In this document: positions 1 through 32,635 of the stretch, one piece after another
Numbering within the stretch: position 1 is the stretch's first letter
How the letters are laid out: each line of letters opens with the position of its first letter
From: a virus
Taxonomy: Duplodnaviria; Caudoviricetes
Length of the DNA stretch: 32,635 bases
IMG/VR virus record: IMGVR_UViG_3300016667_000229
Coordinates: 1 to 32,635 of that record
Direction: 5' to 3' (one strand)
The notes under the pieces: generated by a model
Seen by the model: only the letters and a program-made list of their open reading frames with translations
What the model was told of the DNA's origin: nothing
Databases searched by the model: none
Made by a program: the position numbers and the translations under genes

Positions 1-2833
1 CTGGACCAAACTGTGCGAAGAACGACGGTGCGTTCTTCCACGAGAACACCAGTGGCTGACGCAACGCGATTGATTCGGTGCTAGCCGTGGAGTGCATCAC
101 GCCAGATGAGCCAACGGATGTCCTGTCTGCAGAGGTTAGGCGTGCAATCCTGCTATCGGCCTTGATTGGAACAAACTTCTTCTTATTGCTGTCGTATTCG
201 TAGCGGCTCTCAAGGTGTTCCTTGAATCCCTTTAGGACAGCCGCTCTGTCTTCGGTTGACGCATCGTCAAGAAGCCTGATAAACCGCGGTCCATCATATG
301 CAACGGACTTTAGGTAGTCCTTGAATTTATCGGAAACATCCTGCATTACCAGGTTTCCAAAGACTTTATTGCCTAGGTCAGACGCAAGTGAAAGATCCTC
401 GAATTGAGCCAGCAGCCCTGGCATTTCCTTTCGGACATATTTTGCCAAGGGAATAGCTGATTGCTCCAATCTAACTTGTGTCTGCATGGTGATGTTTTCA
501 AACTGCTTGTCATCGGCACCAGTTGCAACAAGAGATGCTACACTGTCCAGGATAGCCATACGCTTACTATCCAGAACTGGTGTCTCGGTAGAGGCCCTGA
601 ATGGATCCCCCTCCGTTGGATGATATTGGGCAATCTGTTCCGCAATCACATGCAGTTCGGACTTACGTTCCTCCGACAGATTCGCATCGTTACTTGCGAC
701 CGCGTGGATCTTTGTTGCAAGCGTGTGCCTCCACTTCTGACTGCCAAGGGACATCGCTGAGAACGTCACTACCTGGTCGTTGGTCGGATCCCTTAGAAGA
801 TTGGTGAACGCATCCACGGTCTTCTCTGGAATATCGATTGGGAATTCCTTTCCTTCCTGCTGGTGTCTATCACCCCAGGTAAATGGAGTTCCGTCAGTCC
901 CAACGGCAAATCTCTTTACAAACTTAGAGACGCTTTGCGCCAATGTTTCGGTACGATTCTCGGTTGCTGTTCTCTTGTAATCCGCAACCGCAGATTCCAG
1001 GAACATCGGACCATAGGAACTTGACATCAGCAGGTCATATGGAATGTTTGCATCTGCCGTTGGGTTGGCCTTTAGGAAGTCAAACATCTGATACCCAACG
1101 GAAAGACTGTCAGGAGCGACGGATATCTTGAATCCAGTATCTGCAAAAGCCGCCTCAACGGCATATCCTGCACTTGACATCTCGGTGGCTGTGACTGCCG
1201 TTACGCCCTTTCGAGCACTGTTCAGCAGCTGCCTGCCTTCCTGTTCCTTTGTCGGACCACCGCTGCCGCGACCACCAGATTTCTTGTCTGTTGGATCGGC
1301 TGCGTAGATTTGCTGCAGCTTTTCATTCACCTTGGTGAGCTGATCCGCTACCTTATACGCTTCGCGGGTCATCAACGGAACGGCATCTGGAGCAACAGCC
1401 GCTACCAGAGCCATTACAGTATCAACATCCTTTTGATCTGAGAAATCAAACTTAGAAATATCTATCTTATACTTTTTAAGGGTAGCACCCCATCGAGTAT
1501 TGATATTCTCCATAAGTCTACGTCGATGCTGGGCTGCAATTTCATTTGCCTTTGCCCGTGCATCGTCAAATCCGATGCTACCATTCTTGAGTTGAGTCTC
1601 AAGGTCAACAATACTGGAAACGGCTAGGCTTGTGCTTCCCTCGAAGGATTCATTTCTTGCTTTTTCAGTGTTCCTCTGCATGGCAGACAAGGTTTCTGAT
1701 GAAACCCTTACCTGATCGTTCTTCTCGGTTGCCAGGAACACGACGGTCTTCTTCATCTTTTCGATGAATGGATCATCTGCTCCCAGTTTCTGAAGATCTT
1801 CCATTCCTTCTGGAGTAAGCCATCTGGCCATTCCAGCATCGGACATCCTGTCGTTGAATACTTCGTCGGTAATCAGCTTTGCGTCATGAAGACCCCTATA
1901 CACTTCCGCAATAGCAGCCGTGGATGCGGTCTTTAGCCTGACGATGTTGGTTGCAGCCTCCGCTACAACTGCATTGGGAACCTCAAGACCATTCTTGGTC
2001 ATGTCAATGGCCTGCTGGTTCTGCTTTTCAGCGATCTCAAGATATGTATTTGCCGCATTCAGCTGTACCTGACCACGATCCCAGATAGCTTTTGGATTGA
2101 ATCCCTTTTCACTGGAAAGAGCCTTCTGAAGCTGGGCCTGAGACTTGGCATACTCGCTTTGGACAAGTGCCTTTCGTTGAAATTCGCTTGGAGACCTAAC
2201 GGTATCGTCCTCTGCAAACACATCGTCAGATCCCTTTAGTTCGGTCTTGTTGATTGTACGAAGCGTATCTTGATACTTGGTGGTTATATCCTGCTGTTCC
2301 TGAACCGTCTTTGCATTTGCAAAGTCGTAGTCGTACTTGCTGGCAATTGTCCGCAGTGCGGCAATGCTCTTGTCTTCCTGAACACCAGTAACAAGGAATT
2401 CCCTGTCAACCTCGAACTTTCCAAGGGCAGCGCGGGTTCCAGACCACATCTTCTGCCACACCAGTCCAGCTGGGGCTTCCTTGGACTTGGGATCAATCCC
2501 CATTACCGACGCAACATTACTCTGATAGCTCTCGAGTTCCCTGGTATAGCCGTCAATGTCGTTCATCTTCGAGAGGTGAGCAAGCTTTGATTGGGTTACC
2601 GAGGTAAGCTGGTCGATTGCACTTTGCTTTTCAGACGCAAACTGCTCGTGCTTCATCATGACATATTGAGTGCCAAGTTCCGCAGCAGCCTTGCCAATCG
2701 CTCCTAGATCGATTCCCTGGCCTACCGCTACCTTTGGCTCGGGCATGATTGTCCGAGCTTCCTGATACAGCATGGGGTTGGTAGGCTGTGCGACTACCTT
2801 TGGCCCCTCAAGTTGAATCAATTCATTAGCCAT
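1..2833 (-). CDS. Large internal virion (DNA ejection/core) protein, T7 gp15/gp16-like position; truncated by the window edge (>940 aa)
   Basis: Not in the ORF track because it has no stop in the window. ATG at 2833 preceded by GGAGGAG, starts MANELIQLEGPKVVAQPTNPMLYQEARTIMPEPK. I translated the first third and the last codons by hand and both are open in the same frame. Helical, A/Q/K-rich, and follows a gp14-like gene. Confidence 0.75.
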   Translation of the reverse strand, partial: MANELIQLEGPKVVAQPTNPMLYQEARTIMPEPKVAVGQGIDLGAIGKAAAELGTQYVMMKHEQFASEKQSAIDQLTSVTQSKLAHLSKMNDIDGYTRELESYQSNVASVMGIDPKSKEAPAGLVWQKMWSGTRAALGKFEVDREFLVTGVQEDKSIAALRTIASKYDYDFANAKTVQEQQDITTKYQDTLRTINKTELKGSDDVFAEDDTVRSPSEFQRKALVQSEYAKSQAQLQKALSSEKGFNPKAIWDRGQVQLNAANTYLEIAEKQNQQAIDMTKNGLEVPNAVVAEAATNIVRLKTASTAAIAEVYRGLHDAKLITDEVFNDRMSDAGMARWLTPEGMEDLQKLGADDPFIEKMKKTVVFLATEKNDQVRVSSETLSAMQRNTEKARNESFEGSTSLAVSSIVDLETQLKNGSIGFDDARAKANEIAAQHRRRLMENINTRWGATLKKYKIDISKFDFSDQKDVDTVMALVAAVAPDAVPLMTREAYKVADQLTKVNEKLQQIYAADPTDKKSGGRGSGGPTKEQEGRQLLNSARKGVTAVTATEMSSAGYAVEAAFADTGFKISVAPDSLSVGYQMFDFLKANPTADANIPYDLLMSSSYGPMFLESAVADYKRTATENRTETLAQSVSKFVKRFAVGTDGTPFTWGDRHQQEGKEFPIDIPEKTVDAFTNLLRDPTNDQVVTFSAMSLGSQKWRHTLATKIHAVASNDANLSEERKSELHVIAEQIAQYHPTEGDPFRASTETPVLDSKRMAILDSVASLVATGADDKQFENITMQTQVRLEQSAIPLAKYVRKEMPGLLAQFEDLSLASDLGNKVFGNLVMQDVSDKFKDYLKSVAYDGPRFIRLLDDASTEDRAAVLKGFKEHLESRYEYDSNKKKFVPIKADSRIARLTSADRTSVGSSGVMHSTASTESIALRQPLVFSWKNAPSFFAQFGP

Positions 2834-3803
2834 TCACTCCTCCGTATTTGGCATAGATCTCCATGCCATTCATTAGTTCGTCTTCTTCGGACATGTGTGG
2901 ATTCCTTGCGGAGAGTCCCTCCATGCCAGCACTGAGCCCATCTCCGTTGATCATTCCAAGTAGGGAACCCCAGTCATCGATTGGCACGTTGCCGCTCTTC
3001 AGCATCTGGATTGCCGCGCCACCAGCCGCCCTGTTGTCCATGCTTCCAGTTTCCTTGCTGTTTGACAAGGCTGTCTGGATGGCTGGAATTACAAGCTTGT
3101 TGGCGATTCCAGACACCATGTCTGCTTCAGGTGAATCACCCGACAGCATGTTCTGGATTTCAGGTCTATCCAACATGGAATAGACTGGTTGGATCTGGCC
3201 TTGTTCATTCAGAAGACATACTCTTCCGTTGATGATCTGGGCTTCATCCAGCTTGTTCATCATCTCTAGTGCAATGAATTCCTGGGCATGTATCTCGGCT
3301 GGAACATCGATGTCCAGTTCTCCAAGATTCATGCTTTTCAGCTTCTTGTCCAACGCCATGGTATACATGGCTTGAGCCTTGGCTGAGTTCTGTGCCGACA
3401 CCTTGCTTGATGTAATGGCCATCTCTGGAGCAAGTTCGCCTTGCATCCATGAAGGAGCCGACTGCATCGCGTTACGTAGATCGACTTCTCGAGACACTGG
3501 TTCACTGGAGATTCCAGACCTGATGTTGCTTCTGATGGCTTCGCGTGCCTGGGATGGATCCCCAGGATAGTTCTGTTCCGCATGGTTCCAGATGTCATCC
3601 GCTGTCTCGGATGTCGCAATCTTCTTGGCTTCAGTAGCCCAGTTGGACCATGCCGTAATTGGATCAGTATACGCTGCCTTGTACAAGTCAAGTCTTCCCT
3701 TGATCTTGGTTGTATCTGGTTTCTTTTTTTCAATTGGCTTGTTTGTCACTGGTTTTCCTGAAGCAAGTGCAAACAGCTTTGTAAGTTTATCTTGTGAAAG
3801 CAT
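2826..3803 (-). CDS. Hypothetical 325-aa helical protein, probable internal virion protein
   Basis: Long ORF with SD (AGGA) lying between the gp14-like gene and the large internal virion gene; 8-nt overlap with the downstream gene. Function inferred from position only. Confidence 0.6.
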   Translation of the reverse strand: MLSQDKLTKLFALASGKPVTNKPIEKKKPDTTKIKGRLDLYKAAYTDPITAWSNWATEAKKIATSETADDIWNHAEQNYPGDPSQAREAIRSNIRSGISSEPVSREVDLRNAMQSAPSWMQGELAPEMAITSSKVSAQNSAKAQAMYTMALDKKLKSMNLGELDIDVPAEIHAQEFIALEMMNKLDEAQIINGRVCLLNEQGQIQPVYSMLDRPEIQNMLSGDSPEADMVSGIANKLVIPAIQTALSNSKETGSMDNRAAGGAAIQMLKSGNVPIDDWGSLLGMINGDGLSAGMEGLSARNPHMSEEDELMNGMEIYAKYGGVNG

Positions 3804-3814
3804 GTATTCCTACT

Positions 3815-4459
3815 TTAGAACAGTTTATTCTTATCGCCAAATTGACGGTACGCACTCACTCCAGCCGATACACCACCTAGCGCCGCTGTTGCAAGTCCAG
3901 TCATGAGCATTGCACTTGAGTTATCAACCACAACTGCCTTGCCTTGCAACAGTGTCTGCTGGTCTGGCTTGTTCAGGTTGCGCTGTGCAAGCATGTTGTC
4001 GTACTGTTGCTTGAGATCCACCTGCTGGTTTTCCCAATTTGTCCGTAGGATCTGGGAATTCTGGTGTTCATTCTCAGCTGCTTGCCTTAGGACCGCACGC
4101 GCAGATGCCGAATCAACCGACATTCCGCGTGAGGATACGGCACCCAGGAATTGAGCCGTGGTTGCCCTTGTGTTCTTGGACATGGTGGATGCCTGATTGG
4201 CAAACACTTTGCGTGAATACAGGGATCCTTGGGCCAGCATCCTGTTGGCACTGGCTTCAATCTGCTTGTTAGCCTCCATCTGCGCCTGCCACTGACGGAG
4301 GATATTTCTATTCTGGGCATCGTTCTGCCACTTGTTCTGAAAGTTCTGTTGACGCTGCTGCATCTCAGCTGCCATGGCCTGCGCCTTAGCCTGACCAGAG
4401 CCGCTGATTGCGGACATGATGCCGCTTGCTGCAGCCAGTCCACCAATTACTAGGGGCAT
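3815..4459 (-). CDS. Internal virion protein B-like (T7 gp14-like)
   Basis: G/A/S-rich hydrophobic N-terminus (MPLVIGGLAAASGIMSAISGSGQAKAQA), Q/N-rich coiled coil, RGMSVDSAS motif, G/A-rich hydrophobic C-terminus, ~200 aa; SD AGGAGG. Confidence 0.7.
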   Translation of the reverse strand: MPLVIGGLAAASGIMSAISGSGQAKAQAMAAEMQQRQQNFQNKWQNDAQNRNILRQWQAQMEANKQIEASANRMLAQGSLYSRKVFANQASTMSKNTRATTAQFLGAVSSRGMSVDSASARAVLRQAAENEHQNSQILRTNWENQQVDLKQQYDNMLAQRNLNKPDQQTLLQGKAVVVDNSSAMLMTGLATAALGGVSAGVSAYRQFGDKNKLF

Positions 4460-4460
4460 G

Positions 4461-6125
4461 TTACCTCCTGTAGAAATTATTGATTACGGATTGTCGCTTT
4501 CGGTCGGTCTTTCCACCTTGACCGTAATAGCGATCTCCCATGAGAAGCTGGATACGGTTATTGCCCATCCAGTCCTTGACCATGTTCTTGTGATCCTTCT
4601 CCTGATTGCGCTGGACAAGACGGTCCTGATCGATGACCATCTCCTGCGACCAATGCCTGACGGCACTGGCTAGGATATCGATTCGGTCATCGTGCTTCAG
4701 GGCACCGCGTTTGTCCTGCATCCTTGTGAGCTGCATCTGGTTCTCCTTGTTGGAGATCACCTTTGCATCCATCACAAGCCGATGCTGCGCCATCACGGGT
4801 TCAAGGACATCCAGGATGCGCCGTTCCTTTGAACCGCTTACCCTGAACTCCTCGATTGATGTCTTGTTCTTGCATACGGTCAGCGATACTGGCCGCAATA
4901 GCGAGGCAAACATGCCATCGCCGTAGTTTGATTCGACGTATATGCGCCGTGCTCCGTGAAGATCCGCAAGTCTGCAGATCCTGGACAGGGTGGTCTGATC
5001 ATAACCACCCTCGAATCCAGTCAGTTCCTTGCAAACAAGATAGCCATTCACAAACGACATGACGCATACCGCTGTCTCGTCGGCACCTCTGCCAGACGGG
5101 TCAACGAACATGATGGTCTCGGTATACTCCACCATTGTTGGTGAAGTCCACATGGGACCATAGCAGAAATCGTTGTTCAACCCGAATGATGGAAGCTTCA
5201 GAGGAGTTCCCCTGGCCCATGTCACCTTCTCGGGGAATACATCGGATGGCACATCCATCACGATCAGATCCTCGAGTCGCAGCGGAAACTTCGCTGCATC
5301 TGACATGGTAGGGTCAAGCAGATAGTGCAGGGCAAAGTGACGTGGACCGATCTTTGCCAACCGTTCCTCAAGCACATGCTGGGGGAATCGTTGCGGATCA
5401 ACCGTGTGTCCTGGATCTACATCCAACGACATGATGTACTCATCCACGTTCTCAACCTGCGACTCGATCATTGGATCTGGCATGACGGCGGGAAACTTGA
5501 TGATTGGATATGGCAGTCGTAGATAGATTGAATCAGTGCTTTGGTATGTACCAAGGAACAGGATTCGTCCGTGTGGAACTGGGTTGCGAATCTGCTCCAG
5601 TTCAGCCAACCGCTCAATCAGTCTTGATCTGGCAGTGGGGTTGTCGCTGTTCTTCTCGATCTCCACGTCATCCAGCAGAACATAGTCCGCGTGGCTACCC
5701 GTGATCTGACCAGTGACACCCTTGGCATAGCAGGATAGATCCTGTCCGATCTTACCGCGATTACCAACATTGAAGCCCCAAGCCGAATCCTTATCAAATT
5801 CCTTGGGCAACAGTTCTGCCATGTATGGTACTACGGTGAGGATCTGACGGACCTGGGAGATGAACTTGATTGCCCTGTCCGCTCCTGCCGAGATGACCAG
5901 TACCGTGGTATCTGGATCCCGTAGAAGCAGCCACGAAGCGTAGCAAGCCATGATGGTGGATTTACCAGCTCCGCGTCCAGCCTGAAGCTGAAAGTCTCTG
6001 GGTCCATTCTGAATCTTATCTGCAATGGCATACTGGAGTGGGCTTGGTTCGCCCAGTCCAAGATACTTGAAGCAGAAGAAGATGTGGTTTCTGAAGTCTT
6101 CAAGGACTTCCTGTGGTGCGTTCAT
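4461..6125 (-). CDS. terL: Terminase large subunit (T7 gp19-like)
   Basis: Walker A LQAGRGAGKS, GQITGSHADYVLLDDVE (Walker B), nuclease motifs FVDPSGRGADET, ESNYGDGMF and HDDRID, all characteristic of T7-like TerL. Confidence 0.96.
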   Translation of the reverse strand: MNAPQEVLEDFRNHIFFCFKYLGLGEPSPLQYAIADKIQNGPRDFQLQAGRGAGKSTIMACYASWLLLRDPDTTVLVISAGADRAIKFISQVRQILTVVPYMAELLPKEFDKDSAWGFNVGNRGKIGQDLSCYAKGVTGQITGSHADYVLLDDVEIEKNSDNPTARSRLIERLAELEQIRNPVPHGRILFLGTYQSTDSIYLRLPYPIIKFPAVMPDPMIESQVENVDEYIMSLDVDPGHTVDPQRFPQHVLEERLAKIGPRHFALHYLLDPTMSDAAKFPLRLEDLIVMDVPSDVFPEKVTWARGTPLKLPSFGLNNDFCYGPMWTSPTMVEYTETIMFVDPSGRGADETAVCVMSFVNGYLVCKELTGFEGGYDQTTLSRICRLADLHGARRIYVESNYGDGMFASLLRPVSLTVCKNKTSIEEFRVSGSKERRILDVLEPVMAQHRLVMDAKVISNKENQMQLTRMQDKRGALKHDDRIDILASAVRHWSQEMVIDQDRLVQRNQEKDHKNMVKDWMGNNRIQLLMGDRYYGQGGKTDRKRQSVINNFYRR

Positions 6126-6135
6126 TTATTTCCTT

Positions 6136-6198
6136 TCAGCAAATGGCAGTGCGTCGCATGCCAGTGCAAATTCTAAGTCTTGACCAAAGAAACAGCAT
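6136..6198 (-). CDS. Possible 20-aa leader peptide MLFLWSRLRICTGMRRTAIC
   Basis: Strong SD AAGGAGG 5 nt before ATG 6198; TGA stop abuts the terL SD (TGAAAGGAAATAAATG). Confidence 0.4.
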   Translation of the reverse strand: MLFLWSRLRICTGMRRTAIC

Positions 6199-6212
6199 GT
6201 GTTCCTCCTTTG

Positions 6213-6247
6213 AAAAAATCCCCCACAGGCCCATCGACCTGTGGGGG
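6213..6247 (-). terminator. Intrinsic terminator between terS and terL
   Basis: Minus strand CCCCCACAGG-tcgatggg-CCTGTGGGGG-ATTTTTT: perfect 10-bp GC-rich stem followed by a U-tract. Confidence 0.85.
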
Positions 6248-6380
6248 CGTAGCGAAATTCCATCGATGAATTGCCCGATGGTAGGCAGCCGTAATGTCCC
6301 ATGAAATTTCTTCCATGGGCGGCAGCGTATATCCCCCATGCCAATCAAGGCATGTCTATGCGGGGATAGTTCCGTGATTA
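6248..6380 (-). ncRNA. Candidate structured RNA (copy A), three hairpins upstream of the terminator
   Basis: Hairpins at 6330-6368 (TATCCCC/bulge/CATGCC-TTGATT-GGCATG/GGGGATA), 6288-6323 (GCCG-CCCATGGAA-GAAA-TTTCATGGG-bulge-CGGC) and 6260-6281 (CCATCG-loop-CGATGG); almost the whole intergenic region is paired. Confidence 0.6.
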
Positions 6381-6578
6381 TGCCTTCTTTAGTTTGAAGG
6401 GAACGATGGCCTCGAGTGTCTCGGCCTTGACTGGAATGGCGTTTGCCTCTGCAGCCTTGTTGTCGTTCACAACCCGTGCAACGACCTGATACAGACCAGG
6501 GCCGCGCTTCTCGGGATCCATGAGATCCTCGATGAGGCAGTCGATCAGCAGGTCATTGAGATCGTTGATTCGTGCCAT
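6378..6578 (-). CDS. terS: Terminase small subunit (T7 gp18-like)
   Basis: DLMDPEKRGPGLYQVV resembles the T7 gp18 core (DLSDHERRSPQLYNAI, from memory); small size; directly upstream of terL. Confidence 0.85.
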   Translation of the reverse strand: MARINDLNDLLIDCLIEDLMDPEKRGPGLYQVVARVVNDNKAAEANAIPVKAETLEAIVPFKLKKA

Positions 6579-6581
6579 TGA

Positions 6582-6710
6582 TCACTTCTTGTTGAAAAGA
6601 CCAAGTAGCTTGTTGAAAGGGATGACGTGACCAGCGATGTAGCCAGCAACGCCACAGATGACGCAGAACCATACGGTTCCAAGGAAAGATGAGAGATCTG
6701 CAAGAATCAT
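6582..6710 (-). CDS. 42-aa single-pass membrane protein, holin-like candidate
   Basis: Below the ORF-track cutoff. MILADLSSFLGTVWFCVICGVAGYIAGHVIPFNKLLGLFNKK fills the gap between neighbouring genes; hydrophobic core with basic C-terminus; position of the T7 holin (just before terS). Confidence 0.7.
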   Translation of the reverse strand: MILADLSSFLGTVWFCVICGVAGYIAGHVIPFNKLLGLFNKK

Positions 6711-6724
6711 TGTATTTCTTTCTG

Positions 6725-8263
6725 TTAGGTGTCTGGATCAGAGCTTGGCCATTCGCCAAGATACTGCATGATCCGCTTGTGAATTTCCCGATGCACCTTG
6801 TAGGAGAACGGGTAGGTTACCGATTGATAGACATATCCTCGGTCAATGTAATCGATCCACCACTCGGCGCAATCATCCATCATTGACTGGACATCTGCAT
6901 CCGTGTATCTGGCATCGTAGGCGGTAAGAGCCTCATTTGATTCATCCATATATGGACACGGAAGAACAGAAGCAAGCAGATGTACTTCGGTCGTATTTGG
7001 ATCAAACTTCCACTTGCGATTTGGATCGGCTCCATTGAAAGCGGTTCCCGATCCTCCCTGCCATGTTCCATTTCGGAACTGGGCAAGACCTTCATACATC
7101 TGGATGTACTTGGTGTAATGCTGCCAGCTGCCGCGATATGCGGAGTTGTTGTTATCTCCTTCAACACCAGCAACTCCGAATAGATCCAAATATTCCTCAG
7201 TGCCTACCACTGGATACGATATCTCTGGATTTGTACCACCATGTTTTACATTCCAGTTCCAGGGATGTCCTTCGACAAAATATGAGAATGGCCGATTGGC
7301 ATATCTCTGACCAGAAGAAGATCCAAGATCCATATTGTTATATAGATTCTCAAGATATCTTCTCATGTTTGTCTTCTTCTGATTGTGAGTTGCAGGCATT
7401 TGAGCTAGATTTTGATAGATCCAATCACCCTTTTCGTAATTGAATGCATACAATCCAACATCTGCTCCAATGCCGCAGGCTCCAGCTTCAAACCACATTT
7501 TCCACTGATCCAGATAGGTTGCATGTGCTGCATCGTTTTCTGGATCGGGCATTTCAAATCCATGTCCAGTACTGATATCCTGGAAAGTCTGGTTATAGGC
7601 ATCACTCATGATGGCAACATAATTCACAGCATGGTCTGGTGCTCCATTCAGGGTGGGAATTCCAAACCCCGTGTAGATGTACACTTCAACCTCGCTGCGC
7701 TTGTCGCCCATTGGAGTGACACCATCAAGACCCTTGTCATACCCATAGGCAGCATTTGATCCAAGCCATGTGCGGAGATGAACGTACCATTCGGCTGCTC
7801 GTCCTCCGCTGTAATAGCTCAGGGTATTGTACGGATCGGCTGGATTTGTCGAGTATGTCGGAAGCGTGTCTCCATTGTTCAGCGTAAGCCAGTTTGTGTA
7901 GAACGGATTGGCAAACCGCTGACCATCGTACAGGCGTTCCTGACTCTTGGTACCCATGCAATCCCAGATACCACCATAGGCTGGATATCCTTCGGCGGTT
8001 ACAGCAATACAACCAGGCGGGGTATTGATGACGAATCTCTTGATTCCCCGCTCATAGTGATACTGCATTGTTCGGATGATCTGCTGAACTCCAATGTTTT
8101 CGTAAGTGCCAATACCAGCCAAACGAAGTCCAGTTCCCGTGTCAATTGTCTTGTACAGGGCCTCAGTCGACATGCCCCATCTTGTGTCGGTTCCTCCAAA
8201 AGCAATTGGAAGACCGATGTGAACAGCTGGTCTACGATCAACTGTAAATAGTGGGTTATTCAT
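6725..8263 (-). CDS. Hypothetical 512-aa protein, possible TIM-barrel glycoside hydrolase-like
   Basis: Long aromatic-rich ORF with SD AAGGAGG; alternating strand/helix motifs YERGIKRFVINTPPG, VEVYIYTGF, WFEAGACGIGADVG, YFVEGHP. The CDS is secure; the fold is an inference. Confidence 0.55.
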   Translation of the reverse strand: MNNPLFTVDRRPAVHIGLPIAFGGTDTRWGMSTEALYKTIDTGTGLRLAGIGTYENIGVQQIIRTMQYHYERGIKRFVINTPPGCIAVTAEGYPAYGGIWDCMGTKSQERLYDGQRFANPFYTNWLTLNNGDTLPTYSTNPADPYNTLSYYSGGRAAEWYVHLRTWLGSNAAYGYDKGLDGVTPMGDKRSEVEVYIYTGFGIPTLNGAPDHAVNYVAIMSDAYNQTFQDISTGHGFEMPDPENDAAHATYLDQWKMWFEAGACGIGADVGLYAFNYEKGDWIYQNLAQMPATHNQKKTNMRRYLENLYNNMDLGSSSGQRYANRPFSYFVEGHPWNWNVKHGGTNPEISYPVVGTEEYLDLFGVAGVEGDNNNSAYRGSWQHYTKYIQMYEGLAQFRNGTWQGGSGTAFNGADPNRKWKFDPNTTEVHLLASVLPCPYMDESNEALTAYDARYTDADVQSMMDDCAEWWIDYIDRGYVYQSVTYPFSYKVHREIHKRIMQYLGEWPSSDPDT

Positions 8264-8514
8264 TCACCCTCCTTATGTTTTGCCATCAGCAGGGTGAGTG
8301 TCTGCAGTTGGTTTCTTAGTTCATGTATGTTTCTATCAAGTCGATCAATTCGTTCCTTGATGGCGTCCTTTTCGATTTCAGAAACTTTTTCGTATGAAGC
8401 AATATGCGATTCAAGTCTTGTTTCGATGGCTGAACACCTTTTACCAAGAATCCATGTTGAATATACAGCTGAACCAACCACTGAAATTACCATTGAAATA
8501 GTGTTAAAATCCAT
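8260..8514 (-). CDS. 84-aa membrane-anchored coiled-coil protein (holin/spanin-associated candidate)
   Basis: N-terminal hydrophobic segment (ISMVISVVGSAVYSTWILG) followed by heptad-like coiled coil; overlaps both neighbours (TAATG and ATGA). Confidence 0.7.
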   Translation of the reverse strand: MDFNTISMVISVVGSAVYSTWILGKRCSAIETRLESHIASYEKVSEIEKDAIKERIDRLDRNIHELRNQLQTLTLLMAKHKEGE

Positions 8515-11500
8515 TAGTATTGGGTCTCCGCATAAATCTGTGAGACATCAAACGCAGGAGCAGATGAAGTGCTTGTGTTGTTTCCTCTGATTATTTGAAC
8601 ACCCAAACCTACGGTATTTCTTGGAAGATCGGTAGTAAGAGTTCCGCTGGTATTTGCACCAGTTGAGATGTTTGTTACTTCGTAGTAAATTGCGGTATCG
8701 TTTGGCTTTGCAAACAAAATCAATTCCATGAAACTGGTGTTATCAACTGGAAAGCTTGCACCAAGTGATGTCATTGTTGCAGTTCCAGTATTGTCATTTG
8801 AACCAATGGACCAAACGGTAGCACCATCAATTGCATATAGACCAACGGAATCTGCCAATGACTCTACATTGAATGAAGTGGTGTTGGCCATTGCCGTAAG
8901 TGTTGTGCTTAGACCAACAAATGCTTCTCCACCTGTGTTCAGCGTGGCATCGCTGATTGCAAACCTGAATAGAACATAGAAACCACCAAGAGAACCTGAG
9001 TTACCTCTCCAGCAGAATAGACCACTGTTTGGAGAACGCATCTGTGCCCAGGATTGAGCTGCTGATGTTGTAGCCACATATGCATGTCTTGTGATGGTTG
9101 ACAGCAGGTTTGTTGTTGCAAAGTTCCTAGCTGTTATGGTTCCAACCGTTGTAAAGGCAGGAAAACCAAAGACACCAGCAACTGCGTTTGTGTTGGATGC
9201 GTTGTAGATTCTGACTTTGTTCTTTGCAAGGCATACCTGCAGGTTAGAAACAAACCCACTTTCATCCTTGAATGCAAGTTGTTCTCTATTAGCATATGTA
9301 ATAGGGTACAACACAAGTTCATTTGATGATGGAGTTGATGGGGCAGAACCAGGTTTGATAAGCTTTAGGTTTCCACCAGCTTCAATAGCAACTTGAGAAG
9401 CACCTGCAATAACCAGATTTGAATCATTGAACTGAACTTGTCTATCAGAGCCACCAGGAGAGGCAGATCCTCCAGTATTATCCGTTCCAGGTTCCCAAAC
9501 CGCACTGATGTTGTTCCACTTTAGAACCTGACCAGAGGTTGCTCCACCCTGTGCGATTCTGGCCAAAGCAAGAGAACCAGATGTAATATCCGAAGCACTG
9601 TGGGTATGGCTTGTTGAAGCCTTGCCAGCTAGGTCAGTTACAAGATTTGTAATATCAGACTGAGCATGGGTGTGGCTTGTTGAAGCCTTACCAGCTAGGT
9701 CGGTTACCAGATTGGTAATGTCCGACTGAGCATGGGTATGCGATGGAAGATCCGAACCAGTGGCAATACTAAGGACACCAGTTCCAGCTGTTGTGGTATT
9801 CTTCAAGATACCAGTGGCAAGGGATCCAAGTGACTGTTCGTTAGTAAGCGTTCCATCGGATGTCTGTACGATGTAGGTTGCTCCGACTGGAGCACCACCG
9901 CTTGCAGTGGCACTGATGGTCATGGTGCTTCCATCGATGACGATTCCAGAACCAGCCGTATAGTAGTCACCCACACCAGTATCATCGAATCCAACCAAAC
10001 TATTGGTCGTTGATTGATTGCTTAGTTTCACTGGAGTAATCGAGCTGTTTGCCAGTTTGGCGTTGGTGACGGACAGTGCGGTTATTTCCGACGTTCCTAC
10101 TGTGTTCAATGTTGCCAGCGTGCCGAAACCAGCCGTGGTCTTTGTCATGTTCTTCCATACACCAGTGGCATTGTCCCACGCAAGGAGATCCTTGTCGGCT
10201 GGTGTCGATGGAATACTGACGTTGTGCAGTTCGTTCAACTCGTATCCGTTGTCTATCTTGACGTAGATCCGTCCAGCTGAACCAGATGATGTTGACATGA
10301 CCCAGCCAATAACAACACCGTGTGCTGGTGCGGTTGGACGGGTTCTTGTGAACTCTCCAGCCGTCTCGGACAACCACAGAAGGTCGCCATTTACAAGCGG
10401 TGTGTCGATTCCAGTCAGGTTGGTGAGTACACCCTGGGTTATGATGAACCCATCTGCGCTGTCTGCAATTGACTCGGCTGTTATACCTATGGTTGATGCC
10501 GATGTCGATTCATCGGTTGCATCTGCCAAGGCAACCGTAAGGTTGTCACCAAGCGATCCAGTGATCCTTACCACCTTGCCCTTGGCAATGGTGGATCCAG
10601 TATTGTTCCTGACCAGTTTCATCACCGCTTGATTGAGCGAAGAACTGTATGTTCCAGTAGTTACTGTTGCATCACTTATTGTTCCACCAGTGATGGCAAC
10701 AGCCGAGGCATCCTGAGTGGCCATCGTCCCAAGGCCAAGTGTAGTTCTCATGGCCGAGGTGGATGTGTCATCCAGCAATGTCCGCGCCGTGGATGTCAGT
10801 GGGGTGGTCGTGAATGTATCCGAACCAGTTGCATAGATCACGGTATCAGCTGAAGTGGTTACACCTGCCAATGCAGTAAGGGTTGCATCCTGTGCTGGAA
10901 CATCGATTACCATTGTATTTGCGGCTTCATCAAGGGTCAGTGTTGCCTGACCAGTAGCGGATGGAATCAGGGTTCTAGTGACCCCAGAGTCGGCATTCCA
11001 CCATACGAGCCTGCTTGTTGCCTGTTGGGCTGGGGGTGGTTGAATGGAATTGTAGGAAAGTGTATAACCGCTCAGCCAGCCAGTTCTACTGATATTCACC
11101 CACTTTGAGGTTGCCACATTCCATGTAAGGATATCGTTGCCGACAATGCTGGTCAATACCACATCGGATAGTTCTGATAGGGCTGCCGATGTAGTCGTTG
11201 CCGTTTCCTTTGATGCAAGCATGACACCAGGTGTCACACATGAATCTTGAAGCAGACGAATTACCTCGAGACTGTTTGTCCTGACAACCGATGCCGTGGT
11301 AGAGGTTGCAAGGTGACGGACGTGAAGTCCAGTGTAGGCTGTTGTGGTGGCATCATTTGAACCATACAGGGTGTTCTCGGTCTCGGCCACGATGGCACCG
11401 TCGACATAGAACACGGCCTTGGTTCCCTGATCGCAGATCACAACCTGAAGGGTATGCTCGTCCGTGATAAGGAAGTCCGTATCAAATCCGAAGGTTTCCT

Positions 11501-13664
11501 CGTAGTAGATATCAGGTAGGGCATAGACATCGGGCTCATGCCATACCGCACATCTCCAGGTGTTCCCAGTTGGCGAGGTGATGAATCCGACCATTCTCTG
11601 CAGTGAACCACCCACATCAATCGGATCCCAACTTGCCTGTGCGTGGGTAATGAACGCACCGACGATGCAGTACATGTCGGTAGGATCCCAGGTATTGATC
11701 TGCCCGTTCCACTTGACGATCAGGTCGTTGTCGAGGCTGTCATAATCAGCCAGTGCACCTTGGTGAAGCCACCATCGGTCATTGTCCGCTCCACTTGTGG
11801 TGGTCAGCAGGTATCCATTGGTGTAGTCGAAGTACTCGGGGTGATTCTGTGAACCAGCTCCTATATTGCTGGTTCGCCATGTAAAATTCCCGTATGAGGT
11901 TCCATCCATGTACAGGTGTTCAAGGATATCGGTAGCTCCTGTAGCCGTTGCTGGTCCCCACGCAGATCCGTTCCATGTAAGAACCTGATTTGTCGTGGCT
12001 GAGCCCTGATTGATGTCGGTATAGGAGTGAGTGTGGCTTGAAGCAGCCTTACCTGCCAGATCAGATACCAGGTTGGTAATGTCTGATTGTGCGTGAGTGT
12101 GGCTTGAAGCAGCCTTGCCTGCTAGGTCAGACACCAGGTTGGTGATATCAGACTGGGCATGGGTATGGCTTTCTGGTACAGTGATGGTGAAGGTATTTGC
12201 CGTGTTGTCGTGAGACGCAGAGGCAAGACCAGCACCGTTAAGGGTGACTGTTCTTAGAAGACCAGTATCGTTATTCCACCAGATTAGCCTACCGCTTACC
12301 TGTTGTCCAGCTGCTAGTGTAGTTTGAGTAATGGAGTGAGAGTGAAAGTTAGCCAGTGATGATGCTGGTGTATTTATCCAATCAGAGGCTCCCTTGATCA
12401 GGATATCATTGATTGCTACTGAAGTAAGTGTGATATCATCAAGACCAGCAAGCGTGGTGCTGACTGTTCCTGGTGCCCACTCGGTACCATCAAAGATCAA
12501 CGCCTGACCTGTAGTTGCGCCGCCATCATCAAGTGTATCAAGCGGAAGCAACCTATCGGCATTCAGCGTTGCGATTCCATTCGGTCCATCCAGCATGTCG
12601 TGGATAAGTTCATATCCAAGACCAACTGCACCATCCACGTAATTCTTGGTTGCCGCGTCAGTCATGACGGTTGGTTCGGCCAGATCCAATTCAGCTTGGG
12701 TAATGACGGGCATTCCCCAGGTCTGGTTTCCAAGAAGAACATATCCAGCCTGTGGATCGTTGGTGGCAAACAGCTCGTTCGGAAGCTTGCCATTGATATC
12801 CAGTCCAGCAATTCCCTGGGGTTGATTGCGTCTATCCAGGAAGTAGTTCTCGACCACGCCACCAGCAATCGGCTCGATTGTTCCAGTTGTGATGGTCCAA
12901 TTTGAGTCTGGATCAATAACCGTGATTTCGTTCTTGGTACCCGCCGTTACTCCAGAGCCTCCACCACCTGTTGGTGCTGGTGCGTTTACCCACGCAGTTC
13001 CATTGAACTGCAGGATTTCCGTATTTGCTGGAGCAGTGAGAGTAACATTTGTGATATCCTCCAGGGCAAAGGTCTGCGCTGGAATATCGAGGTTTACCCA
13101 TTGTTCCAGTCCAGCATCCCATGTGAGGACCTGTCCATCCTGCGGTGCTTCCACAGGGTAGTCGACATCGCCAAGCTGCTGCATGACAACGGTGCTCATC
13201 TTCAGCACACCGACAGGGACAAGATCCGCCCAGAAGTTCACACCATCGCCAATTCTGATTTCATTGGTCGTGGTGTCGTATCCGATTTCGCCATTGTCAA
13301 GGATGGTGGATGTTGCCGCCCATCCGACAGTGGTGTCTCTTCGGACCTGCATGACTTGACCAGCCGTGTCGGCGGAACCGCCATCCAGCGGTCCTTGGTC
13401 AATCTTTTGATTGATAAGCGTAACAAGTGTAGGATCAAGGGACCATGTTGCACCACTATCGGTTACAACAATGTCTCCCTTGTCTCCATCAGCTACCGTT
13501 CCGCTTCCAATCGGAGTGAGATCAAGCCATGCACTTGATCCATCTCCTACTCTGATCTCTTTGTTTGTAAGATCATACGAGATCTCTCCCAACGAGAGAG
13601 TCGGATTTACCGACTCCCAGCTTGCATAGGAGTCTCGTCTGATCTTGATGATGTCATAAGCCAT
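8514..13664 (-). CDS. Long modular tail fibre / receptor-binding protein (1716 aa)
   Basis: Two Mtd_N-like N-terminal modules (IKIRRD..W...NPTL..GEI.YD......RVGDG), repeated GQVLTWNG..W motifs, HTH-type fibre repeats, DAATKNYVD, beta-sandwich-like internal and C-terminal domains; SD AGGAG. Confidence 0.9.
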   Translation of the reverse strand: MAYDIIKIRRDSYASWESVNPTLSLGEISYDLTNKEIRVGDGSSAWLDLTPIGSGTVADGDKGDIVVTDSGATWSLDPTLVTLINQKIDQGPLDGGSADTAGQVMQVRRDTTVGWAATSTILDNGEIGYDTTTNEIRIGDGVNFWADLVPVGVLKMSTVVMQQLGDVDYPVEAPQDGQVLTWDAGLEQWVNLDIPAQTFALEDITNVTLTAPANTEILQFNGTAWVNAPAPTGGGGSGVTAGTKNEITVIDPDSNWTITTGTIEPIAGGVVENYFLDRRNQPQGIAGLDINGKLPNELFATNDPQAGYVLLGNQTWGMPVITQAELDLAEPTVMTDAATKNYVDGAVGLGYELIHDMLDGPNGIATLNADRLLPLDTLDDGGATTGQALIFDGTEWAPGTVSTTLAGLDDITLTSVAINDILIKGASDWINTPASSLANFHSHSITQTTLAAGQQVSGRLIWWNNDTGLLRTVTLNGAGLASASHDNTANTFTITVPESHTHAQSDITNLVSDLAGKAASSHTHAQSDITNLVSDLAGKAASSHTHSYTDINQGSATTNQVLTWNGSAWGPATATGATDILEHLYMDGTSYGNFTWRTSNIGAGSQNHPEYFDYTNGYLLTTTSGADNDRWWLHQGALADYDSLDNDLIVKWNGQINTWDPTDMYCIVGAFITHAQASWDPIDVGGSLQRMVGFITSPTGNTWRCAVWHEPDVYALPDIYYEETFGFDTDFLITDEHTLQVVICDQGTKAVFYVDGAIVAETENTLYGSNDATTTAYTGLHVRHLATSTTASVVRTNSLEVIRLLQDSCVTPGVMLASKETATTTSAALSELSDVVLTSIVGNDILTWNVATSKWVNISRTGWLSGYTLSYNSIQPPPAQQATSRLVWWNADSGVTRTLIPSATGQATLTLDEAANTMVIDVPAQDATLTALAGVTTSADTVIYATGSDTFTTTPLTSTARTLLDDTSTSAMRTTLGLGTMATQDASAVAITGGTISDATVTTGTYSSSLNQAVMKLVRNNTGSTIAKGKVVRITGSLGDNLTVALADATDESTSASTIGITAESIADSADGFIITQGVLTNLTGIDTPLVNGDLLWLSETAGEFTRTRPTAPAHGVVIGWVMSTSSGSAGRIYVKIDNGYELNELHNVSIPSTPADKDLLAWDNATGVWKNMTKTTAGFGTLATLNTVGTSEITALSVTNAKLANSSITPVKLSNQSTTNSLVGFDDTGVGDYYTAGSGIVIDGSTMTISATASGGAPVGATYIVQTSDGTLTNEQSLGSLATGILKNTTTAGTGVLSIATGSDLPSHTHAQSDITNLVTDLAGKASTSHTHAQSDITNLVTDLAGKASTSHTHSASDITSGSLALARIAQGGATSGQVLKWNNISAVWEPGTDNTGGSASPGGSDRQVQFNDSNLVIAGASQVAIEAGGNLKLIKPGSAPSTPSSNELVLYPITYANREQLAFKDESGFVSNLQVCLAKNKVRIYNASNTNAVAGVFGFPAFTTVGTITARNFATTNLLSTITRHAYVATTSAAQSWAQMRSPNSGLFCWRGNSGSLGGFYVLFRFAISDATLNTGGEAFVGLSTTLTAMANTTSFNVESLADSVGLYAIDGATVWSIGSNDNTGTATMTSLGASFPVDNTSFMELILFAKPNDTAIYYEVTNISTGANTSGTLTTDLPRNTVGLGVQIIRGNNTSTSSAPAFDVSQIYAETQY
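9600..9740 (-). repeat. 66-bp tandem repeat (2 units plus partial) encoding HTHAQSDITNLVTDLAGKASTS
   Basis: Visible in DNA and protein; resembles the His-x-His phage tail repeat. Confidence 0.9.
12027..12167 (-). repeat. 66-bp tandem repeat (2 units plus partial) encoding HTHAQSDITNLVSDLAGKAASS
   Basis: Second block of the same repeat, about 2.4 kb from the first, with synonymous divergence. Confidence 0.9.
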
Positions 13665-13676
13665 CTAATTCTCCTA

Positions 13677-13949
13677 TCATAGGGAGCTGTAGGCCCCGCC
13701 ACCGTTTGCTGGAGTTGTTCCGCTATAGGCTGAATCACCTGCATCGATTTCGATTACATGATCTTCGGCTGCGAAACCGCCATCCAGTCCAGTGGTTGGA
13801 GGAGTTCCTCCACTCAGGCCCGTGATTGTTGTGATTTGACCACTTGAATAGACAACCACCAGATTGCCGTCACCGTTGACGTACATCCTGGAGATTGTGT
13901 TGCCATCCAGTTCAGGTGGTCGTGGTACTATCCGTTTGTAATTGGGCAT
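13677..13949 (-). CDS. 90-aa G/T-rich tail fibre accessory protein
   Basis: Start moved to ATG 13949 (MPNYKRIVPRPPELDG) with SD AAGGAG; LDGG and related motifs like the one preceding the second Mtd_N-like module of the adjacent fibre. Confidence 0.65.
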   Translation of the reverse strand: MPNYKRIVPRPPELDGNTISRMYVNGDGNLVVVYSSGQITTITGLSGGTPPTTGLDGGFAAEDHVIEIDAGDSAYSGTTPANGGGAYSSL

Positions 13950-14469
13950 CCGATGCAGACTCCTTTCGTTTCTTGAACGCAGAATCAAGCATTGGATCCT
14001 TCGCACGCATGAAGGCAATCGCCTCCCTGATGTCGGTCTTTCCACTAAGTGCCTCGTCAAGAAGCTTGGCTTGATCCTGCTTGTGTTCTGGAATCAATCC
14101 AAGGATCTTTCTGATTGCCGTTCCAACTCCCGTATACCACAGGAGAATTAGAATGGCAATCACGGCAAGGGAGATCATCACGATCTCAAGGGTGTTTGCC
14201 CACCAAGGTACAATATCCTTTACGCCCGAGGTCGCCTCGATGACTCCTTGGGCTTTCTCAATAATAGCGGTCTGTTCGAGAATCCCTTGATGGGATCTCT
14301 GCGAGATTTCCTCGAGTCTTGGGGGGACTGCTGACGCTGCTGAGATGATTCCTTCAAAGTGAGCCTTCGATTCTTGGGCGTGCGTGGTGATGTCGTTGCT
14401 GTTTCTCTGGATCTTCTCGACCGCCGAGCAGGAACACAAAAGCAACGGAAATAGAAATACAAGTTTCAT
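13912..14469 (-). CDS. Lipoprotein with internal transmembrane helix (unimolecular-spanin-like topology), 185 aa
   Basis: Start moved to ATG 14469 (SD GAGG): MKLVFLFPLLLCSC has a lipobox; helical segment, then TM LEIVMISLAVIAILILLWYTGV and a charged tail. Confidence 0.7.
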   Translation of the reverse strand: MKLVFLFPLLLCSCSAVEKIQRNSNDITTHAQESKAHFEGIISAASAVPPRLEEISQRSHQGILEQTAIIEKAQGVIEATSGVKDIVPWWANTLEIVMISLAVIAILILLWYTGVGTAIRKILGLIPEHKQDQAKLLDEALSGKTDIREAIAFMRAKDPMLDSAFKKRKESASDAQLQTDSTTTT

Positions 14470-14476
14470 GTCAGCC

Positions 14477-15868
14477 TCACGGTGCAATCGAGAAGGTGTA
14501 TCTGATTGGTGAGTTACTGACGGTAAGATTGAATGCCGTGTTTTCAGCACCACCGTAATAGGCTACGGTAGCTCCACCGCTTGCCACTGGTGCACTGATT
14601 GCTGGGATGTGCAGGCTGGTGCTTGGAGGCAGCGTGATCTTGTGGATTGCCACCGCCAGTTCGGCACCACTGCGCTCACGCCGTGAGTAGAACTTCACGG
14701 TCTGGGTTGTGCTGTTGTTCTGCACCGTAATTCCCTTGCCAGCATCGGATCCCGTAGTCACGCTTGTGAATGACAGGTTGCCAAGGCTGTCTGGATTGAC
14801 GTTGATGTTGTATGCGCCACCGCCAGAGTTGGCCTTGATCTGTCCATATACACAGGATGCCGCTACGAGCGCGGTCGTTGTGAATGTGCCAGATACGGAT
14901 AGGTTTCCAGTGATGGTCGTGTTGCCTTCAACGGATAGTCCACCAAGATTATCCTTGTTCTTTGCCCGAATGGTGATGCCGCTCAGGGTGTTGGAGTTAT
15001 TGAAGATCTTGATGTATCTTCCATCATCAGACATGTTGCAGCGAAGACGGAGATCATTGCTTGACGCACCGCCATCCGTTCCACTGCTGCAGGCAATACT
15101 GCTGTCCACATACACGATGCCGCCGAATGTCTTGGTACCGCTGATGGTTTGATCCGTATCGGTGGTTACCACAACCGTCTCTGCAGTAGTGCCAAGTGCG
15201 GAAAACTCAACGGGTACGGCAAAGGTGGCTTCCGTTGTTGACAGCGTCAGGGCGGTGGTTGCCGTACTTCCGCTGTCAGTTGGCTTGAATACCAGCGACT
15301 TGCTTACTCCCTGCCCACTCAGTGTTGCCGTGCTTGACAGGAAGATGTTGGTTGAGAATGTCTTTGCACCCGCCACCGTCTGGTTCGTGGTTAGATCCAC
15401 GCCACCAGAACTGATGGTCCAAGTTGTTCCGTTCCATACATACAGGTTTGAATCAGTGGTGTTGTACCATAGCAGACCAGTATCGCTGGCGTTTGGGGTC
15501 GGGGTAATACCAGTATAGTAGATCCTACCAGCGGATGTGAGAACACCACGCTGATTGAACGAGTTGAGTACGGTGCCTCCGCTGTTCTTGATCTCGATGA
15601 AGTTGTTGGTCTGAGATACGTTTCCCGTGATGCTCAATGTCTTGTTGGTCAGGTTGTACTTAAGTCCAGTGGCTGGATTGAGTAGATTCTGTCCACCAGA
15701 TCGTTCAAGATACACCACGGTCGTGTCAAAATCAGTTGAATTCTCAAGACTGACAGGACTCGAGTTGGTCACGGTCCATGCGTGGTTTGAGGCCGAGTAT
15801 TCCCATTGCGTCACGCCATCGCTGTGGGTTGCCCCATCGGCTGGGCTATTTGGAAAGTTGATTGGCAT
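14477..15868 (-). CDS. Tail fibre protein (463 aa)
   Basis: N-terminal MPINFPNSPADG..W module, GLLWYNTTDSNLYVWNGTTW, QTVAGAKTF and QTISGTKTF fibre repeats, T/S/G-rich. Confidence 0.85.
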   Translation of the reverse strand: MPINFPNSPADGATHSDGVTQWEYSASNHAWTVTNSSPVSLENSTDFDTTVVYLERSGGQNLLNPATGLKYNLTNKTLSITGNVSQTNNFIEIKNSGGTVLNSFNQRGVLTSAGRIYYTGITPTPNASDTGLLWYNTTDSNLYVWNGTTWTISSGGVDLTTNQTVAGAKTFSTNIFLSSTATLSGQGVSKSLVFKPTDSGSTATTALTLSTTEATFAVPVEFSALGTTAETVVVTTDTDQTISGTKTFGGIVYVDSSIACSSGTDGGASSNDLRLRCNMSDDGRYIKIFNNSNTLSGITIRAKNKDNLGGLSVEGNTTITGNLSVSGTFTTTALVAASCVYGQIKANSGGGAYNINVNPDSLGNLSFTSVTTGSDAGKGITVQNNSTTQTVKFYSRRERSGAELAVAIHKITLPPSTSLHIPAISAPVASGGATVAYYGGAENTAFNLTVSNSPIRYTFSIAP

Positions 15869-15877
15869 TAGTATCCT

Positions 15878-16768
15878 TTAGATGGGAGCGGAGACATCGA
15901 CCCAATAGCCGACCTCTCCATCTGTTGTCTCGTCACTTGAACCATATCTATCGTCTGGAACGTAGATGTACAGGCGACCATTGTTGGTATTCCACCACAA
16001 CGACCCCCATCCAAACAGACCGTCACCACCGCTTGAACGGGTGGGAGCGGTAAGGCCACTGAAGAATGACGATGGAAGGAGTCCGATTGCGGATGGCAGC
16101 TGAGATGTGGGGATCTGGCCATTCTCATCCAGGGTTGCAATTCCATTGGGAGCACCCATGAGATCATCCAGGGTATCGTCCACATACGCCTTGGTTGCAG
16201 CATCCTGTGCTGCGGTTGGATCGGCTAGATTGACGATGTTGAATCCATCGGCATCCGCGTCCCTGACCATTGGAGTAAGGACTACATCGGCATCCTCGCG
16301 GTAGATCGCTCGGTTTGCCGTGTCCGTTACCTCCTGGATGAGACCAAGAAGGTGGTTTGTATTGAGATTCAGCTGGTCAGCCGTGATCCGTGAGCCAGTT
16401 GTCCATTGGACATAGGGCTCTGAAAGCACGTTGACGCGCTTGACTGTGATTGATTCCCCTCCACTGAGTGCTGGATACTCGACTTCCGAGTTGTCATCCA
16501 TTGTGTACCGTGCAGTTGAGGGAATTGTGATTGCCGTAATTGTCCTATTGACCTCATCAAGAGTTAACCACTCCGACGATACCTGACCCATTCCACGGTA
16601 TTCGGCAAGTGACAGGGGAGAACCATACAGGTCCTCGATGTCGTTTCTGAAGATCAACAGTTGTTCCTGCTGATCAACGCCTTCCACCATGGTCAGGGCG
16701 GCATAGGAAATCGGCAGCGAATATGTCGTATCCGTCGAGATTGTTACGGTCGTTTGATTCGTAGCCAT
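15878..16768 (-). CDS. Short tail fibre adaptor with T7 gp17-like N-terminal anchor
   Basis: PALSGGESITVKRV...VQWTTGSRITADQLNLN..HLL.LIQEVTD matches the gp17 N-terminal anchoring pattern; then LADPTAAQDAATKAYVD and GIATLDENGQIP. Confidence 0.8.
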   Translation of the reverse strand: MATNQTTVTISTDTTYSLPISYAALTMVEGVDQQEQLLIFRNDIEDLYGSPLSLAEYRGMGQVSSEWLTLDEVNRTITAITIPSTARYTMDDNSEVEYPALSGGESITVKRVNVLSEPYVQWTTGSRITADQLNLNTNHLLGLIQEVTDTANRAIYREDADVVLTPMVRDADADGFNIVNLADPTAAQDAATKAYVDDTLDDLMGAPNGIATLDENGQIPTSQLPSAIGLLPSSFFSGLTAPTRSSGGDGLFGWGSLWWNTNNGRLYIYVPDDRYGSSDETTDGEVGYWVDVSAPI

Positions 16769-16771
16769 GTA

Positions 16772-19435
16772 TTACCTAATTGATGAATTCTTCTGATTGA
16801 AGACAGACTTGATCTCGATCTGCGTGATGTTGCAGGGAGACAGCTTGTCGTTTGTAATTGAGATGTCCACCTCATCGGAGAATCCGAAGATCTTTGCAGT
16901 GAACACACCGTCCGTGTCAATGACATCGGTTGTTTCCGTATCTGTTGCGGAGAACTCCGATACCAATGGATTGTTTCTGTTGCGCCTTGTGGCGATCACC
17001 TTGTAGTATCCAGTGTTCGAGTGTCGAACCTGCATTGTCTTCAGGTTCAGCACGCCCTCAACGATGTTGAAGTTCTGGTCCCGAAGGTACTGAGTGGATA
17101 GATCGATCCGCATTTCAAACGGAGTTCCAACCCAAACGCTCTTTCCGACATGTTCGGTGAGGTCGATGCCACTGAATGTGACACTGGTGCTTGATCCCTG
17201 TGGTAGAATTTCCGATGCCCTGAATACTGAATACGACAGTCCATCGAATTCATCCGACAAAACCACATAGCAGTCATCGGATGGAATGATGTATGGAACA
17301 ATCAGTGAGGTTTCTACCGCCCGTGCCGAAGCATTGAGTGCGGTGATCTCCAGGAAACTCATGGAATCCAGCCGTGGAGTATTTGTATCCTGCTGTTCCA
17401 GTAGACCCTGCATGATGTACCATCCAGTCCGTCCCTCGACGGAACGCAGGACAACGGCATACAGGTATTCATCCCATGCCTTGATGCCTTTGATGCTATC
17501 GTATTCGGATAGGATGTATCTCCAGAAGGCGGATTGGGCTACCTTGTCGCCATCAAACCTTCCACAATATACATACAGGTGATTCTGCGCATCCGCGTCG
17601 ACGCACATCAGGTAGTTCTGGGAGACCGCAACCGTTGCATCCTGATAAGATGACGGCAGGTATCCCCTGACACTATTCGATAGTTCGACGGCAGTGTTGA
17701 ATTCGCGGCTATCCTGGTTCAGATAGATGTACAGCCGTTCCTTGTCGAAGAAGTACAGCTGACTTCCAAGTTGCATTGGATCGACCAGATCGGCGGTCGA
17801 GTAGAATGTGGTGCTCGAGACTTCCGCAGTAAGCGGAGAGATCAGGTTGTTGTCGCCCTTTAGCTCGAACTGAACTCCACCCTTGGTGTTGATGAACAGG
17901 TATTGGTTGTAAGGCAGCATTGCCGTGATCTCGGCATAGCTGTTGCTGCTGGCCCTGATGTCAATTGGGTCGGAAACGATCACATTGGATGGATCCTTGA
18001 TCCACATATCCTCGATTACCCCAAGTTGGGATGAGAATACGACATCGCCAGATGCAATGAACAATCTGTCCCTGAAGTTTGCCATTGCGTTTAGCTTGAC
18101 ATGACGTGCTTCACCATCCGTAGTAAGGAACGGAGAAGGACCAGGATTGGTATTTCGATCCCCGACAGTCCGTGCTGCCCAGTCAATGGGCCTTACTGAG
18201 AAACTGCCGTTGTTAAACACGATCTTATGTGGCATTCTTGCCGAGTCAAGCACCGAGCAATAGTCTGGTGTCCGTACTTTCTGTGTATATGGTTTGCCTG
18301 TTCCAATATAGATGTCGAAACCATCGTCATATTCATTTCCCTCTGGGAATGAAATGATCCTGTAGTAGCCAGCATCTAGAGACAGGTACGGTGCATCGCA
18401 GTATACGACACGTCCCCTGCCATCGATGTAATCACCGTATGTCAGGTCGGAATCGTAGTACGATGCCAGCATTGTTCGGGCGGTTGTGTCGCTGGTTGTG
18501 CTGTTTGAGTTGTTTGCAAGCCAATCGTTGTTGTCAGGTGGAAACCGAAGTTCACCAAAGTTCCTGACGGATTGACCAAGCCATGGTTTTTCAAAATCAC
18601 CATAGACAAAATCCTCGACTGGAACAAACTGAGCTGCCCAGTCGGCATCGAATTCCTCGCCATCACGCAGGACATAACCTTCATTATACATGCGTCCATC
18701 GGTTGTCTTCACGATCTTGGTGGTGGTATAATAGGTAATCTTGCCACCCTCTGAATCAACCTCGGTTGTGTTCAATCCATTCAATCCAACCTTCTTGCCG
18801 TTAGTACCGCTGGTGAATCCAGCATGTACCTCGGTATTCAGGAAGATGATGTTTGTTCCAATCTGAAGGGATCGCAGGTGTTCCCGTGCGGATGTATCTC
18901 CATAGCACAGGTACTCGCGTGTACTCTTGTCTACCACTCCCTGCGCAAGGATGATGTTGTATTTCTCCAGCAGGGTATCGTCGCTTTCGTATGCGGTGGC
19001 AAGGAGCAACAGTGGGTATCGATCATCGCTTTCATCAAACGATTCAATACCATCCCACTGGAGACTTGCATCCGTTGGATCCCATTGCGATGCGGGAGTA
19101 TAATCTTCCCACGAATCCTCATCGATCTTGATGGCATACATCACCTTATCCGTAGATCTGGTGGCATTCTTATCGATGATCACAAGGTATCTATTGGCTC
19201 GGTCAAGCTGAAACCATGTGAAATGGGGATCGACTGAGGCTGGAAGAAACGATAGGTCGTATGATCCTACCCCAGGAAGAATAGAGAATCCTGGTCTCTT
19301 TTCCACCGAACGCTCGAGCGATACAAGGCAATTGTCCAGGTTTTCAGCCTGATATGGACTACGCTTTGCAGCGGGTTGTCGTGATACGCCTCCGCTGAGT
19401 GTAAGGATCCTAAGCGTTCTATGCTCTGCCATCAT
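16772..19435 (-). CDS. Tail tubular protein B / nozzle (T7 gp12-like)
   Basis: N-terminal LSGGVSRQP..R...Q.....N......VEKRPG, W..R.VGD..TNP.PS, F..RL, DPIDI, QSAFW motifs; position after gp11-like gene. Confidence 0.92.
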   Translation of the reverse strand: MMAEHRTLRILTLSGGVSRQPAAKRSPYQAENLDNCLVSLERSVEKRPGFSILPGVGSYDLSFLPASVDPHFTWFQLDRANRYLVIIDKNATRSTDKVMYAIKIDEDSWEDYTPASQWDPTDASLQWDGIESFDESDDRYPLLLLATAYESDDTLLEKYNIILAQGVVDKSTREYLCYGDTSAREHLRSLQIGTNIIFLNTEVHAGFTSGTNGKKVGLNGLNTTEVDSEGGKITYYTTTKIVKTTDGRMYNEGYVLRDGEEFDADWAAQFVPVEDFVYGDFEKPWLGQSVRNFGELRFPPDNNDWLANNSNSTTSDTTARTMLASYYDSDLTYGDYIDGRGRVVYCDAPYLSLDAGYYRIISFPEGNEYDDGFDIYIGTGKPYTQKVRTPDYCSVLDSARMPHKIVFNNGSFSVRPIDWAARTVGDRNTNPGPSPFLTTDGEARHVKLNAMANFRDRLFIASGDVVFSSQLGVIEDMWIKDPSNVIVSDPIDIRASSNSYAEITAMLPYNQYLFINTKGGVQFELKGDNNLISPLTAEVSSTTFYSTADLVDPMQLGSQLYFFDKERLYIYLNQDSREFNTAVELSNSVRGYLPSSYQDATVAVSQNYLMCVDADAQNHLYVYCGRFDGDKVAQSAFWRYILSEYDSIKGIKAWDEYLYAVVLRSVEGRTGWYIMQGLLEQQDTNTPRLDSMSFLEITALNASARAVETSLIVPYIIPSDDCYVVLSDEFDGLSYSVFRASEILPQGSSTSVTFSGIDLTEHVGKSVWVGTPFEMRIDLSTQYLRDQNFNIVEGVLNLKTMQVRHSNTGYYKVIATRRNRNNPLVSEFSATDTETTDVIDTDGVFTAKIFGFSDEVDISITNDKLSPCNITQIEIKSVFNQKNSSIR

Positions 19436-20061
19436 CGACCTCCGTTGTTATATGGCCATCTGTTGGCCGCATCCATATTGTTCAGGATGTTCTTCTTTCT
19501 GTCGGTGATATTGTTTGCCCTTGACTTGATCCTACCCATCTGCTCGTCCATTGCAAGAACCTGATCAATTACCCTGTCTCCCTGGGTCAGCATCTGGTAT
19601 CGACGCATTGCAGAGGCAAGGACTGATCTCTGGGTTGTGGTGTCAAGGTGCTCCCACTTAAGCAGGGCAATGATGGACACGGTGTATTCCTGATTAGAAT
19701 CCCACTGCAGTGTTTCATCCGTGATGTTGTATAGCTTTGGTGGATTAGTTTCGGTTACCCGAGCTGTGATGATCTTATTGTCTGCATTGACGTGTCGGCT
19801 TTCAAGAGATGCCTCGATGATTCCGAGATAGTCATTGCTGGGGGAAACGAGCAGCAGGTGCCCGTTTGAATCTGGAGTTAGGATGCGTGAGAACTTATTC
19901 TCTGCAATGCCTCTTAGTTGTACTTCCTGACTGTATTGATCCAGTAGAAATTCTGCAATTCCAGTGTCGATGCCTGATGCCTCCTGTAGGTCGGCCACCA
20001 GGCTTTCCCCCGCAGACAGCATCATCATGTTTACTGCGTCTAACTTTGATAGATATCCCAT
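19432..20061 (-). CDS. Tail tubular protein A / gatekeeper (T7 gp11-like), 209 aa
   Basis: Start moved to ATG 20061 (SD AAAGGA, downstream of terminator); SKLDAVNMMMLSAGES matches the gp11 LDAVN..L..IGE motif. Confidence 0.9.
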   Translation of the reverse strand: MGYLSKLDAVNMMMLSAGESLVADLQEASGIDTGIAEFLLDQYSQEVQLRGIAENKFSRILTPDSNGHLLLVSPSNDYLGIIEASLESRHVNADNKIITARVTETNPPKLYNITDETLQWDSNQEYTVSIIALLKWEHLDTTTQRSVLASAMRRYQMLTQGDRVIDQVLAMDEQMGRIKSRANNITDRKKNILNNMDAANRWPYNNGGR

Positions 20062-20086
20062 GGATGATTCCTTTCTGTTTGGGGAT

Positions 20087-20123
20087 AAAAAAAACCTCCT
20101 CCCCCCGTTAGGGAAGAGGAGGC
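20087..20123 (-). terminator. Intrinsic terminator after major capsid gene (T-phi equivalent)
   Basis: Minus strand CCTCCTCTTCCC-taac-GGGGGGAGGAGG-TTTTTTTT: 12-bp stem with two G-U pairs and 8 U. Confidence 0.92.
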
Positions 20124-20237
20124 TATACGACCGCAGCACGTAGCTACGGAAGAGATTGAGGATCACCGCAACCTTTCTGGCTAGAGTCTTTGCGAAATCA
20201 ATCGAAAGAATCAGACTCCACTTACACCTATTGATTA
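20124..20237 (-). ncRNA. Candidate structured RNA (copy B) between capsid stop and terminator
   Basis: Hairpin 20182-20220 (TGGAGTCT/bulge/TTCGA-TTGATT-TCGCAA/AGACTCTA), short GCC-AGAAA-GGT hairpin, CCGTAGC-TACGT-GCTGCGG hairpin; shares loop motifs with 6248-6380. Confidence 0.5.
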
Positions 20238-21593
20238 GGCGTATGGGAAGGTGCCAGAAGCAGTTGGGATGCACTCGCGGGTCATGCCGAGACGGGTGCG
20301 GAGCATTGCACGGGCCATGCCTGCTTCGGCTCCACCAGTATTAGCAGCGTCGACCTGTGCAAAGACAGCGACAGCGGAGGTGAAGAGGAAGCCACCACCC
20401 TGACCCCATGTGGTATCGGCGTCGGTGTTCGCGGTGGTTGGACCAACGAGAACGGCAGCGAGTTCTGGGCGAAGAACACCAGTACCGCTGAGCATGGATG
20501 CGACGGTGAAGGTCGTGTTGCGACGGATGTCGTTTACGGTATCGACCTTGAGACCCTGCATCTTGAGGGATGCAACGCAGCCAGCCTGGAAGAGCAGACC
20601 AACAATACCAGCGTCATCGAATGGCAGATTGTAACGAGACTCACCAATGGTGTTGACATCGGCATCGAAGACGGGAAGGTGGTTGCTCTTGATGATCTTG
20701 ACACCCATGTACTCGAGTGAGTCGGTGAGCTTGTTGAGACCCTGATTGAGGGACGCACCAAGACCGCCAGCTTCTGCAACACCGCCAAACATTGGCTGCA
20801 TGTTGACCGCGTAGGTCGTGGAGCTGCCGCTGTAGACAATATCGGTGGAACGTGCAACGCCAAGGGCGCGGATGTCCTGGAAGGCGCGTGGGGTCACGGC
20901 GAGATACACGCCATCGGTTGGCGCGTTGATCTGCTGGAGGTAGACCATGAAGTCCTCGCAAGCCTGCAGGGCGGTGAGAGCAGCGGTTGCTCTGTTGGCC
21001 TGTGAGGCGGCTGGATCGATGATCGCACCAAGGTTCTTGAAGTTGGCCGAGATGAACACTGGGCCGCATGGAACAGCGCGTGGATCGTTGCTGGTGGTCG
21101 AGCTACCAGCAGCATCGGTACCTGACCAAGTGAGGTCTTCGCAAGCAGCGCGTGCGATGTACGCAGCGATCTGCTTGTCTCTCGCGTTGGCGAGGGTCAT
21201 ACCCGCCTGACGGGCGAGCTCCGAGCGGAACTCCCACTGAGAGACCATGAGGTCGATGTTGTCGATCTCGAAGTGCGCCGCAATTGGACGGGCATCGAGC
21301 TTGATTGCGATGGTGGTCGAAGTCGAATCACCGCCGTAGAGTTCCTGACCAGCCTGCCATGCAGTCTTCAGGGCCACGGTACCAGTGATTGGGAATTCCC
21401 ACGCCACGCCACCAGTCAGGGTCTTGCTCGTGACGAGAGACTCGAACATGTTGGTGTGATCGTAGGCGTTGATGACCTCACCCGACCAGAGTGAGAGCCA
21501 GAGCTTTTCCGCACCAGCGGCAGCGCCTGCTGGGTGAGCGGTGAGTGATGAGCGGTATGCGAGATCGCCAGTTGCTAGATCTGGATATGCCAT
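20235..21593 (-). CDS. Major capsid protein (T7 gp10-like), 452 aa
   Basis: LWLSLWSGEVINAY, KTLTGG..WEFPITG, RSELARQAGMTLA..RD, GVKIIKSNHLP, GTGVLRPELA; strongly biased codon use; followed by terminator. Confidence 0.95.
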   Translation of the reverse strand: MAYPDLATGDLAYRSSLTAHPAGAAAGAEKLWLSLWSGEVINAYDHTNMFESLVTSKTLTGGVAWEFPITGTVALKTAWQAGQELYGGDSTSTTIAIKLDARPIAAHFEIDNIDLMVSQWEFRSELARQAGMTLANARDKQIAAYIARAACEDLTWSGTDAAGSSTTSNDPRAVPCGPVFISANFKNLGAIIDPAASQANRATAALTALQACEDFMVYLQQINAPTDGVYLAVTPRAFQDIRALGVARSTDIVYSGSSTTYAVNMQPMFGGVAEAGGLGASLNQGLNKLTDSLEYMGVKIIKSNHLPVFDADVNTIGESRYNLPFDDAGIVGLLFQAGCVASLKMQGLKVDTVNDIRRNTTFTVASMLSGTGVLRPELAAVLVGPTTANTDADTTWGQGGGFLFTSAVAVFAQVDAANTGGAEAGMARAMLRTRLGMTRECIPTASGTFPYA

Positions 21594-21608
21594 GTCTTAT
21601 TGCCTTTC

Positions 21609-22505
21609 TTATTGCAGACCGTTGAAATTCGTCTGCAGCATCCGTGTTTCCACGGCTTGTCTAAACTTTGGATCCTTAGAAAAACGGGGATCGTTCCGTT
21701 CGGCATAGAACTCAGCCTTGCTGGTATACGGGAGGGTGTTGATGGTCGATGCCGATACCCCTACCTTCGTACCTCCAGCCTTTGGGGGTTCCTGTGCCGT
21801 GACCTTTGTAGCCTGAGCCGAATCATACTTTGCCTTCAAGCCAAGGAGGGTCATCTCCCATGAAGGTGTTGCAAGTGCGGCATTCACATTTGCCTGCTCG
21901 GTTGGAGACAGGTTCTTGCTAGCCCAATCAAAGACTCGGGCAAGGTTTTCCTTGCCTCCGACCTTGGTTGCGGCTTCCGCATATGCGTTTTGCAGACGGG
22001 CCTTCTGTCCCTGCATGAAGTCATCGATCACGAAGTCTGGTACATTGAGACGCTCACGAATACTTGAACGAGATTCCTCTGACAGATTGCCGTTCACCGT
22101 AAATTCGGTAGCGTACTTTGTCCATTCTTCCTGCGTCAATTCCTTCTTTACTGCCTGCGGAGCGGGTACCTCTTCCTTCTTTGCGGGGATCCGAAGTTCC
22201 TCTGGAATCGAAGGGGGTGGTTCCACCTTGGGTTGCTCCTGAGCCTTTGGTTCCACCACCTGAGGTGGTTGGGATACCTGCTGTTTCAGTTGTGCGATCT
22301 CCTGACGGGCCTTGGTATACTCGCCTTGCGCCGACTTGAGTGCATTGAACCAGTCACCGACACTCTTGAAGTTGTCTGGTACCTGGATCTGGTTTGCATT
22401 CACGTGGGTAGTGAAGGCGTGTAGCTCACGCGCCGTCTGTGGATCGACGGGTGCAGCCGCTGATTGTTCCCCACCTGGGGGAGTCGTTGGTGCTTGTTCT
22501 GACAT
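21609..22505 (-). CDS. Capsid assembly scaffolding protein (T7 gp9-like)
   Basis: EFTVNGNLSEES, VGGKENLARVFDWASKNLS, C-terminal YTSKAE..A..NDPRF..DPKFRQAVE; directly upstream of capsid. Confidence 0.9.
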   Translation of the reverse strand: MSEQAPTTPPGGEQSAAAPVDPQTARELHAFTTHVNANQIQVPDNFKSVGDWFNALKSAQGEYTKARQEIAQLKQQVSQPPQVVEPKAQEQPKVEPPPSIPEELRIPAKKEEVPAPQAVKKELTQEEWTKYATEFTVNGNLSEESRSSIRERLNVPDFVIDDFMQGQKARLQNAYAEAATKVGGKENLARVFDWASKNLSPTEQANVNAALATPSWEMTLLGLKAKYDSAQATKVTAQEPPKAGGTKVGVSASTINTLPYTSKAEFYAERNDPRFSKDPKFRQAVETRMLQTNFNGLQ

Positions 22506-22508
22506 TTG

Positions 22509-24224
22509 TTAGATTCCTGTGGTTGAGAATAGTGATGGACGGGTTGCTCCGTGAATCAACCATGCACCTCTACTTGTCGAGGGAATGGAAATGGTCACTG
22601 TCGAGTCACCAGTCACAATTGCCGATGTTCCACCAGTCCCTCCTGTAGGGGTTGGTGCAACTGTTAGTCTTGAAATGTACCGACCACGTAGTGGACCAGT
22701 AACGATCTTGGCCGTGGAGATGACTCCAGTGGCTGTAGCCTGAAGAGCTAGGGGAATCGATGGAGAGGCTGGATCCATTTCCACGTTGTTACATGGCCAT
22801 AGGACACCATTCTTGGTCACTTCCTTGATTTCCCGAAGGACATCTCCAAGCTGACCAGAGTTTCCATAGTAGTTGAAATAGTGGAATGTACGGGCACCAT
22901 GAAGTGCAGCGTGGTATACCATTTCATTCCAATATCGTTCATCAGATGGGTATTCACAGCTATCGTTAGCATCATCTGGTGGCCGTACCCATGGACAAAT
23001 GGTTGTCATTGGATAGGCTACTGAGTTTTCCCAACACTTCTGTAGATCCAGGATGAATGCAAGATACGCATCACTGGCATATGCGGTGACTCCACCACCA
23101 GCAACCTGAACCGTATATAGATAATCATCCGTAGTTCCTGGCGTGGTTCTAAAACCAGCACCAGCAATGCCATCAATCTGACCGTAAAGAACTGGACTAC
23201 CACGATACTTGGAGTGGGTGTGACCTAGTCCTCCAAATGCCTTGTGTCCGTTGTAATCCTTCAGGTGTTTCCAGTTTGCATAAGGAAGATTGTGAGATTC
23301 GTAGTTGTCATACGTACCTTCAAACCATTCCTTATCCATTGCGTACTTGAAGATGTGCTCTACTCGGTGGGTTTCAGTTACCTGTTTTAACATGGCCTGC
23401 CACGCCCAATAGGTATTAGGGGTCGACCATGGTGTCACCCATCCCGAAGAAGTGGTAACAGCAGTCCAGGGAGCCATGATTGTGGTGTATGCGGTGAATG
23501 ATCCAGTGAGATCTTCATAATATTCCTCAAGCAGATCCTTCCATGTCAGTGATCTTACCAGATCACCGTGGTCCAGATCATCAAAGCGGGAATCCTGAAC
23601 AATGGCCTTGATCAATCGGGCATCACCAGGTGCTTCCCACGCAGAATCAACAGCACCTGTTGTATTTCTTACAGAACCAATGGACCACGCCGCGTTGGCT
23701 GATTCCATGTCATCGGAAATAAACGAAAAGTGTGCATTGTTCTGTTCGCACGCATTGACGTATCTTTTGAAGAAATCCCGTGCCTGACGGGTCTGGGAAT
23801 TTGTAGTGCTTCTATATTGAAACGGAGAATCCCAGTTTGCGCCAGCAATGGTTACTTTTGTTGTAGCGTAGTTTTTGGTGGTGTTGAAGTTCAACAGATC
23901 CCGTCCACCAACCCCATCATCCTGTAGGTATGACGGAAACAGTACGCGCCTTGACATTGGAATTGCCCTGAGTGCGGCAAAGGAATCGTTTACCTCGGAT
24001 TCAAATGCCGTCTCAACGGTTGTAGCAGCATCGGAAGTAACCGAATCGGCTGCGCGCCTGCGCTCGGTTGCCGCCATACGAATGGCTGGTACGATTGCCT
24101 TATCCGTAGATAGCAAGTTGCTGTCTGTCCATGCGGTAGCCCACACGGTGAATGCGGAAGCATCTTCCCAGATGTAACCCTGATGGATATGAGTAGCTGG
24201 ATTGTATGTAATCACTTCCATCAA
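22509..24224 (-). CDS. Hypothetical 571-aa protein, possible TIM-barrel carbohydrate-active enzyme with C-terminal beta domain
   Basis: Long W/Y-rich ORF; motifs HFSFISDDMES, YDNYE, SPVLYG, ICPWV, YWNEMVYHAALHGARTFHYFN and a terminal beta-rich region. The CDS is secure; function is inferred. Confidence 0.55.
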   Translation of the reverse strand: MMEVITYNPATHIHQGYIWEDASAFTVWATAWTDSNLLSTDKAIVPAIRMAATERRRAADSVTSDAATTVETAFESEVNDSFAALRAIPMSRRVLFPSYLQDDGVGGRDLLNFNTTKNYATTKVTIAGANWDSPFQYRSTTNSQTRQARDFFKRYVNACEQNNAHFSFISDDMESANAAWSIGSVRNTTGAVDSAWEAPGDARLIKAIVQDSRFDDLDHGDLVRSLTWKDLLEEYYEDLTGSFTAYTTIMAPWTAVTTSSGWVTPWSTPNTYWAWQAMLKQVTETHRVEHIFKYAMDKEWFEGTYDNYESHNLPYANWKHLKDYNGHKAFGGLGHTHSKYRGSPVLYGQIDGIAGAGFRTTPGTTDDYLYTVQVAGGGVTAYASDAYLAFILDLQKCWENSVAYPMTTICPWVRPPDDANDSCEYPSDERYWNEMVYHAALHGARTFHYFNYYGNSGQLGDVLREIKEVTKNGVLWPCNNVEMDPASPSIPLALQATATGVISTAKIVTGPLRGRYISRLTVAPTPTGGTGGTSAIVTGDSTVTISIPSTSRGAWLIHGATRPSLFSTTGI

Positions 24225-24901
24225 AATCCCCCAATCTCGCTATAGGTATAAGCAAGGGTAAAAGTATCAAGCGTTGTTACGTTTGATGTGTTTGTTACCG
24301 TGATTGTAGAGGAGGAATTTAGAAGTGCTCCTGAGGAATCCATTGCCTTGAATCTTACGTATTCATTTGGCTTTACAATAAAAGTACTGTTGTTGTACAA
24401 TCTTGTATAACCTGTTGCCGATGATGGAGGAACGGTGGTATTGGCAGCAACCGTAGTTGGAGACACATTTACCCATAGTTGAGTTGTTGTGCTTGGGTCG
24501 CTGAACAAAACCCTGAGTCCAATGTTTGTGTCAATTCCAGTAATCTGAACTTGAGCTGTTCCGTAGACATGGGAGTATTCCGCAATACCCATATCATAGG
24601 TAACAGCATGTGTAATGGTAGTCCAGTCAGCGGCGGCAGGGGTTACATCTCCAGTAAAGGTCAGATTGGTCGTAACCGTGGTGATCTGTCCTCTACGGGT
24701 GGCTGGATCCTTGCTGCCCAGTCTCATCAGAATTCCTTCTACGGCCTCCTGTGCATTGGCAAGCGTTGAATAACGCCCGACATACTGGTTCTTGTTCACA
24801 ATCAAGTGAACGGGACCACTGCTTGGTTCCTGTAGATAGGTGATGTAGTGAACTGATCTGATGTTTAGGTTGTTTGCGCCAGCTGCGTTGAGGTTGCTCA
24901 T
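24221..24901 (-). CDS. Hypothetical 226-aa protein with T/S-rich beta-sandwich (Ig-like) domain; candidate virion decoration protein
   Basis: DVTPAAADW...QITGIDT...FIVKPNEYVRF...LDTFT pattern; ATGA overlaps with portal and the next gene; SD GGAGG. Confidence 0.6.
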   Translation of the reverse strand: MSNLNAAGANNLNIRSVHYITYLQEPSSGPVHLIVNKNQYVGRYSTLANAQEAVEGILMRLGSKDPATRRGQITTVTTNLTFTGDVTPAAADWTTITHAVTYDMGIAEYSHVYGTAQVQITGIDTNIGLRVLFSDPSTTTQLWVNVSPTTVAANTTVPPSSATGYTRLYNNSTFIVKPNEYVRFKAMDSSGALLNSSSTITVTNTSNVTTLDTFTLAYTYSEIGGF

Positions 24902-26484
24902 TGAGGCATTCCTCCCATCAGTTGACTTGGATCAACACCCTGCATCATCTGTGCCGCGATCTCCTGTCCCTTGGGGGATTGGATGGCGGCTTGAGCCGCC
25001 TGACCAGCAGCACCTGCAATGCCCTGTCCAATCGCACCAGCGGTCTGCTGCTGCGTCTGCATCTGTGCCATCCTCATCTGCTCTTCCTGCATCTCCTCTG
25101 GATTCTTGACCCACTGACGTGGATCGAAGCCAAGACATGTGATGAGCTGGGAGGCATAGGCATCCCACTTGAAGGTCTGCACCGCATCGGGTGGCAGGTT
25201 TCTGACCATCTCGCCCATCTGCATGAGTTTCTGAAGGTCCGAGTCACGGCTCAACGCCTGTAGACCAGTGACAATCTTCAGGCTGATGGTTCCATCCTCC
25301 GCGAAGAACTGCTCTTCCAATGCTGGATCAAGGAGTTCCTGATCCAACATCTGGACAATGCATCTGTTGATGATTGGTTCCATCAGCGTTCGTGCGATGG
25401 ATGAGAATGCGCCACCCAGAACTGTTTCCAGTTCCGAGCCGATCATTCGTACAGCCGTAGCCGTGACGCGATCTCCCGAAGGGATCGACTGTCCTGCCAA
25501 TAGGAAGGCTTGTCCGATCTCCTGACGCATGTTCTGCACCGCAGCCGAAGCAGCCTGAACCTGTGGGTTCATAGTTGCAGCTGGGCTAATAGTGTAGACA
25601 TCCGCCTGACGAGCCGCAACAAACGAACCGTTAGGCATCGACGCAATGTCATCGATTTCAGTGATACCACTTGGGTCGATTCCAATCCAGAAGGCGCTTG
25701 CACCAGCAAGTCCTTCGATCTGTGATTTGGTATAGGACTCGAGCGAACGGATATCACCAAGGATATCCTCGCAATGCGAACGTCCGTAGTTCTCACCTGG
25801 GATTGCATACCATCTGAGGACTGCAATCGGGGGTACAAGGTATGTTCCTTGGGATACCACCGTTCCATCGCCCTTTTCCTTGCGGTACTTCCATTGACCG
25901 TTGTCATTGGTATACTGGCAGTAGTGGGTGCAGAAGCCACGTCTGTGATCCGTCAGGGTTTCATCGTATCTGATGTCCTCGGGATCAATGGCTTCGTATT
26001 CCAGGTGAATGATCTCGATCACATCGCCCATTACATTTCGCTGGACAACGTACTGATCGAGCCTGTAGTTTGTAAATAGGAAATCGTCATCCATCACAAG
26101 CAGAACATCACCAGTGATGATGAGGTTCTGCAGTGCCTGATAGACGGCTTCGCGTAGGTTTGTCGAGACAAGCTTGCGATAGACCTGGTATGCCAGACCC
26201 TCCAGATACTGTTCCAATTCAAATGGCATGGATGAACCATCCTTCAGGGAGAACCTGAAGAATGGGGCATCATTCAGTGGAATCAGTGCCGATAGCATCC
26301 GTGATGCAAGGGCTGTCACGCCCCTGCTGGTCACGGATGAATACGGTTGAGGCAGTGCCATTCCTTCTGTCCACCCCAGGGGTGGAAGAATCGATGGAAT
26401 GGATACCTCGGAACAATATCTAGCCCGCTGAAGCTTGCTTGAACGGTTTCCGTCGAGAAGCCTGAAGCGGTCTTGTAGTTTCAC
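24898..26484 (-). CDS. Portal / head-tail connector (T7 gp8-like)
   Basis: SRGVTALASRMLSALIP, YRLDQYVVQRN..G, RW..IPGENYGRS, RVTATAVR....ELE..LGG, VTGLQALSR; GTG start. Confidence 0.96.
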   Translation of the reverse strand: MKLQDRFRLLDGNRSSKLQRARYCSEVSIPSILPPLGWTEGMALPQPYSSVTSRGVTALASRMLSALIPLNDAPFFRFSLKDGSSMPFELEQYLEGLAYQVYRKLVSTNLREAVYQALQNLIITGDVLLVMDDDFLFTNYRLDQYVVQRNVMGDVIEIIHLEYEAIDPEDIRYDETLTDHRRGFCTHYCQYTNDNGQWKYRKEKGDGTVVSQGTYLVPPIAVLRWYAIPGENYGRSHCEDILGDIRSLESYTKSQIEGLAGASAFWIGIDPSGITEIDDIASMPNGSFVAARQADVYTISPAATMNPQVQAASAAVQNMRQEIGQAFLLAGQSIPSGDRVTATAVRMIGSELETVLGGAFSSIARTLMEPIINRCIVQMLDQELLDPALEEQFFAEDGTISLKIVTGLQALSRDSDLQKLMQMGEMVRNLPPDAVQTFKWDAYASQLITCLGFDPRQWVKNPEEMQEEQMRMAQMQTQQQTAGAIGQGIAGAAGQAAQAAIQSPKGQEIAAQMMQGVDPSQLMGGMPQ

Positions 26485-26822
26485 TTGGGCTTCTCGCTAA
26501 GGTTTGGGTTGGTGTTCACGACACCTCGGCCAAGTGCATCGTAGAAGGATACCTTTGTCATCGATGACTTCTCCTTGGTCTGCTTTGCCTTCTCTTCATC
26601 AATGATGGCCTGCTCGGCCTTGTTGATGTCGGCAAGACGCTTGGCTTCCTCGGCGGCAATTCGATTTCTTTCATCGATTGCAGCCTGTTCCCTGCGTTTT
26701 TCATCCTCGAGCATCTGTGCTCGTCTCTTGTCTTCTTCCTGCTGTTGGTATGTACGCTCCTCAGCCAAGAGGTCGCGTTGCTCCTGTGCGGTCATACCAG
26801 CAGAAATACTAGGTGCACCCAT
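26481..26822 (-). CDS. 113-aa charged coiled-coil protein, probable small virion protein (gp7.3-like position)
   Basis: Start moved to ATG 26822 (SD AAGGAG), MGAPSISAG; GTGA overlap with portal. Confidence 0.7.
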   Translation of the reverse strand: MGAPSISAGMTAQEQRDLLAEERTYQQQEEDKRRAQMLEDEKRREQAAIDERNRIAAEEAKRLADINKAEQAIIDEEKAKQTKEKSSMTKVSFYDALGRGVVNTNPNLSEKPK

Positions 26823-26832
26823 AGGTGTCTCC

Positions 26833-27408
26833 TTACTTTGGTTTCTCGGTGTATGTAGCACCACGATATGCCGCTGCCTGTCCACCAGCCAAGGCTTCCT
26901 GCTGTTGCTTCAGGAATTCCTTGCGTCGGCGTTCATTGTCAATTGCAAGCTGTGCGTTGTATTCGTCGTACATCTTCTGATACTTTTTATGCTCTTCTCC
27001 AGCAAAGTCGTATTCAGATTTATTCTTTTGATATTCCTCAATTACCCGTCCAACACGACCAGGCATCATTCTACCCTGCGAAGTTGAATACCATTGCTGA
27101 GTCCGTAGGATATCGTTTAGATCTCTCATGGTTCCATCTGGATTCAGGAAGTTTCGTACCTTGAATTTCTTTCCTTCGTAAGTATACCATTCCTCACCGC
27201 GCTGTTTGGCTGCGGTTACAATGTCATTGATGGCCATCAGTTTCTGGTATGACTCTTGATATGTTGGCTCAAGATCCTGATAGGCTTTGAGGTTGGCATC
27301 CGCGGTTTCCTTGTAGTAGGTGGAAAGATATCCACCAGTCTCAGGAGTAAAGGTCTGCCTGCGGATCTCTGCCATCTTCCTGTAGTATTCGGATTGCGCG
27401 TTATCCAC
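26833..27408 (-). CDS. Hypothetical 191-aa helical protein
   Basis: GTG start with SD AGGAG; tiles between neighbours. Confidence 0.7.
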   Translation of the reverse strand: MDNAQSEYYRKMAEIRRQTFTPETGGYLSTYYKETADANLKAYQDLEPTYQESYQKLMAINDIVTAAKQRGEEWYTYEGKKFKVRNFLNPDGTMRDLNDILRTQQWYSTSQGRMMPGRVGRVIEEYQKNKSEYDFAGEEHKKYQKMYDEYNAQLAIDNERRRKEFLKQQQEALAGGQAAAYRGATYTEKPK

Positions 27409-27592
27409 GGTTCTTCTCCTGATTTCTTACCACACCCTCGAGCCAAGTGATCAGCTCCATGACACGTGCATGCGATGCAAGGTCCCTGACAAGCTGTTCA
27501 TTTGTCTTGGATGGATCGTAGGTGACTGGTGCCACCTTATCCTTGAGGATTGGGATCCACTTCGGATCCAGGTAGGGATGCTTCGAGTTCAT
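27401..27592 (-). CDS. Hypothetical 63-aa protein (gp6.5-like position)
   Basis: ATG with GGAG upstream; tiles with neighbours. Confidence 0.65.
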   Translation of the reverse strand: MNSKHPYLDPKWIPILKDKVAPVTYDPSKTNEQLVRDLASHARVMELITWLEGVVRNQEKNRG

Positions 27593-27806
27593 TGATGCGC
27601 TCCACGATCTTGTTCATGTAGTTCCAGATCTCACCCTGGACCTTGAAGAGCTGGAGGACAAGCCGTCCATACTCCGCGTCGGTCATCGGCAGGGACTTCT
27701 CCAGCTTTACCCGTAGACGCTCATCTAGGTTTAGTTCAAATGATAGTGCAGCCCCCTGCAGTGCAAGCGGGTTCGTGGCTGGCTTTTGTCTGATCTTCTT
27801 GTTCAT
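27537..27806 (-). CDS. Hypothetical small helical protein, start uncertain
   Basis: Only frame filling the gap after the RNR stop (NLDERLRVKLEKSLPMTDAEYGRL...). Nearest upstream in-frame ATG is 27806 inside RNR; an internal ATG (MTDAEY) is an alternative. Confidence 0.5.
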   Translation of the reverse strand: MNKKIRQKPATNPLALQGAALSFELNLDERLRVKLEKSLPMTDAEYGRLVLQLFKVQGEIWNYMNKIVERINELEASLPGSEVDPNPQG

Positions 27807-29616
27807 AGTTGCTGAGTTGGGTGAAGTCCACAGAAACCTGCGGGAACTTCTCATACTCCTCCTGTGTAATCTCCTCGAAGGGAGCTTGCTGATATGTGTG
27901 GTCTGACTTGGGTAGGAACGATACGCCTGAGATGCAGTCGAATTGCTGGTAGACCAACGATCCAAGAGTCAGGAACTCATCGTCCGTGTAGTTGATTGTG
28001 ACTGAGGGCTTGTGCTCACAGTAGTAGTCTGCGTACACACGCCATAGGATCAGATGCGTCTGTGCATCGAGATCCTTGTTTGTGATTGAATCGGTCGGTG
28101 CTGCCATCGGGAAGGAGAACACAGCCGTACTGGCTGGATTCATCACGCAGTCCTCGCAAGGCACGCCCTGATCCTTCATTAGCCTGTACAGTGGATCGCT
28201 CTTGGCGAGTCTCACGCGGCGAATGTAGTAGGGGGCATACTGAGGGTGCAGTCCTGAGGCACATCCTGCTAGGCAGGAGGTGGTACCCTCTGGCTTGACG
28301 CAGGTGATGGCGGCTGAAGCTGGGATGCCAAGCTTCTCAGCCCATTCCTTGTTGATGTCTTCTGTTGCAAGACGGATGTCCTGCAGGAACTTGATCAACT
28401 TGGTTGGTGAGTTGCGACCTGAAGTCAGGTTATTGTCCCAGATGCCAGTCATGCTGACACCAAGCAGGCGTTCCTCGTTGCAGTTGTCCCGCCACTGGTT
28501 GCGCAGGTACGGGAAATAAGTGAACTTGGACTGGATTGTACCAAGGATTGTTGCCTGTTCGATCTTGCGTCGAATGGTTCGCTCTGTATCCCATGGCTTG
28601 ATGACCACAGTAGATAGATTGCAGAACTGCATGGGACGCAGGATGATCTCAGAGCATGGATTGGTGCCAAGCTGGCACCCTAGTGGTACCTCACGGTTAT
28701 GACGTGAGCAGATGTTGTTCAATGCCTCTCGATTCAGGATGCCACGCTCACCGCTGTACGAGTTGTACAGACTTGACCACTCCTCAAGGAAGCGGCCAAG
28801 GGTTGGCTTGGATCCATAGACTGCTGAGTTGTTGGCAAGCGAACGGTAGGCATGGTTCTCGAACCAGTTGCCCGACTTGCAGGTAGCCATCTCCTTGTCA
28901 TCAAGGTCGGACAGGCTGATCATTGCTGATCGTCTGACACCACCTACAATGACCGACTGGGCGATGACGCATGCAATGTCATGGCATTCCAGACTGGATA
29001 GCCGTCGACCTCTTGCCTTGTTGAACACGCCAACGAGGAACTTGAAGACATTCTCCAGCGGCACTGGGCCTGAAGCCCGACCGCCAAAGGTCTTCAGTCT
29101 GGCACCCGCAGGGCGAATGTTCGACACATCCCAAGTAGGATGGATTCCCTCGTAAAGATAGATCATCATTGCCTTCAGGGCATCGCACCAGCCTTCACGG
29201 CTGTCATCGACGGTGATGGTAATTGACGTATCTCTCTTGATCTGGCTAGGTACCGCAGGTAGCTTCTCTACGCAGCGGCGTTCAACGCTGTAGCCTACAC
29301 CAGTGCCGCACATGAGGATGTACATCGTCTCCGCGAAGGCGGTGACGCAATCGAGTTCAAGGTAGGCACAGTTGTAAAGAGCGGTGTGATCCCGATCCAA
29401 TGCAGGACCTGAGGTCATCAATGCTCTCATGCTAGGGAACACCTCTCGGTCGATGACGGCATCATAGATGTCGGGTCGTGAAGCGAGGGATGGTTCCTTA
29501 TTTGTCATGTAATCCCACCATCTGTTTACGGTTTCCTGCCATGTTTCTCGACGGCCAGCGGATTCGATCCATCTGGCATATCGGGATACGGCAATGAACT
29601 CCTCGAAGGTGGACAT
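27736..29616 (-). CDS. nrdJ: Class II (adenosylcobalamin-dependent) ribonucleotide reductase
   Basis: SRYARW....RRETW.ETV.R, YNCAY, GTGVG, GGVRRSAMISL, TNPCSEI (catalytic), TCVKPEGT, C-terminal ACTAGGC; no small-subunit gene nearby. Alternative start at 29748. Confidence 0.93.
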   Translation of the reverse strand: MSTFEEFIAVSRYARWIESAGRRETWQETVNRWWDYMTNKEPSLASRPDIYDAVIDREVFPSMRALMTSGPALDRDHTALYNCAYLELDCVTAFAETMYILMCGTGVGYSVERRCVEKLPAVPSQIKRDTSITITVDDSREGWCDALKAMMIYLYEGIHPTWDVSNIRPAGARLKTFGGRASGPVPLENVFKFLVGVFNKARGRRLSSLECHDIACVIAQSVIVGGVRRSAMISLSDLDDKEMATCKSGNWFENHAYRSLANNSAVYGSKPTLGRFLEEWSSLYNSYSGERGILNREALNNICSRHNREVPLGCQLGTNPCSEIILRPMQFCNLSTVVIKPWDTERTIRRKIEQATILGTIQSKFTYFPYLRNQWRDNCNEERLLGVSMTGIWDNNLTSGRNSPTKLIKFLQDIRLATEDINKEWAEKLGIPASAAITCVKPEGTTSCLAGCASGLHPQYAPYYIRRVRLAKSDPLYRLMKDQGVPCEDCVMNPASTAVFSFPMAAPTDSITNKDLDAQTHLILWRVYADYYCEHKPSVTINYTDDEFLTLGSLVYQQFDCISGVSFLPKSDHTYQQAPFEEITQEEYEKFPQVSVDFTQLSNYEQEDQTKASHEPACTAGGCTII

Positions 29617-29792
29617 CTTTCTCTGTTCCTTAGGCTGATGCGTAAAGGAAGAGAAGATAAAAGTATTTGGATTGTCGACAGTCATAGTCTGAACTGACAG
29701 GGATTCAGGATTGTCGAAGGTTGTTGAGTTGATTTCAAATTGATTCATGATTTCCTTTTTGTTGGTTCTCTTCAACGTGACACGCGCTCGGC

Positions 29793-30539
29793 TCAGCCCC
29801 AGTCAATGGGGTCAAACCGACTCACCTGCCACGGAACCTTGTCTTCCCCCGCACGGAGGATACGGACACAGATTCCCATGGCTACAGCATCCTTTAGGGT
29901 GTATGCCTTACCATCTTTGTTGGGACGCTTCTCATATAGGGACAACACCAATGCCTCCCAGTTCTGGGGAAGGGTCTCAGACATCAGCTTCTCAGCCTTC
30001 TTTGGTCCAAGCTTCCATACCCCAGGAATATTGTCGGTGCTGTCCCCCGTAATCCATTGTCGATAGAAGGCAGCGTCAGCCTCCTCGACAGAGATGTACT
30101 TGACTTCGGCCCTAGGATCGTCTGGGTCCACCTGTGGATACCAGCTCCATCCAGGGATCTGCTTGAGATCCTTGTCAATGGTCACTCCGATTGCCTTGCC
30201 CTCGGATTGCCAGATGCCAATCAGGTCATCGGCCTCGAGTCTGTCTGACATTAGGCACGAACAGTTTTCCTTCAGCCATGCCAGTGCGTCGGGCAGACTC
30301 TCAGGGGAGGGTCGCTCGTTGCGATGTGCCTTGTACTCGGGATAGTAGTCACGTCTGAAGTTGTCATCTCTCCGACAGGAGAGGGCGACAATCACCTTGT
30401 CGACACCATCTGGTGTCCATCGCTTCAGGTCATCCTGAAGCCTTGACTCAAGCCACTCTGGTCCCTCACTGTCTGCCCAGAAGGCAGCGCGATAGGCCAG
30501 GATATCTCCGTCAATGATCGCTGTCGTTGGTTTGTTCAT
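29793..30539 (-). CDS. 5'-3' exonuclease (T7 gp6-like)
   Basis: IIDGDILAYRAA, NFR...YPEYKAHR, LEADDLIGI, IDKDLKQIPG, GDSTDNIPGV..LGPKKAEK. Confidence 0.95.
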   Translation of the reverse strand: MNKPTTAIIDGDILAYRAAFWADSEGPEWLESRLQDDLKRWTPDGVDKVIVALSCRRDDNFRRDYYPEYKAHRNERPSPESLPDALAWLKENCSCLMSDRLEADDLIGIWQSEGKAIGVTIDKDLKQIPGWSWYPQVDPDDPRAEVKYISVEEADAAFYRQWITGDSTDNIPGVWKLGPKKAEKLMSETLPQNWEALVLSLYEKRPNKDGKAYTLKDAVAMGICVRILRAGEDKVPWQVSRFDPIDWG

Positions 30540-30738
30540 TGTGCATCCTTGTTAGAAAGTATCGACCACACACCCTGTTCAACCTGTATTCCTCGTTCCA
30601 AAGGGTGTGATATCTCTGGTTCCTTGGCACTGGGATCAAGCGTCCACGCTCTGGTCCGTACAGGACCTCGGCAATAACCTCACCACCATCCGACCAGATA
30701 ACATCCGTTGTCTGCTGCGGCTCTGAACCACTTGGCAA
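30511..30738 (-). CDS. Hypothetical small protein, start uncertain
   Basis: Fills the ~140-nt gap upstream of the exonuclease; only a TTG start inside the upstream gene. Confidence 0.4.
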   Translation of the reverse strand: MPSGSEPQQTTDVIWSDGGEVIAEVLYGPERGRLIPVPRNQRYHTLWNEEYRLNRVCGRYFLTRMHNEQTNDSDH

Positions 30739-31045
30739 GTTGCACCGTTTCCTTTCTATTCAGGTTATATGTGAATACTACGTCTCTGTACTTCTCTGGA
30801 TATTCCAGGAAGTCATCAAGACTGTCCGCGATCTTTGCAACCGTGGCGTTGTTGATTGACTCGCGGTACAGGGATTCCCCACTGATCTGCTCAATCAGAT
30901 GTGAATACACCTTGCCGCGCAGATCGGCCAATCCCCATGCCATGATGCCTCGAGTCAATCCCTCGGTTCCCTCGAACCATTCCTCAGGAGCGGGGACATT
31001 CTCCCCGTCCCTGAAGCCTTGCATTGCGGTGGTATCAAGCCCCAT
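30680..31045 (-). CDS. Hypothetical 121-aa phage protein (MGLD-start type)
   Basis: SD GGGGAGG 6 nt before ATG 31045; ends GCYLVGWW. Confidence 0.75.
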   Translation of the reverse strand: MGLDTTAMQGFRDGENVPAPEEWFEGTEGLTRGIMAWGLADLRGKVYSHLIEQISGESLYRESINNATVAKIADSLDDFLEYPEKYRDVVFTYNLNRKETVQLAKWFRAAADNGCYLVGWW

Positions 31046-31748
31046 CGTCATCCTCCCCGAATAGTCCATTTAGAAATTCATCAACCGTCAACGTCTCGTC
31101 CTTGCGGAACTTCCTGCAGGCAACGCAGTCGCAGTCGGTATACACTTCACCGACCGCATCCAACAGCAGTGCGGTTCGTTCATCAAGCTTGGTGATGAAG
31201 TCCTGAAGACTTCCACCATTCTTGATAATGAAGTCGAAGTACTGGGCATGATCCTTCATGTCGGTATCCAGTTTGTTCGACAGTTCCTCGGATTCATGCT
31301 TGCGCCATTCGGCATCGTTTGCCTCAAGCACTCGCTTGTCTGAGGAGATAAACACGATCTTTGCACCGAGTCTCTTGGCGAGATTCAATTCATTCAGGTA
31401 CCTGCAGTCATCAACGATGACCACACGTTCCTTCCAGAGCTTTGCAGGATCGTTCATCAGCTGCTCATCCTTCATTGCATAGGTTCTCCACTCTTCCTCG
31501 AACATCTTGATCCAATAGTCTGGATCCTCGGTTCGCTTGGACTCACCCATTGTCTGGCAGTATGCCCTGTATTCCTCTGGATTCTTTTCCTTGGTGAACC
31601 CCGCAGCAGCAGCGGCATCCTTGATCGCCTTGGCGAATGGCAGGATGACTGGCTTGCAGTCAAAGTGCTTCTTCGCCTGCGCCATGATGTGTTCTGCCGC
31701 AGTTGTCTTTCCCACCCTGGCCTTACCGACCAGTACGATTGTTATCAT
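31035..31748 (-). CDS. Deoxynucleoside monophosphate kinase-like P-loop protein
   Basis: Start ATG 31748 (SD GGAGG); LVGKARVGKTTAA, FAKAIK, R...Q..GE..R..DPDYW, VIVDDCRYLNE, HESE motifs of the phage dNMP kinase family. Confidence 0.88.
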   Translation of the reverse strand: MITIVLVGKARVGKTTAAEHIMAQAKKHFDCKPVILPFAKAIKDAAAAAGFTKEKNPEEYRAYCQTMGESKRTEDPDYWIKMFEEEWRTYAMKDEQLMNDPAKLWKERVVIVDDCRYLNELNLAKRLGAKIVFISSDKRVLEANDAEWRKHESEELSNKLDTDMKDHAQYFDFIIKNGGSLQDFITKLDERTALLLDAVGEVYTDCDCVACRKFRKDETLTVDEFLNGLFGEDDDGA

Positions 31749-32289
31749 AGATCCTCCATAGGGTGGCTGGATGCCATGCATCAGACAACCCGAACAGATT
31801 GCACACGAATGAGGAACATGCCCTTGGCCGTGTCAGTCCAAGAAAACGTCCGATGAAGTGGTGGAAGATCAAATCCCAAGGACGCGCATCGGTATGCGTC
31901 TTGGCTTCCCTTACTACCTGCTCAAGATCCAGCTCGAACTCCCCAACTGGTACCTTTGATATCAGCCTTACTCCAAGTGCCTCAAGGGTTTTTGGTGAGT
32001 GCACCTTGGCAACACCCTTCAGCCGTCCATTCACACGGGTGGCCGCACAGATGGTGATGCACATGTCACCCTGGGTATGGGTCTCAATAATCGGACCCAC
32101 ATGGGTGACATTGCTGAACCCAGTGCATTTCAGTAGGGTTCCAATGATCCTTCCCTGGATTGGAGAGAAGTCGTAGAACCCCACATAGCAATTGTACTTA
32201 GTGAGTCTCCGACCAGTTTCGACCGATCTTGTACTCAGCGTTGATTGGCATTCTGATCCCAAGTCTGTTACCTGCCTCGATTGCCGCAT
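31723..32289 (-). CDS. Permuted papain-like (NlpC/P60 YiiX/YaeF-type) amidase/peptidase candidate; start uncertain
   Basis: His-before-Cys order: VTHVG ... PWD ... ACSSFV ... HPATL, matching the SHxG...PYD...CSELV...PxxL pattern. Confidence 0.65.
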   Translation of the reverse strand: MRQSRQVTDLGSECQSTLSTRSVETGRRLTKYNCYVGFYDFSPIQGRIIGTLLKCTGFSNVTHVGPIIETHTQGDMCITICAATRVNGRLKGVAKVHSPKTLEALGVRLISKVPVGEFELDLEQVVREAKTHTDARPWDLIFHHFIGRFLGLTRPRACSSFVCNLFGLSDAWHPATLWRIYDNNRTGR

Positions 32290-32635
32290 CGGTTATGATC
32301 TTACCCGCTGCGTCGGCAATGTTCGCAGGACAGGAGAATTGAAGTTCGTCATGGACATAGGCCACTTGCTTCACTTGTTCACCAAATGCCTTGCGCAACC
32401 TGTAGTTGGCAAGGAACATCCAGTACTTGGATACCACTGCACCGCTTCCCTGAAGCAGAGTGTTCAGTGCGGCATGCTTGCTGCGAATGGGAACCTTGCG
32501 GCCATCTACCAGTGTCAGTGAGTTCTCACTCATGACGCAGAACTCAACCCAGTCCTTCACCTTTGCAAGTGCTGGTAGCTCCTTGAGGAACCTTGACTTG
32601 AGTGCGGCACCGTGCTTGGCGGAACCATCAACGAT
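32198..32635 (-). CDS. polA: Family A DNA polymerase (T7 gp5-like), C-terminal fragment
   Basis: Frame is open to the window edge (IVDGSAKHGAALKSRFLKELPAL); DGRKVPIRSKHAALNTLLQGSGA, motif C VHDELQ, terminal GRNWSETH. Confidence 0.96.
   Translation of the reverse strand: MVDGSAKHGAALKSRFLKELPALAKVKDWVEFCVMSENSLTLVDGRKVPIRSKHAALNTLLQGSGAVVSKYWMFLANYRLRKAFGEQVKQVAYVHDELQFSCPANIADAAGKIITDAAIEAGNRLGIRMPINAEYKIGRNWSETH

Follow-up and report, generated by a model that had tools for sequence, protein, structure and literature searches.

Two unrelated conserved RNAs among the late genes of an uncultured T7-like podophage, with segments complementary to ribosomal RNA

The late genes of an uncultured T7-like podophage include two conserved folded RNAs, here called A and B, which are unrelated and not homologous to each other. 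Element A lies behind the small terminase gene (terS), and its conserved bases are complementary to helices 68-71 of 23S rRNA beyond what shuffled sequences give, and this on the strand that is structured. Element B lies behind the capsid gene and is complementary to the tail of 16S rRNA. The simplest account of both elements is probably a pairing with the rRNA of the host. The preliminary description of this DNA, which presented the two regions as twins, had missed the property that they do have in common, an invariant segment that is complementary to host rRNA.

The window, i.e. the whole stretch of 32,635 nucleotides that was analysed, corresponds to the late half of the phage genome, and almost all of its genes are on the minus strand. 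The late genes are, in listed order, those of an exonuclease, a class II ribonucleotide reductase, the head-tail connector, the scaffold, the capsid, the tail proteins, terS and the large terminase (terL). The terL of the nearest cultured relative is about 40% identical to that of the window; a complete relative of 67.7 kb (G029), with a terL 74% identical, encodes a single-subunit RNA polymerase. The gene identities proposed earlier hold, those of terL and of the major head protein by PHROGs and that of terS weakly, by a Pfam match below the cut-off and by position; in 151 of the 169 loci collected, a profile of terS relatives finds terS ahead of terL. Region A extends from the terS stop (6378) to terL (6125), and region B from the capsid stop (20235) to the first tail gene (20061), with the following features:

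4461..6125, minus strand: terL (554 aa), PHROG 38, E 2.7e-100
6136..6211, minus strand: strong Shine-Dalgarno sequence (6204-6211) and 20-codon ORF (6136-6198) inserted ahead of terL; only the window and L193 have the start of this ORF
6200..6377, minus strand: element A, an RNA of several hairpins that starts at the terS stop codon and is in parts complementary to 23S helices 68-71 (z -5.6)
6213..6247, minus strand: last hairpin of A, P5 (6220-6247, 12 bp), and U run (6213-6218)
6249..6261, minus strand: segment III of A (GGAATTTCGCTAC), which is exactly complementary to 23S 1930-1942 and whose core is retained even in minimal copies
6274..6281, minus strand: segment IIb of A, complementary to 23S about 1893-1899, which may alternatively form a pseudoknot with 6231-6236 (top of the last hairpin)
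6284..6326, minus strand: helix P2 of A, closing a variable hairpin (6298-6319); its 3' strand is segment II (6284-6294), complementary to 23S 1903-1913
6331..6367, minus strand: helix P1 of A, in which the CATAG bulge (6356-6360) is invariant and the inner hairpin varies (TTGATT loop at 6343-6348, unconserved)
6378..6578, minus strand: terS (66 aa), weak match to Pfam PF11123 (DNA_Packaging_2), E 0.0088, below the cut-off, plus position
20087..20234, minus strand: element B, a structured 3' region starting at the capsid stop codon, with a start-less complement of the 16S tail followed by a terminator (z -4.8)
20087..20122, minus strand: intrinsic terminator of B behind the capsid gene; a terminal hairpin is present in the 40 distinct capsid 3' regions
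20131..20156, minus strand: conserved ATCT(C) of B (20152-20156), which can fold back on the core, followed by an optional variable hairpin (20131-20149)
20160..20178, minus strand: core of B, consisting of AGAAAGG, a 4-base bulge and GGTGATCC, complementary to the last ~16 bases of 16S rRNA
20235..21593, minus strand: major capsid (major head) protein gene, PHROG 267, E 1.2e-29

In most relatives, terL begins directly at the spot where the window has the 20-codon ORF. The window and L193, which share this ORF, also have the longest U run behind the last hairpin of A. In four other loci (L215, L142, L203 and L136), terL aligns from an ATC codon located behind a strong ribosome site, which is possibly a non-standard start. 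Several further observations were made on the window and its relatives. The window encodes a 1716-aa tail fibre (8514-13664, minus strand) with Mtd_N and PTR repeats and with 66-base repeats at 9534-9806 and 12027-12233. The capsid gene is found twice, at both record ends, in one relative (G042; L288 and L299), and in several distant ones (G043, G044 and G045) the capsid match consists of two separate pieces. Small genes near the terminase in eight related loci (L237:2670-2999, L231, L249, L178, L184, L190, L223 and L103:679-1212) have products that terminate in (I/V)PGPG followed by a hydrophobic stretch and basic residues; we take these tails to resemble the PEP-CTERM sorting tail, and those of the eight loci have no NCBIfam or Pfam match.

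The preliminary description had drawn the twin relation from motifs and loops shared by the two regions. All of these motifs are found where it placed them on the minus strand, i.e. TTGATT at 6343-6348 and 20196-20201, GCTACG at 6248-6253 and 20139-20144, AGAAA at 6307-6311 and 20174-20178, and CAAT at 6270-6273 and 20155-20158, and the stop contexts read GCA-TAA-TCA and GCC-TAA-TCA as claimed. Both regions do contain structured RNA, the fold beating all 200 shuffles in each case (z -5.6 for A and -4.8 for B), and each is conserved in relatives with compensatory changes (15/26 pairs in A, 16/25 in B). The twin relation itself does not survive: a covariance model of A (14 sequences) reaches B in the window through the terminal hairpin only (E 0.34), and a model of B (9 sequences) likewise reaches A through the terminal hairpin of A only (E 2.8). 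Nor are the shared loops conserved among relatives, where TTGATT is present in 2/22 A and 1/31 B regions and AGAAA in 4/22 and 9/31, respectively; the corresponding counts are 14/22 versus 0/31 for GCTACG and 12/22 versus 7/31 for CAAT. TTGATT has 13 occurrences on the minus strand of the window. The GCTACG of A is the end of its anti-23S segment, and the AGAAA of B is the start of its anti-16S-tail segment.

No tRNA, ribozyme or riboswitch had been recognised earlier, in agreement with Rfam 15, which has no family for A or B. A scan of the window with Rfam 15 gave no family at gathering score and one chance match elsewhere (E 0.81), the Rfam scan of nine related loci gave no family, and ARAGORN found no tRNA or tmRNA. 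Likenesses to hammerhead, hairpin, HDV-like and ZTP RNAs and to group I/II introns, which had been judged by eye, were dropped because Rfam finds none of them.

Full-length copies of A comprise helix P1 with its CATAG bulge, helix P2 round one or two variable hairpins, a GGGC-containing middle, an open segment III and a last hairpin of 12-14 bp. The covariation of A was evaluated on a MAFFT alignment of 14 of the 23 full-length copies, and its score is reached by 0/500 shuffles. The covariance model recovers longer variants that the alignment had left out and gives a single strong match in each of four near-complete relatives. Within P5, compensatory change affects 9 of the 12 pairs. The mRNA strand folds better than the opposite one in 23/23 full copies and in 25/26 last hairpins, with 73 G-U pairs against 14. 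CATAG, present in 23/23 full-length copies, is mostly open (mean unpaired probability 0.84), and segment III has a mean unpaired value of 0.62 (48 copies). Segment II is mostly paired internally, its core being unpaired at 0.13 and its 5' flank at 0.81, and the value for IIb is 0.29. The pseudoknot between IIb and P5 is partly supported, with 88% of cells paired and compensatory change in 2/6 pairs. The word CGCTA occurs twice in A, each time ahead of a helix.

Both regions had also been described as ending in a terminator, and in the window each does have a hairpin followed by a U run. This arrangement is conserved for B but not for A, since a U run of at least 5 follows the last hairpin in only 3/23 full-length copies and is particular to the lineage of the window; this hairpin is therefore not a conserved terminator. 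No promoter proper to A or B was found, the window has no promoter-like repeat, and a sigma-70 scan gave no match in A or B. One relative (G005; L316-L319) has a repeat, TTGGGGCTATA(GA), with six coding-strand copies at 1458, 25977, 41202, 47407, 56946 and 63603, which is a candidate promoter for a phage polymerase; no copy lies near A. Of three sequencing runs considered, which are probably of DNA, one contains a relative less than 90% alike.

The complementarity to rRNA was evaluated against the 16S and 23S sequences of E. coli rrnB, and the test was chosen after the likeness of the core to 23S had been noticed, i.e. post hoc. Positions 6249-6261 of the window are the exact complement (13/13) of 23S 1930-1942, which is the longest anti-23S match in the whole window. 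Globally, A is complementary to helices 68-71 through two stretches, 1893-1913 (segments II and IIb, 6274-6294) and 1930-1942 (segment III). Among 39 clusters of terS 3' regions, perfect matches of at least 9 bases pile up at 23S 1930-1937 (11 clusters); elsewhere, outside 1929-1957, no site has more than 4 clusters. A profile of A, built from a MAFFT alignment (A3) without reference to rRNA, finds its two best matches on both strands of 16S and 23S at antisense 23S 1914-1872 (E 0.013) and 1954-1930 (E 0.05). Its best match is equalled by 1/300 shuffles and the pair by 0/300.

The short core is not significant alone: the 9-base core is found in 78/2000 shuffled rRNA sets (3.9%) and the word of the helix-71 loop in 73/2000, and the coding DNA of relatives also holds chance anti-rRNA matches of 13-14 bases. 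Furthermore, with rRNA taken as unfolded, 23S 1920-1945 is the best site for a 22-base window round segment III in only 10/26 variants, other 23S sites giving similar duplex energies for 16/26. Outside the anchor positions, which were set by the search words, the bases of A are mostly wobble-compatible, with C28/T1 of 29 opposite G1930, A19/G9/T1 opposite U1939, C11/T4/A1 of 16 opposite G1910 and C13/T2/A1 opposite G1903. Purine-pyrimidine flips affect 8/12 P5 pairs versus 0/8 pairs whose strands carry an rRNA match. Segments II and IIb are mostly paired internally, with covariation between IIb and the P5 loop, and these pairings within A can account for their wobble pattern. The anti-23S case is carried by several adjacent matches, by minimal forms that keep only the match, and by element B.

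The distribution of A was established from 169 terL loci, many of them redundant; the 151 with terS gave 88 distinct 3' regions, the 18 without a terS match being left out. The core TCGCTAC is present behind terS in 22/22 distinct regions whose terL is at least 60% identical (window included), in 12/25 at 55-60% and in 12/41 below 55%. The 23 full-length copies all have helix P1 and the CATAG bulge. In a terL tree of 49 dereplicated rows, A is full in 16, minimal in 8 and absent in 25, including close sisters of carriers. The minimal forms, found in three lineages, have kept the anti-23S core, 6-22 bases behind the stop codon, and dropped the remainder. In two of them, the match continues beyond its other end, over 23S 1927-1937 (1925-1937 in the distant L185/L237 lineage). 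The L185/L237 lineage also adds, on a variable stem, a 9-base hairpin loop matching 23S 1949-1957, and its anti-23S pieces are out of rDNA order. In one lineage, where terS is located 670-1100 bases from terL, A remains at the terS stop, and the gene downstream of A varies between lineages.

Pattern scans of viral contigs retrieved 41 matches, including 7 true copies before terL, then 12 matches, including 6 true ones, and in a third scan 84 matches, 8 of which are the L185/L237 lineage, the others being unrelated. The scan of bacterial genomes retrieved 15 matches, all of which look like chance, and A is therefore found only in this phage clade. Two groups of sequences without A deserve mention. 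In L336:801-827 and 37 similar loci from large phages, unrelated to A, the strand opposite the pattern match adjoins a tRNA-like sequence and, by eye, we take it to look like an HDV-like (theta) ribozyme. In the terS 3' regions of a sister lineage (L252, L257, L258 and L250), there is no core, but a hairpin and the word TCAGGCTACCC are kept, and three of the four have an 11-base match to 23S 272-282.

The core of B, i.e. GTGAT(C/T), a short spacer and TCT before the terminator, is found in 32/40 distinct capsid 3' regions, and GTGAT is invariant in the corresponding alignment (A4). The full GGAGGTGATC, a complement of the 16S tail, is present in 9/40; in the window, this complement is split by a 4-base bulge. 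The predicted duplex of the window core with a planctomycete 16S tail reaches -22.1 kcal/mol; values for B range from -14.4 to -29.0 kcal/mol and are stronger than that of the ribosome site of the next gene in 23/23 distinct cases. The core is often buried (unpaired 0.03-0.64), and none of the 32 cores is followed by an ATG. The possibility that it is the ribosome site of an extended tail protein was rejected, GTG being in frame with the tail gene in only 4/32 regions, window included. In 7/32 regions (L276, L285, L288, L299, L056, L048 and L296), the core is preceded by a mini-ORF of 5-10 codons that has a ribosome site of its own and ends at the core or shortly before it; six of the seven end just at the core. 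The terminator of B is presumably the positional equivalent of T-phi of T7.

The bases of A also give a hint about the host. CATAG mismatches E. coli 23S at position 1918, but with a G at this position the helix 69 loop (1914-1918) is fully complementary to it; a C lies opposite 1918 in 23/23 A copies. G1918 is found in 76/81 matched genomes (201 searched) from the phylum of a Phycisphaerales genome, and A1918 in 40/40 matched genomes (61 searched) from the phylum of Kaistia (phylum names are presumed). Planctomycete variants are also a better fit than E. coli for the bases of A opposite 1899, 1902 and 1938: opposite 1899, A has C17/T6 and planctomycete 23S has G in 15/26; opposite 1938, A has C in 10/48 copies and planctomycete 23S has G in 12/26. 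Compared with 26 planctomycete fragments, the profile of A scores 8 above E. coli and 18 below, and the median duplex energy of segment II is the same for planctomycetes as for other bacteria; only a subset of planctomycetes is favoured by the scores of the whole profile and by the duplex energies.

The comparison covered two phyla plus a few single genomes. It leads to the prediction, from sequence, that the host is a planctomycete, the independent host tests being blank. Indeed, the terL profile gave no host signal in GTDB contigs and nothing in 99 genomes of the order of G059, the capsid protein gave a single distant match (31%) in 401 genomes of the phylum of G059, and the PEP-CTERM-like tail was absent from the two planctomycete genomes searched for it. 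As a separate observation, two planctomycete 23S genes (L436 and L453) are interrupted just behind the junction of helices 69 and 70, probably by introns.

Given the complementarity of A to the 23S core and of B to the 16S tail, the phage likely uses RNA to grip the ribosomal subunits of its host. The helix 69-71 face of the 50S subunit forms subunit bridges, so that pairing of A with this face would block joining; as it is buried in the 70S ribosome, the likely partner of A is the free or immature 50S subunit. Helix/loop 70 is reported to be required for subunit association (PMC5408214). Element A would dock through its open parts, i.e. segment III, the CATAG bulge and the bases before segment II, and would then give up P2 and the IIb-P5 pseudoknot, both weak internal pairings, in exchange for rRNA helices 68-70, while B would hold the 30S subunit without initiation. 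We give an even chance to the proposal that A pairs with free or immature 50S and blocks joining and that B holds 30S without starting translation. The outcome, which is the least certain part, could be that, late in infection, the translation of the host and the maturation of its ribosomes are damped, or that re-initiation on the gene behind terS is throttled. A and B may also give 3'-derived small RNAs, as had been suggested earlier. A more elaborate version can be put forward only tentatively: a planctomycete phage would use its two late RNAs as a matched pair of ribosome factors, A being a switch that would unzip 50S helices 68-71 through up to four host-tuned contacts and B a clamp on the 16S tail, and together they would control joining as an RNA counterpart of protein anti-association factors.

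Among the alternatives, we consider it rather unlikely that A is a cis structure or protein site (a TerS operator, a processing or stability signal, or a packaging RNA), with an rRNA likeness that would be a relic of captured rDNA or chance, and that B is an ordinary terminator region. This would suit the constant location of A behind the terS stop, its rich internal pairing, including the covarying pseudoknot, the two CGCTA words placed before helices and the insignificance of the short core alone. However, the pair of profile matches is unequalled in 300 shuffles, and a 16S complement is independently maintained in B. Decay would be expected of a relic, but the minimal copies retain exactly the antisense core, lengthened on one side or the other, with pieces out of rDNA order in the L185/L237 lineage. 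Furthermore, the absence of A from 25/49 lineages that have the same terS-terL module argues against an essential packaging role.

It is improbable that A and B shield the ribosome from sequence-specific host ribonucleases that would abort infection. Their targets are both cut sites of MazF-mt3, helix/loop 70 and the anti-Shine-Dalgarno sequence (PMC5408214), and segment III of the window covers 1939-1942. However, the minimal L185/L237 copies pair at 1925-1937 and miss the UUCCU site, B of the window type has a bulge facing the middle of the 16S tail, and pairing at the subunit face would itself be expected to hinder function.

A purely cis-acting role as tethers, which would hold the subunits released at the terS and capsid stops close to the late mRNA and increase re-initiation at the gene that follows, seems quite improbable. 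Both elements do follow a stop codon closely (at 6-22 bases in minimal A), and the mini-ORFs with a ribosome site ahead of the B core (7/32, six ending just at the core) could be understood in this way. However, the terminator behind B implies that most transcripts stop before the next gene, the gene behind A differs between lineages, and we know of no 50S tether of such a sort.

We regard it as very unlikely that the functional molecule is the opposite strand, as an rRNA mimic or decoy, or the DNA itself, as an integration core or the target of a homing nuclease in the 23S gene, even though the plus strand reads as 23S 1930-1942 and the two planctomycete 23S genes mentioned above (L436 and L453) are interrupted at the same place. 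Folding, loop types and the number of G-U pairs all point to the mRNA strand (23/23 and 25/26), and the variants are wobble-compatible in the antisense direction; as for a DNA site, no close prophage was found in GTDB contigs, in 99 genomes of the order of G059 or in 401 of its phylum, and no integrase was found among the 33 of 101 G029 ORFs scanned. Lastly, that A and B are two copies of one put-like antiterminator, as previously suggested from two folded 3' regions that end in a hairpin and share short words in the window genome, is scarcely credible, its homology part being refuted by the failed cross-searches and the unconserved words and nothing having been found in support of the remainder: put acts on the host RNA polymerase, near a promoter, whereas a close relative (G029) encodes its own single-subunit enzyme.

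Returning to rRNA pairing, if A binds the 50S subunit, it would represent an undescribed phage route to take over or shut down translation. The full and minimal forms of A would then constitute a ready-made series of mutants for ribosome binding, and the fit to lineage-specific rRNA bases would predict the hosts of uncultured phages, here planctomycetes.

Various known systems share some properties with A and B. Shine-Dalgarno and extended Shine-Dalgarno sites are likewise mRNA segments complementary to rRNA, B being an extended complement of the 16S tail; however, B is devoid of a start codon and precedes a terminator, and A targets large-subunit rRNA at the subunit face with up to four segments. 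The TURBS of caliciviruses are also rRNA-complementary segments of mRNA and act round a stop codon. Antisense RNAs of the CopA/CopT and OxyS type have, like A and B, short open seeds or loops and an internal pairing exchangeable for the target, but the predicted target of A and B is rRNA and not mRNA, and both lie in late polycistronic transcripts. Position is shared with T-phi of T7, a terminator after the capsid gene, and with its RNase III site R18.5, a structure after terS. The pRNA of phi29 is an essential part of the packaging motor and forms rings through loop-loop pairing; complementary loops exist in A too, but A is absent in 25/49 lineages and these phages have a protein terS. To our knowledge, none of T-phi, R18.5, pRNA and HK022 put has an invariant rRNA complement.

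A literature search outside subscription journals retrieved no natural RNA described as controlling bacterial ribosomes by 23S pairing at the subunit face. In a large phage RNA catalogue (PMC10690425), four motifs were absent from six supplementary files; files 1, 2 and 4, which are not among these six, may hold the family as an unnamed candidate. The same terS-terL locus gives rise to the cabRNA of staphylococcal phages, a 400-base or <50-base piece of the terS-terL coding genes that is sensed by a host cyclase, of the CBASS type, and is reported to have no sequence homology between phages (PMC10686824); A agrees with it in the locus only, being intergenic, conserved and covarying, with an rRNA-complementary core. 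Set beside all these systems, A and B are probably rRNA-pairing RNAs of an undescribed kind.
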